Shown: one piece after another, positions 1 through 64,000 of the stretch | Numbering within the stretch: the stretch's first letter is position 1 | Layout: the number at the start of each line of letters is the position of its first letter | Source: an uncultured Planctomycetota bacterium | GTDB taxonomy: Bacteria > Planctomycetota > Planctomycetia > Isosphaerales > Isosphaeraceae | Assembly: GCA_963845755.1 (NCBI GenBank) | Contig: CAWJTV010000022.1 | Span: forward strand, 32,001-96,000 | DNA: 64,000 bases | Reading direction: 5' to 3' | Program-made: the position numbers and the translations under genes | Notes under the pieces: model-generated | The model's database searches: none | What the model was told of the DNA's origin: nothing | Seen by the model: the letters and a program-made list of their open reading frames with translations, nothing else

Positions 1-1668
1 GCCTTGCTTCAGCTCATCCAGCAGATCGAGCCACCGCAGGATGTCCCAGACCCACTGACCCAGGAGCGGCCGATTGACCCAGAGCCCCCATTCCGCGGGT
101 GTGTGATCGCGGACACCGGCCACGGGGCCGATGTTGGCCAGCCATCGGCCTGTGCCGCGAAAGCCGGATAATTCCAGCGTGCCATGCCCAGCCTGACGCC
201 ATTTGCGCAGGATCGCGTCGAGCGCGCCGCGCTCTTTCGCCTTAAACTCGCCATCGGGCTTCGGCCCCGCCGAAAGGATGATCGCCGTCCCTTTTTGAGT
301 CGTCTTGCCAAATAGCGCACGGCCCCGAGTTCGAATCCCGGGCTCGGTCGCGATCGTGATCTCGACGCCATCCAGCCCCATCTGCGCCTGGGGTTCCATC
401 GGACTCTTCCGAGGGAATCCGCCGAGGATCTCGTCGCGAAGGTGGCTGCGCATCCGCTCGGCGTCCGCATCCCAACGCTCGCGATGATCGGGAGGTTGAG
501 GGAGCGCCGCGAGCCGCTGTTGCCCTTCCCGTGCAGCGAATTCGGGGATCGTGACGATCGATCTGGGCCGAGATGCTCCCTGAGGATAGCACCGCAGTGC
601 TCCCACCTCTTCCACCGCAAGGGGAGGTTCGGGGATCGGACGCCCATCACCGCGGCCTCGAAGCCATTTCTCCACCCAGCCGTACATGACCTCGCGCATG
701 GGCTTGTTGTAATCATGTCCCGACTCGATCGCGACGTGACGGATCTTGTCCTCATGGCCCAGGAGTCGGAACCGCTCGCGGGCGAAGGCGATGCTCTTGG
801 CGGCTTCGTCGACGCTGAACTGGAGGGCATCGCGGGTCGCATTGATGACCAGAAGGGCGCGGGGGGCGACCATGGCCAGGAGGTCGCCGGTCGTGGCGTA
901 GGCCGCGCCGCCCGGATTGACCTCGCAGACGCAACAAGCGGTCCTGAGATAGGCATCGTAGGTCCCGATACCGCAAACTGGGATCACTGCAGCGAGGCGT
1001 TCGTCGGTCGCCCCGGAGTAGAACGACTGGTTGCCGCCTCCCGACGCGCCGGTGATCGCCAGCCGAGCCGGGTCTACCTCGGAGCGTGAAATCAGGTAAT
1101 CGACGGCGCGGCGATTGTCGTAGACTTGCAACCCGATCAGGGGCGTTCCCAGCGGCCAGAGCGAAGCACCCACGAGGGCGCCGTGGTAGGTCCCTGGGCC
1201 CGGCTCGATCGCCCGCTCGCCCGCACCGAAGGCGTCGAGGCTGAGGACCACATAGCCCAGCTTGGCCAGTCCGATGCAGCGCGGCTGGATGTGCGGGTCG
1301 ATACGGGCCCAGGACCAATGGCCGTGGACCGAAACGACGCCGGGGTATGGCCCTTGGATGGGGTCGGGGCGGTATAGATTGGCCGTCACCCGAACATCCG
1401 GTCGGCTCTGAAAGGTCAGCCGCTCGATCGCGTAGCCGTCGCGCCGGAGGACGCCAAGAACCTCGGGGTCCAGGGGACACGCCGTCGCAGGCATCCGGCC
1501 GAACGATCGCCACAGCTTTTGGCGCACCGGGGCCAGCCGTTGGTTCCAGCCATCAAGGGTCGCTGGAGCCGCTTCCGGTCGCCCCGCGCCTCGCGACTGG
1601 CGGCGGATAAACGTCTCGTAATCGGCTGGCGAATATCCAGAGTCCCTCGTCCTCATTTTCATCCTCAT
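1..1668 (-). CDS. Alpha/beta hydrolase (acetyl xylan esterase / dienelactone hydrolase-like), 3' end runs off the window
   Basis: Hand translation of a minus-strand frame missing from the ORF track (no stop before the edge): ...VTANLYRP...VVSVHGHW...LGYVVLSLDAFGAGER...RAVDYLISRSEVDPARLAITGASGGGNQ...HDYNKPMREVMYGW. GASGG is the nucleophile elbow. Start could be 1668, 1662 or 1656. Confidence 0.85.
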   Translation of the reverse strand, partial: MRMKMRTRDSGYSPADYETFIRRQSRGAGRPEAAPATLDGWNQRLAPVRQKLWRSFGRMPATACPLDPEVLGVLRRDGYAIERLTFQSRPDVRVTANLYRPDPIQGPYPGVVSVHGHWSWARIDPHIQPRCIGLAKLGYVVLSLDAFGAGERAIEPGPGTYHGALVGASLWPLGTPLIGLQVYDNRRAVDYLISRSEVDPARLAITGASGGGNQSFYSGATDERLAAVIPVCGIGTYDAYLRTACCVCEVNPGGAAYATTGDLLAMVAPRALLVINATRDALQFSVDEAAKSIAFARERFRLLGHEDKIRHVAIESGHDYNKPMREVMYGWVEKWLRGRGDGRPIPEPPLAVEEVGALRCYPQGASRPRSIVTIPEFAAREGQQRLAALPQPPDHRERWDADAERMRSHLRDEILGGFPRKSPMEPQAQMGLDGVEITIATEPGIRTRGRALFGKTTQKGTAIILSAGPKPDGEFKAKERGALDAILRKWRQAGHGTLELSGFRGTGRWLANIGPVAGVRDHTPAEWGLWVNRPLLGQWVWDILRWLDLLDELKQG

Positions 1669-1745
1669 CTCAGGGTCGGCCGGTCATGGGCGAGAGGAGA
1701 TTGGCCTGTTCTCGCAACGGGCAGAGTTTACGGCGGCAGGACAGT

Positions 1746-2034
1746 AGAGTCGTCCTCCGTAGGATCCCTGCGCCGTGCGCATTTGGGGATTCCGGATTCG
1801 AGATTCCCGATTCCGGAATCATTCCCCTTCGGGAATCCGGGATCGCGAATCGGGAATCCCTCTTGGATTGCGGCCGGAGGCCGCGTCAGAGTCGTCCTGC
1901 GTAGGATCCCTGCGCCGTGCGCATCGGGGGATTCCGAATTCCGGATTCGAGATTCCCGATTCCGGAATCATGCCCCTTGGGGAATTCGGAATCTCGAATC
2001 GGGAATCCCTCTTGGGTTGCGGCCGAAGGCCGCG
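1746..2034. repeat. Two tandem ~142/147-bp palindromic units built from GATTCC/GGAATC heptamers
   Basis: Both units begin AGAGTCGTCCT (1746, 1888). Each has a heptamer run GGATTCC-GGATTCG-AGATTCC-CGATTCC, its inverted GGAATC run, and a GCGGCCG-AGGCCGC hairpin. Confidence 0.9.
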
Positions 2035-2037
2035 CTG

Positions 2038-2093
2038 AGGTCAGGCGCTCCAGCCTGACGGGTCTGGGGAGTCAGGTTGGAGCGCCTGACCTC
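2038..2093. repeat. REP-like inverted repeat pair
   Basis: GAGGTCAGGCGCTCCAGCCTGAC ... GTCAGGTTGGAGCGCCTGACCTC. Confidence 0.75.
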
Positions 2094-2176
2094 CGTAGTG
2101 TTCTTTCTCGCCAGAGTAATCGGAGGAGGAGCAGACCCCAAGCCCCCTCTGGCGATCGATCTTCGATCGGCCAGGC

Positions 2177-4279
2177 TCACCTGCGTCGATTTCTTGCCTT
2201 CGCCAGGGAGAGGCGAGCTTGAGCATGATCGGGGCGGAGACGGAGGACCTCCTCGAATTCGGCGGCCGCATCTGATCTCCGACCCAAGGTGACCAGGATC
2301 GCACCCAGGACGTAGTGGGCCTGGGGATTCTGGTGATTGCGGCGGATGGCCTCTCGCAACTGGGTGATCGCTTCGGCGGAATGTCCCTGCTGGGCCAGCG
2401 CCAATCCGAGGTTGATCCGCGAACCGGAGTCATCGGGGTCTAGCCGGAGGGCCTTCTGGTAGTGGACAACGGCTTTGTCCTGACGGCCCTGGAGGACGTA
2501 TGCCGTCCCGAGGGCGGCATACGCCTCCGTGTAACCGGGCCGCAGCTCCACGGCCGTCTTCAACTCGCGGATCGCCTTATCAACCTTGCGTTGATGAATG
2601 AGAGCAACGCCCAGGTTGAAGTGGAGATTGGGAAAGTCCGGCTGAAGTTGGAGCCCCTCGCGATAAAGCGCGATCGCTTCGTCGGCATGCCCTTGATGCA
2701 CCAGGGCCGCACCCAGGTTGAGGGGAACCCTCGGATTCTGCGGCTGTAACCTCCTCGCCTCGCGAAGGTATGCGATGGCCGCGTCGTTGTCACCGTGGCG
2801 GTCCAGCGCGACACCCAGGTCGCAAGTGGCCTCGAAGTTATCGGGGCGGATGCGCAGAGCCTCGCGGAACTCGGCGATCGCAGGCTCCAACTTCCCTTCG
2901 TCGGCAAGCGTCGTGCCCATGAAATCATGCAACTCCGAGCTCCATCCGGCGTACTCCAGCGCATGTCCCCAGAGGTGCTCCGTGCTATCCCAGACGTGGC
3001 ATTGGGCCGAGCACAGCGCCATCGAGCCGCAAGCGACAGCGATCGTACCGGCCCCAGCCACGAGCAGAACCGGGCGCGACCATCGGCGTTGCGCGAGTCC
3101 GCAGGCCCCGGCGCAACCGAGGATAACCCATGCCATCAAGGGGGCATGGCCGTAGTGGTCCGACGCCAGGGTGATGTTGACCCGCGCCAGGCCGAGGTAG
3201 GGGGAGGCGATGACCAGATAGGCTGCCAGGGTCGCCAGCAACCCGGGCCATCTCCTCCGCAACACGAATGCTGCCGACACGGCGAGCACGACGCCGGCGA
3301 AGCACACCGCGAAGAGAGGCGTCAGGAAGTCTCCGCCCTCCGGGCGGGGATAAAAGGCTGTGATCCCGAGGGGCCAGGCGGTCTTCGCGAGATAGAAGCA
3401 AGCCCCGAAGCTCGCCTGAGCCACCCGGCCGACGAGCACAGGCTGAGTGGTCACCTCGGGATCTCCCCTCCACTTGGCCTCGAACGCTACAGCCGTGAAG
3501 ACCAGGCAGAAGACCAGGATGGCGCCTTTTTCGATCAGGACTGTCCGGACGGCGGGCCATAATGGAGGTTTCCCGGCGAGTCGCCCTAACGGATACGCAT
3601 CGAGGATGAGGAAGACAAACGGCAGGACGACAGCCGACCCCTTCGAGAGCACGGCCAGCACGATCAGCACAGACGAGCCGACCATCCAGGAACGGCGGTA
3701 CACCCCGCTCGAAGGATGGGCGCGCAGATAGGCCAACGTCGCGAGTAGCGAGAAGAATATGCTGGGCAGATGGGCCTGGCACGACGCCCAGGCGACCGTC
3801 TCAACCCGCAAGGGATGGACGGCGTACAATGCCACAGGAACGCCGCAAAGCCAGCCCAGCGCGCCTCCCAAACGCCCCGCAGCCTCGGGCATGGCCCTCG
3901 CCAAGAGTCGGACGCAGAGGAGATGCAAGAGGACCACGTTCACGACGTGGAAGAGGAGGCTGACGAGGTGATAGCCCCGCGGGTCGAGGCCGAAGATCTC
4001 GTAGGTGAGACTCTGGATCAGCCAGCCGAGCGGATGATAGTCGCTACCGGCGAACGAGGTGAATGCGAACTGGATCTGTTCCCAGCCCAGGCCGCGGAAC
4101 GCGTGGTTTTCGAGAATCCACTTGTGGTCGTCCCAATCGACGAACCCGTTGCTGAGCACCGGTGAGAAGGCGATCCACACGCCCGCGACGAGCACGACCC
4201 AGACCGGCCAGAGTATTCCCAGGCCCGGCATTTCGGCCGATTTGAGGACGGCGTTGGCAGGAAGATTCTTTCTTCCCAT
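2177..4279 (-). CDS. Multi-TM GT-C/PMT-like glycosyltransferase with C-terminal TPR array (TMTC-like)
   Basis: TM1 followed by FVDWDD, YHPLGW, HPLRVETVAW, SKGSAVVLP, about 10 hydrophobic segments, then about 8 TPR repeats. Likely start MGRKN at 4279 inside ORF 2177..4699. Confidence 0.8.
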   Translation of the reverse strand: MGRKNLPANAVLKSAEMPGLGILWPVWVVLVAGVWIAFSPVLSNGFVDWDDHKWILENHAFRGLGWEQIQFAFTSFAGSDYHPLGWLIQSLTYEIFGLDPRGYHLVSLLFHVVNVVLLHLLCVRLLARAMPEAAGRLGGALGWLCGVPVALYAVHPLRVETVAWASCQAHLPSIFFSLLATLAYLRAHPSSGVYRRSWMVGSSVLIVLAVLSKGSAVVLPFVFLILDAYPLGRLAGKPPLWPAVRTVLIEKGAILVFCLVFTAVAFEAKWRGDPEVTTQPVLVGRVAQASFGACFYLAKTAWPLGITAFYPRPEGGDFLTPLFAVCFAGVVLAVSAAFVLRRRWPGLLATLAAYLVIASPYLGLARVNITLASDHYGHAPLMAWVILGCAGACGLAQRRWSRPVLLVAGAGTIAVACGSMALCSAQCHVWDSTEHLWGHALEYAGWSSELHDFMGTTLADEGKLEPAIAEFREALRIRPDNFEATCDLGVALDRHGDNDAAIAYLREARRLQPQNPRVPLNLGAALVHQGHADEAIALYREGLQLQPDFPNLHFNLGVALIHQRKVDKAIRELKTAVELRPGYTEAYAALGTAYVLQGRQDKAVVHYQKALRLDPDDSGSRINLGLALAQQGHSAEAITQLREAIRRNHQNPQAHYVLGAILVTLGRRSDAAAEFEEVLRLRPDHAQARLSLAKARNRRR

Positions 4280-4735
4280 GGAGCGTCGCTCCGGCGCGTG
4301 GTGGTGGGCGTTGGAGCCGCCGCCGACCGTCGCGCTCGGACGCGGCCGGCGGAATTTAATCGCATTCGCCCATCGCGTCAATCTCACCGCGCCTCCCCGA
4401 CCGTAACAACGAGGTCGGCTCTCGCCAGGTTGATCGCCGCCTCGGTCGCGGCTCGAGGCATTCGCCGGCGGTGTCGCAAGGGCCAGCGAGCCGCGTTGGT
4501 GCGCGCAATGACACGGGTGAACGCAAATGAACTGGAAAGGATCGGCACAACTGATAAGATCCGCGGGTCGGGCCAAGGCTGCACCTCGACGCTCCGGGCT
4601 CCTGGAGCGGTTCCTTGACACTCCTCGGCGAATACCACCCTCGTGACCGCGGTCCTCAGGCCGCGGTCCGGACGGGGAACCTCCAACCTCGCACATCATA
4701 GCAAGTGATCATTTTATTATAATGAGAATAATTAT

Positions 4736-5476
4736 ATGAATATGTCTGTCTCTTTGGTGCTCCTGGCCCACAACGAGGCCGAGGTCGTCGAAGGGGTGAT
4801 CCGGGAATTTCATACCAAGGTCGTTTCGAAGATCCCGGGATCCGAGATCGTGGTGGCCGAGGACGGCAGTACCGACGGCACGAAGGAGATTCTCCGTCGC
4901 CTTTGCGACGAGATCCCCGAGATGCGCCTGGAAGAGGGGGAGGAGAAGCGCGGGTATGTCGGGGCCTTCAGGGCGGCCATGGCTCTGCCGAATAATGATC
5001 TGATCTTATTCTGTGATGCCAGCGGCAAGCACGACCCGGACGATTTCTGGCCGATGTATGAGCAGATCGCCGACTGCGATATGATCGTAGGTTACAAGAC
5101 GAAGCGCCAGGATCCCTTCTACCGGATCGTGCTGACGAAGGCCTTCAACTTCTGCGCGAACCGCTACTTTGACGTGTTTTTCCGCGACATCGATTGCCCG
5201 TTCCGGCTCATCCGCAAGGAAGCGTACCGAAAGGTCGAAGAGGTGCCGTGGATCCAGACGGCCCTCATCAACTTCGAGGTGACCGTCCGCATGGTCAAGC
5301 TGGGCTTCCGGGTCAAAGAAGTCCCGGTCAAACACTTTGCGCGGAAGAATGGACCATCGCGAGGCTTGCCACTGAAGTCGATTCCCGGAGTGATTCTGGA
5401 AACCTTGAGCAACTTCCCGGCAATCAGGAGGTCGATTCTCGCCATGCCCTCATCCTTCCGGTCAACTCGCGCCTGA
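4736..5476 (+). CDS. GT2 glycosyltransferase, polyprenol-phosphate sugar synthase (DPM1-like)
   Basis: LLAHNEA, VAEDGSTDGT, FCDASGKHDP (DxD-like), DIDCPFRL, EVPVKHFARKNGPS. Confidence 0.85.
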   Translation: MNMSVSLVLLAHNEAEVVEGVIREFHTKVVSKIPGSEIVVAEDGSTDGTKEILRRLCDEIPEMRLEEGEEKRGYVGAFRAAMALPNNDLILFCDASGKHDPDDFWPMYEQIADCDMIVGYKTKRQDPFYRIVLTKAFNFCANRYFDVFFRDIDCPFRLIRKEAYRKVEEVPWIQTALINFEVTVRMVKLGFRVKEVPVKHFARKNGPSRGLPLKSIPGVILETLSNFPAIRRSILAMPSSFRSTRA

Positions 5477-5807
5477 GATCAACGTGGGAGTCTCGTGAGC
5501 GGTCAAGGCCGGATGGCCTTGACGAATCCGACCCCCGCATGACGCCTTCGGCATCCTATTTGAAGCACTGGCTCTCTTCTGGTAGGTTGTGCGGAGCGGG
5601 ATCGGTCTCCGTCGCGCCATCAGGGTGATGGCGGCTCCGCCCGCATCAATCCCGAGCGCCGGCGCAGGATCCTCGGATCCCCAGGCTGCCAGGCCCGTGC
5701 GACGATCGTTGCGCCGCGCAATCATCTCCGATCCGGAGACGTGCCGCGAGACCGGCGAGCATGCAGAAAACGGACACCTCGTACCCCACGCTGGAGAAGA
5801 TAACACC

Positions 5808-6428
5808 ATGGCGGAATACACCTTACCTCCCTTGCCCTACGATCATGGCGCCCTGGAGCCACACATCGACGCCAAGACCATGGAGATTCATCACACCAAG
5901 CATCACCAGGCCTATGTCACCAACCTCAACAACGCGCTGAAGGATCACCCCGATCATCAGGGCAAGACGATCGAGGACCTGATCGGGCATCTCGACGCGT
6001 TGCCGGAGTCGATTCGGACCGCGGTGCGGAACAACGGGGGCGGGCACGCCAATCACTCGATGTTCTGGCAGATCATGAAGCCGGGTGGCGGAGGCGAGCC
6101 GACCGGGGCGTTGGCGGCGGCGATCACCTCCGACCTGGGCGGCTTCGCGGCCTTCAAGGACGCCCTGGCCAAGTCGGGGGCGGGCCGCTTCGGCTCGGGA
6201 TGGGCCTGGCTGATCCTGGGCAAGGACGGCAAGCTCGCCGTCACCTCGACGCCCAACCAGGATAGTCCGCTCATGGAGGGCCTGACCCCCATCATGGGTG
6301 TCGACGTCTGGGAGCATGCCTACTACTTGAAATACCAGAATCGGCGCCCGGATTACCTCGCGGCCTGGTGGAATACCCTGAACTGGGAGGAGATCGGCCG
6401 TCGCTTCGAGGTCGCGAAGAAGAAGTAG
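5808..6428 (+). CDS. sodA: Superoxide dismutase (Mn-type)
   Basis: [53 protein letters not shown] upstream of ATG 5808. Confidence 0.96.
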
Positions 6429-6741
6429 ACCGCGATGGGGGAGCAGATCACCCGACGACCGGCCCATTGCTTCCCGACGAGCCTCCCGCGATTCCGCTTG
6501 ACCGCCACCGGGGATTTCGTATCATTCCGACCGCCTCGGAAGGACCGTTCGTCCTTCCGAGGATCCTCTCCCCGCGAACGACTCGTCCGTGCCGATCATC
6601 GGGTCGGGATTCCGACACGTTCCCTATCTCGAGGCGTTGTCAACGGCGATGGCTGGTCGCCGCTCTCATAATTGGCCAGGTCACAAATCTTACTTTCGCC
6701 ACGGCGCCGGAGCGCGTCGGGCACCAGGGAAGGAGGAGGTC

Positions 6742-7164
6742 ATGTCGATGGATCGACTCAGACGCGTCCTGACCGGCGGGACTTTGGTGGCGATCTTGGG
6801 CCCCGTCATCGCAGCTTCGGGCTGCCGGAGCACGCGGAGCGAGGTGCCGCCCGGGAAGCCGTATTCCACAGTCGGCGGGACGCCCGACTTGAACTTCAAC
6901 TCCGCCCCGCACCCGAATAACTCCATCAATGGCGGCTTATACAGCGGTGGTACGCCCGGTATGCCCGGCCAGCCGGGTATGCCCGGCCCGGGGAGTCCCA
7001 CGGGAATCCCGGGGGGGATGGATGGCTCGCCTTCCGGCGCGGGATCGACCGGAACTCTGGGTACGCCCGGTCCCAACCAGACGCCCTTTGGACAGCCGAC
7101 GAACAACCAGTACGGCCCTCCCCAGGGTATGCCGCCCGTGGGGAGCTACAATCCGGGCCGCTGA
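6742..7164 (+). CDS. Pro/Gly-rich putative lipoprotein
   Basis: Strong RBS AGGAGGAGG, basic N-terminus, hydrophobic stretch, lipobox-like ASGC, low-complexity P/G tail. Confidence 0.65.
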   Translation: MSMDRLRRVLTGGTLVAILGPVIAASGCRSTRSEVPPGKPYSTVGGTPDLNFNSAPHPNNSINGGLYSGGTPGMPGQPGMPGPGSPTGIPGGMDGSPSGAGSTGTLGTPGPNQTPFGQPTNNQYGPPQGMPPVGSYNPGR

Positions 7165-7263
7165 GCCGACTGTCGTGGCAAGGGACAGTTCTGTAAACCG
7201 TTCGGACTGGGCTGGGGCTCGGTCGGCCGGACACCGGTCTGACCAGCCCCCAGCGACGACATC

Positions 7264-8005
7264 ATGAGCCCGTCCCTGGTGATCCTGTATGAAGATTCGG
7301 ACTGCCTGGCCGTCGCCAAGCCGGCCGGGCAGTTCACGCAGGGCCGCTGGGCACCGCCGGGCGAGGTGAGCCTGGAGATGGCGGTTCGCCGGCACCTCGA
7401 GGCCGATGATCCGGATTCGGTCTACCTGGGCATGGTCCACCGGCTAGACCGGCCGACTTCTGGGGTCTTGCTCTGGGCCAAGACGCCGAAGGCCGCCCGC
7501 CGGCTCTCGTCGCAATTCGAGAAGCGGCGGGTGGTCAAGGAATACTGGGCGATCGTGGAGCTGGGCCGCCGCGGAGAGGCCAACCCCGCATCGGCTCGGA
7601 CTGCCGACGCTCATGAGGAGACCTGGTGCGACTGGTTGACCCGTCCGAGCCAGGCCGGGTTGGTCCGGGTGGTTGCGCCGGAAACGCCGGGCTCGCGCCA
7701 AGCCATGACCCTGGTGCAGCACACCGCGCGGGCGGAACTGCCGGCCGGCTGTGCCTGGTTAAGACTCTGGCCACAGACCGGGCGGACCCATCAACTCCGC
7801 CGCCCAGGCCGCCTCGCGGGGGATGCCGATCGTCGGCGATGTCGAATATGGATCCGCCACGGCGTTCGGGGCACCGCATTCGATCGCGCTCCACGCCCGG
7901 TCGCTTCAGGTTCGTCACCCGATCCTTCAGACCGCGCTGACCCTCGACGCGCCTATCCCTCCCGAGTGGCACTCCTGGGGAGTGTCGGGGACGAGTGGTG
8001 GCTGA
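7264..8005 (+). CDS. rluA: RluA-family RNA pseudouridine synthase (frameshift near 7800)
   Basis: AVAKPAG, VHRLDRPTSG, TGRTHQLR; continues in another frame as PIVGDVEYG...ALHARSLQVRHP. Confidence 0.88.
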
Positions 8006-8027
8006 AGGTCAAGCCCGTCAGCCGGGC

Positions 8028-8507
8028 TCAGGGCAGGCTGATCTCGAGGATCTTCAATGTGCGGACCCCGCGGGGGACCGGGACCTCAACCTGCTCTCCG
8101 ACCTGTTTCCCGACCAGGCTCTGGCCGACCGGACCGGTGATCGGGATCTTATCCTGGTCGGGGTCCTCCTCGCCGGGACCGACCAGGATGTAGTCTTCTT
8201 CCTCGTTGAAGTCAACGTCGAGAACGCGGACCTTCAAGCCGAACGCGGCCCGTTCGGTGGACAGGTTGGACTTGTCCACGATGTACGCTCGACTGAGCGT
8301 GTTCTGGACATCGTTGATCTTGGCCTGGAGCATCCCCTGCGCCTCGACAGCCGCGTCGAACTCGGCATTCTCCGACAGGTCGCCGTATCCCCGGGCCTGG
8401 GCGATCTGCTCGGCGATCCGGGGCATGTCCTCGTTTTTGTACTTGTCGAGCTCGGCCTTCTTCTTGTCATAGCCTTCCTTCGACATAGGAATTCGGTCGT
8501 TGGACAT
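8028..8507 (-). CDS. greA: Transcription elongation factor GreA
   Basis: ARGYGDLSENAEFDAA, PVGQSLVGKQVGEQVEVPVPRG. Confidence 0.95.
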   Translation of the reverse strand: MSNDRIPMSKEGYDKKKAELDKYKNEDMPRIAEQIAQARGYGDLSENAEFDAAVEAQGMLQAKINDVQNTLSRAYIVDKSNLSTERAAFGLKVRVLDVDFNEEEDYILVGPGEEDPDQDKIPITGPVGQSLVGKQVGEQVEVPVPRGVRTLKILEISLP

Positions 8508-9011
8508 GCGGGTCTGCTCCCTCTTTCTGACATGCGACCGCCGCCAACCGGCGACCGAGTGCCGACGAATCCCCAAGGACTCGATGGCACGGAGAGGCTG
8601 ATCCTCGTTGCGCTCGCTCAACTCGGCTTGTTCACCGGAAGATTCGGAGCCAGGATGCCCCGTCGACCGTCACGCTGAATCGGGCCTTGCTCGCGATCGC
8701 CCGTGGTCGGTCGGTCTGTAGAAGTCTCCGTCGCCGGGTGGCACTCGATTCGACACAGTCTTCGCGTGATGCGCCCGGCCCGGTCCGATCGAATGAGAAA
8801 GACCGCGGCCTGGTGATCGCCAGATCCGCGGTCATCCGTCTTTTGCGTAAATTCAGCCTAGCTTCCTGGGATCGATGACGCAAGACCATCTCGGTTCAGT
8901 GTTTCTGCGTTCAGTACAAACCGGGACCACAGAGGCGGACGCATGGGTCGAACTCCGGTTCCGCCTTCTTCCGGCCGCGGAATGCCGATCACGGAAGCGA
9001 ACGAAACGACC

Positions 9012-10290
9012 TCACTCGTGCCTCAGGGCCTCGATCGGGTCCATGAGTGCGGCACGACGAGCGGGGTAGATCCCGAAGAGGATGCCGATGGCCACCGAGA
9101 TGCTGAAGGCTAGCAGCACCGACGCACCGGTCACGACGGCTTTCTGGTCGGGGATGAAATAAATGATCAGTTGGGGGATCAGGAAGCCGACGGCCACGCC
9201 GAGCAAGCCGCCCACCCCGGAGAGCACGACCGTCTCGATCAAGAACTGCTGGGTGATATCCCGGCGCTCGGCGCCGAGGGCTCGCCGGATGCCGATCTCG
9301 CGCGTTCGTTCGGTGACCGTCGCGAGCATGATGTTCATGATGCCGATGCCGCCGACCAGCAAGGAGATCGCCGCGATCGTACCCAGGATGATGCTGAACT
9401 GGCGGGCCTGCCTCTGGGCTGCGACGAGCAGGTCGTAGGGGACCGTCATGTCCACGTCGTTCTTGGGATGAAAGCGCTTGTAGCACGCTTCGATCAGGGG
9501 GACGGTAGGAGTCACCTGGTCGATCGTGCCGACCTGGACGGTGATCTGGGTGAGCTGGGTCTCTTCGGCCTGGGACGAGCCGGATCGATTGTCAACGATC
9601 TTTTCCCCGAAGCGCAGCTTGCAAGTATTGAGGGGGATGTACACGTCCTTGTTGTAATCCTGGGCCGCCACGCTGCCGCCGATCCCGGCCGAGCTGGCGC
9701 GCTCCGCCGTCACGCCCACGACCGTATAGTAGTCGGTGCCGAGCTTGACCGATTGATTGATCGGGTTCTCGAAGGGGAAGAGTCGTATGGCCGTCTCGTG
9801 GGCGAGGACGGCGTAATTCTCATACCTCTCGTTATCCGAGGCGGTCAGGAAGCGTCCCTTCTCGATCTGGAGCAGGTTGAAATCGGCATACTCGTGCGTG
9901 GTACCGACGACGCGACCGTCCAGGTACAGAGACCCGTGCCGGATCTGTTTCTTGATCTCGCGAATGGGCAAAATCTTACGGATCGTCGGGATCGTCTCGA
10001 CCATCCGGTCGAAGTCGGCGTACTTCAGCCCATAGTTGAGCACCCGGGGTGGCCGGCCGCCGGTTCAACTGGACTTCATCACTCGGCTTGACCGAGCGAA
10101 GGATGATATTAGTGGCCCCCAGGGCCTGGATCCGTTCCCGGGCCTCCCGGCTGCTCCCCTCGGCGATCGACAACATCGAAATCACCGCCGCCACGCCGAA
10201 GACGATGCCGAGCACGGTCAGGCCCGACCGCAGCTTGTGGAGCAACAGGCTCTTCATGCCCAGCTTCAGCGCCCGCCAGATGCGTCCCAT
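9012..10290 (-). CDS. MacB/FtsX-type ABC transporter permease (frameshift near 10060)
   Basis: [61 protein letters not shown]. Confidence 0.9.
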
Positions 10291-10434
10291 GGGTCCCTGA
10301 GTCCTCGAGTCGTGGTGGTTGTGTTGTGCGGGAGTTATGCGACGCGTCGCCGGCCGCATTCAAGTGCCTGGATCTGGCGGCCGCCGGCAGCGACTCGACT
10401 CGCGGCGACGCCCCAAGGACTCGAGCACCGAGGG

Positions 10435-11345
<911 letters not shown>

Positions 11346-11349
<4 letters not shown>

Positions 11350-13208
11350 TGGTCTCCCCCTCCCGGAGGCCCTCCACCCCGTCCGCCACGGCCGCCGCCA
11401 AATCCGCCGCCGCCCTGGAAGTTCTTCATCCGTTCGAGCGTCTGCTGAATCTGGTCGTCGGGCATTCCCGCCTTCTTCAGGATGGCGGTCTTTTCCTCAT
11501 CGGTCCCGCTGAAGAACTTCTGCCGATCCGCCGGTGCCATCTTCTGGAAAATCGGGTTACCACCGCGACCGCCCTTACCCTTGGCCTTACCCGTGCCCTT
11601 GCCTTTGCCCTTGGCCGGGTCGCCGCCCTTGCCGGGTGCTCCGCCCTTGGCGTCCGGCCCGCCCTTGCCAGCTTCACCCGGGCCGCCGGGACCCCACTCC
11701 TTCTTGGATTCCTTCGACGCGCTGCGGAACGCCTCGCGCTTCTCGTCTTCGGACATCAGGGACATCGGGTTGAGCACCACGATGTCGCCTTCGTTGAGGC
11801 CCTTGTTGATCTGAACGAATTTCTCGTTGGTGGAACCTACCTCCACTTCAATGCTCTCGAACCGGTCGCCGACCTTCCGGGTCACGTGGTCCTTGCCATT
11901 GTACTGGAGAATCGCCTGGACCGGAACGCTCAAGATATTCTCGAGGCGATTGACCAGGATTTCCACCTGGGCGGTCATGCCCGGCCGGAGGCCCGAGAGG
12001 CCGTCGTCGATCTTGATGTGGGTCGTGTAGACCTTGATATCGGAGCTGAAGAAGTTCCCCGGATCGGGCAGGGGTGCGACATCCTGCACCGTGGCGTTGA
12101 GCACCTGGTCGGCGAAGGCATCGACGCGGACCAGCGACTTCATCCGAGGCGTGATCTTGTCGATCTGCGATTCGTGGACCTTGGCGTTGACCTGCATCTT
12201 GGTGATGTCGGGGATGCTGATGATCTTCTGGCGCTCGCGGACCGTGGCGCCTTCTTCGATCTGCGGCTGAGTGCTGCCGAAGCCACGCCCCGGGTCATTG
12301 AAGTAGACGACCAGGCCGTCGATCGGGGCGAAGAGCGTGCAACCGGCGATCTGCTTCTCGAGCTTGGCCTCCTTGCCCTTCTCCAGCTCCCAGGTCGCTT
12401 GCTTGGCCAGCTCGTCGGACTTGGCCTTCTCCACCTCGCTGACGAGCTCCTTGATGGTCTTGCCCTTGGTGTACTGGACCAGCACCTTCAACTTGCTCTG
12501 CGCCTGCTCGAACGAGAACTGGGACTTCTTGTAATTCAGCTCTTCCGAGACCTTCGTGGCCAGCGAGACGTAGCCCTTGTCGAACATCCGGCGGGCCCAG
12601 TCGAGCCGATCCTCGGATCGCGTCATGTCGGACTCGGCCAGCTTGATTTCCCCCTGGATGGATTCGAGCTCCTGCTTGAAGATGCCCTCGGTGTATTCGG
12701 TCACGGCGATCTCGGCCACCTCGCGAGTGAGCTTGGCGTTCTGGTAATTGGCCTTGGCGCTCTCGGTCGTGATCCGCTGGTTGACTAGTTGGTCCTTGAG
12801 CGACGCCGAGTCGAGCTCGCAGACCACATCGCCTTTCTTGACGCGGGTCCCCTCGGGCTTGATGTTGATGATCGTCGTCTGGCCCTCGACCATGCAGTAG
12901 ACGTCCATGTTGCTGGAGCTTTCCAGGCTGCCGCGCTCGACCACGGTGATGGGAAGTGGCCCGCGCCGCACGACGAAGGTGATGATGTCGCTGCTGCCGG
13001 GGCCGAAGAAGCCCTTGATGGGCTTGCTCACGGCCGGCACGGTGAATACGGCCACCGCGCCGGCTACCACCAGCATGACCAGGGTCAGCGCGATTACCTT
13101 ACCGGCCGAAAATCGCCGGCGCCGGGGCCGCTGAACCGGGGGCAGGTCCCTCGTGGCCGTCGGCGTGGCCGATGAGGGGGCCGTAGTATTGTCCAGGGAA
13201 AAGTTCAC
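11346..13208 (-). CDS. Efflux periplasmic adaptor (MacA/HlyD family)
   Basis: N-terminal TM, EGTRVKKGDVVCELD lipoyl half, long coiled coil, APIDGLV, LRPGMTA; Gly/Lys-rich tail. Start uncertain. Confidence 0.88.
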
Positions 13209-16200
13209 GGAAGGCCTCCCATTCGTCGTAAGGCAGGGTGCCGATATCACGATAAAAGATCAGACGGTATTGCTGGTAGTTTTCGTACGAGGTAATCAAG
13301 CCGATCTGCGAGCCGTACGAGGTCCGTTGAAAATTCAGCAGGTTTGTGGTCTGGGCCGCCGCATTGGCCGACTGGGCCAGTTGCTGCGACCCCCCCTGCG
13401 GCGGGGCGACGATCTGCTCGAACGCCTGGTCCTTGAGCCGAGTGTTCAGCTCGTAGTTCCGCTTGTTGATTTCATACTGGACGTAGTACGTGAACACGTT
13501 ACGCAAGTCGAACCTCAACTGGACCTTGAGGTTATCTTCCTGGTTCATGAGGGTGCGCCGCGCTCGCTGGTAGTTGATCAGGGCGCTGCGGAAGTTGTTC
13601 CGCTCGTTCATCCGGACCAGCGGCAGCTCGGCATTGAGCACCAGGCTGAAATTCTTGGCCTGGCTCAGGAAGGCCAAGGGGTTGGTTGTGTAAGGGCCGG
13701 TGTACACATTATTCACAACATTGATGTTGAGCACCCCCTTCAGGGTGTTGGCGACGACGCGGATCTGCCGCCAGGCGTCGTAGAGGGTGGCCCGGGCGTT
13801 CATCAGGTCGAGCCGGTATTCCAGGGCGATCCGGACCGCTGCCTGGAGCAAGTCCTCCAGTCCATCCTCATCCTCGGCCACGAAACCACCGCCCACCTTG
13901 CTGGCCCGATAGTTCCGGTAAATCCCCAGGACCGACCGCCCATCGAGATCGATGTCCTGAAGTCCCGGCAAGTTGCCGATGATCCCGGGGAGCTCGTCCA
14001 GGACCCGATCCGGCCGTTTCTGCCAGTCGTCCACGGCATCGAACACCTTGTAAAACGGTTCGCCCAGGAACTTCTGATCCATGATAATGGGAGTGTCCGG
14101 CGGCAGCCCCATCTGCATCTTGAACTGGTCCAGCGTGTTGCGGTAGGTGAGCTTGTCCGTGAATAGCTGCTGGCGGGCGCTGATCAAACTCGACATCGAT
14201 TGATCGACCTGGAGTTGCGACAACCCCGACGACTCGCCCTGGATCAACTCCTGATATAGTCTAACGACATTCTCGTAGAACACCACATTCCTTCGGTCGA
14301 TTTCGACCTGCACGACGTTGAACGCGGTGGGAATGTAGCCGAGGGTCGGATCGGTGTTGCCGGCGCCCGAGAACCCGGCCAGGCTGAAACCCTGGCCGAA
14401 GTTCTGGATCGAGCCGCCCGTCAAGGTCACGACGAAGAACTGCTGGCGGAACTGGGTAAAGGCGCGGACCGCATACAGGAGATTCCGTTCCTGCTCGGTC
14501 AGGGGTTCGAGGATGACGGCGCGACCGCCGCCCCGCAGCAACGGCTGGATGAAGCTGATCGGCAAGGCGGAGAGCACGGTCGGCTGCTGGGGGTTCTTGC
14601 CGGCGAAATTGAAGACCAGTTCGCTGGCGAACCCCATCAGGAGCTGGCCGCCGGAATTGAACAGTTTGCCAACGCCCGCGACCGTGCCCAGGTTCAGAGT
14701 CGAGACCTGGCCGGTGGGCGAGAACCGCGTCGCGTAGTTGAACGAGTTGGGATAGTTGAGGCCGCCCGCGAAGCCGCCGCCGCCGATCCCCCCGGTACCC
14801 GAACTGCCGGCTGCGCCGATCTGGGGGACGCCCGTCTGAGGCGACATGCCCGCGTAGAACTGGGGCTCGAAGGCAAACCGCTGGAGCGTCACCGGCAACG
14901 CGGCGACGTAGAGTTGCTCGAGTTGATACTGATAATACCGTCCGTTCATCAACGCCAGCAACCATGACTTCTGCATATCGATTTTATACGCCTTGAAGTC
15001 TTTGGGAAGGCCGGCGGCCTCGGATTCGTTCATCGGCGGTACGCTCGCGACCAGGATGTCGGCGAGTCCCTTGGCCTCGCCGGGCGCCAACTTGCCCACC
15101 TTCGCGATGGTCTCGCGATCGAGCAGTTGCTCGCCCGGGGCACCTGGGAGTGCCCGCATCCCGGGATCGAGCCCACCCGGCCGCAGGGGCTGACCCGGCG
15201 TCTGCAGGCCGCCGCCTGGCAACGTGGTGTCCGGGGGAACCTGGGACCCTGCGGGCGGAGGATTGCCCTGCACCCCGGCCGCGCCGCTGGCCGGAGGCAT
15301 GGCGGCCGGTTTTCCGGCGTCCTGAAACATAACCCGCGCGAGGGATCGATCCGGCACACCACTGGCCTCGACAGTTGGAGAGGCGACCAGGTTCGAGAAC
15401 GATCTCGGGGGCGGGATCATCGGTCTCGTGGCCCTGGGTTTACGATTCGATAAGGATATGGGCGTCGAACCGGGCCGGTTCGTCCCAGGATTTACGGTCC
15501 GGGGTGGGGGGATCGTGATTGGACGCGTTTCCGCCTCGACTGCGCCGGGCAACGGCTCGTCCTGGAGCCGGACCACCCGAACGACGGGTTCCGCTGGTCG
15601 GAGTGGATCGCGCGGTCGGCCGACGGCCGAAGCGCCGGGGCTACCCCCACCCGGTGAAGGCCCGGTGCCGGGTGTCCCGGGGCTTAACCGCGGCGGGTTT
15701 GGCGGGGGTGTCCCAGGGCTCAACCGCGGCCCGATCGTCGGGGGAGTTCCAGGGCTCAGCCGTGGGGGCGCGGAGCCCGGCCCGCCTCGCGCACCACCGG
15801 TCCCGAGCGGCCGCGGCGGAGTCCCCGTGCCGGCGGTGCTCGGGGAGACAGCGGCCGGCCCTCCCGCACCGGTGCCCGCCTCCGGCCCGATCACGGCGCC
15901 GGTAATGAAGGGGTTGGCCATTCCGGGGAAGGCCTCGAACGGTATGCCCGGGCGCGAGGCCGCGTCGGAGCTGGGTGAAACCGGAAAACCGCCCAGGCCC
16001 ATGTTCGGTGGGAGTCCGGTCACGGCCGGATCGGACGGGACTCGGTCCGGTGGGATGTTCTCGGCAACCAGATCCTGCCGCTGCCAGTAGTCGAGCAGGT
16101 CCCGATAGCCGGTCCCCTCCACAGGGACGATCAGCCGGTTGCTCGGCCACTGAGGGACCGGCGAGAGGGCCTCGGTCGCGACTTCATCGGGCGGGGCCGG

Positions 16201-16449
16201 GGGCGCATCCTGATCGTAGGGATCGGCGAACCGCGACAGCGCCGGGGGTTCGATCGAGAACACGTCCAGCCGCCAGCGCGGGTCGCGACTCTTTTCGAAG
16301 ATAACTTCGGAGACATCCTGGTTGCACCACTCCCGGTAGAATTCGCGGGTACAGCCGCTCTGGGCGGCGACCAGCAGGGCGGCAAGGATCGCCCCCCTTC
16401 CGACCGGGAGCACGGCGCCGCTGGATCTCGGACTCCTCCGTGTTCTCAT
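13099..16449 (-). CDS. Planctomycete TolC-like outer membrane efflux lipoprotein with a long Pro/Gly-rich insertion
   Basis: Lipobox SGC; LALMNGRYYQYQLEQLY, QPLLRGGG, RLDLMNARA, LPLVRMNERNNFR; sits upstream of the adaptor and ABC genes. Confidence 0.8.
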   Translation of the reverse strand: MRTRRSPRSSGAVLPVGRGAILAALLVAAQSGCTREFYREWCNQDVSEVIFEKSRDPRWRLDVFSIEPPALSRFADPYDQDAPPAPPDEVATEALSPVPQWPSNRLIVPVEGTGYRDLLDYWQRQDLVAENIPPDRVPSDPAVTGLPPNMGLGGFPVSPSSDAASRPGIPFEAFPGMANPFITGAVIGPEAGTGAGGPAAVSPSTAGTGTPPRPLGTGGARGGPGSAPPRLSPGTPPTIGPRLSPGTPPPNPPRLSPGTPGTGPSPGGGSPGASAVGRPRDPLRPAEPVVRVVRLQDEPLPGAVEAETRPITIPPPRTVNPGTNRPGSTPISLSNRKPRATRPMIPPPRSFSNLVASPTVEASGVPDRSLARVMFQDAGKPAAMPPASGAAGVQGNPPPAGSQVPPDTTLPGGGLQTPGQPLRPGGLDPGMRALPGAPGEQLLDRETIAKVGKLAPGEAKGLADILVASVPPMNESEAAGLPKDFKAYKIDMQKSWLLALMNGRYYQYQLEQLYVAALPVTLQRFAFEPQFYAGMSPQTGVPQIGAAGSSGTGGIGGGGFAGGLNYPNSFNYATRFSPTGQVSTLNLGTVAGVGKLFNSGGQLLMGFASELVFNFAGKNPQQPTVLSALPISFIQPLLRGGGRAVILEPLTEQERNLLYAVRAFTQFRQQFFVVTLTGGSIQNFGQGFSLAGFSGAGNTDPTLGYIPTAFNVVQVEIDRRNVVFYENVVRLYQELIQGESSGLSQLQVDQSMSSLISARQQLFTDKLTYRNTLDQFKMQMGLPPDTPIIMDQKFLGEPFYKVFDAVDDWQKRPDRVLDELPGIIGNLPGLQDIDLDGRSVLGIYRNYRASKVGGGFVAEDEDGLEDLLQAAVRIALEYRLDLMNARATLYDAWRQIRVVANTLKGVLNINVVNNVYTGPYTTNPLAFLSQAKNFSLVLNAELPLVRMNERNNFRSALINYQRARRTLMNQEDNLKVQLRFDLRNVFTYYVQYEINKRNYELNTRLKDQAFEQIVAPPQGGSQQLAQSANAAAQTTNLLNFQRTSYGSQIGLITSYENYQQYRLIFYRDIGTLPYDEWEAFRELFPGQYYGPLIGHADGHEGPAPGSAAPAPAIFGR

Positions 16450-17125
16450 GGATCTCGCCTCGACCCCATAATGGTCTGGCCGTGCGGCCGGCCCCGAGGG
16501 CTCGGATCGCTCGGCGATTAGGTAGTTTGGCTCTGACGTCCCGGCCCGGGAACGGACCGGGCTTTGGTTGGCTTCCCTTTCGGTCAGCCGATCCCCGATG
16601 GCGCCGCATCCCCGCGACGCACCATCGATTCAGGTACACCGTCTCGCGACCGCGGCCGTGAGGGCAACCGAGGGTTGCAGCCGCGCCACTCGGCAACCGG
16701 AGCCGTATCACTCATCTCCCGCACGGGCAAGGAGGTTACGTGGCGTCCCCTCGTCCTTTCCTCCGGGCGGCCCGCACGGTTCGTCGGCAGGGGAGGCCCT
16801 GTGGCCCGGAGGACCCGGAAGTAGGGTTCAGCGAAGTATATCGGGTCTATGGCTTGGATGAGTTGAACCCAAGGTTCGGGTCCGTCTCACGATGACGAAT
16901 CCACCAGTTAGGAATTCGGTGGAGTCGGCGGTGGTCACGGGCCGAAATTGCTGAGGTAACAACACACCCTTTGGCGGCGAACATGCGCCGGACCGGTCCG
17001 AGCGGGCCCCTGACAGGGTGGCTCTCGCGGGGATCGTTCTTTCGAGGGAAGCTCGCCGCGCGGGCGAGGTTTCATTTCGTCCGTAGGGCGGACGCGACTA
17101 TTGACCCGGGAGGAAGGAGTCTCCA

Positions 17126-19560
17126 ATGCTCTTAGGCAAGCGCCGACCTCGGATGTTGGACGCGCGGCATCGAGAACACGATGCCTATCGCCCGCGGGGC
17201 GAACAACTGGAAGACAGGCTCCTCCTGGCCATCGATCTGGGAGGGACCTCGCCGCCGGCCAATCCCATCATCGCGACGGCACCCTACGGTATGGATCTCG
17301 CCGGGACCACGCCGGGGGCGACCGCCGGCACCAGCGTGGCCGACGTCGGCTCTCTCCTCGGCAACAACTACGAGGACGTCGCCGTCGGGGCGCCAGCGGC
17401 GACCAGCTTGTACCCGTCCGGCGCGGTCTACGTGGCCTTCGGCTCGCAGCAAGTCACCGGGCCGGGCACGTCGACGCTCTCGAATTGGATCCAGACGGCC
17501 AATGGCGCTTTCGTTTATACTGCCAATGATCGCGTCGCCGACCTGGATCAACTCGACAAAACGACCCAGAACAACCCGATCTCGGGCACCACGCTCGGCT
17601 TCCCCTTCGCCGGCATCGTCTTCTTTGATTCGAACACGTCGATTACGGGCCTCGGCACTTCGGTCGCGGGAGCCAGTATCGGCGGCGGGAGGTATGCCCT
17701 GATCATCGGGGCCCCGAGCTCCAATGGCGGGACCGGCGCCGTCTTTGTCGTCACCGGCAATTTCCAGGGCGCCATGGGATCGGGAGCGCCGGTCGATCTC
17801 AACGCCCCCCCCTCGGGCCTGAACGTCATCGAATATTTTAGCACCGCCAGTCAGGGCAACGGCGGTCAATTGGGCGCGTCGGTTGCCGGAGGCCTCAACA
17901 TCCTGGGCGACGGCAATGGCGACGTCATCATGGGCGCTCCCCTGTCCGGCTTCGGCAACACGGCTAACACCGGCGTGGTCTATGTGCTCTCGACCGCGAC
18001 GTTGCCCGGCTCGACGACTACGGTCAACGTCAATACGATCGGCCAGAGCGGATCCAGTAGCGTGGTTATCGCGGGAGGCAGTACCGCCGATGCCGGCTTC
18101 AAGGCCGGCTTTTCGGTTGCGGATGCCGGCAACGTCAATGGGGTGGTTTCCGGCACCACCAACGTGGACGATCTCCTAATAGGCGCCCCGGCGCGGGGTC
18201 CGACGGCCAGGCCTATCTCGTTTACGGCGGTTCCAACCTGGCCGGCCTCTCCACCCCCACCCCCACGCCCACCGGGACCGTTCGCTTCATCCCCCTCGAC
18301 AATATTGGGGCCACCGGCACCGGCGCGGTCCCGGGGGCCGTCTTCGTCGGCACCTCCGGCTCCGGCGACAGCTTGACGGGCAACGCGGTCTCCTCAGCCG
18401 GCGATTACAATAGCAGCGGATTCGCCGGCATCCTGATTGGCTCTCCCGATTTCAGCAGTAGCTCGACGGTTCTCAACCAGGGCGAAGTCACCATGTTCTA
18501 TGGTGCCAAGAGCGGGACCACCGGCTATCTCACGGGCACGATCGACCTGGCCGCCCCCCCGACGAGTATCACGCCGGCCACCCTCCTCGGAGCCAATGCC
18601 GGGGATCTTGCGGGCTCCGCACTCTCGGTGGTCGGCGTCATCAACAGCGGCCAGGCCAACGAGATCCTCATCGGCGCCCCCGGGTTCAATTCCGGTGCCG
18701 GCACCGCCTACCTGCTCCCCGGTCAGAGCGGCCTCGTCGGGTCATTCACACTGGGCGTCACGGCGCAACTTTCCAGTGTCCAGTTCGGGCTATCCACGCC
18801 GGCTGTCCCCACCCCGACCCCCACCCCCACCCACTTTGGGGCCTCGGTAGGGGGCAGGCTGCAAACGACGACGAACACGATGGACACCGATAACGAGGGG
18901 GACTTCATCATCGGCGCCCCGGGCTATGATGCCAACCCGTCCGCGACTACGCCGTTCACCGGGGCCGGAGGCGCAATGGTCATCGAGGGCGGCCTGATCT
19001 CGGTCCCGATCCCCACCCCGACGCCGACCCCGACGCCGACCCCCACACCCACGCCGACGCCGACCCCGACGCCGACCCCCACCGTCTTCATCTCGTCGGT
19101 CCCCACCGGGCCGTTGCTCGAGACAACCTTCAACTCCCCCTTCGGCGCCACCCAGTACACGCCGAGCCTCTCCCAACTCTCGGCATTCAATTACGCGCCG
19201 ATCCCGTTGTCGGTGGCACTCCAGCAGTATCAGCCGACGCTCGGTTTCGCCGAGCGGCTATACGCCTATAACCACCCAGGTAGACACCTGAAGAATTTCA
19301 CGACCATCCGCGGGCCGGCGGCCACCGGCATCTTCGGTGAAAAGACGCCACGCTTGTTGATCACCAAGAAGGTGTACGACCGGAGCCGCTTCCACCCCGG
19401 GAAGTCGTATAAGTACACCCACAAGGCGCCGAAGATGGGCAGCGTGTACACCGGCGTGGTCCCGACCCAGTTGACGACGTCCAACGTCGCAAACACGCCG
19501 GGAGCCACCTATACGGATTCGAATCGGAACATCGGCTCGAAACCGAAACAAACGTACTAA
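17126..19560 (+). CDS. Secreted FG-GAP (integrin-alpha beta-propeller) repeat protein with (PT)n linkers (frameshift near 18195)
   Basis: EQLEDRLLLA motif; repeated D-x-x-IGAP and G-x-VY motifs; frames 17126 and 18373 join through SDGQAYLVYGG. Confidence 0.85.
19008..19083 (+). repeat. Intragenic (Pro-Thr)n hexamer repeat
   Basis: CCCACC/CCGACG tandem units encoding PTPTPT... Confidence 0.9.
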
Positions 19561-19651
19561 TCCTCAAGTCCTTGGGTCCTCAAATCCTCAAGTTCTTCCC
19601 GGGTCCGTACCGACCCGGAAGTGCGGTCCGAGGAGGTGAGGACTCAAGGGA

Positions 19652-21367
19652 CTAGACCGTCTCGGGGCCGAAGTCACGATCTGGGAGAGGCGGCGAGCGA
19701 GTCGTTCCAGGGCCGGGCTGCGGTCGTAGGGATCGAGGTGGACGTTCAGCAAGCTGTATCCGGACGCATTGTTGATGGCCGTGGCGCAGCGCGGCCTCGA
19801 GTTCGCCCACCGTCCGGACCTCGATCCCCAGGCCGCCGCCGATCACATCGGGAATCTTGTGATAAGCCCAGTCGCGGATATCGTTGAAGCTCCCTTCCAG
19901 GAGGAACCGTTCGGTCGTATATCCGTGATTGTTGAGGATCACCACGATGGGATTCAAACCATGCTCCGCGATCGTTGATAGCTCCATGCCCGTCATCTGA
20001 AAGGCGCCGTCGCCAACGATGACCAGGATCCGCGCTTCCGGGTTGGCCATGCTGGCCCCGACGGCCGCCGGGAGGCCGAACCCCATCGACGTATAGTAGG
20101 CCGGGCTCAAGAATTCGGTGTGGCGGTGCATCTCGAGGTCGGCCGCGCCGAAGAGGGAATCACCGATATCGGCGATCACGGTCATGTCGGTATATACGGC
20201 GAGCATCCGGTTGAGCCGCTCGAAGAGATTGAGCGAGGTCAAGGGCGATGTAGCCGCCGCGGCCACCGCGCCGGCGAACGGGTTGGGTCGCTTCGGGATC
20301 GGGGTCCGCACCACGTTCGGCCTATGGGCGATCAGTCCCCGGATGAAGTCGTCGAGCCGGACATCGCGATAGTGGTGATGGCGGATCCTCAGATCCTCGC
20401 TGGTCGCGTCGATGCACTTCGACGGATCGAGCTTGGCCGTCCAGATGCCCAGGTTGATGTCGGTCAGGAAGCAGCCGAGCATCAAGAGGCAGTCCGCCGA
20501 CTCCACCAGCTCGGTGACCTCAACACAACCCATGCCGCCTTCGTAGACGCCGGCAAACAGCGGATGGGCCTCCGAGATGACGCTCTTGCCCAGGATCGTG
20601 GTCGCGATGGGCATTCCGGTCGATTCGGCCAGGGCCAGCAGTTCGTCCTGGAGGCCGAAGCGATGGATCTCGACGTCGGCCAGGATCATGGGCTTGCGGG
20701 CGGCGGTCAGCAGCGCAGTCGCTTCGTCAATCGCCTCCCGCAGGGCATCGGGGTCGCTGGGTGGCAGGCCCTGGGGCGGACGATGCGGCTTGACCTGGCG
20801 GGCGTGAACCTGGTCTCGCGGAACCTCGATATACACCGGGCGCTTGTATCGCAAGGCGGCCTCCAGCACCCGGTCGATTTCGCTCAGCGCCGTCTCGGGA
20901 TGATCCAGCACGGTCGAGGCCACCGTGATCTTCTCGAAGACCTCGAACTGGGTCTCGAAGCCCTTGACCTTGTGGTGCAACAAGGGGTTGCGTGCCCGCT
21001 CCGAGAGCCCCGGCGAGCCGCCGATGACGATTACCGGCGATTTCTCCGCGTAGGCACCGGCGATGCTGTTGCAGGTGCTCAGGCCGCCGACGCAATACGT
21101 GACGCAGATGCAGCCCAGCCCGTGGATCCGGGCATAGGCATCGGCCGCGAATCCGGCATTGTCTTCGCGCGTCATGCCGACCAGTTTGATCGGACTCTCC
21201 TCGATCAGCTTGTACAGCCCAAGGATGTAATCGCCGGGGATGCCGAAAACATGCTCCACACCCAGGGCGCCGAGCCGGTCCACCAGGTACTGGCCGATGG
21301 TCGATATGGCCGGAGCGGTTGCCGCCTGTCCATCGCGGGTGACGGCGGCCGGAGAATCGCTCGACAT
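19652..21367 (-). CDS. ipdC: ThDP-dependent alpha-keto acid (indolepyruvate/phenylpyruvate) decarboxylase; C-terminal frameshift near 19790
   Basis: FGIPGDY, AADAYAR, GAYAEKSPV, LLHH, YYTSMGFG, GDGAFQMT...LNN. Confidence 0.85.
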   Translation of the reverse strand: MSSDSPAAVTRDGQAATAPAISTIGQYLVDRLGALGVEHVFGIPGDYILGLYKLIEESPIKLVGMTREDNAGFAADAYARIHGLGCICVTYCVGGLSTCNSIAGAYAEKSPVIVIGGSPGLSERARNPLLHHKVKGFETQFEVFEKITVASTVLDHPETALSEIDRVLEAALRYKRPVYIEVPRDQVHARQVKPHRPPQGLPPSDPDALREAIDEATALLTAARKPMILADVEIHRFGLQDELLALAESTGMPIATTILGKSVISEAHPLFAGVYEGGMGCVEVTELVESADCLLMLGCFLTDINLGIWTAKLDPSKCIDATSEDLRIRHHHYRDVRLDDFIRGLIAHRPNVVRTPIPKRPNPFAGAVAAAATSPLTSLNLFERLNRMLAVYTDMTVIADIGDSLFGAADLEMHRHTEFLSPAYYTSMGFGLPAAVGASMANPEARILVIVGDGAFQMTGMELSTIAEHGLNPIVVILNNHGYTTERFLLEGSFNDIRDWAYHKIPDVIGGGLGIEVRTVGELEAALRHGHQQCVRIQLAERPPRSLRPQPGPGTTRSPPLPDRDFGPETV

Positions 21368-21759
21368 CAGGAGTCTCCTTGATCGGAATCGAAGGGAGAG
21401 CACGGCCACGCCCCCACGGTACCCTCCCACCGGGTCAGCGGTCCACGGGCGTCGCGAGGCAGCGGGCCGCGATAGACGTAAACCCAGGCCGCGGTGTGTT
21501 TTCGCGTCGTCGTCCGGACGCGCTCATAGAGGCCTCCCTCATAGGCGTCCAATTGACGCAGCATTTCCGGGGAGAGCCCTCGACGGACATAGCCTTCCAC
21601 CCAGCCGGCCATGGGATCGCCCACGTCGATCAGGCCCGGATACGGCCCGAGGTCATAGAGCCGTCCTCGCACAGCATCAGGCTCCCACCCTTGCCGAACG
21701 GCCGACTCCGGATCACGTGGCATCAGCGTGCCATAGGTGAACAGCGCCGAGACCATCAC
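21367..21759 (-). CDS. Gamma-glutamylcyclotransferase (AIG2-like)
   Basis: LFTYGTLM, GRLYDLGPYPG, LDAYEG, AWVYVY. Confidence 0.9.
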   Translation of the reverse strand: MMVSALFTYGTLMPRDPESAVRQGWEPDAVRGRLYDLGPYPGLIDVGDPMAGWVEGYVRRGLSPEMLRQLDAYEGGLYERVRTTTRKHTAAWVYVYRGPLPRDARGPLTRWEGTVGAWPCSPFDSDQGDS

Positions 21760-21807
21760 CTCCCCATCCTCAGTACGATCGAGCGGGCGGAAACGACCGA
21801 ATCCTCC

Positions 21808-22120
21808 TTGATCATCATATCACGCCGGTACGGAGGACGTGGGGTGGGTCGAGCCGCACCGCGGCGCTGGCCCACCGACGCCAGGCCCCTCGTCCTACGG
21901 GCTACGGGCTTGATCATCAGATCACGCCGGCCGGGCAGACGTAGGGCGGGTCGAGCCGCCAAGCGGCGCTGGCCCACCGACGCCAGGCCGCTCGTCCCGG
22001 TGGGCCAGTGCCACGATTCGGAATCGCGGCTCGACCCACCCTACGGGCTACGGCCTTGATGATCGGCTCACGCCGGCATTCCGTGAGCCCGGCCCCTCGT
22101 CCCGGTGGGCCAGACGCCAC
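21808..22120. repeat. Tandem REP-containing units (GTAG-type)
   Basis: TTGAT-ATC...TCACGCCGG recurs at 21808, 21910 and 22056; GTAGGGCGGGTCGAGCCG pairs with CGGCTCGACCCACCCTAC; a related copy lies at ~49858-49898. Confidence 0.8.
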
Positions 22121-22379
22121 CCGGTCAGCCGCGGGCCCGCCGCAGCGCCCATTCCGAGACTTGATCGCGGCCCTGCGGGCCGAGCGCGAACGCCAGGGCT
22201 TGAGCCTCGCCGACCTTGCCGAACGAACGGGCATCGACCGAGCTGCCATTCACAAGCTGGAGATCGGGGTGAACACGAACCCGACCCTGGCCACGTTGTC
22301 GCGGTACGCCGGCGCCCTCGGTGCGCGGATCGAGTGGGATCTCAAAACCACGTCGGCCGTCGAACCCGCGAAGGCGTGA
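22008..22379 (+). CDS. XRE-family HTH protein (start uncertain, possibly 5'-truncated)
   Basis: LRAERERQGLSLADLAERTGIDRAAIHKLEIG-NPTLATLSRYAGALG. Confidence 0.8.
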   Translation: MPRFGIAARPTLRATALMIGSRRHSVSPAPRPGGPDATRSAAGPPQRPFRDLIAALRAERERQGLSLADLAERTGIDRAAIHKLEIGVNTNPTLATLSRYAGALGARIEWDLKTTSAVEPAKA

Positions 22380-22439
22380 TCAACGCGTGGAATTCGCCTC
22401 GGGTCGTCCCCCTCGAACGGCTCACAAGGAAATGATGAT

Positions 22440-22487
22440 CTGACACCGAGTTTTGCTCTGACACCGAGTTTTGCTCTGAGTTTTGCT
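22440..22487. repeat. Short direct repeat CTGACACCGAGTTTTGCT x2 plus a partial copy
   Basis: Seen directly in the sequence. Confidence 0.85.
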
Positions 22488-22613
22488 TCTAAGGGCTACG
22501 GGCTTGCCTGGGCTCGGACGGAGCCCCGCCCTCCCGGACAAAACGAAACGGCCCTGAGAGTGCGGCGGAACGCCTGGTGACGTCGGCTCCCGCGCGCTGA
22601 TGGAGGAGGTCTA

Positions 22614-23141
22614 CTACTTCTCCACCAATTTCACACTGATTCCGCCGATCGTGTCCACTTTGAAGAACTCATAATGTGCGGCAAGCGGCTTCAAGAACCC
22701 CGTATCCGGAGGGTCCGCTGCAAGTTTAGCTTTCTGTGCGGTGTCCAGGTACGAGGCCTTGGGCTTCAAGTCCTGGGATGCTGTCACACCTCGGGGGGCG
22801 CTGAACGTCACGGTAAATTTGGGCTTAGCCGAGGACGGCCATGCCCAGAAGAAATGCGAGCTCTTTGGATTCAGGGTTGGTGAGTCCACGACCGGCTTAA
22901 AATTCGTTCCCGTGATCGTCATCGTGAAACTGACGTCCTCATTTCGGAGTGGGTTGGTGATTTCGACTAAGTCATACGCGACCGGCGAAGGACCCCCCCT
23001 TTGGCGTTGGGCCGGAACGTGTTGCTCCATGGCGAAGCTCACCGGAGCCATCAGGGAGGCGAGGCCCGCGGCGGGCAGGTCGCGGGATTCGCACCGCTCG
23101 ATGACGGGTCGGAACCGTTTGCGAGAGCCTCTCAGACTCAT
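22614..23141 (-). CDS. Hypothetical exported protein with planctomycete N-terminal motif
   Basis: KRFRPVIERCESRDLPA at the N-terminus, beta-rich remainder. Confidence 0.65.
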   Translation of the reverse strand: MSLRGSRKRFRPVIERCESRDLPAAGLASLMAPVSFAMEQHVPAQRQRGGPSPVAYDLVEITNPLRNEDVSFTMTITGTNFKPVVDSPTLNPKSSHFFWAWPSSAKPKFTVTFSAPRGVTASQDLKPKASYLDTAQKAKLAADPPDTGFLKPLAAHYEFFKVDTIGGISVKLVEK

Positions 23142-23599
23142 GGTTGTTGCTCCAATCGCAGAGTGGAATCAGCGCGGTTCGTCCGGGACTCAGCGTCACG
23201 GTGACGACTGAGCTCGACACAGAAGGCACCTCTTTGGCGCTGCCTCTATTGAATCATCTGAAAAAGGTGCCTCCCGAGTGCCAAGAAACTTTGGGAATTC
23301 GGCACACGGCCGAGCGACCACCGTTAACTGTGGACTTCTGTTCAGTTTGCGACGGCTGACCAGAGCGTAGGCTCCAAGGAATCCCGATGAATGGAATTTC
23401 TTGCCGAGCGCCTTCTGCTGGTGTATGTTCGCTTGGATTGGGGAAACTGCGCAGTTGAGACGGCCTGCTTGACGGTCGTATATAATGCTATCACGAATGG
23501 CATCATGATGTCGATGGTGTCTGGATGGTATCCTTCTTCCAGCTCGGTCATCATGGGAAAGGGTGCTGGCCGAGGGCGAAGAGTCGGGAAGGTCCTGTG

Positions 23600-24152
23600 A
23601 TGACGCAGCGCGATGACGAAGGCCCAGCCGCGGAGAAGCAGTCGGCCGCGGAACTGTTGCCGGTGCTCTACGATGAGTTACGCCGGGTGGCCGCGTCGTT
23701 GACAGCCGATTTGCCGCCCGGCCAGATCCTCCAGCCCACGGCCCTGGTCCACGAGGCGTATCTCCGGCTGGTGAAGGGCAAGGACCCTGGCTGGGAAAGT
23801 CGGCGCCATTTCTTCGGCGCGGCGGCACAGGCGATGCGTGAGATCTTGATCGAACAGGCCCGCCAAAAAGCCAGTTTGAAACACGGAGGGCAGGCTCAGC
23901 GGATCGAGCTGGCCGAGGGCCTGGCCTGGATCGAGCCGCCGAGTCGCGATCTGCTCTCGCTCGACGAGGCGATCCAGCAACTCCGCGCGGCCGACGCGCA
24001 ACTCGCGGAAATCGTCCTGCTCCGCTATTATGCCGGGTTGAGCTTCGAAGAAACGGCTGGCGTTCTTGGCGTTCCGGTCAGGAGCTTGAAGCGCGATTGG
24101 CGCGTATGCGCGGGCCTGGCTGGCGCGGCGGCTGAGCGAAGCACCGCCTTGA
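23600..24152 (+). CDS. Planctomycete ECF-type sigma factor, kinase-associated (frameshift near 24100)
   Basis: LLPVLYDELRR, LQPTALVHEAYLRL, RRHFFGAAAQAMREIL; the corrected frame ends WRYARAWLARRL...TGA. Confidence 0.88.
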
Positions 24153-24169
24153 TGACCGAGGGGATCGGA

Positions 24170-26367
24170 ATGCCGCAAGCGATGGTAGATCCCACGGATG
24201 AACGATATCGTCATGGGGTGAGGACCCTGTTCGCACAAGCGGCCGAGCTGCCTCAAGACGAACGCGCGGCCTTCCTGGACGCCGCCTGTCGCGGCGAACC
24301 CGACCTCCGCGCGGAAGTGGAAGGATTACTCGCTTACGACGCCGGTTCCGGAGGCGAGGAGGACGAGGACGGCTTCCTGAAAAGCCCGCTGGTCCGCGCG
24401 CCGGTGCCATCGCCGCCCGAACCGTCGTGTCCGCCGCAAGGAGGAGAGCCCGGGCTGCCCGTTCACATCGGCCGCTATCGCATCCTCCGCCGGCACGGCG
24501 AAGGGGGCATGGGCACCGTCTACGAGGCCGAACAGCACAACCCGCGGCGCACCGTCGCTCTCAAGGTGATCCGGCCCGGCCTGGTCTCGCCCGAGATCGT
24601 CAAACGGTTCGGCCAGGAGGCCCAGATCCTGGCCCGGCTCCAGCATCCGGGGATCGCCCAGGTCCATGAATCGGGGATGGATGACGACGGCCGGCCGTTC
24701 TTCGCCATGGAGTTCATCCGCGGCATGCCCCTGGACGAGTACGCCCGCAGTCGCGCCGCGACGCGCCGGCGCGACTCGAACTGTTCGCCAAGGTCTGCGA
24801 CGCGGTGAAGCACGCCCACGACAAAGGCGTCATCCATCGCGACCTCAAGCCCGGCAACATCCTGGTCGAAGAATCCGGCCAGCCCAAGGTGCTCGACTTC
24901 GGCGTCGCCCACGTCACCGCCGCCGCCCTCCTGACGACCTGGGGCCAGACCCAGACCGGTCTCTTGCTGGGCACCTTGAGCTACATGAGCCCGGAACAGC
25001 TCGACGCCCACCCGAGCGAGCTCGACGGTCGCTCGGATGTGTACACGCTGGGCGTCATTCTCTTCGAGCTGCTGGCACAACGGTTGCCATACCCGATCCA
25101 TCAACTGCCGTGGCATGAGGTCGCACGGGCGATCAAGGAAGAGGGCCCAACACGGTTGACCTCGATCGACCGGCGTTACCGCGGCGAGGTCGAGATCATC
25201 GTGGCCAAGGCGCTGGAGAAGGACAAGGCGCGGCGGTACGCCTCGGCGGGGGACCTGGCGTCGGACATCCGGCGCCATCTGCGCGGGGAGGCGATCCAGG
25301 CCCGGCCGGTCAGCACCGCGGCACGATCCTGGCGATGGGCTCGCCGCAACCCGACCATCGCCGTGCTCGGAGGCGCTCTCACCGGAGTGCTGGTGCTCGC
25401 CACGGTGAGCTCGCTGCTGGCGGCGTGGCTCTACACTCAGGCCCAAACCCAGCGCAAGCTCACCGCCGAGCGCGAGTCCGAGCGTCAGAGGGCGCTGCAA
25501 GCCGGAGCGAAGGAGGCCGCGGCCCACCGCACGGCCGACGAGGCGTACGCCAGCCTCCGCGCCACCCGGGAGGAGCTTCGCCGGACGGTGTACGCCACCC
25601 GGTCAAACCTCGCCCTGGCCGCCTGGGACAACAACGATGTCGGCCGCCTGCGCAAGCTCCTCGAACTCCTGCGGCCCGCTCCGGAGGACCCCGACCCCCG
25701 TAGCTGGGAGTGGCGCTATCTCTGGCAGCTCGGCCACGAGGACCGGCTCACGCTCCAGGCTCACGACGACCGTTTCGCCGACGTGGCGTTGAGTCCCGAC
25801 GGCCAAGTCCTCGCCACGCTCGCGAAAAAAGGCCGAATCGAGCTCCGCGACCGCACCACCGGGGACTGCCTCCGTACCATCGCGGCCACGACCCGGGACG
25901 GGGGACTCGCCGACGGCGTCCACGCCCTCGCCTTCAACCCGGACGGCCGCAGCCTCGTCGGACCGGGGCCGGACGACAGCCTCGCGCTCTACGCCGTCGA
26001 AACGGGCCGACCCATGCTCCGCTTCGAGGGCCCCACGGGCGCGGTCCTGGAGCTGGCCTGGAGCCCGGACGGCCGGACCCTCGTCGCCGCGATCTCCGCT
26101 CACTCGATGCGCGTCTGGGACGCCCGCGATGGTCATCTGATCCACAGGGTCTTCGGGAGTCACGCCGGGCCTGTCACCTCCGTGGCGTTCAGCCCCGACG
26201 GCCACACCATCGCCTCGGCCAGCTACGACCGAACCATCAAGCTTTGGGAAGCCGCCCCCGCGGCCGCCCTCTCCGCCCCGCGGGAGAAAAATGGCGGGAG
26301 AAAAAGGGAGACTCCTCGGAATGCCACGAAGTTAGTGCACAAATCCTGCCTTCTAAACAAGTTGTAG
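24170..26367 (+). CDS. Ser/Thr protein kinase with TM and WD40 repeats (frameshift near 24765; last codons supplied by IS4)
   Basis: GEGGMGTVY, VALKV, HRDLKPGN, DFG, GTLSYMSPEQ, SDVYTLG; WD40 repeats such as SVAFSPDGHTIASASYDRTIKLWE. Confidence 0.9.
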
Positions 26368-26442
26368 CATCTTGAGCAAAGGAGGGGCTCCGGGCAATCT
26401 GGTGGTAGGTCCCAGCCACCCTGACCCCGAAGGAGCCCTCCC

Positions 26443-27318
26443 GTGCCGGTACGGATTGTCACCATCTTGGGCCGTCTCAAGCAAGACCTCGCCGACGGGC
26501 TTTCTCGCGAGGCCATCGAGCAGGCATGCAAGCAGGAGAAATACTCGTGGCGCGCAGCGGATGCTCGATCCGGTCACGACCGTCTATCTGTTTATCCTCC
26601 AGATCCTTCACGGCAACACCGCCTGTTCGCACGTGGTCCACTTCGGCCGATGGAACTTCACCGATGCCGCCTACTGTGCCGCGCGGAAGCGGCTCCCCCT
26701 GGCGGTCCTCCGCCGCCTTGCTGCGCGGATCGCCGCGAGTGTCCGGACGGCGACGACGGCCCAATCGACCTGGCACGGCCACCGGGTCTGGCTCCTCGAC
26801 GGGTCGAGCTTCTCGATGCCCGACACCCGCGAGCTGCAGGAGGCATTCGGCCAGCCCAGCGGCCAGCGGCGGGGATGCGGCTTCCCGGTCGCCAAGTTTC
26901 TGGCACTCTTCGACCTGGCCACCGGCATGCTCCTGCGGGTCGAGCCGGCGCCGCTCCGCTCGCACGAGATGGCGCGATCTCGCCGTGGCCACCTCCGCTC
27001 TGAACCCCGGCGACATCGCGCTGGGTGACCGCGCCTTTTGCTCATACGCTCACCTGGCCATCCTCCTGAACCGCAAGCAGCACGGGGTCTTCCGCGCGCA
27101 TCAGCGCCAGATCATCGACTTCACTCCGGGTCGGCCGCAGGCGGTGCGGGGCAAGGGGAAGAAGCCGCACGAGGCAAAGATCCGTCCGCATTCGCGGTGG
27201 GTGCTCTCGCAGGGCGAATCCGATCAAGTAGTCATCTGGTCCAAGCCCAAGTCTCATCCGAGATGGATCACCAAGGATGAGTATGCGTCACTGCAAGAAG
27301 AGATCGCGGTGCGTGAGC
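26443..27318 (+). pseudogene. IS4 transposase, 5' part (two frameshifts, split by IS66)
   Basis: RVWLLDGSSFSMPDT, GFPVAK, LGDRAFCSY. Confidence 0.88.
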
Positions 27319-27531
27319 GAGTGCGTCCGGTGAACCACATCTTCAAAGCGGTTCACGGGCGTGAGATGATGTTCGGGGCACCGTCTTGATTCTTTCACTG
27401 TGCTCGGCGCACGCGATCATCCCGCGCTCGCGCCGGGCCGAGACGAACTTGGGGCGGGACAAACCTTGAGGGGCGCGCGCAATCGCCCCGCGCTCGTCCG
27501 GGGTGACGAGGAGCGCGGGGCTCGGGTGCGG

Positions 27532-29106
27532 TCACTCAGTCCCGTCGGCGCCGGCCTGGTGCAACTCCTGCCAGCGGTCCGGCAGCAGTTCGTCGATCCG
27601 CTTCGCCGGGTGCGTGCTGATCCGATCGAGCCCATCGCGGAGGTAAGCCTGGGGGTCGATCCCCAGATTCTTGCAGGTCGTGCACAAGCTCATCAACACG
27701 GCCGCCGTCTGGCCTCCCTGGTCGCTCCCCGCGAATAACCAGTTCTTCCGTCCCAGCGCCACGGGCTTGAACGCGCGCGCGCACGCACCGTTGTCCAGTT
27801 CGAGGAACCCGGCCTCCAACGGACGCTTCAGGGCCTCCCAATGGTTCAAGGCATACTGGATCGCTTCGCCGATCGGACTCTTGGGCAGAACCTTGGGCTG
27901 CTCGGCTTCCAGCCAGGCGTGAAACTTGTCGAAGATCGAACGCGATCGCTCGTTTCGCAGTTCGTGCCGGAACGCGACGAAGGCCTCGTAGTCCGCGGTC
28001 GCGCGCTTCTTGGCGTCGCGTTCGACGTCGTAGAGCAGGCTGATCCATGCCAGCGCCTGATGGGACCGTTGCGGGTCGACGGTCCGCGCCTCGTAGAACT
28101 TCCGTCGCGCGTGCATCATGCAGCCGACCTCGATAATCTCGCCCGACTTGTACAGGCCGTCGTAGGCCGAATAGGCGTCGGCCTGGAGATAACCCTGGAA
28201 GTCCTTGAAGATCTCCCGGGGCCCGGTGGCGCTGCGGTCCGGCGTGTAGCGATAGACCACGTAAGGATGGCCGCGGTCGCCGACGGAGACCCAGAGCCGG
28301 CCGGTCTTGATCCCCTTGCCGTCGTGGTCCTGCACCGGCACCGTCGTGTCGTCGTTCTGGACGACCCTGGAGCTGAGGATCTTCTTCAGCATCAGATCGA
28401 CGATCGGCTTGAGCAGATCGGCGATCGTGGCCATCCAGTCGCACATCGTTAACCGCGACAACTCGACGCCCGAGCGATCGAGGATTCCCTCGAGGCGATA
28501 GAGCGGCAAGTGATCGGCATATTTGCTGACGGCGACGTAAGCCAGCAGCCCCGGGCCTGGCAGGCCCTTGTCGATCGGCTCGGGGAGCACGTCGGCGATC
28601 ACGACGTTGGCCTGGCAGTCCTGGCAAGCGTACTTGGGGCGGATGTGTTCGAGGATGACCAGGCGGGCGGGGATGAATTCGAGTTGCTCGCGGACTTCCC
28701 GGCCGATGCAGGTGCGCTCGGCGCCGCAGTCGGGGCAAGTGCGTTGTTCGGGCGGGACGTCGTGCAAGACCGGCACTCGGGGCAGGCTCGCCGGCAACGG
28801 CTTGCGTCCGTGGCCCTTCTTCTGGGCCGCACTCGGAGCGGGCGTCGGGGCCGGGGCCGGCTCCGGGGTCGGGGCGGGTGTCGGCGCCGCCTCGGCCTGC
28901 TCCAGGATCTCCCGGGCGAAGAGCAAGAGCTGGGCCGGGTCGATCCGCTCCCCTTTGGGACCGTAGCGCTGGCGGAGGAGCTGCTCGAGCTGGTGCTGGA
29001 GCTTCTCGTTGAGATGGACCTGCTGGGCGAGCGACTTGAGCAGCTCACGGATGAGCTGATGGGCCGCCTCCAGGTCGTCCGGGAGTGGGTCCGCGAGGGT
29101 GATCAT
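27532..29106 (-). CDS. tnpC: IS66 transposase TnpC
   Basis: YGPKGER coiled coil, CPDC...CQDC zinc finger, KYADHLPLYR, QADAYSAY, CMMHARRKF, GRKNWLF. Confidence 0.93.
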   Translation of the reverse strand: MITLADPLPDDLEAAHQLIRELLKSLAQQVHLNEKLQHQLEQLLRQRYGPKGERIDPAQLLLFAREILEQAEAAPTPAPTPEPAPAPTPAPSAAQKKGHGRKPLPASLPRVPVLHDVPPEQRTCPDCGAERTCIGREVREQLEFIPARLVILEHIRPKYACQDCQANVVIADVLPEPIDKGLPGPGLLAYVAVSKYADHLPLYRLEGILDRSGVELSRLTMCDWMATIADLLKPIVDLMLKKILSSRVVQNDDTTVPVQDHDGKGIKTGRLWVSVGDRGHPYVVYRYTPDRSATGPREIFKDFQGYLQADAYSAYDGLYKSGEIIEVGCMMHARRKFYEARTVDPQRSHQALAWISLLYDVERDAKKRATADYEAFVAFRHELRNERSRSIFDKFHAWLEAEQPKVLPKSPIGEAIQYALNHWEALKRPLEAGFLELDNGACARAFKPVALGRKNWLFAGSDQGGQTAAVLMSLCTTCKNLGIDPQAYLRDGLDRISTHPAKRIDELLPDRWQELHQAGADGTE

Positions 29107-29145
29107 ACCCTATACTACGTTGACGGGTGCTCGATTGTTGGCGCA

Positions 29146-29332
29146 TTATGCTCCTGTCGGTAGATTATTCTCCGAATTTCGAAGGGGAGTGGCGGGCCGC
29201 GAGTAGCGGACGCGCCGTCGGGCCTTGTCCAGATCGATGCCGGCCAGGAGGGCGGCGAGTTCGGCGGTGGTCATCTCGACGCGATCGGCCGCCGCGTCCG
29301 GGATGCGGAAGGTGCCGCGTTCGAGCCTCTTG
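29146..29332 (-). pseudogene. tnpB: IS66 tnpB, 3' fragment
   Basis: KRLERGTFRIP...AELAALLAGID. Confidence 0.88.
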
Positions 29333-29422
29333 ATGCTGGCATCACAGGACCCTCGTTCTTGTGGCGTTACACAAATCCTGAGACGTTGGGCTACTGCCGC
29401 CACGAATCGGCGGCCTCTCTTG

Positions 29423-31604
29423 CTACCGGTCGGGACGGTCCTTGGGAACGACCAACTCAGGGTGCCGGGCGGCGATCCAGGAGTTCTTTCGTCTGGCCAG
29501 TTGTCGCAGGCGACGAACCTCGTCCTTGTCGGCCCACACGATCAGATGCTTTCCCGAAGGCGTACGCCGCGAATGGACCCAACCCTGCTTGATCCAATAA
29601 TGGACCTTCTGGGCGATGACGCCGAGTTTCCCGGCCAAGTCGGGGATCCACCACTCGTCCTGGCCGACGAGGTCGTCGCGGAACAGTTCTCCGACCAGCC
29701 CAAGTTCACGGACCAACGCCCCGATCGTTCCCGCCGTGAACACGCCGCGACGGCGCGGCGGGACGAAGCCCTCGGCATTGAGCCGCGCGGCGATCTGCGA
29801 CAGGTGAAGTCCTTCTCGATGGAGTTGCTTGATTCGTTCCGTGAGGCGTCGAAAATCCTTCAATTGCTCATACCTGCCGACTGGCCTCGCGACCTGCTGT
29901 TGGGTTGTCATGCCGCCGAGCCAAACGATCGTTACCTCGTTGAGCTCAGTCGCCTTGTCGGCCACGACAATGACCCGCTCCACCGCGCAGCGCACGATCT
30001 GCTTGCGATCCATCGCCGACGTGCCTGGTGCGTGCCAGAGCGCGGCGACGCTCTCGGAGAGCGATCGAATCCGTTGGCGATCGGCGTCGTTCAGCGTCGC
30101 CGGCAGTCTCGTCAGGAACCGATGGTAATCCTCCTCCGTTTGACGCTGCTTCTTCAGCGCGTCCTCCCACCGCGCCTCGAGTGTCCGCGCCACGAGTCGG
30201 TTCTCGGGCTCCACGGCCTGATACTGCCGCTCGGCCCTCTCGACCTCCTGGCGTGCGCGTTCCAGAGTCTGACGCCAATGGTCGTGGAGGCGCTTGCGCT
30301 CTCGCTCGGCGTTCTCGATCGCGCGTAGGCTCAGGTCCAGCGCAGCGGGCTCCAACTGCGCGGAGCACTTCCTTCGCGACCAGGTCGTCCAGCGTCTTTG
30401 CCGAGATGCACCCGCACGGCTCGTCCAGGGCCAGCCGCCAATACTCGCCGCAGTGATAGCCGGGCTTCTTGTCGGCCTTGTATCGCGTCGTCATGTGGCG
30501 GCCGCATTTCCCACAGACGACCAGGCCGGGCAGCAAGGCCTCGCCGCGTTTGGGCACGCCCCGCGTGTCGTGGAGCGATCGATTCTGTTTGAGGCGTTCC
30601 TGATTCGCGAGATAGCGATCCCAGCTAATGTACGCTGGGAGCCGATCCGGCAGGAACACGGCCAACTCCTCGGGCGGCACGAACCACTTGCCGCCTTCGG
30701 CTCGACCCGTCGTGGGATTCTTCGTCCCCGCGCGATGTAGGCCATAAGCGTATGCCCCCGCATAGATGGGGTGTCGCAAGATCGACAGGACTCGACTGGG
30801 AGAGGCTGGCTTCCACTCCAGCTCCCCAATGCGCCCACCGCGATGACGGCGAAATCCCAGTTGCAGGTTGTTCACGACCAGGTAACGGAAGACCGCGTAG
30901 GCGGAACCGAGTTCCTCGAACTTCTCGAACACCAACTGAATCATTCCACGCGCCTGCTCGTCAGGCTCTTGAATGATCTCGCCCGTGGCCGTCTTGAGGT
31001 ATCCCAGCGGAACGGCCAGGAACAGCTCGCCGCGCTCCGCTTTGTTCCGACTGCCTCGAAGCAAACGATTGTACATAGTAATCAATTCGTATTCGCTCAT
31101 TGCGCTTTTCATGCCAAGGAGGAGACGATCGTTACTGTCCAAGGCATCGTAGACGCCATCTTGATCGCATAGCAGGGTGCGAAAGATGCCGCAGACGTCG
31201 ATAAGACGATGCCATTCGGTATTCGACCGCGACACCCTGCTAAGCTCCAACCCCAGCACGATCCCCACGTGGTTCAAGCTCACTTCCGTCATCAACCGCT
31301 GGAAGCCCGTGCGATGGTCGGTCAACTTGCCGCCGTGGCCCTGATCCTCGTCGATGATCACCACCCGCTCTGCGGGCCAACCGAGCCGTTGCGCGAACTG
31401 CGCCAGAGCATACTGCCGTTCGCGAGACTCGCGGTTCTCGAGGACTTGCTGCGGCGTTGACTGCCGCACGTACACGATCGCGAGTCGATCGAGATGCCGA
31501 TCGCCAATCTTCGAGCTCGACCTCTGGCCGAAGGTGGAGGTCGATGGAGTCTCGTCGATTGATCTGTCCGTGCGATTGACGGCCCGTGCATCACGAGATT
31601 TCAT
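29423..31604 (-). CDS. Large serine recombinase, ~725 aa (frameshift near 30352)
   Basis: YVRQST catalytic Ser, LELSRVSR, recombinase domain (VPLGY, ILRHPIYAGAY), Zn ribbon CGKC...YHC...C, coiled coil with VEPENRLVARTLEARW, C-terminal HTH-like segment. Confidence 0.92.
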
Positions 31605-31781
31605 CGCGCACCTCCTGAGCGGTGCGAGGCGCGCCGAGTTGTCGAGTCACGATGTCGCTGAGGGTGAGCAGCGTTCGTTGACGCTGCTCGTCCGTCAGTC
31701 GGCTCCAGAGTTGGTCCAGCACCGACGGCCGAACGACCGACGTGCGCGGGGGGGAGCAACGAGTCCGGCGTCTCGCGACAT
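31591..31781 (-). CDS. Small (~63 aa) ORF overlapping the LSR start
   Basis: RBS AAGGAGG before ATG 31781. Adding one base to the G7 run (31748-31754) joins it to the LWSRLTDEQRQRTLLTLS...EVRDEIS frame, whose 3' end overlaps the LSR ATG. Confidence 0.65.
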
Positions 31782-31853
31782 GGGGCACCTCCTTGGATCA
31801 CGGGGTGTTGAGCTTCGATCCATTCCGCCAGCCGCATCAGGCCGGCCAGCGCG

Positions 31854-31883
31854 ATTATGGGGGTGTCCGACGATTCCTGTAAA
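31854..31883 (-). promoter_or_regulatory. Putative sigma70 promoter of the LSR element
   Basis: TTTACA-N18-CATAAT on the minus strand, just inside the element end. Confidence 0.45.
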
Positions 31884-31915
31884 GTCGAGAGGATGGGGGC
31901 AGTCTTACTCGTACT

Positions 31916-32123
31916 TCTTGGCCCAGACGGCCAGGCCATCGCGATCCCAGTACAGGATCTTGATGCGGTCGCGGCGCTTGTTGACGAAGACGAAGAGATG
32001 ACCGGAGAGGGGATCTAGCGCCAGGCTGCCTGATGCCAGGGCGGCCAGGCCGTCAAAGCTCTTGCGCATGTCGGCCGGCTGTTTGGCGAGATAGACGCGG
32101 ACCGCGGCGCTCAGTCCGAACAT
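31916..32123 (-). pseudogene. tnpB: IS66 tnpB, 5' fragment
   Basis: VYLAKQPADMRKSFDGL...SGHLFVFVNKRRDRIKILYWDRDGLAVWAK. Confidence 0.92.
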
Positions 32124-32476
32124 GGGCGTCCCTCCACGACCGCGATGAGATGGCGGAGGGTCAGGGGGTCGAATCCGGGGGCGACGGCGATCCGACGTCC
32201 GTTGGAGAGGATGAGTTCGAGGTGGGGTCCCGAGGCGGCGCTCGGCGGGATGGGATCGGGAAGGATAGTGACCGGGAGGAAATGGCGGTCGGCACTGGCG
32301 AAAGGACGATCGTCGCTGGGAGTGCGATCGGCCGGGGCGGGCTGGTAGAGATGCTTTCGGAAGGAGTGAAGCGAGATTTGGCGAAGGCGGCAGAACTCGG
32401 CTTGAGTCAGACCGCTCCTGCGGAAATCGTTGAGGAGGGCATTCCATCGTAGATCGATGGTTCGGCTTCGAGACAC
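32111..32476 (-). CDS. tnpA: IS66 TnpA accessory protein
   Basis: SGLTQAEFCR HTH, FLPVTI, LELILSNGRRIAV; overlaps the tnpB start. Confidence 0.85.
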   Translation of the reverse strand: MSRSRTIDLRWNALLNDFRRSGLTQAEFCRLRQISLHSFRKHLYQPAPADRTPSDDRPFASADRHFLPVTILPDPIPPSAASGPHLELILSNGRRIAVAPGFDPLTLRHLIAVVEGRPCSD

Positions 32477-32577
32477 GGCGTGATCTCCCTGACGGGACCA
32501 CTGGCCCCGACAGCACTATCATCGCGGGGAGTCACGCCGCTTTGTAGATGCACTTCACCGGACGGACACGCGTGAGC

Positions 32578-33065
32578 TGCGATATAAGGTCTCGACGCCG
32601 GGATACCGTGTCGGCGAGGTGACGCTGGTGACGACGCTCCTGGACGCGTCGGTGTACCCGGCGGAGGCGCTGGCGGATCTGTACTTCCGGCGATGGCAGG
32701 TGGAAGTTTATCTGAGAGACTTGAAGATCACGTTGAAGATGGATGTGCTGAAGTGCAAGACAGTGGATGGCGTGTTGAAGGAGCTGGCGGTCTTCGCCCT
32801 GGTGTACAACCTGGTGCGATCGGTGGCGTGCCAGGCGGCGCAGGCTCAGGGCGTGGCTGCGGACCGGGTGAGCGTGACCGACGCAGTGCGATGGCTGGTG
32901 GGCGCCGAAGGGGACGAGGATCTGTCGGTGATCTTGACCGTCCCCAAGCGGAAGGGTCGATTCGAGCCGCGCGTCAAGAAGCGCCGCCCGAAACAGTACG
33001 ATCTGATGACCAAACCCCGCAGAGAACTACGTAAAGAGCTTCTGGACAACAAGGTTGCAGCTTAA
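32578..33065 (+). pseudogene. IS4 transposase, 3' part
   Basis: TLVTTLLD, LYFRRWQVEVYLRDLK (YREK signature), EPRVKKRRPKQY. Confidence 0.9.
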
Positions 33066-33124
33066 ATTCGCGGCATTCGGGAGACTCCTCGCTTATCACC
33101 ACCCCTCGAGGACGGCGACCCACT

Positions 33125-33153
33125 CTCGTTCCCACGCCGAGCGTGGGAACGAG
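33125..33153. repeat. REP-like palindrome CTCGTTCCCACGC-CGA-GCGTGGGAACGAG
   Basis: 13-bp inverted repeat; related copies near 47761 and 48000-48026. Confidence 0.7.
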
Positions 33154-33436
33154 GATAAATTGATATAAACTCTTAATGCATAGGGACTTGTGTTCTTTGA
33201 ATCTTGAATTCTGAATCGGCTATCCGATTTTTTCCTCAACCTCCGTGGGAAGCATCATGGGCTCGTCCGTGGCTGAGGGAAGGAGCCAGGTGCTGTACCC
33301 AGACGGATAGCTGTGCTAAAATGGGGAAACTAGGACTCCTGGCCACGACGATCGGGACCGATCCTCCTGGTGTCTCCGCCCCCGACGAACCTTGACCCAG
33401 CAGCCGAAGATTCCACAGGGACGGAGATCCCCACCC

Positions 33437-34569
33437 ATGGTTTGGCGTCTGTTCCCTCGTCGTCGAAACCACAGCCGAACCGTCAGCCGGCGGGCGGTGC
33501 CCCTCAGCGAAGCACTCGAGCCGCGGACCGTTCTCAACGGATCCCGCATCGCGGCCGACGTGCGCGACGCGGTGTTGGACCATGTCCCTCGCTCCGCTCA
33601 CGCCCTCGTGAGCCGGCCCGATTGCCAGCCGGCCACGGGAACCATTTCTGGCGAGATCACGATCGCGGCGAACGGGAAGGCCATGAAGGACATTCCCGTC
33701 CAATTGATCGGCTCGAAAGGCCATGTGGTTAGAACCACCTGGACCAACGTTCTCGGAGAGTACCAGTTCGAGATCCCCAGGAGTGGTCCCTATGTCGTAC
33801 GCGCGGTCGCGCCGAGGCGGTTCCTCCAAACTTCCCCGACTTTCCTCCACGGCGCGCCCACGCGCTCGGCGCAAACCTGTCGTTTCAGTCGCCTATCAAT
33901 CTCACCGTGCCGCCCATCAGCCTCAGCCAGTACCTGACCATCACTTACAATGACATCGAGAATGGGCAGGTCGTCAACACGGGCCATGACCTCACCGTGA
34001 ATATCCCGAGTTCCGACGCGGACACCATCGACGTGGGCGGCCGACCATTCAAACTGGCGGCATTCCACTATCACGATCCGTCGGAGGATCAGGTGGACGG
34101 GAAGACCTACTCGATGGAAGAGCACTTCGTGAATAAGACCGCGTCGGGCGCGGTGACGGTGCTGGGCGTCTTCCTTCAGCTCGGCGCCTACAATCCTGCA
34201 CTGCAACCGATACTCGACGCCGTCTCGTCCGGTGTCGCTTCACCCGGCACGACGACCACCTCGACTCCGATCCATTTCGCCGGCTTGCTGCCATCGAACA
34301 TGGAGGGCTGGTTCTTTCAGGGTTCGTTGACCACGAAACCGTACTCGCAAGCCATCAACTGGTTCGTGTTCGCGACGCCCATCACCCTCGATTCCGCGCA
34401 GCTCGAGCGATACGAGCACATGGCCGAAGCATCCGGATTCTTGCCCAACGCCCGCCCGGTCCAGCCCTTGAACGGTCGTCAGGTCAACGAGTTCACCTAT
34501 AATGTGAACTTCCAGAGCCAGTCGGTCGCGGGCTTGAACTTTACCCTCGCCCGGCGTGCCAAAGCCTGA
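33437..34569 (+). CDS. Exported alpha-carbonic anhydrase with SdrD/Cna-B-like domain (frameshift near 33870)
   Basis: EALEPRTVL motif; DIPVQL...GEYQF...GPYVVRAVAP; corrected QSPINL, NTGH, FHYH...SE, EEHFV, GSLTT, INWFVF, NARPVQPLNGR. Confidence 0.88.
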
Positions 34570-34624
34570 ACGGATTGGCCCCGTCTCCCGGCGGAATGAG
34601 CCGATACCCGGCCACTCCTGCCGG

Positions 34625-35713
34625 TCAGACCGGTCCATAGGTGGTGTAAAAGCTATGGAAGTCGTTGTCAAATATGAAATTGGTGAACGATACGGTCACG
34701 GTGATGTCGAGTCCGTGGACGAAGTGAAGGCAGCCGATCGGCAGGAACAGGATCTCGCCCGGTTGAAGGATGAAATCGAGGATCTGCGGCTGTTCGAACG
34801 CAGGCTGAGACAACGGGGGCAAGTTTCGTCCGTCGACCTGGGAGAAGCAATGGAGAAGATTGTTCATCAAGGGAAGGTCCCACGACGGCGCGATCCTGAC
34901 GCGCTTGCGACCGATCACCTGGGCCATGAAATTGTTGGTGAGGTCGTGGTGGAACGGCGTGATGGTACCGGCCGGGCCCATCCAGAAGAAGCCGCCGGGC
35001 TGGTCCTGGCGTAGATACTCCGGGATCTGCACGATATCTTCCCACAACTCGACCAGGGCCTTCCGGTTGTAGGAATCGTTATTGGCCGTCAGATAGAAGT
35101 CGTTGGTCTCTCCGGCGTTGCGCACGATCTCGACGAAGTCGCCGAGTCGAATCCGCCGCATGAACTTCTCGGACTGGGTCTCATAATTGGGGCTGGAGTT
35201 CCGCCCCATCTGCACCTCGACCTCGCGCTCCCCAAACCGCTCCGAAAAGTAATCGAGACTCCATGTGCGCAAGGCCGGCCAGTCGTCCATCATGCCCGTG
35301 ATGATGACGGGCCGATTGGGGCTGTAGTATTCGGCGAGGAACTCGTCGCGTGAGGGCTTGTGCCGGCGCTCGACCGTGCCCGCCTTGGGGTGCATGCGAT
35401 TGAGCTTGCGATAAGTCGCGAGCATCCAATCGCGTTTTCGGAGCCGGTTCGTCAGCCGCTCCGCGGCCATGACGTAAGGACTTTGCCTCGCGAGATTGAT
35501 CTCATAGACGGCTTCCTGGGGAGCGAAGCCTTCGGCGGACAGGGTGTCCAGAATGCTCTGCGGCGTGGCGCCGAGCATCAGGTTCTCGGCGATCCAGCGG
35601 CGACAGCCGTCGTTGAACGCGCCGGGTGACGGGGGAGATGTCCGGGATGGTCGCCGTGGCGTAAGATACGCCCTGGACGACGGGATTGGATTGGGAACCC
35701 GGATGACGAACAA
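34625..35713 (-). CDS. JmjC/cupin-8 Fe(II)/2OG oxygenase (start uncertain)
   Basis: RPVIITGMMDDWPA, FWMGPAGTITPFHHD, QVIGRKRV, LQPGEILFLPIGCLHFV (HxD...H triad). Confidence 0.88.
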   Translation of the reverse strand: MFVIRVPNPIPSSRAYLTPRRPSRTSPPSPGAFNDGCRRWIAENLMLGATPQSILDTLSAEGFAPQEAVYEINLARQSPYVMAAERLTNRLRKRDWMLATYRKLNRMHPKAGTVERRHKPSRDEFLAEYYSPNRPVIITGMMDDWPALRTWSLDYFSERFGEREVEVQMGRNSSPNYETQSEKFMRRIRLGDFVEIVRNAGETNDFYLTANNDSYNRKALVELWEDIVQIPEYLRQDQPGGFFWMGPAGTITPFHHDLTNNFMAQVIGRKRVRIAPSWDLPLMNNLLHCFSQVDGRNLPPLSQPAFEQPQILDFILQPGEILFLPIGCLHFVHGLDITVTVSFTNFIFDNDFHSFYTTYGPV

Positions 35714-35963
35714 CGATCCGTGGCGGGTCCGGCGATCGGCCCGGATCGCGCGGATCTCCCGGCTCCCCGGTGGCGCCTACCAGGGTTTGAGGTCGCCGCG
35801 TTTCGCGAATAGGATCTTGTTCTGGATACATGACCTGGGATGATAACCTGTAGGCCTCGATCGGGAAAGGGGACTTGTTTCCGAGCAATGATCCGGATCA
35901 GCCGCCGGGATCAATCAGTCCGAAGGCCCATTCCCGTCGAGGACCCGTGTCGGAGGACGCGTC

Positions 35964-37046
35964 ATGAGCGAGCTCGATCGCCTGGCGGTCATCGAGGTCG
36001 GTACCCGGGGAATCCGCCTCCTGGTCGTCGAACGCCGCGACCCTCCCGACGGAATGGCGATCCTCCAGAGCCGGGGCGAACTTGGCAATCTCGGGGAGGG
36101 TCTGGACCAGAATGATAGGCGAATGCAGACCGAGAATATCCAGGACAACCTGGACCGGGTCCGTCGATTCCTGCGAATGGCTCAGACCCTGAGTGCGGAT
36201 CGGATCCTCCTGGTCGGCACGCATGTCTTCCGCCGCGCCCGCAATGTGGACGAGTTCTGTGATCACCTTCCCAAGCCGCTGTCGTTGCTCGTCCTGGCGC
36301 CGGAGGAGGAAGCCGTCGGCTCGTTCCTGGCGGTTTGCTGGGGACTTCGCGACGAGAGCTCCACGCGCGGACCACTGGTGGTGATCGACCTGGGCGGGGG
36401 CAGTCTGGAAGTCGTCGCCGGTCTTCAGGGCGACCCACCCCGGCCGATGGCGAGCGTTTCCCTGGGGAGCCTGGGGATCCTCGCGGTGCGGGAGGCCTGG
36501 GCACACGTCGCGGATTCAATGGACCCCGAGGACGGACTTCGCCGCTACCTCGACGCCGAGCTTGGCCGGTCTGCCGGCGCGGTCGCGGCATTGCGAACGC
36601 TCGGGGCAGAAAAGCCGGACGCCTCGACGCTCCTGGTCGCCGGCTTGGGTTCGACGGTGACCGACGCGGCCTGGCTCTTGTCGGGCAGGCCGCTCGCTAC
36701 ATACAAGTCGAAGGAGGTCAACGGCCTGCGGGCGACGCGCGCCGACCTGGAGCGATTGCGGTGCGAAGTCTTGGGAGACGCCCAACAGGGCGAGTCCACT
36801 CGATCGGCGATCTCGCACGATCTCAGGGATCCCCTCGCCCACCAACTGGGCCTGGCGACCTTGGTGGCGGTGATGGACGCCCTGGGTGCGCCGATCATTA
36901 CCGCGTGCGGCACGGGTTTGCGGTTCGGGCTGGCCTACGCGTTTCTCCACGGCATCCCGCTGGCGATGGCGCGTTCCGAACGGACCGCTCCTGACGATCC
37001 GCTCGGACCGGACTTTCTCGGCGAAGGCCTCAAGCCCGGAGATTGA
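35964..37046 (+). CDS. Ppx/GppA-family phosphatase (divergent)
   Basis: LAVIEVGTRGIRLLV, GTHVFRRARN, EEEA, VIDLGGGSLEV, GLRFGL. Confidence 0.8.
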   Translation: MSELDRLAVIEVGTRGIRLLVVERRDPPDGMAILQSRGELGNLGEGLDQNDRRMQTENIQDNLDRVRRFLRMAQTLSADRILLVGTHVFRRARNVDEFCDHLPKPLSLLVLAPEEEAVGSFLAVCWGLRDESSTRGPLVVIDLGGGSLEVVAGLQGDPPRPMASVSLGSLGILAVREAWAHVADSMDPEDGLRRYLDAELGRSAGAVAALRTLGAEKPDASTLLVAGLGSTVTDAAWLLSGRPLATYKSKEVNGLRATRADLERLRCEVLGDAQQGESTRSAISHDLRDPLAHQLGLATLVAVMDALGAPIITACGTGLRFGLAYAFLHGIPLAMARSERTAPDDPLGPDFLGEGLKPGD

Positions 37047-38060
37047 TCAACCGGCCCAGGTCGTGCGTGAGCGATTCGAGGGTCAAGTTCAGGGCCAGTT
37101 TGCGCTGGATGTGATACTCCGCTTCGAGGCAGCGGTCCGCCAGGACGAGGACATCCTCGGGCTCGAGGCGGCCGGCCAGCACCTCGACGGCGCGACGATC
37201 CGCCGCATCGGCGCAGGGGGGAGCCAATCCCGCGGTCTGCCAGAGGACGCCGCGAAAGAACCGCGACAGCTCGCCGACCAGCAGGCTGGCGCGCCGCCGC
37301 TGGTCGACCGATTCCTTGCCCGCCTCCTTGATGTGGCCGAGTAAGCGATGGGCCAGCGCGGGCGGGTCGATGCCATGGTCGGCGGCCAGCTCGTCGATGA
37401 GGCTGCGGCGGAACCGCTCGAGCTCGGCGTCGGCCAGCCCGATGGCTCGGCGGAGGCTCCCCTCGCCCAGAGCGGCCAGCTTCGCGGCGTCCTCGGCGTC
37501 CCGCGCCACGCCCTGCTCCCGGAGGATCGCCGCGATGTCGGCCTCGGGCAGAGGGTCGAACCGCACGACCTGGCAGCGCGAGACGATCGTCGGGATCTGG
37601 ACCTCGAGCGAGGTGCCGATCAGGATCAGCACGGCCCCCGGCGGCGGCTCCTCCAGGGTCTTCAAGAAGGCGTTGGCCGCCTCGTCGTTGAGGTCGTCGG
37701 CGTCGTCGAGGATCGCGACCTTGCGCAGGCCGCGGGCCGGCTTGAGCCCGAACTGGTTGCAGAGCTCCCGGATTACCTGGATGGGCAGCTCGTGCTTGTC
37801 CTCGGGGCGGGCGGCCTCGAGGAAGTCGGGGTGCGTGCCCGCCTCGACCTGGAGGCAGCCGGGACACGCCCCGCACGGGTCGAGGTCCGAAGCGGGCCGG
37901 GCTTCGCAGAGGAGGGCCTGGGCCAGCTTGCGCCGAAGGTCCGCTTGCCGATCCCCTCGGGACCGACGAACAGCAGCGCGTGCGGGAATCGCCCCTGCTG
38001 GAGGCTCTGGCGAAGTTCCGCCACGACCCGGTCATGGCCGCGGATCGAGTGCCAGGACAC
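37030..38060 (-). CDS. holB: DNA polymerase III delta' subunit (frameshift near 37930)
   Basis: HALLFVGPEGIGK, LKTLEEPP, PTIVSRC; directly downstream of tmk. Confidence 0.9.
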
Positions 38061-38722
38061 GGCCTACCTCACTCTGGATTTGCTGGAAGACGGTTTCCGG
38101 GTCCGTCGAGGCATCGATCAGGATGATCGGCGCGCGATAGCACAGCGACAGGGCCGAGCGCCGGCCGGTGCCCTGCGCCGCCTCGCGATAACCTTGCCGC
38201 ACACGCACCTGGTAATCCGCCGGCCGGTCCTCGATCCGATCGCGCGCCTCCCCAACACGCCGCGCGGGCGACATCCACGTCCACGTCCAGGATCGCGGTC
38301 AGGTCCGGGCGAAGACGGCCCGTCGCTACGTCGCCGACCACCGTGATCTGCTCGACCGGCAATCCTCCCGCATACCCTTGATAGACGAGGTTCGCCAGCA
38401 GGAACCGATCGCAGATGACCACCCGCCCCGCCTCCAGCGCCGGCCGGATGATCTCCTCGACCATCTGCGCCCGGCTGGCCATGTACAGCAGCATCTCGGA
38501 GCGGAGTGAGATCGACACCGAGTCGCGGTCGAGCAGGATGCGCCGAAGCCGATCGCCGAGTGCCGTGCCGCCGGGGTCGCGGCAGGTGACGACGTCGAAA
38601 CCCTGGTCGCGGAGCCAATCCGCCAGTCGTGCGGCTTGCGTCGTCTTCCCGCCCCCATCCGGACCGTCCAGGACCAGAAAAAACCCCGGATGAGGATGCG
38701 GTTTATCCGTCTCTTTGGCCAT
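38032..38722 (-). CDS. tmk: Thymidylate kinase (frameshift near 38260)
   Basis: LDGPDGGGKTT, RDPGGT, DRF...YQG, PDLT. Confidence 0.92.
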
Positions 38723-39002
38723 GCTCGACTCCCATCTTCACGTCGTGGTGGACGGCGGCTGGAAATGCAGATCCATCCGCCTTGCCCCTCACCAATCACC
38801 GGCCACTCGAGCGCCTCGCGAACGGGTTGCACACGCCATGGCGCCCGCGGGCGCGACCGCGAGCTGTGCACCTGAGAACAGGTCAAGGAACAGGTAAGGC
38901 GACCCGATCCTCCATGCATCAATGTCAGTTTTGTAAACAAAAGAATCCAATATCCGCATTCTTGGCATGTTGCATGCAACCCATCGATAATGCGTCCTAG
39001 CT

Positions 39003-39461
39003 TCACTTCCGACTCTCCCATTTGACGTAGTAGAAGAGGATCGGCTCGCTGCCGGTGTTGGTAATGCCGTGCGGGACATTCGGGACCGTATACATCACCG
39101 AGCCCGGACCGATCTTCGTGGTCTTGCCGTCACAGAAGATCTCGCCGTGGCCGCTCTCGATGATCATGACCTCCTCTTCCGCATGAGTGTGGGGCGCATG
39201 CGGCGACTTGCCCGGCTGCAACACGAAACGTCCCGTGACGAACTTGGTCGAGGCCGGCGTGTCGCCCGCAAGATAGACGCCGTTCTTGCCCACGGCTTCC
39301 CCCTTGTCGGTGAAGCCATTCATTTGGACCTGATCGAGATTGATCGTCCCGGACGTGGCTTGCCGGCTCGGCTCGAAGGCGAGTGCCACCTCGCGATACG
39401 ACCAACCGGCCGCCAGCACTGCAGCAAGACCCGCGAACCCCCACCGTTTGATAGCCTGCAT
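39003..39461 (-). CDS. Exported cupin-domain protein
   Basis: Signal-like N-terminus; PHAPHTHAEEE...PNVPHGI. Confidence 0.82.
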   Translation of the reverse strand: MQAIKRWGFAGLAAVLAAGWSYREVALAFEPSRQATSGTINLDQVQMNGFTDKGEAVGKNGVYLAGDTPASTKFVTGRFVLQPGKSPHAPHTHAEEEVMIIESGHGEIFCDGKTTKIGPGSVMYTVPNVPHGITNTGSEPILFYYVKWESRK

Positions 39462-39717
39462 GATTGGTTCTCCCCAGTTGACCTGATTCATCAAAGGCAT
39501 GATCGGGAACGCCGCGATCGACCGTCCCCAGGAGGCCCGAGATCCTCGTCGCCCTGAACTTACCCCGAATGGCAACCGCTCGCAACCGCCCGGACGACCG
39601 GCGCGAGGGATGTCGGGCGATCCCGCCCATGATCGGTCAACCGTCGAGGGATGAGCCCCGAATTCGGATGCCATCACGCGGAGAATTCGTCCACCTACCA
39701 AATTTACTGTACGGGTG

Positions 39718-39746
39718 TTGACAAATTGCCGATGATTCGTTTGAAT
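39718..39746 (+). promoter_or_regulatory. Putative sigma70 promoter of the VOC gene
   Basis: TTGACA-N17-TTGAAT. Confidence 0.4.
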
Positions 39747-39815
39747 TCCCGAATCCGGCCCACCTCTGTTCATGTGGACAGAGGGGGCCGGGACGACTCA
39801 CGACGGGAGGGTACC

Positions 39816-40295
39816 ATGGCGCAACCGATTCCGGACGGGAACCACGCGATTACTCCGCACTTGGTGATCAAGGGAGCGAGCGAGGCGATCGAGTATTACA
39901 AAGAGGCGTTCGGGGCGGAGGAACTCTGCCGGATGCCGTTCCCCGGACCGGACGGTCAGGTGAAGCTTGGACACGCCGAGTTGCAGATCGGCGACTCACG
40001 ATTGTTCCTGGCGGATGAATTCCCCCAGCAAGGCTGTCAGGCTCCGAACGGCAGTTCGCCCGTGACGATCCACCTGTACGTTGATGATGTCGATACGGTG
40101 TTCGACCGTGCGGTGAAGGCAGGCGCGACGGCTGCCATGCCGCCGGCCGACATGTTCTGGGGCGACCGGTTCAGCAAGATCGTGGACCCGTTCGGCCACC
40201 ACTGGTCGATCGCCACTCACGTCGAGGACCTCACCCCCGAGCAGATGCAAGAGCGGATGGCCGCCGCATTCGCTGGGGAACCCTGCAACGCCTGA
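39816..40295 (+). CDS. VOC/glyoxalase family protein (PhnB-like)
   Basis: ITPHLVIKGASEAIEYY, HAELQIGDS, DMFWGDR, DPFGHHW. Confidence 0.92.
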   Translation: MAQPIPDGNHAITPHLVIKGASEAIEYYKEAFGAEELCRMPFPGPDGQVKLGHAELQIGDSRLFLADEFPQQGCQAPNGSSPVTIHLYVDDVDTVFDRAVKAGATAAMPPADMFWGDRFSKIVDPFGHHWSIATHVEDLTPEQMQERMAAAFAGEPCNA

Positions 40296-40534
40296 TGAGA
40301 GTCGCTCGCATGGCGACGAGTCCCGCCGAGACCGCCGCCAGCGTCACCGAAAGGGAGGGGGCCGGAAAGGGGTGCCGGCCCACCTCCCTGGTGATGTTGG
40401 CGCGGAAGTCCGTGATCCGACGAGAGACCAGGAGATGCCAGACCCCGCTGCCGTTCCAGGCCGCTGAAGTCCTCTCCTCCGGACCTGATCTGTTCGCGTT
40501 GCCGGCCAGGTCGAGCCGAGGTTGAGGGGCGTCG

Positions 40535-41564
40535 CTATGGGCGTCTTTCCATCAGCGAATACTGGGCGAACAGGTCTGACTTCAGGTCAATCGAGGATTC
40601 GCCCTGGTCCCAACCGAGCCGCGTGTGCCACGCGTCGGATCGCTTCCGAGTCATCGCGATCGAAGGCGAGGATTCGAAAACCCGCGGATTCCCAGACCTC
40701 CCTCGCAAACGGACAACGACCGTCCGCCCAGTTCTTGTAGGGTTGGCCCGGAGGGCTGGGCGCGGGGCAGATGTTGTAGATCATCACGCGGCCGCCGGGC
40801 TTCAAGGCGTCGTGAAGGGCCTTGACGAACTGGGCATCGTCCACTCCGAGGCCGAGGAGTTCGACGCGGTTCGACGGGACGCTCGGGATGAACGTATCCT
40901 CGTTTGAGCGTGTTCTTGGAAACGATCAGGTCGTAGTTCGTTCCTACATTCGATGCGACGGACTTGTCGGCAGGAAAACGCCCATCGATCAAGCGAAGCC
41001 GTCCGTCCCGGCCGCGCCGGCTCTTGACCGGCCCTTGATCTTCGGGAAGCGCCATAAAGGGCGGCGCAACAGGGGGTTGACGTCGAGGCCCGTGACGTCC
41101 GCCCCGAGGCCGGCCAGCAGGCGGAGATGGCCGACCGTGCCGTAGCCAAAGTCGAAGATCTTCATGCCCGAGACATCCTCCAGGCCCGACTGGCCCAGGA
41201 GATCGAGCGGCCGTGCGTAGGCCAGCGGTGATCCATATTTCGTCGTGTAGTAGAGCGCCTCGTTGACCGGAACCTGTTTCAGCGTGCCCCGCGCTTCCCG
41301 GGTCAGGGAGCCGGCTTCGGCCTCGGTCAGATAGGCTTTCTTCACTTCATCGAGGAAGAGTTTGCGAGGTGCAATGGCGGGGAGCGAGTCCGTCGCAAGC
41401 AAGAAGTCCCTGGCGAGCTTGGAGTTCACCAGCGGCTCCAGGGTCCTTGCCTCGCGGCGCAGGAGTGAGAGGCCCATCTCCTCCTGAGGCCGCTCGCGCT
41501 CGACGAGGATCGGCGACGAGCTGCACAGGCCGAGAACCAACGGGAGGAGGATGACGGGGTTCAT
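40535..41564 (-). CDS. Signal-peptide-bearing class I SAM methyltransferase-like protein (several frameshifts)
   Basis: Hydrophobic N-terminus; KIFDFGYG, VTGLDV, YDLIVSKNTLKRGY, ALKPGGRVMIY across fragments 40989-41660, 40651-41055 and 40587-40844. Confidence 0.65.
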
Positions 41565-42441
41565 GTGATGTCGCTCCCATGAGGTCTGTGCGCTGACTCC
41601 CATCGACTTCGGCTCATCCGACCTCCACAACATGATGCGAACGGCGAAGAAGGACGTCAAGGGTGAGGGTTATTCGAATCGGGTTGGGGTTCTCGCCTCA
41701 AAAGCATTGTCGTTTGGCAGGGCGATTCGCCTGGAAGTAGATTGGTCGCAACTCTTTATTCCCCAATCATTTCCAATCACGTAGCTCGAGCTTTCGTTTC
41801 GCCTTAACCTCGATCGAACCGGCGTGTACCGCCCCGTATACCCCGTTGTATGGGAGAGGAAGAGCACCGAGGTTCCCCCCTACCCCGCTCAAGGACGGTG
41901 TCTTCGGAGTGCTCGCCTGCCGGGTGCTGAAAGAATTCATGAGGCTGTCGCAAGGAAAACCGCGCTCCCACGCGGGTGCGCGGGAACAAGATCACCCGAT
42001 GTCCTCGCTCCAGTGTCGATTTTTTTCTGAAGAATCGCCTGAGCCACGTTCGGTTTTTTCATCTTAAGGTCCTTATTAAGGTAGACCAGAAGCCGGTCGA
42101 CTCTCGAATTGGCTCGATGCCGTCCACAGGCGCCGTAGGCGCACCGGTTGTGTAGCGCTTAGTTCGGCACAAGAAATCGATGGGTTAGGGTGGAAACCGA
42201 GCGGATTACCGGTCCGGACCGGATGCGCCGGCACTCCTGTTGGCTCGCCGGCTGAAGTGGACATGGACCCCAACAGCGCTCGGTTCCTCCAGGACGAAGG
42301 CGAGACGGGCACACCACGCGGCCCTGTCGCGAAAGTCTCGACAAACCGACTGTTATCTCGACTACCTGCGCCCAAATATCGCCACGACGCTCATGAAGTT
42401 GGAGATGTCGGCGATCGGGCTCAGTTCTCTCGGGTGCGAAG

Positions 42442-42813
42442 ATGGGCCAGAGAACGCGAACCCACCTGATCTCGATTCGGATCCTCCTGATCGCCACCGC
42501 GATCCGGGCACTCACGCCGGACTGGCGTGATCTGGCGTCCGAAAGGGCCGCGCATCTGCTCTGCCCGTTCCTGGACCCGTCCGGGACTTGCGAACACGAG
42601 GACCCCTCGGGGGACGACGTAAGCGGGCCCATTGTGTTCGGTCAGAGAGTGGTCGTGCCCATGCGACGCAACCGCACAGCGGGTCCCCGACTTGTGTCGG
42701 CCGGATCGGCAAAGCGGATGAGCAAGATTGATGCATTTCAATTTGCATTCCCCGGTGGCACGCCCCTGCGCATTAATGGCCTGGTTCTTCTGCTCTGCCG
42801 CCTCACCTGCTGA
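42442..42813 (+). CDS. Hypothetical protein with hydrophobic N-terminus and C-terminal LCRLTC
   Basis: 123-aa ORF: IRILLIATAIRALTPD ... LLLCRLTC-stop. Confidence 0.5.
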   Translation: MGQRTRTHLISIRILLIATAIRALTPDWRDLASERAAHLLCPFLDPSGTCEHEDPSGDDVSGPIVFGQRVVVPMRRNRTAGPRLVSAGSAKRMSKIDAFQFAFPGGTPLRINGLVLLLCRLTC

Positions 42814-43336
42814 GATTCGACCGTCCCGATGGGGACTCGTGCTTCTCTGAGCCCCGGATTGACGACAGGAATCCGACGGACCCCGGAGTTTCTGTCTCTC
42901 CTTCTCAATCCATGTCCGACCGCCGTCTCACGTACTCAGGAACGCGACCGCCCCGATGTTTCGGAAGGCGGATCCGCACCGGAGGCTGTCCAGCGGCAAG
43001 AGATCTCTCCGGATCTCCGAGGTCACCGGAAGGATGGGCGAGGGCGGACTGATCGACCCGGGAGCGCTTCCCCTGGCTCCATCCTTTCGCCCCGTCAGGG
43101 CATTTCCGGATAGCTTCTCTGGAGGCACAACGTGGTGTTCCGCGCGGCCGATCGCCGGCGGAGTCGCCCGGCTGCGCGACTCGACGCGAAAGGGCGGGGC
43201 CCACTCAGGGCCGGGAGTCAGTCCCTTTTTCGTGGGCCATCTGCCATGCAAGCGAGAACCACCATGGGGTCCGGCGTCGAGTCGGATCGCGGTGTAATGC
43301 AACCTCATGAGGAAACACGAAGCGAGGGGACCGGGA

Positions 43337-44024
43337 ATGTCCACACTATCCTCCGAGGAGAGCGAGCGGGAACTCCTCGAGATGACGAAGGCTTATCTGG
43401 AGTGCCGTTCCCAGGGAATGGATCCCTCTCCGATACTGGTGGAAGCCTGGGAGCGGTTTTATCGGTCTCATGAGCCACGGCTCCGGGCCTTGCTTGAGAA
43501 ATGGCGCCTCTCGGACGCGGACCGGGAGGATTGTCTTCAGGAAGTCTGGGTCGAGGTCGTGGCCCACCTGGGCCATTTCCAGCACGATCCGAGACGCGGT
43601 CGCCTCTCGACGTGGCTCACGACCCTGGCGCGGAACAAGGCGGCGGACTCGATCCGACGTCGGACCCGACATCCCTTCCAGTCCCTCGGGGAGGACACCG
43701 AAGTCCCCCTTGCTGATCCCGTCCTCGGCCCGGAGGCCGATTTCGAGCGGCGCTGGGAGCAGGCCCAGGTAAGGGGCGCCCTCGCCGAACTCGCCGACCA
43801 GGTCCCGGTCTGCAGCTTTCGGGTGCTTTACCTGCGCCTGGATCGAGGAACGTAATGTCGCCGAGATCGCCACCGCTCTGGATCTGACGCCCGAGCAAGT
43901 CCGGTTGCGAGCCCACCGCATGAAGGAGAGATTTCGCGACCTATTCGAGCGTTACATGTACCGGGAGTCCTTCGAATCCAATCCAGACCTGTGGGATGGT
44001 GGAATGCAGAATAATTTCTCATGA
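43337..44024 (+). CDS. ECF sigma-70 factor (frameshift near 43838)
   Basis: AWERFY, DREDCLQEVW, LSTWLTTLARNKAAD; corrected region 4 WIEERNVAEIATALDLTPEQVRLRAHRMK. Confidence 0.88.
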
Positions 44025-44193
44025 AACGTTTACCACTGTTCTGCGTGTAATGAATGGCCGGTTTCCCACGGGTGCAACCCGTTTGACTTCACTCCGGGCG
44101 CACGCGAACCCTTTTTCGCTGACCGCATGCGGTAGCCCCCGGGAAGCCGATGGGCCCATTGAATCAAATCTTGGAACGCGCGGAGGAAATACC

Positions 44194-44394
44194 ATGGCGA
44201 ATTCTCCGGTCAATACCCCTCTGACCATCGCCCTGACCGATGATCAGGTCCAACAGCTCAAGGATAAAATCACGGCTCAACTCGTCGATACGCTCAAGGG
44301 CACGCAGGCTGACACAATCATTTCCCACAGGCCGCAGAGTCAGATAGTTCGGAAGGAAGTCGGTCAATCGGTCGTCGTTGATCCTGAGGCATGA
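44194..44394 (+). CDS. Small protein (66 aa), candidate precursor peptide; may continue to 44560 through a frameshift
   Basis: RBS GGAGG; MANSPVNTPLTIALTDDQVQQLKDKITAQLVDTLK... Confidence 0.65.
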   Translation: MANSPVNTPLTIALTDDQVQQLKDKITAQLVDTLKGTQADTIISHRPQSQIVRKEVGQSVVVDPEA

Positions 44395-44560
44395 TCGACC
44401 CTTAGAGGAATACGAGATCCAGTGCTCGGGCACTCCTCGGGTACAGCCATTCTGGGTCGCCAAGCAAGAGTTGATCAATCTGAGGACCGATCGCCATCTC
44501 ACTCTTCGTGAGGCTGCTGGGAAAATGGGGCTGGGAGTCTCGGTTGATTATTATCCGTAG
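44378..44560 (+). CDS. Small ORF (60 aa) or C-terminal half of the 44194 gene
   Basis: TTG-start ORF overlapping the previous stop; ends GLGVSVDYYP. Confidence 0.45.
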   Translation: MILRHDRPLEEYEIQCSGTPRVQPFWVAKQELINLRTDRHLTLREAAGKMGLGVSVDYYP

Positions 44561-45032
44561 CGTTCTCGCGAGCTTGGCTTGCCCCGCCCAGGACTCGGCA
44601 AACGCAAGGAGATCCGAGGCAGACATCTCAAACGAGCAAGTCTGGGATGCTCCAAAGGTCTCGCTCAGCGACCCGCGGATGGTCTTCCGGGCCGGGTCGT
44701 CGAAACTCTCGAGCGCACGCAGGCGGCGACGGTGATCGTCGCCGCCATGCCGTGGGCAATTCGAAGTCCGAGGCGATGGGGACTCTGGCCATCGTGCGGT
44801 CAGCGCCCCGATGAATCTGCGGGAAGCCCGGCTCCCAAGGGGCTGGCCAATCCTTCGCTCGGGCGGCGATGATTCCGAGATTTGGGGCTCTGGAGTCCCT
44901 GAGAAAAGGGGGCGGGCCCCGCAGTCTTCGAGGTGCCTGTCCCCGTCCTCTCAGCAAGATCCAATCGGCAATGTATGCCGCCAAAGACATGATCGGTTAC
45001 TGACATCACAACTCAACAGAGGCACTGGCGCC

Positions 45033-47424
45033 ATGTCTCAGGGATCGGAACCCCTCACAACTGTGTTGAATAATGACATACGCGTATTTGGGTTAACCCA
45101 GATCGACGGCGCAAGGGCGCACCTCGGTGCAGCCATGAGTCGGGCCGGAAGCCCGAAGTCCGTCTGTCTCGTCACGGCCCTCACGGTGACCGATTTCATC
45201 GACCTGGAGCTGACCGCCAACGGAGTCACGACTACGGGAGCGCAGCTCGGTGTGCTGACCCTCGCTGCGATCCTGAGAGAGAAGGGATTTCTGCCCCAGA
45301 TCGTGAACCTGGATGACCTCTTTCTGGAATACATCAAGGGCGGCAGACTCCTGCCCGTGGTGGAAGGGGGAAGAGAAGCCAGCCACGCGCCAGCGAGAAA
45401 TGGAGGCGCCGTCGCGGACTCGCATCCGAACAGTCCGGTCTCCTTCTTCGCGTATACCGTTGAGCACTTGAAGCCGCTCTCATTCGACGTTCTCGGGTTC
45501 AGTTCCATCTGCAGCTCGTACCCACTCACCCTGCGTCTGGCCCGGGAAGTCCGACGATCCAACCCGGATGCGTGGATCATCCTGGGTGGGCCTCAGGCCT
45601 CGGTCGTCGACGTGGCAACGATGCGCGAATTTCCGTGCGTTCAACTTCGTCGTCCGCGGCGAAGCGGACGACACGTTCCCGATTCTCCTGGACCACCTTT
45701 CCGTTCCCGATCCTGGCGGCTGGGAAGGCATGCCGGGCATCACATTCCGACGCGGGGACGACGTGATCCGGAATCCCAACGCCTCGCCCGTCCGCGATCT
45801 CGATTACGTGCCGCTCCCCGCCTTCGACCTCGATGCGAAGATCCGGGAGCGGGATGGTATCCATCTGGAGATCGGACGCGGTTGTCCGTTCACCTGCACC
45901 TTCTGCTCCACCAACGACTTCTTCCGGCGGAGCTTCCGCCTGAAGTTGACGCAGAAGACCATCGAAGAAATGCAGTACCTTCACGAGCAATATGGATTCA
46001 CTTACTTCAGCTTCGTCCACGACATGTACACGGTGGACCGCAAGAAGGTCGTCGAGTTCTGCCAGGGCCTGATCGAACTCGGAAAGCCCTTTACGTGGGG
46101 CTGCAGCGCCCGGACGGACTGCGTCGACGACGAATTGCTTGCACTGATGGCGGCCGCGGGGTGTCGAGGGATTTTCTTCGGGATCGAAACCGGCTCCGAA
46201 CGAATGCAGAAGGTGATCCACAAGAAACTCGACCTGGCCGAGGCCTGGAAACGGATCCAGTGCGCGGACCGACACGGGGTGAAGATGGCGGTCGCCTTGA
46301 TCATCGGCTTCCCGGAGGAGACACGCGACGACCTGAGGGACTCCATCCATTTCTTCATCGAGTCGCTTCGTTACGACCAAGCGAAGCCCCAGATCTCCCT
46401 CCTGGCGCCGCTCGCGGCAACCCCGATCTACGATCGTTACAAAGGACAACTGGTTTTTGATCGCATTTTCTCCTCCATGTGTCATCAGGGCTGGCAGCAG
46501 GATGCCGACGAGCTGGCGTTGATCGAAAGCTATCCGGAAATCTTCCCCGACTTCTACGCGATCCCGCTGACCTGGCTGGAACGCCCCTATCTCAGGGAGT
46601 TGGTGGAGTTCATCATCTATGTAATAGAGTGGTTCCGCTGGCTGCCGCTTGCCCTGCTTCAGGACTCCGGGGACTTCCTTGCGGTTTTCGACCGATGGCG
46701 GAACTGGTTGTCAGGACGAATTGCCAGCGAAGGCGACGGAGAGGCGGGTCGGGCACCTTATTATTCCAATGGGAGCTTCCCCAAGGAGTTCCGGCAGTTC
46801 GTTCAGACTTGCTACCTGGAAGAAATGGCCACGGCGCGGGTCGCAATCGAAACACTGCTACGAACTGGAGACTCGCGCCCGGAAGCCGCACACGACGAAT
46901 CGTCTCGATCGATCGAGGAGACTGACCGGTGGGAAGAGGATTGCGTGCCTTTTCTGCGGAAGGACCTGTGCGTTCAGGAACTCGATGTCAACTACAAGGA
47001 GCTGATTGAAAGCCTGCGGAACAACTGGGACCTCAGCCGGGTCTCGCGACTTGCGACCACGATCGTCTACCGGCCGATGAGAGAGAGGTGCCTGCAGGTG
47101 TGGCAACTCACCCCGCTTTCCGCGACCCTGTTGCGCCTGTGTGACGGCAGGAGAACGATCCACGACGTCGTTCGGGAGTTCTCACTGCTGGATACCGATG
47201 TCGTCGGGATCCCGGCCGAGAAGGTCGTGCTCTTCGGATTGATGCGGCTACGGGATGAAGGATTCATCGGCCTTTCCTCCGGTCCGGTGCCGGAAGAGGA
47301 GCCGAGTTTGGCCGACGGAGCACCGGCGGAGCGGCCGTTTAATCCGGCGATGCTTCAAGCGACCGGTACACAGCAACCTTGGCCCCCGCGCCGAGCAAAT
47401 GAAGGTCTCATGCAGGTCGTTTGA
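45033..47424 (+). CDS. Cobalamin-binding radical SAM enzyme with C-terminal RRE/PqqD-like extension (frameshift near 45640)
   Basis: B12 domain (QLGVLTLAAIL, LGFSSICSSY, IILGGPQAS, VVRGEAD); RGCPFTCTFC; GIETGS; IIGFPEET; tail WQLTPLSATLLRLCDGRRTIHDVV...LRDEGFI. Confidence 0.9.
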
Positions 47425-47674
47425 CCCGTCACGAGGGATCGTCAGAAACTGATCCGATCTGCCTTCACTGGCTGCATGTCGTAGCTTCCGGGGAGCAAAC
47501 CGCCGCTAGTGCGTCAGCTCTTGGAAAGCGCGGAGGGAATGCCGTGGCAGACGTCCAGGTCAAGGTCCCGGCCAGGCCTCGGACTGTCCGACATGCAGCT
47601 CCAACACCTCGGGGACAAGCTAGAGCGCCTAACGGCTGAGTAGCGCAGGCCCCTGGGTGATGCGAATACACCGC

Positions 47675-48026
47675 CCTGCCCCCCCTTCGAAAGCGGGGAA
47701 AAGAAATGGGCCGGTCCGCTTCAATGGTCCCCCCCTTACGAAGAGGGGGTCAGGGGGAGTTCCCACGCTCTGCGTCGTCGAACGAAAGCCCTCCGAATTT
47801 TATCGAGACCAACGCGGTGATGTGCCCCAACTTGAGCGACATCGCCTACGACCCGGTGGAGCGTGGCGACGTTTGCGATCCGACCCCTGGGCGATCCTTC
47901 GGCGCACGGAACTCTGCCGAGAGGGCGTCATGAGTTTCGGTGACAACCGACCGGTCATCCGGAATCGAAGACGAAGACGACGCAGAGCGTCGAGGGCGGC
48001 ATTCCCACGCGGAGCGTGGGAACGAG
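47675..48026. repeat. Cluster of REP-like palindromes
   Basis: Two CCCCCCTT-n-GGGG hairpins; ACGCTCTGCGTCGTC (~47765) is inverted to GACGACGCAGAGCGT (~47977); terminal TTCCCACGCGGAGCGTGGGAACGAG. Confidence 0.65.
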
Positions 48027-48087
48027 TGATGAGTATGTTTTCCCATCGGGCGCGGAAACAGCCTTCATTTCAGGAGTTGATCCTCTC

Positions 48088-49749
48088 ATGGCCAAGGCGA
48101 ACTACGTCGTCCTTCCCAAGAGTGAACGCAAGATGGTCGCCGGAGCACGGTTGGTTGGACCATCGCATCCCGACGAACTCATGGAAGTGTCGGTGCACAT
48201 CCGGAGGGCCCATGACATTCATGGGGCCGGAGGGTTGCAAGCACGCGACCTGACCCATGAGGAAATGGCGAAACAGTACGGCTCAGACCAGAGTGACCTG
48301 GCAAAGGTCGCCGCCTTCGCCCAGCAACACGGGTTGGTCGTGGTCGAATCCAGTTCGGCCAAAAGGCTCGTGAGACTCTCAGGGACTGTCAAGGCATTCA
48401 GTGAGGCATTTGACGTGAGCCTGGGGCACTACGAGCATCCGAATTTCACGTACCGTGGTCGCACTGGCTCGATCAGCATACCGAAGACCCTCGATGGAAT
48501 CCTCACCGCAGTGCTCGGGCTCGACAACCGTCCTTTTGCCCGGCCCCATTTCATCAGGAGAAAAGAGCATCCTCGCGGCAAGGCTCATCCGGCAGACTCC
48601 TCAGCGAGTTTCTCGGGATTCTCGCCTCTGACGATCGCCGATCTGTACAGCTTCCCTCCGGGCGACGGCACGGGCCAGACGGTCGGGATCATCGAACTGG
48701 GCGGCGGCTTCCGCCCGGGCGATCTGGAGACCTACTTCTCGGGAATCGGCATCACGCCGCCTCCGACGGTGCTGGCGTTCTCGGTGGATAAGGCAACCAA
48801 TAGCCCCGGGACGTTACAGCAACCCGATCCGTCCAACGGCGAAGTGATGCTCGACATCGAGATCATCGGGGCCATCGTCCCGAAAGCGACGATCGTCGTG
48901 TATTTCTCGCCCAATTTGACAGACGCCAACTTCTCCGACGCGGTCCTCGCCGCCGTCCATGATACCGTGAACAAGCCATCGGTGATCTCGATCAGTTGGG
49001 GTGGTCCCGAGGACGAAGCCACCGGGCAGTTCCTGGACGCTTTCAAGACGGCGCTCGAGGACGCTCAGAGTCTCAATATCACCGTTCTCGTCGCTTCGGG
49101 AGACGACGGCGCTGCGGATATGCAACCCACGGGTCTGTTCCCATGGGATGGCAAGGCGCATGTCGATTTCCCCGCGTCGAGCCCGTTGGTGCTTTCGTGC
49201 GGTGCGACCCGAATTGATCTCTCGGGGACAACGCTGGCCGGCGAAGCCGTGTGGAACCAAGGGTTCGCGGATCTCGAGGGGAACAGCTTCGGTTCGGCAG
49301 GTGGCGGCATCAGCGATGTCTTCACCCCGCCACCGTCGTGGCAGGCGAGCCTCACATTGCCCGCCTCGGTGAACGGCGGGCCCCCGGGACGCGGAGTGCC
49401 CGATGTCACCGGCGTTGGGGACCCGGGTTCCGGGTATTTCATCCGCTTCGATGGCGAGGACACCATCACCGGTGGGACCAGCGCCGTGGCCCCGCTCTGG
49501 GCTGGGCTCATCACCCGCATTAACCAGATTCTTGGGAAACCGGTCGGATTCGTGAATGCGACCTTGTATGCCTATCCGAACGCCTTCAACGACATCACCC
49601 TTGGCAGCAACCGGGTTAGCAGCTCCGGCGGAAGCGAGAACCTCGGGTACGATGCCACCAAGGGCTGGGACGCCTGTACCGGCCTGGGCAGCCCAATCGG
49701 TACTGCCGTGCTGGCCGCCCTCCGGTCCGCCGCCGCAAGTCGTCGGTAA
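48088..49749 (+). CDS. S53 peptidase (kumamolisin/sedolisin) with prodomain
   Basis: DGTGQTVGIIELGGG, GEVMLDIE (Glu/Asp), SISWG, SGDDG, RGVPDV, GGTSAVAP (Ser), GWDACTGLGSP. Confidence 0.94.
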   Translation: MAKANYVVLPKSERKMVAGARLVGPSHPDELMEVSVHIRRAHDIHGAGGLQARDLTHEEMAKQYGSDQSDLAKVAAFAQQHGLVVVESSSAKRLVRLSGTVKAFSEAFDVSLGHYEHPNFTYRGRTGSISIPKTLDGILTAVLGLDNRPFARPHFIRRKEHPRGKAHPADSSASFSGFSPLTIADLYSFPPGDGTGQTVGIIELGGGFRPGDLETYFSGIGITPPPTVLAFSVDKATNSPGTLQQPDPSNGEVMLDIEIIGAIVPKATIVVYFSPNLTDANFSDAVLAAVHDTVNKPSVISISWGGPEDEATGQFLDAFKTALEDAQSLNITVLVASGDDGAADMQPTGLFPWDGKAHVDFPASSPLVLSCGATRIDLSGTTLAGEAVWNQGFADLEGNSFGSAGGGISDVFTPPPSWQASLTLPASVNGGPPGRGVPDVTGVGDPGSGYFIRFDGEDTITGGTSAVAPLWAGLITRINQILGKPVGFVNATLYAYPNAFNDITLGSNRVSSSGGSENLGYDATKGWDACTGLGSPIGTAVLAALRSAAASRR

Positions 49750-50027
49750 CGTGCCTTTCGGCCGTAACCACCGAGAAGAACGGCTGCCCCGATTTCAAGG
49801 AATCCCCTGCTTTGATCTCGGGGTGGCCGTCACTATGCGGGTCTCTGGAGGGAACTCCGTGGGCCTCGGGCCGCGTTGCGGCCTCGACCCACCCTACGGG
49901 GGCGTCTCGTACATCTTTTTAGCCTATTGATCCGACTGCTTACTCCGAGGATAATGTGCTCGCGACGACGATCGGTCCGGGCGTCGGTGCTGCGTCGCAC
50001 GGATTTCGAACCCATATCGGAGGCAAC

Positions 50028-50483
50028 ATGGCCAATCCCCTGACGTTATTGATGCCACTGGTCCCAAACACCGACCCGCTGGCAATCGCCACGGTGGTCA
50101 AGACCAATCAGGCCGCGATTAATTCCGCACTGACGTCGATCGGCACGGTGCATTTCGCCCGATTCCTGGTCCTGGACGCCTCCGTGCCCAACCTCCAGCC
50201 CAGCGGGAAGAGCACGGACACCTTGGTCCTTGGGGTGATCACGGAGTACGATGGCAACTTCGATGCGTACATCTCGGACTTCGTGAGCAAGATCGGCTTC
50301 GTCTTCGATGCCTTGCTCCCCTTCGTCGTCGGAGGCGCGGGGCTGGTCCCCGTGGCCAAGAACCTGAATGCGTTCACGGCCTTCGTCCAGCAGAATGACG
50401 CGGCGCAGGACCCGGCGGAACCGGCACTCTACAGCGCCTATCCGTTCACCGTCCAGCAGATCCTCGCCAGCGGCTTGAAGTGA
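50028..50483 (+). CDS. Small DyP-associated protein (probable dimeric alpha+beta barrel)
   Basis: RBS GGAGG; GTVHFARF, VITEYDGNFDAYISDF, YSAYPFTVQQI; directly upstream of DyP. Confidence 0.75.
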   Translation: MANPLTLLMPLVPNTDPLAIATVVKTNQAAINSALTSIGTVHFARFLVLDASVPNLQPSGKSTDTLVLGVITEYDGNFDAYISDFVSKIGFVFDALLPFVVGGAGLVPVAKNLNAFTAFVQQNDAAQDPAEPALYSAYPFTVQQILASGLK

Positions 50484-50540
50484 GCCGAGGGGGGCGTCCA
50501 CGGGTACGCTCCCGGCCTTATTCCGATCGAAGGACCGCCC

Positions 50541-51966
50541 ATGACCGATCCGCCCATCGACTACGCCGATGTGCAGGGGACGATCCTCCGTGGCTACCGC
50601 GTGGATCTGGCGCGCCACTTCATCCTCGAGATTATCGATGCCGCCGGCGCAAAGGCGCTGATCGGCTCGATGGTCAACGGCAGTCCGGGGATCCCGCAAA
50701 TCAGCACCACGGCACGAGGGGCCTCGAAGCCCGAGTCGTTCGTGAATATCGGGTTCACGTGCCCCGGGCTGGCGAAATTGGGCCTGACGGCGGCTCAACT
50801 CGCGACCTTCGACCTGGGATTTCAGCGCGGGGCGACCTCCCCGGTCACCGCCGGGCTCGTCGGCGACGTGGGCGAGAGTGCGCCGGCACAATGGATCGGC
50901 GGGCTCGCCGACGGTACGGCGGTGCATGCGGTGCTCAGCCTCTGGGTGACCCAGGACCCGGCGGTCCTGGAGGGCGTGACGGCAACCCTGCGCAGCGTTC
51001 GTCGGCCGCATGAAGGAGCTTTCGTCGCATGACGCCCGGGCGCTGAGCGACAATCGGGTCCATTTCGGTTACCGAGACAGCATCGCGCAGCCCACCATCG
51101 CCGGCGCACCACCTCGGAAGTGTCCCGTGCCCGACGACCAGCCCGTCGTGAGCACCGGGGAATTCCTCCTCGGCTATCTCAACGAGTCCAATGCCACCTA
51201 CGCGGTCACGCCGGTCGAACTCTCCTTGAATAGCAGTTATTCGTCGTTCCGCATCCTGGAACAAGATGTGGAGGGATTCGAAGCGTTCCTGATCAAGTAC
51301 GCGGCCCAGCTCAAAATCGACCCCGAGACCCTGGCCGCGAAAGTCTGCGGGCGCTGGCGCAATGGCAATCCGTTGGAGTTGATGCCCGTCGAGGCCGGTC
51401 AACCCTTACCACTGGACCGACTCAACGACTTCATGTATGTCAACACCGATCCGAAAACGGACGATACCCTCGGCCTGAAATGCCCGATCGGGTCGCACAT
51501 CCGCCGCAACAACCCGCGCGACGGCGCGGTGGTCGGCGCCGGCTCCACGCATCACCGCATCGTGAGGCGTGCCATGCCCTATGGCCCCGACTACGATCCC
51601 CAGCATCCCGATCCTGCCCCCCGCGGTCTGATCGGTCACTTCATCAACGGCAGCATCACCAATCAGTTCGAGTTCTTGATGGGCCAGTGGGATAATACCT
51701 CGACGTTCGTCAAGTCCGCCCCGGGGATCGACCCCCAGTGCCCGGGCAACGCGGTCCTCAACATCAGCGGGGACGACGTGTTCCTGGGCGTCAACGACCC
51801 ATCGAGCAGCTCGTTCACGGTCGCGGGTTGCGGGAACGGCGGCAAGGGCAATTCCACGATTACCGGCTTCGGCCGCTTGATCACGACGCGAGGCGGCGTC
51901 TATTGCTTCCTGCCCAGCATCTCGGGCCTGAAGTATCTCGCCAAGCTTCCCGCTCCACCCGGCTAA
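50541..51966 (+). CDS. DyP-type peroxidase (frameshift near 51005)
   Basis: DVQGTILRGY, HFGYRDSIAQP, GEFLLGY, GRWRNG, CPIGSHIRRNNPR (proximal His), HRIVRRAMPYGP, RGGVYCFLPS. Confidence 0.9.
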
Positions 51967-52233
51967 TCCGGGGAATTCCCGAGGTGGCCGCGTCTTCTCG
52001 AGCGGAAAGCCCGCATGCTTCCGTGATGCTTCCACGGTCAGATGTTCGAGTCTTTGCTGGTTCATGGTCTCGCCACCGGGCATTGATCAACGCCCTCCTC
52101 CCTCCTCCCTCCTCTCGGATAAGGTGGCGGTGGAAGATTGTACGAGGAGCGCCGGCGACTTGAGGTTGAAGGCGCCGTACGATTGCTCGCCAGGTCCGAT
52201 GGGATGAATCAGAGATAAGAGACTTGAGTCGCT

Positions 52234-52539
52234 ATGCCAGGCAAGAAACCATGTCCCAACCCGGCTTGCGGAGAAGAGATCCATGATTGGCATACCGAAT
52301 GGCTGATTCCCGAACATCGCCGGCTGGTTTTCAACGGTCAGGCGGGTACGGACTGTCCGTTGTGCGGCTCTTCCATTCTGATCCCGAGTGAAGAGGTGGT
52401 CGGCTTGGCTCCCGACGCTTTCCCGATGTTCAGACGGACGAAAGCACAGGCCGATAGGTGGGCTTACTGGAGCACCGGCTCCCCTACCGTAGATGCCTGC
52501 TTCAAGACTCGGGAAGGTTCCCAATATGCCAACTATTAA
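52234..52539 (+). CDS. Small Cys-rich (zinc-ribbon-like) hypothetical protein
   Basis: CPNPAC...CPLCG; lower GC than its flanks. Confidence 0.6.
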   Translation: MPGKKPCPNPACGEEIHDWHTEWLIPEHRRLVFNGQAGTDCPLCGSSILIPSEEVVGLAPDAFPMFRRTKAQADRWAYWSTGSPTVDACFKTREGSQYANY

Positions 52540-52553
52540 TTCAAGATCTGAGC

Positions 52554-52853
52554 ATGATTACACTCACAAGTCTCCAACGCGATTTCCTCGACCGCTACTA
52601 CACTGAGATGGCGGATGCGGAGGTGGGTTACGCGACAACCTTGGCACGGCAGCATGGTTTTACCTATAACCATTTCAACCGATTCTTAGACAGTTATCGT
52701 CGATCTTGGGGCGGGGATCTCAGGGTTTGGGGGCGACCCTATCCTCCACTCTCGCCACCTCCTGATCCTCCAATTTTCCCGTGGTCCTCGATCCAGGATG
52801 TGGAAGAGCAGCTTCGAGCGGAAGAGTCGCGGGTCGCATTGGTACACGCATGA
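52554..52853 (+). CDS. Small hypothetical protein paired with the upstream Cys-rich ORF
   Basis: ATG 14 nt after the previous stop; MITLTSLQRDFLDRYYTEM... Confidence 0.55.
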   Translation: MITLTSLQRDFLDRYYTEMADAEVGYATTLARQHGFTYNHFNRFLDSYRRSWGGDLRVWGRPYPPLSPPPDPPIFPWSSIQDVEEQLRAEESRVALVHA

Positions 52854-53059
52854 CTGCGTTCATTCGAGGGAGTTCCAAGGGAGGTTTCCGGGGATATGGC
52901 TAGTTCCCCGGGCAAAATGCACAGGGTGGCGAGCGCGCCGGTTCTCGAGTTATCCATAATACACCAATATATCTAAAAATTCTCATAATGCGCCGCCGGG
53001 CGCGATGTGTTCAACCGAAAAATTACTGCAATCTATACATTTATCGAAATTATTTATTT

Positions 53060-54016
53060 TCATTCGATCTTCACGCCCGGCAGCAGCGTTTGCAATCGGT
53101 TCCGCCGATCTTCGGGGATGCCGATGTGAAGGGTCTTCAGATTCTTCAGCTCGCGAAGCTTCGCAATGCCCTCGTCGCTGACGTGCCAGCCGTCCAGGCC
53201 GAGATGTTCCAGGTTTTTCATGCCCGTCAAGGACTCGAGGCCCGCGTCGGAGATCTGCGGGTGCATCTCGTCGAGAGACAGGTATTTCAGGCGCGTGAGT
53301 TTCTCGAGGTGGGCGAGACCCCGGTCGGAAAAGCCCGCGCCGCCGACCCGCAACTCTTCCAGGTTCGTCAACGTCCCGAACGCTTCCAGGCTGGCGTCCG
53401 TCATCTTCGAATTGTCAACCTCGAGGATGCGAAGCCGCTTGAGCCCCGAGAGGTGCATGAACCCCTTGTCCGTGAGGTGGAACCCCCACCCGATGCTCAG
53501 TTCCTCGAGGCCCATCATCTGACCCACGTAGGACAGGTTCTCGTCGGTGACTTGCTCGGCGCCGATTTGCAGCGTTCTCACGCGCGATTGCGTGGCGACC
53601 TTGCGCAAGGCGTCGTCGGCCGGGCCCATGTTCACCCATTTGGCGTCCGCAGACCCCTTCTTGATGTCAACATAGAGGCTCACATGAACGATCGATTGAA
53701 AATACTCATCGCCGAACGCGCGCCTCAACCAGTCGGGCGCCCACGGCTTTCGGTTGGCGGTGAATTTGCCCCAGGACGGCATCCAGAGCCGATTGCCTCG
53801 CGGGACCTTGACGGGCCCGTTGACGAACTCCCAGTCGTAATGAACGAAGCCGCCGAACTTCTGGAGCGCCGCCACGGCTTCGCGCTGTTAACGCGCCTTG
53901 CCGACGATCCAACCCAGCCACAAGGCGATCGCGAGCACGAGCAGTAACAGCCCGCGAAGGCTGATGGTCTTCCAGCGTGCTTTCGGCCTGTTCTCCCGGT
54001 TCATGCCCGCGATCAT
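53060..54016 (-). pseudogene. Planctomycete membrane-anchored LRR protein with in-frame TAA at 53888-53890
   Basis: TISLRGLLLLVLAIALWLGW...KAR-stop-QREAVAALQKFGG; LRRs of the LxxLxxLxxLxL..ISDAGL type. Confidence 0.78.
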
Positions 54017-54097
54017 AGACCACGAACGATTTCGGAGCAAGCGACGGCCGAGGCAAGCCATTTCGTTCGGACTTATGGAATGACCGAAAGAGGGCCC

Positions 54098-57000
54098 TCA
54101 CGGCAAGGTGGAGTAGAAGAGGATCTGGGCGGCGATCTTCAGGGCGCTCTCGTAGGTATAGCCCTTACAGTCGATTGCCGAGTTCCGCCCCAGGGCGCAG
54201 ACTGATGTCAAACTTCGAGTAGATGATGGCCCAGTGGCCCTTGATCTTCACGCCCTCGAGTTGCGGGAAACCTTTCCCGCCGCCGGCCGCCTTGGTGTAC
54301 TGCAACTGCGACAGGTCGAATCCCACCTTGTTCGTATACAAGTCGTCCGTCTGTGGGATCGGCACCAGCGGGTTGTTGGGTAACAACTCGACCACGAACT
54401 TCCGGAACGTGGCGTCGAACGCCGGGCTGCCGCAGGCCGCGTCAGCAAGGAGTGTCCCGCCACCGGGATCGAGATGTCGCCGCAGGGCCTCAAGGTCTTC
54501 TCGGGGGAAGGAGAACGCACCGCGCCCGCTGATCGTGATCAGTGGGTAATAGACCAGGTTGGGGTCGCGGGGAAAGAGAGGTTTCTGGGTCAGGGCGACT
54601 TCCAAACCGAACGGGGGCTTGCGAAGTGCGTCCGCGAGGGTCGGAATGGCCTGGGGCGCGATGTCCCAATCGCCGGCGTGCTTGAGCTTGGCGATCCGCA
54701 GGGCGACCCGTGGTGGGACCCGCTTCGGCGCATTCACCCGGATGCCCCGGATTTCAGGCATGGTGAGCTTGTCGGGTGGGACCTCGCGACTCGTCGCAAA
54801 ATCGATAACGTTCTGGCCGACCTTGATCGCCCGGATGACCGCCGGGTTGGCCGGACTCTGCTCGGACTGGTTCCAGAAGCAGGACAGGTCCTTCGGGGAG
54901 TAGACGACCGCGGTCCGCCCGCCTTGCTGGATGCCCCAGAGGGGGTGAATCTCCGCGTTCAGAACATGGTGGGCCCGCCAGATCGGATGGTCGTCGGCCA
55001 ACGGTCGAAGGTGCTCCGACTGTTCGGGGAACAGCTCGTTCATCAACTTCCGGAAGCCCCCGTCGAACTCGGCGCTGCCGCAGCAGGCTTCGGCCAGGAT
55101 GAATCCTCCGCGCTCGACATACAGGCGCAGATTCTGCTTCTCGGCGGCGGTGAACTCCGGGGCCTTGTGGCCATTGATGAAGAGGATCGGGGCCTGGAGT
55201 AAATCCGGGACCGCCGCGGTAGCGGGATCGACCACCTGCCAGGTCAGCAGATTCTTCCAGTCGCGGGAGATGATGCCCACGAGGTTGCGGATATCGTCGG
55301 TATCGTTGTTCCAGTCGTTGACCGGCGCGTGGGAGAGCTTGTTGATCAGGACGGGCGCCCGCCCCTTGGTCAGGAACAGCAGCGCGAAGCTCGTTGCGAT
55401 CAGCTCGTTCTCCTGGTTGGCTCCGCGCCAGGAACCCGTCAGCGCGTTTTGCTCGCGAACGAGCTCCTCAGCACCCTCGCGGTACCAGTCGTGCTTGCCG
55501 AAGAAGCGGACGCCGGAGAGCCGGCCGGCCCTCTCCAGCCCGTAGAGGTAATAGTACCTCCAGACCTGGCCGCTACCGAAGTTCTGGCCCACCTGGAAGT
55601 GGCTCGCCAGCCAATCGAGGCCAAGGAGCAGCTTGGTGTTGTAACCGCCCTTACCGCAGTCCCGGATTGCCTCGCCGTCGAGATGCTCGAGTCCTTCGTA
55701 GTTCTTCGAGCCGGTGATGATCAGGCTGGAGATCCCGGCGCAGGTCATGCTCCCGGTGAACAGGTTATGACGGGGCGTGTACCCCCAGCCGCCGTCTCGA
55801 TTCTGGAATTTCTCGAAATACTGACGGGACGCCAGCCAGACCTTCGGGTCGACGATGATGCCCACCTCCCTGGCAGCCTTGAGGCCCATCAAGGCGTACT
55901 GGGTATTGGAGTTATCGCCGGCCTGGTACTTGTTGCCGGAATACGTCCAGGTCCCGGGCCAGCCTACCCGGTCGCCGACCTTGATCTGCGCGGCTTCCAG
56001 CCAGTCGACGTTGGCCGCGATCAGGAGGAGATCGCGCTCTGGATCCGCGGCGGCGAAGACCTGGGTTTGCAAGGAGATCGCGTACGTGGAGCGCAGGTGA
56101 TCGGGGCCGAAATTTCGGAGGTAGTCGAGTGCCTTCCGGACCGAGGGCGTGTCGGGCTTCTCGCCGGCCGACAGGAGCGCCAGGGTCACCAGGCTGGTCG
56201 TCCCCGTGTTGGCCTGTTTCTCGACCTCGGGCCAGGAGCCGTCTGCCCACTGCTGTGCCTTGAGGAACCGAACTCCATTCTGGATGGCGAGTTCCACTTG
56301 GATCCCGAGCGCCGATTGACGACGTTCGGTGGCCGCCACGATCGGGTTTCCCCGGGCTCCGTCGGGAATTGACGGCGGACTCGCGGGGCTGCCAGGATTG
56401 GTCTTGAGGACGCTCGTGACATCGCTCCTGGGAACGATCGGGGCTTTCGGCTCGGGCGCCTTGGCCTTGCTGGTGCTGGCCACCTCGTGGGGTTGGGGCT
56501 CGATCTCCTGGGTACGCCGGCCTTGCGGGCCGGCCAGCGTCATCACGAGGATCATTACCCACGCGCAGGCGGCCAGGGCCACGACCGCCGCGAACCCAAG
56601 CTTGGCCAGGAGAATCGCGCCCAACTCCTGTTGCAAGAGCAGGGCGATCGATGGGGAAACGGACGCCGAGACCGGCCCGGCCGTCGGGGCGGTGACCAGG
56701 GCGGCGCCGCGTGGTGGATACGGCGAGTGCCAGCGGCACGGGTGCCCCGGCGGCGGGCCTCGCGGCCAGCGCGAGAGCGGGCGCCAGGCCCCGCCGCGTC
56801 AGGCGGCGTTCCAGTCGCCGACGGCCCCGCACCAACCGGCTCTTGACGGTCCCGACCGGCCAGCGGAGGCGCTGCGCCGCCTCTTCGTGCGAGAGGCCCT
56901 CGAAGGCGCAGAGCAGGATCGGCAAGCGCTGGGTGTTGCTCAGCCGGTCGATCTCCTCATGGACGATGGCACAGAGTTCATCCCGTTCCGCGTCGTCGGT

Positions 57001-57396
57001 GGCCGGGACGGCGATCTCGCCGGATTCGGGGCGTTCGCGCCGATTGCGCCGGCAGAGGTCGACCCGGGCGCAGAGCGCGACCCGGCGGGCCACGCGATGG
57101 AGCCATCCCGCCAGCGCATCCGGATCGTGGATCGAGCGCGCCCGGCGGGCCAGCAGCAAGAACGTCGCCTGGAACGCATCCTCGGCCAGGTGGCGGTCGG
57201 CCAGCAGATGGCGACAGACGCGCAGCACCATCGGCCCATGCCGCTCGACCAGGGTCGCGAACGCCGCCTCGGATGTCTCACCACCGTGGGCGAACTGATC
57301 GAGCAAGCCGCGATCGGGCGTTGCACCCAGCGCCCCGATGTCGAAGAGCGTGCGAATCTGCTTGTCCAGAGCGATCGCCGAATCCCGGTTTGACAT
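54098..57396 (-). CDS. ECF sigma factor fused to TM + prenyltransferase-like barrel + tandem DUF4159 (frameshifts near 56705 and 54200)
   Basis: AFATLVERHGPMVLRVC, AEDAFQATFL, GLSHEEAAQRLRWPVGTVKSRL; then QWADGSW, GDNSNTQYA, QNRDGGWGY, YYLYGLER; EACCGS and DAACGS DUF4159 motifs. Confidence 0.75.
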
Positions 57397-57553
57397 GAGC
57401 TCGCTCGTCCATTCCCGGTTTCGAACCTTCTTTCCCGATCCTACCTCCATTGAGGCGCGCTCGGCGACAAAAGGTCCCGATTTTTCCAGAGAACCGCGAG
57501 AGAGTGCAACCGGAACGGATGAGGCCGAGTCGTCGCCTGTTCCGTGAAGCGAT

Positions 57554-58207
57554 TCAGGATCGCGAGCCGAAGTAGAACCCAACGACCGCCGCGAGGATAT
57601 GCTCCGGGCCGAAACGCCCGACGTGGACCCAGGGTTTGAAGAACTCGTCGATCTGCGCCGTGGGAACGATCAGGTACAGGCGATTTACGACCAGGAACAC
57701 GAGAAGCCCGGCAGCGGCCAGCGAGACCACGGCACGAACATCCTCGACGAGGCGCGGCGGTTGGTGACCCCGGTCCCGCCACCAAGCCATCACCGTGTTC
57801 AACGCCGCTCCCAGCAGGAACCCACCCACAAGGAGGAGGGTGACGACGCCTCGGTTCTGATCGAGCGACGTTAGTCGCCCGTTCTGAAAAAGGAGAACGG
57901 CCAGCGCGACCGAACCGCCCACAAGGAGCAACCGTACGCTGCCTCGCGGGAGAAACAAGGGTGGAGGGCCCTGCTCCTGGACCTCAGGGGCGCGGCGTCG
58001 CGCGGCGAAATAATGCCCCATGATGATAAACAGCAGGCCGCTGAGATAGTCCGGAACTTCTTCGGTCGGGTGGATCCAGAGCAGGCCCCAGACAGTTGCG
58101 AACATCAAGATCGCGAGCAGGGCTCGGATACTGCCCGACGGTAGGCCCAACGCATGGACCGTCCGCCAATCGACCAGGGGCTCGGAATTCGGCGTTTCCT
58201 GACGCAT
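57554..58207 (-). CDS. Hypothetical membrane protein
   Basis: About 6 hydrophobic segments; internal repeat LGLPSGSIRA / LFLPRGSVRL; ends GFYFGSRS. Confidence 0.75.
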   Translation of the reverse strand: MRQETPNSEPLVDWRTVHALGLPSGSIRALLAILMFATVWGLLWIHPTEEVPDYLSGLLFIIMGHYFAARRRAPEVQEQGPPPLFLPRGSVRLLLVGGSVALAVLLFQNGRLTSLDQNRGVVTLLLVGGFLLGAALNTVMAWWRDRGHQPPRLVEDVRAVVSLAAAGLLVFLVVNRLYLIVPTAQIDEFFKPWVHVGRFGPEHILAAVVGFYFGSRS

Positions 58208-58725
58208 AGAGCTGCCTCACATTGAGATCTTCTCAACAACTCGATTCTCTGATGCTATTCGTCCGACGCACCGATTATCTTCGTCATCACCGAGTCGAAT
58301 ATCGACAGGATCAGGGTATGACCTGCGTTAGCCAGAGGCTCCTCACAGGACCGCGAACACCCCTTACACCATCCACGCATTCATGGATGAACTCTGGCCT
58401 TTAGCCTGAGAATCCCCCTGAGTTCATGGGGGGGCGAGTGGGGCATCGATCTGCCTCGGGATCGTTGAAACCGTCGAGACAGGGGCATCGGCGTGGAGAT
58501 CGGTCAACACCCACCTGGGCCGCGGCGAGGCTCGGCTTTACGCTCGGCGCCGGGGTCGAGTATGATGCTTGCTATCGAGCGACTCGCGGTAGATCGTTGT
58601 GAAGCGAGGCGACAGCACGAGACAGAAACGTAGCGCACAACCCTCCGAATTGGCTTATTGTCGAGTCGGGGAAACTGGACCTCCGAGACGGCCGATCGAT
58701 CCTGAATTATTGAGGCAATCACACG

Positions 58726-59350
58726 ATGCTTGGTGCGAAGCTGGGGATTTCGGATTATTTGACTCGGGTCTGCCAGGAGATCCAGCGGCTGGATCCGGCG
58801 CAGGTCGAGAACGTCAGCGAGCTGGTCGAGGCCGTCTACGACGACGGTCGATTCGTGTTCATCATCGGCAATGGCGGCTCGGGTGCCAATGCCTCGCACC
58901 TGTGCGAGGATCTGGCCAAGTGCACGCTCCGCGACTTCGAAATCGCAGAAGCGGCTGAAGGTCCTGAGCCTGACGGACAACACCGCCGGCATCATGGCCT
59001 GGGCCAACGATGAGGGTTACGACCGGATCTTCCTGGAGCAGCTCAAGAACCTGGCCTCGCCGGGGGACCTGCTGCTAGCCATCTCCGGCTCGGGCAACAG
59101 CCCCAATATCCTCAAGGCCGTCGACTGGGCCAACGAGCACGGACTGACGACCGTGGGGTTCACGGGTTTCTCGGGGGGCAAGCTCAAGAACCTGGCCCAC
59201 CACAATGTCCATGCGGCGATCGATGATATGGGGATCGTCGAATCGTTGCACCAGGTCGTCTTCCACTGGATCATCGACGACCTCTACCGCCGTTTCTCCG
59301 CCAAGGAGCTCGCCCACGCGGGTGCCGGAGCGATCGGATCGCATGGCTGA
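58726..59350 (+). CDS. gmhA: SIS-domain phosphoheptose isomerase-like protein (frameshift near 58945)
   Basis: [32 protein letters not shown]. Confidence 0.82.
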
Positions 59351-60337
59351 AGATGCCTGGGTCCTGGGGATCGAGATCGGCGGGACCAAGCTGCAGCTCG
59401 GGATCGGCCGGGGCCAGGGCGAGCTCGTGGGACTGGAACGGCTCCCCGTCAACCCATCCCGTCATGCCACAGGCATCCTGGACCAAATCCAGCAGGTTTT
59501 CCCGAGCCTGCTCCGGGGCGCCCAGTTGACCTGCTCGCAAATCCAGGCCGCCGGTGTCGGCTTTGGCGGGCCGGTTGACACGGAAAACGGCGTCGTTCAG
59601 AAGTCCTATCAGATTGCCGGCTGGGATGATTTCCCGCTGGGTGCCTGGATCCGCGAGCATCTGAAGGTCCCTCGAGTCCTCGTTCATAACGACGCCGATA
59701 CGGCCGGTCTGGGTGAAGCTCGGTTCGGTGCGGGGCGCGGCTACTCACCCCTGCTGTACATGACCGTCGGCAGCGGGATCGGCGGCGCCCTGATCATCGG
59801 GGACCGGATCTATCGGGGCTTCGGCAAGGGTGCGGGCGAGATCGGGCACATGCGCGTGGTTGATGTCGCGCGGCCGGGCGCCCCCCCGCCGAACTGGAGC
59901 AGGTCGCCTCCGGCTGGGCCATCGCTCATGCCGCCCAGGATCATGCACGGATGATGATCGAAGCGCGAGGTGAGTGGGAGGTCCTGGATCGGGCCTGCGG
60001 CGATCCGAGCCAGATCACGACCGTTCTGGTCGCCCAGGCCGCCCGAGAGGGAGACTCCGAGTCGGCGATGATCCTGGCGCGCGCACACTCGGCGATCGCG
60101 TTCGCCCTCGTACAGGCCATCGCGCTGGTCGCACCCAGGCGAATCGTCATGGGGGGTGGCGTCTCCCTGATCGGCGAGGCCGAGTGGTTCGACCCGATCC
60201 GTCGCCTCGTCGAGCAGGAGGTCTTCCCCCCCTTTCGAGGCGGTTTCGAGATCGTTCCGGCCGCGCTGGGCGAGGAAGTCGTCGTCCATGGAGCACTTGC
60301 CCTAGCTCGCGATGCCGTCTCCGACCGAACTTGTTGA
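59343..60337 (+). CDS. ROK-family sugar kinase (frameshift near 59890)
   Basis: [40 protein letters not shown]. Confidence 0.9.
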
Positions 60338-60417
60338 GAATCTTCAACACGCGTTCCCTTCTGGCCACGGACGCCCCGCCCTGCCCCTCCACCACCCTCT
60401 GTCCTCGTGCCCTACTC

Positions 60418-60447
60418 TTGACAAGGGTGAAACCAAGCATACATAAT
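60418..60447 (+). promoter_or_regulatory. Putative sigma70 promoter in a long intergenic region
   Basis: TTGACA-N18-CATAAT. Confidence 0.4.
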
Positions 60448-61181
60448 TGGGTAGATGTCGCGGTTATTGGGGAAATTGACCTGGTGAAACGATTTCGAGA
60501 GTAACTTAGTCTAAATAGAAGAACCAAAGGAAGTTAGGGAATGGATCAGGGATTGGCGATCATTTTGTTCAGGATTATTGCCGCGTTCTGATCGGCATCG
60601 AGAGAGGGATGTACAATATTGTTGGTTAGGTGATGAATATGCAGCAGGTCTTCAGCGACTGTTCCGTGGGTGGGACCGATGTCGGTATAGGGTAGGTTGA
60701 GCCACGGTTGATCGCTGCGAACCCCTGCGAAGGCTTGGACACGTTCTCGGACCGGGAGTGAGCGAGGGTCGAAGATTGCCCTGGGGACGGATCTGCGACT
60801 TGCACCGGCAGCACTTTCCGAGAAAAACGCTGGGGAACGTCCGCATCGGCGCTTCTTTTGCCCATGTGGGAAGTAGAAGCCTTGAGAAGTCCTTGGATCC
60901 GCCTAATATCTAGGCAAGCCCGCTCGTTCGGAGGTCAGGTCTCGGGATGCGAAGTTGACGTTCGGAGACTTGAACCAAATCGATTTCCAGTTCGTCTATA
61001 CGATTAGTGCCCGATCGAGGATAATCCGAAAGCCGAGGGTTAATTTCAGGACGAATGACATGCGAATAGCCTGATTCGAGGATCGAGTACCGGCGGTTTT
61101 GCGGAGGGTGAGGGCAAGATTCCGAAGCGTGCCTCGAATTACTTACGGATGGCCTCTTTTTTCCTGCTGAAGGGGCACACC

Positions 61182-61424
61182 ATGACGGCAAAATTGGCAG
61201 AAACCCAACTGTGGCAGCAAAATCTCGCATCGCTGATCCGGTCGGGTCTCTTTTCCAAGGCGGCAATCGGCGAGATGAACGGTTTGTACACGGTGGTCGG
61301 TGTCTACGCGGACGAGACGCGTTCGGCACCGTTGGCCAAGTACTCCGATCTGAGACGTGCGAACGATGCTGCTGATCTCGTCAATCGCATCTCGATGGTT
61401 CGGCAGTCGATCGAGTCGAACTGA
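61182..61424 (+). CDS. Small hypothetical protein (80 aa)
   Basis: RBS AAGGGG; protein-like composition MTAKLAETQLWQQNLASLIRSGLF... Confidence 0.65.
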   Translation: MTAKLAETQLWQQNLASLIRSGLFSKAAIGEMNGLYTVVGVYADETRSAPLAKYSDLRRANDAADLVNRISMVRQSIESN

Positions 61425-61541
61425 ACCGAGTGGGTCCGTAGGACCGGGAACCCTCAACGACCATGGCCTCCCGCAGGACGCGGACCGAGGCCATGGTTTT
61501 TTTCGTCCAGGTCGGCCGGGGTCGCGCGACGGCGATCCCGC

Positions 61542-63522
61542 ATGTTGGGAACGGCTCGGTTTCGTCGGCAGGAGGCGCGGATCGCGGTCATGGATGCCAC
61601 GGCCTGGCGGAAGAAGCGGATCGTGATGGTGGTGCTCGGCACCCTGGTGGGGCGCTGGAGCGACCCGACGCCGGGATCCACCGTTTTCCCGTCCCCTCAA
61701 GAGACCGTCCGGGCGATAGGCCGCCGCCTGAGCCAATCGTGTTCGGAGCGCGAGCTGACCGCGATCGCGACGCACGCCGCGGCGATCCTGGATCGCCTGC
61801 AACCCGGCGAGCGGGCCGCCCTGGGGCGGGACTACCTCCGGCTGAACGTGGATCGTCCGGTCGTCGTGGATGTGGCTGTCCCGATCGGTTCCATCCCGTT
61901 CTGGCTGGGAGATCGCGGCTTCCGCATCACGGATCAGGAGCTGGTCAATCCCGACACGAGCTGGCGGCTCTATCGACGCATCTTCGATCGCGGACGCATC
62001 GAGCTGGGAGTCAACGGACTCGATCGGACTCCCGCGGCGCATTACGTGGTCTTCCTCAGGCCGATCGGGAAGGACCCGGCCAACGGAGGCCGGCCGGTCG
62101 TCACGCTCGCCGCCGGACAGGAGGCGAGCTGGAGGATCCTCATCGCCCGACCTGGAGTGAGTGCAGCGTTCGACGCCTGGAAGCCCTTCGCGGCGCTTCC
62201 CCAGGAGCTCGATGGTGCCGTCATGCTCCAGGCCTCGCACGACCGCCGGCACTCGGTCCTGCTCGCCACCGGCCGAGTCTGGAAGACCCATGTCGTCGCC
62301 GGCCAGCAGCCCGATCAGGTCGCGATCGCCTTCGGCGCCGATCCGCGCGAGAGCTGGTCTGGACCTGGCGGACATCGCCGGACGTCAGGACGACGGCCGT
62401 GCGGGTCGTGCGATCCTCACGCGGCGCGGATCGGAAGAGGCCGCCGGGATGGGAACCGCGCCCGGAGGCGGTCCGGATCGTCGGTGGTGACTCGACGTGC
62501 CTCGACGTGCCGAGCGTGCTGAACGATCCGGTCGTCCGTGAACACCGGGTCAGGGTCTCGGGCCTGGAGCCCGATACGGTTTACGACTACTCCCTCGGAG
62601 ACGGGACTCCCCGGGGGTGGGGACCCTGGAAGTCGGCAAAGACCGCTCCGGCCCGCGGGCGTCCGATCCGGTTCCTCTACCTGGGGGATGCCCAGACGGG
62701 GCTGGCGGCTGGGGACAGCTCCTGGAAACGGCCGCCCGCGCGCACCCGGACCTCGACTTCCTGATGCTGGCCGGCGACCTCGTCGATCGGGGAAACGAGC
62801 GGACCAACTGGGACCATTTCTTCCTCCGGGCCGCGCCGGTCTTTGACCATCTGCCGTTGATGCCCTGCGCGGGCAACCACGAGTATCTCGACGTCGGTCC
62901 GCGCTGGTATCGTGCCGTCTTCGAGCTACCGCACAACGGACCGCCGGGTATCGAGCCGGATCTGGTCTACTCATTCGAGGTGGGGGAGGCGTGCGTGGCG
63001 GTGCTCGACAGCACGCGCGCCGTCTGGGATCCGTCCACCGCGCGTGCGACAGGCGGAGTGGCTCGACCGGACATTCGCGAGGACTCGCGCGGCGTGGAAG
63101 CTCGTGATGTTCCATCATCCGGTCTACCCCTCGCATCCCTCGCGCGATATGCCCGCCCTGCGCCAGGACTGGGTGCCAACCTTCGACAAGCACCGTGTCA
63201 ACCTGGTCCTCCAGGGACACGATCACGCCTATCAGCGGACTTATCCGCTCCGCGCGCACCATCGCGTCGAACGGCCCGGCCAGGGGACGGTTTATGTGAT
63301 CGCCGTCTCCGGAGACAAGTACGTGGACCTGTCCCCGCGACGTACGTCGAAGTCGGCTTTACCGGTGTCTCGACCTATCAGACGATCGAGATCGACCCGG
63401 AATCAAATCGCCTCAGCTATCGAGCCTGGACCGAGGACCGTCGGATGATCGACGAGTTCACGATCGAGAAGCCCGCGCGTCGCGGCCTGATCTCCAGGAC
63501 CGACGGCCGCAGCGGGCAATGA
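61542..63522 (+). CDS. Purple acid phosphatase-like metallophosphoesterase with FN3 domain (several frameshifts)
   Basis: HRVRVSGLEPDTVYDYSLG; GDAQ, AGDLVD, GNHE, VMFHHP, QGHDH spread across frames. Confidence 0.85.
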
Positions 63523-63577
63523 TGTCTAGAAAGAACTCGCCGCCGTGGGGCATTCTCGCAGTCGATCGCCCCCGGAG

Positions 63578-64000
63578 TCAGTGGGCGCGTTGCCGATAGG
63601 TATCGAGCCAATCCTTACCGGTCTCCTTCGTCAACCCGGCGAACGCGGCGTCGATTGTGGACTTCGACGGCCGACCCGCCTTCTCGCGGGTCATACCCTC
63701 CTCGGCCATGGATTGGGCGATCCTGCCCCAATCGTTCGAGCCCAGTCCGTAGGAGAGAGCGGCATAATACCAGACCCGTGCATCGTCCGGATGCGACGAC
63801 AACAGCTTCCGGAACAGGCGGTAGGCATCCGGGTATCGTTTCTCGCGGAACTGGCTGATGCCCGACTCGAGCGACGCCTCGGCAGACGCCTCGCCTTTCT
63901 CCAAGGAGGTCGAACGCGCCCTCGGCTCCTTCGGCCTTTTGAGTACGATCGACGACGGGCGACCCCTCCCGACCCCGGCCGCCCGGCGCACGATCCTGTG
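63578..64000 (-). CDS. C-terminal part of a TPR-containing protein (5' end outside the window)
   Basis: GISQFREKRYPDAYRLF...HPDDARVWYYAALS. Confidence 0.6.
   Translation of the reverse strand, partial: HRIVRRAAGVGRGRPSSIVLKRPKEPRARSTSLEKGEASAEASLESGISQFREKRYPDAYRLFRKLLSSHPDDARVWYYAALSYGLGSNDWGRIAQSMAEEGMTREKAGRPSKSTIDAAFAGLTKETGKDWLDTYRQRAH

Follow-up and report, generated by a model that had tools for sequence, protein, structure and literature searches.

Organization of the locus

The window, a stretch of 64,000 nucleotides from an uncultured planctomycete of the family Isosphaeraceae, contains an IS66-family element whose tnpB gene is split by an insert encoding a large serine recombinase (LSR). 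All genes of the IS66 and of the insert lie on the minus strand. The composite unit, consisting of the IS66-family element (about 2.66 kb) and the LSR element, occupies 27319–32569 (minus strand), as defined by the extent of identity among the copies in this genome. End comparison places the imperfect terminal inverted repeats of the IS66 at about 27319–27358 and 32530–32569. The unit is flanked by an 8-bp target-site duplication, GCGTGAGC, whose left copy (27311–27318) coincides with the 8 bp over which intact copies of the interrupted host IS overlap, and whose right copy (32570–32577) was found by end comparison. This other IS is recognizable from uninterrupted copies on C11, C24, C30 and C5, and its two parts cover 26319–27318 and 32570–33078. 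The IS66 tnpC gene (27532–29106), encoding a DDE transposase of 524 aa, is intact in the window copy and matches the Pfam families DDE_Tnp_IS66 (3.6e-87), zf-IS66, LZ_Tnp_IS66 and DDE_Tnp_IS66_C. The tnpA gene (orf1, 121 aa; 32111–32476) is assigned by its position, as it matches no Pfam family. The host shows the tnpA-tnpB-tnpC arrangement, the DDE transposase, the terminal inverted repeats and the 8-bp duplication of the IS66 family.

The N-terminal fragment of tnpB (31917–32123, minus strand; 69 aa) ends in W-A-K and matches TnpB_IS66 at positions 2–62 (E = 2.7e-24); its reading frame runs three codons into the element and then meets a stop. The C-terminal fragment (29146–29331, minus strand, stop codon included) starts with K-R-L-E and matches positions 62–100 (E = 2.1e-07). 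The gene is cut cleanly at a single profile position, 62, and the two abutting matches bear out the initial annotation, which had described tnpB as split. The insert had further been given as 2,588 bp with CAAGA at both junctions, in agreement with the cores at 31916–31920 (attL) and 29328–29332 (attR), both on the minus strand, and its removal does restore W-A-K-R-L-E in frame, as claimed. CAAGA as a 5-bp core holds in this lineage, whereas across relatives AAG alone is common, and the bases shared by attL and attR range from 3 to 8 bp across lineages. The crossover dinucleotide is probably the AA of the tnpB lysine codon (29331–29330 at attR), given that attL and attR have different bases directly after AA at three sites. 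The reported lack of terminal inverted repeats stands for repeats of the IS type, but weak dyad elements resembling those of attP sites lie at the element ends, where TTACA and CCCNC blocks recur at corresponding distances (identified by eye and unscored). The split is not a chance event, since nine copies have identical junctions and a single 3,555-nt short-read contig from an independent run (record 1, 28889–32444) bridges both of them.

The LSR element itself spans 29329–31916 (minus strand; 2,588 bp, which includes the core once), its limits being set by the junctions and by the empty site in another genome (G023, see below). It carries no cargo: no further gene fits within the 2,588 bp besides a small upstream gene and the recombinase gene.

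The recombinase and the small upstream gene

The recombinase gene (29423–31604, minus strand) encodes 726 aa, as read from the intact copy C20a, in which the frame is uninterrupted over 740 codons. The frameshift reported for the window copy is an assembly error, a spurious extra base at 30357 that is absent from the short-read contigs of 4/4 runs. The initial description of a ~725-aa large serine recombinase is confirmed by Pfam: an N-terminal resolvase-type catalytic domain (Resolvase, residues 42–193, E = 5.5e-16) is followed by a Recombinase domain (residues 221–341, E = 6.6e-12) and a zinc ribbon (Zn_ribbon_recom, residues 357–413, E = 1e-09), the order typical of LSRs. In a four-sequence alignment, Y45, V46, R47 and Q48 of a Y-V-R-Q-S motif (residues 45–49) are invariant, as are Cys 364, 367, 385 and 397, and the putative catalytic serine is placed by its position. 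The mode of insertion is likewise that of an LSR, with a short identical core, no target duplication and exact restoration of the target in the empty G023 allele.

The body of the small gene (31594–31915, minus strand) begins directly at the left end of the element, lacks its own start codon and extends into the start of the recombinase gene. The ~63-aa ORF (31594–31788) that had been taken as the whole gene is really the C-terminal part of a gene of ~111 codons. A C7 tract (31748–31754, minus strand; G7 on the plus strand) puts the two halves in different frames, and with six C a single frame of 107 codons results. No indel at this tract is listed in the short-read contigs of four runs, and length polymorphism of the tract recurs in other genomes. 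The right end of the element (29340–29354, minus strand) holds a Shine-Dalgarno-like GAGGG (29354–29350), a 7-nt spacer and an ATG (29342–29340), which read outward, toward the junction. When the sequence is followed across the joined ends, the right end supplies the ribosome-binding site, the ATG and the first 3–4 codons of the small gene. As these signals sit at the opposite end of the integrated element, excision as a circle would be what provides the small gene with its own translation start, and the gene would be complete solely once the ends are joined. The recombinase is probably translated from the circle start too, since the stop and start codons of the two genes overlap. Clades A and B (see below) and many other family members keep a GGAGG-N4-7-ATG arrangement at the right end; joining the ends yields the junction gene in both clades and in the G111 type, and its protein is conserved down to 35% identity. 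Two points count against this interpretation: the small gene is out of frame at the C tract in most copies, and the conserved GGAGG..ATG of the right end, instead of starting translation, could serve the recombinase as a binding motif.

The small gene has no match among Pfam families and no relative in the ESM Atlas, where the best score (0.82) lies under the useful range. A predicted complex of the recombinase and the small protein scored 0.63, against 0.00 for the best of three controls; the mark used for such scores is reached by 116/157 solved complexes and 2/215 mismatched pairs, counts that are valid only roughly because the alignments were our own and had four rows. At least 38% of contacts are common to the runs, and the pLDDT of the partner is at least 45, so that the fold of the small protein is of low confidence. 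The predicted interface joins small-protein residues 65–94 to recombinase residues 412–435, 500–540 and 561–567, the first two of these segments flanking a long, conserved, helical-looking stretch (the recombinase was modelled as part of the pair). The model supports binding of the small protein to the recombinase and would put its C-terminal helix at the foot of a putative coiled coil of the recombinase. Directionality factors of serine integrases are described as acting on the coiled-coil subdomain (PMC11722253; PMC5814800), and the small protein may be read as a directionality or activity cofactor. Recombination directionality factors are said to have no common fold (PMC11795197), which takes membership of this group beyond what sequence can decide.

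Related elements and target choice

A survey of 185,579 species genomes yielded 56 loci, with tnpB at the junction in 18. Close relatives of the recombinase form clade A, which is monophyletic (SH-aLRT 100). Whether LSR homologues prefer tnpB had been posed as a question by the initial annotation, and in clade A 15/18 determinable loci lie at the same W-x-K/KRLE codon of tnpB (the slash marks the insertion point), the remaining 3/18 lying elsewhere. Clade B, whose LSR is distant (about 48% identity), occupies the same tnpB codon (G119, three times, and G029). The IS66 elements entered are diverse: the TnpB N-terminal parts beside 15 examined elements fall into 14 clusters at 90%. A consensus for attB was built from 12 sites.

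The empty state is seen in G023, where the flanks of the occupied copy L051 match the unoccupied IS66 copy L047 at 98.9% and 94.7%, the two matches overlapping by 7 bp where they meet; this genome has eight tnpB matches of identical score and length, and the empty state was read from one of them (L047). The empty copy equals left flank, core and right flank, as the reconstruction of intact tnpB had predicted. The element is also recently duplicated within genomes. In G023, a second copy is 99.4% identical to the first, whereas the flanks of the IS66 that holds it share 80% and 69% identity with those of the first, and G071 contains two elements that are 99.8% identical in IS66 copies that are 76–77% identical. 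These comparisons support the view that the element moved independently of its IS66 in both genomes. In one metagenome-assembled genome (MAG), the element that occupies tnpB at L100 is present at two further sites (L096 and L097), which indicates that the element moves without IS66. An independent soil run of another study (X5) contains an element variant of 97.5% identity, on a contig that diverges 22–26 nt outside both junctions. The 20 sequencing runs listed with the element are all of soil or rhizosphere DNA, with no RNA run among them. The earlier proposal of an element whose attB lies inside another mobile element, IS66 tnpB, is supported by this comparison with other genomes: because the same tnpB codon is occupied here and in many related soil bacteria, the insert appears as a mobile element living inside other mobile elements.

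Sister LSR lineages lie inside IS66 tnpC, DDE transposases, IS3 orfA and another LSR gene. In IS66 tnpC the site is the zinc finger, in IS3 orfA it is the helix-turn-helix, and in IS4/IS5/IS701-type transposases it lies around DDE_Tnp_1 profile position ~164, near the last catalytic residue; the LSR genes entered are akin to those of the sister lineages themselves. The flanks were surveyed with Pfam from 519 ORF references of 30 loci, of which the first and third batches of 150 were run (the second and fourth, 219 references, entered only through re-listed loci); most short flank fragments have no Pfam match, so that 'no family' means little there. Among plasmids, 545 records were found, many of them rhizobial, all below 60% identity and the best at about 43–44% in cyanobacteria, Streptomyces and Azospirillum. 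Among five plasmid regions examined, an IS701 transposase fragment abuts the recombinase in one (L143) and the homologue is interrupted by an IS66 in another (L146); none showed a split tnpB, and the PLSDB tables omit pseudogenes. Among viral contigs, 202 pattern matches included no relative.

Copies within the genome

The same insert, with identical junctions, is present in nine copies in this genome. The IS66 copies of this lineage are occupied in 9/9 cases, eight being near-identical and one being diverged and cut at a contig end. The search for intact copies of this IS66 that had been suggested accordingly gave none: an empty attB of this IS66 was found neither in the genome's own assembly nor in any fetched locus. 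The same holds for the excised circle or a tandem junction, the other form to be looked for. The contigs of four sequencing runs also hold neither a joint skipping the element nor a circle, which is weak evidence as contigs drop rare forms. An apparently suitable tnpB site on C9 is unoccupied, which counts against the reading as an integrative element. The genome has a single intact tnpB, which is that of a different IS66 (62% identity).

How the nine copies arose can be explained in two ways. A single integration into tnpB may have been followed by IS66 transposition of the 5,251-bp composite, with the LSR element as a passenger, and for this genome such a history has about an even chance of being right. 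As all nine copies are occupied and none is empty, IS66 and insert may have been amplified together; among full-length copies both parts are essentially identical, and the window copy has the IS66 inverted repeats, an 8-bp duplication within another IS and an intact tnpC. Serine recombination is conservative, and a gain in copy number is unexplained by it alone. However, tnpB is broken in every copy, the sole intact one coming from the different IS66, and all three IS66 genes of IS679 are reportedly required for transposition; our literature search on the requirement for IS66 TnpB found no relevant paper. In addition, the element spreads without IS66 in other genomes, and in the diverged copy C13b the insert is closer to the main type (96–98.5% identity) than are the adjacent tnpB C-terminal part and 5' half of tnpC (91–93%), a pattern that fits later entry of the insert or recombination. 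The sequence differences among the copies are not decisive, since they are sequencing errors. Dating the copies by shared substitutions was attempted and rejected: the informative sites split by orientation (plus = A, minus = G) and at 31458 the four short-read runs all have the other base, so that the differences are strand-linked errors; they also follow GCGC contexts. Transposition of the composite accounts for the nine filled copies as well as repeated integration does.

A model for movement and its alternatives

The insert is very probably an autonomous, cargo-less integrative element moved by its own LSR. In the proposed mechanism, attL x attR recombination by the LSR would release the element as a circle, which would re-insert by attP x attB recombination, with crossover at the AA of the tnpB lysine codon. 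The putative attB is the DNA for the conserved D-R-D-G-x-x-x-W-x-K/R-L-E-x-G-x-F stretch of IS66 TnpB. Since this site is held constant by selection at the protein level, the element could enter IS66 elements that are otherwise only 60–80% alike. Orientation is fixed, the recombinase gene always pointing in the direction of tnpB. The element may still be active.

It is improbable that the insert is instead a domesticated switch kept by IS66 or its host, in which excision restores tnpB and licenses IS66 transposition, comparable to skin and SPbeta in sporulation genes. The exact restoration of the tnpB frame would suit such a role, as would two features of expression: because the element is always oriented as tnpB, transcription from IS66 continues into the small gene and the recombinase gene, and because the start signals of the small gene are at the far end, the integrated element must rely on signals from outside for its expression. 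However, most IS66 copies elsewhere lack the element, with two split and about 12 unsplit tnpB matches in G023 and two split in G029, where most of the other 24 tnpB matches cover positions 2–100. The element is also found at non-tnpB sites, and its sister lineages occupy unrelated mobile-element genes, which looks like parasitism. A single ancient insertion that has co-diverged with IS66, tnpB being never or no longer chosen and the recurrent site reflecting common descent, is very improbable. It would explain why element and IS66 occur together across several planctomycete lineages, but not elements of 99.4–99.8% identity in IS66 copies that are 69–80% identical, the occurrence in G023 of one IS66 in both empty and filled form, or the same element at non-IS66 sites of one genome. 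Finally, mis-assembly of repeats in a long-read metagenome bin can practically be dismissed, as the independent short-read contig crosses both junctions and the same junctions recur in many other assemblies, short-read ones included, even though this genome is error-prone (indels at GCGC contexts and strand-linked base errors) and the copy pair C13a/C13b is oddly joined at a contig end.

Comparison with known systems

An autonomous element of this kind can be set beside four known types. Tn4451/Tn5397-type elements are larger and have a GA dinucleotide as target, with relaxed specificity. As proposed here, the LSRs of Tn4451/Tn4453 (TnpX) and Tn5397 (TndX) excise a circle that re-inserts without target duplication beyond the crossover. 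They carry cargo, such as resistance or conjugation genes, whereas the present element is IS-sized with no room for any; it targets one conserved codon of a gene that is itself mobile, at which 15/18 clade-A loci lie, with AA as the probable crossover. The circle joint of Tn4451 is cited as forming a promoter for tnpX (Lyras & Rood, 2000, cited in PMC13023037). This joint-dependent expression is analogous to that proposed here, where the joint would assemble a coding sequence and its ribosome-binding site. A multi-targeting LSR clade is described as marked by DUF4368, present in 63% of its LSRs (PMC10083194); DUF4368 is absent from the Pfam matches of this LSR at E <= 0.01.

Serine integrases of phages and prophage-like elements (phiC31, Bxb1, SPbeta SprA/SprB) are described as recombining attP with an attB of about 40 bp over a 2-nt crossover (PMC11722253; PMC5814800), and gene-interrupting prophage-like elements as restoring the gene precisely upon excision (PMC5499854). 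The present element resembles them in the proposed attP x attB reaction over a probable 2-nt crossover and in the small candidate directionality factor. It is, however, not a phage, its target is multicopy and mobile, and the candidate cofactor gene is split by integration. The recombinase is distant as well, the sole PDB sequence match being to a resolvase catalytic domain (E = 2.7e-05).

IS607 is likewise an IS-sized element moved by a serine recombinase, described as lacking terminal inverted repeats and target duplication (PMC6188088). Its TnpA is reported to be small, to bind DNA through an N-terminal domain and to show minimal target specificity (PMC4058570; PMC6188088). The catalytic domain of IS607 recombinases is C-terminal, whereas the LSR of 726 aa found here has its catalytic domain first, followed by the Recombinase domain and zinc ribbon, and a defined target.

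The fourth comparison is with group II introns, which the element resembles in being a selfish element nested in other mobile DNA. Bacterial group II introns prefer sites inside other mobile DNA, at low cost to the host. They rely on RNA splicing and on retrohoming or DNA transposition and can be removed from the transcript, whereas the present element would use site-specific DNA recombination, and the target gene is broken while the element is present.

Implications for IS66 and its hosts

In the part of a broad LSR survey that bears on targets, the GO term 'transposase activity' is not enriched (6/1069 vs 2/908, FDR 0.37; PMC10083194, supplementary file 3), and a full-text literature search found no description of an LSR element targeting IS66 tnpB. 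The element may represent one branch of a radiation of cargo-less, IS-sized LSR elements in Planctomycetota, with relatives in other phyla; the arguments for and against such a radiation are roughly in balance. Its lineages would each be specialized on a conserved motif in other mobile-element genes, and all would share a design in which integration parts the translation start from a cofactor-plus-recombinase operon, full expression being confined to the circle.

Genome sequences directly provide the attP site and a large number of natural attB variants, which, together with a compact recombinase and a candidate cofactor, make the family a source of tools. Natural off-target sites and sister enzymes with other targets complete a specificity series that would be useful for studies of DNA recognition and direction control in LSRs. 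Serine-recombinase elements would join the short list of selfish elements inside selfish elements. IS66 would offer them a safe, multicopy and horizontally travelling target, and one recombinase can follow the whole IS family because the target is a conserved protein motif. As entry would break transposase genes, such hyperparasites could act as a brake on insertion sequences in IS-rich genomes; should IS66 be silenced by the insertion, the IS load of large soil genomes would be affected by them.

The insertion and its host IS66

The element resides in an IS66-family insertion sequence at 27319-32569 (minus strand), which has imperfect terminal inverted repeats and is bordered by the 8-bp target duplication GCGTGAGC. 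Its tnpB gene is split into an N-terminal part (31917-32123), ending in W-A-K and matching positions 2-62 of the Pfam TnpB_IS66 profile, and a C-terminal part (29149-29331), beginning with K-R-L-E and matching positions 62-100. One CAAGA repeat lies at each junction (31916-31920 and 29328-29332), and the insertion lengthens tnpB by 2,588 bp. Within the insert, a small gene precedes the gene of a 726-aa large serine recombinase (LSR) with Resolvase, Recombinase and Zn_ribbon_recom domains (Pfam). The split tnpB, the insert with its LSR and the CAAGA at both ends had been described in the initial annotation, and the reading of ORFs and profile positions bears that observation out. The host of the IS66 composite (IS66 plus element) is another IS, uninterrupted copies of which occur elsewhere in the same genome. 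This IS-within-IS nest adjoins a gene for a Ser/Thr kinase with WD40 repeats (24805-26367, plus strand), which ends right at the start of the interrupted IS (26319-27318).

tnpB as a recurrent target

Within the same bacterial family, recombinase homologues (E <= 1e-30) were recovered from 68 of 121 genomes, frequently as several identical copies. Among the 30 best loci of a first survey, both tnpB halves flank the recombinase in five and the C half alone in one more (L017, from the source genome of the window, L018, L019, L029, L039 and L035). A second survey, for which 185,579 species genomes were scanned, yielded 56 recombinase loci, nearly all labelled as Planctomycetota (Gemmataceae, Planctomycetaceae, Pirellulales, Phycisphaerales and a Singulisphaera isolate), with a few on short contigs binned elsewhere. 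Here, a panel tblastn identified both tnpB halves at 11 loci and the N half at five, and K-R-L-E was read directly at the right junction of two further loci. The close LSR relatives of the element (clade A) are monophyletic in a quick maximum-likelihood tree (SH-aLRT 100), and 15 of the 18 clade A loci with readable junctions lie in tnpB. The other three (L094, L096, L097) lie outside it, L096 and L097 sharing a genome with the tnpB-borne L100. A distant clade (clade B; ~48% identity; three loci in genome G119, and G029) occupies the same tnpB codon; the quick tree gave no resolution of a sister relation between the two clades. The preference of homologous elements for tnpB, as originally proposed, is thus upheld by the clade A count and by the position of clade B. 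The 15 TnpB N parts beside elements fall into 14 clusters at 90% identity.

In genome G023, a filled IS66 (L051) matches an empty one (L047, the copy compared in detail among eight tnpB matches of identical score and length) with 98.9% identity along 1,317 bp on one side and 94.7% along 661 bp on the other; the two alignments share 7 bp where they meet, and the insert there measures 2,580 bp. An intact tnpB therefore agrees with the sequence reconstructed by removing the insert. A second G023 element copy is 99.4% identical to the first, with IS66 flanks at 80% (N side) and 69% (C side), and G071 contains two elements 99.8% identical inside IS66 copies 76-77% identical.

Several irregular loci were also seen. 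An otherwise unsplit tnpB of G071 (L060, contig C19, locus ~3338-3343, minus strand) has 7 extra bases exactly at W-Y-K|R-L-E, shifting the frame; they match the first bases of the left end of the G071 element, and the locus looks like imprecise element loss via deletion between short repeats. IS66 halves are mixed at L052 (G023; N side 80% like type A, C side 87% like type B) and at L059 (G029; N side 96%, C side 88-89% like one empty copy), as recombination between elements in different IS66 copies would produce. At L058 (G029:C1, locus 5059-9791), the tnpB halves lie 4,733 bp apart against the usual ~2,570 bp, and the element probably carries an additional insertion.

Attachment site and crossover

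Twelve reconstructed sites give the attB consensus cG.GA.GG..T.g...TcTGGta.AAG|cGgCT.GAG...GG.accTT.C, which codes for D-R-D-G...W-x-K|R-L-E-x-G-x-F. The recombinase gene always has the direction of tnpB. A 5-bp CAAGA core had been put forward; it holds at both window junctions and for the window lineage, but across lineages attB and attP have only AAG in common, whereas clade B shares 8 bp. In L096, L094 and L108, attL and attR have different bases directly following AA; the exchange thus falls no later than this position, and AA is taken as the probable crossover dinucleotide. Exchange over a 2-nt crossover is described for serine integrases (PMC11722253).

A small gene across the joined ends

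At its right end, the element has a Shine-Dalgarno-like motif followed, after a 4-7-nt spacer, by an outward-reading ATG 11-17 nt from the junction. Clades A and B share this motif, and it was also seen at a minimum of 12 among 30 distinct further loci of the family. When the ends are joined in silico as a circle, the ATG frame runs into the left end and spans 108-112 codons, both in clades A and B and for elements of the G111 type. In a fourth type (G107), the joined-end frame has 26 codons only, the element boundary perhaps being misplaced. Conservation of the small protein extends to homologues at 35% identity, 24 positions being invariant, and the 3' end of its gene overlaps the start codon of the recombinase. 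While the element is integrated, the gene lacks a conserved start of its own. The ~63-aa ORF initially reported constitutes only the C-terminal part of this longer gene.

Within the small gene, a run of C (window 31748-31754) varies between copies and genomes. Six C place both halves in one frame (two of eight near-identical copies of the source genome, both G023 copies, L087 and L091, two of three in G119, L096 and L100), and seven C place them in different frames (the other six source-genome copies, G071 and L097). The frame likewise breaks after the tract in L090, L094, L098, L099, L101, L105 and L108. As short-read contigs show no indel at the tract, the 7-C state is real. Tract length thus varies within single genomes (2 vs 6 copies in the source genome, 2 vs 1 in G119, L096/L100 vs L097), and determines whether a single protein contains both the N-terminal part and the helix predicted to bind the recombinase. 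The variation may reflect phase variation, +1 frameshifting or two separate products. Just upstream of the tract, the conserved codons for Q-G-G-x-P-C double as AAGGAGG-N6-ATG, which may serve as an internal start.

Complex prediction for the small protein and the recombinase scored 0.63, the best of three controls 0.00. Of 157 solved complexes, 116 attain the prediction mark, as do 2 of 215 mismatched pairs; these counts are rough because custom alignments were used. Contacts agree between models in at least 38%, and the partner has a pLDDT of at least 45, its fold being uncertain. The modelled contacts join the C-terminal helix of the small protein (65-94) to recombinase residues 412-435 and 500-540, a region just after the zinc ribbon. 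The models support a putative interaction between the two proteins. Directionality factors are reported to act on the part of serine integrases just after the zinc ribbon (PMC5814800; PMC11722253).

Copies in the source genome

The source genome (14.3 Mb, 49 contigs, 88% complete) contains nine insert copies, eight at 99.6-100% identity and one, a 97% variant, at a contig end. The tnpB junction is identical in all nine, and the unit of identity is the entire 5,251-bp composite. Empty copies of the window's IS66 are absent from this assembly, all nine copies of the lineage being filled; the sole unsplit tnpB of this genome, on contig C9, belongs to a different IS66 (62% identity). Whether the composite multiplied here through transposition of IS66 is about evenly balanced: the filled state of every copy of the lineage fits such transposition, whereas every copy has a broken tnpB and, in the diverged copy, the insert is 96-98.5% identical to the main type vs 91-93% for the adjacent IS66 parts, neither point being decisive. 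A mis-assembled insert is excluded by a 3,555-nt short-read contig spanning both junctions.

The copies differ by single-base indels adjacent to GCGC and by a small number of base changes that track copy orientation exactly. In contigs of all four independent soil runs, the base at 30357 is absent and that at 31458 is another base, and in one copy (C20a) the recombinase frame is fully open; the 'frameshift' ascribed to the LSR is thus an assembly error. Given the indels, the orientation-linked changes and the disagreement with short reads, the copies of this genome carry no usable genealogy. Base calls in GTCAAC- and GTTAAC-like contexts also differ by strand, a pattern that, together with the GCGC indels, typifies long-read errors linked to methylation. 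Any frameshift elsewhere in this genome is to be interpreted accordingly, and many of the genomes compared are metagenome bins with long-read errors. At one locus (L014, G000:C13:343104-351972), two composites abut, one of which, cut inside tnpC, joins a diverged element copy directly; this copy is without its first 36 bp, the contig stops there, and a rearrangement or a join made during assembly would account for the abutment.

Sister lineages in other mobile-element genes

The recombinase family has further members that likewise form sharply bounded multicopy units, 2.5-2.9 kb long, and several of these lie inside mobile-element genes. They interrupt the zinc finger of IS66 tnpC (L076, G010; both flanks matched), DDE_Tnp_1 near profile position 164 (L069 in G111, L072 in G107), a Tn5-like transposase (L068, G111), HTH_Tnp_1 of IS3 orfA at positions 34-39 (L085 and L086, G023), a DDE_3 fragment (L020, G006; one flank only), less surely tyrosine-recombinase gene fragments (L081 and L082, G039), and, in the Singulisphaera isolate, another LSR gene, split between its Recombinase and zinc-ribbon domains (L115). 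For many loci, among them two of the four G111 copies (L067, L070), the partial flank survey matched no host-gene family, so residence of sister LSR lineages in genes of other mobile elements is stated as likely rather than measured.

On the Singulisphaera sp. PoT chromosome (L115, L131, L134, L136), an LSR element is nested in the recombinase gene of another, and the nested 5-kb composite is repeated at 99.8% (L115 vs L134); as a cultured isolate, this strain is useful experimentally. At L080 (G046:C11:456809-463848), a recombinase homologue lies in a 1,126-codon open frame directly after RHS-repeat coding sequence, either as a fusion or through insertion into an RHS gene, and RHS repeats precede the homologue at L079 too. 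On a Streptomyces plasmid (L143, NZ_CP109482.1), a fragment of 702 bp annotated as 'IS701 family transposase' lies directly against a recombinase of 42% identity, and a group II intron is close by; residence in IS genes may extend beyond Planctomycetota.

Proposed cycle and significance

From the anatomy of the element, we infer a cycle in which the recombinase would cut it out as a circle and insert it into tnpB of any IS66 offering the conserved site. The complete small gene with its start signals would exist in the circle alone and, given the overlapping stop and start codons, the circle would probably drive recombinase translation too, so that expression would surge at the time re-insertion is required. 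Once integrated, the element would depend on expression from outside, most simply from IS66 transcripts entering from tnpA-tnpB. As the recombinase is conservative, recombination itself does not explain a rise in copy number, which may come from excision after replication or from riding on IS66. The proposed joint-dependent expression would resemble that of Tn4451, in which the circle joint reportedly forms a promoter. Neither an excised circle nor an empty site of the window's IS66 was seen in the source assembly, the loci compared or the contigs of four soil runs, and there is no RNA run among the sequencing runs listed as carrying the element.

Full-text literature searches turned up neither a serine-recombinase element in IS66 tnpB nor LSR elements specialised on transposase genes, and in a large survey of LSR targets transposase activity was not enriched (PMC10083194). 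The mechanism class of the element is known. New, as far as found, are its cargo-less IS size, the targeting of a conserved codon in another mobile element, and a gene split across attP.
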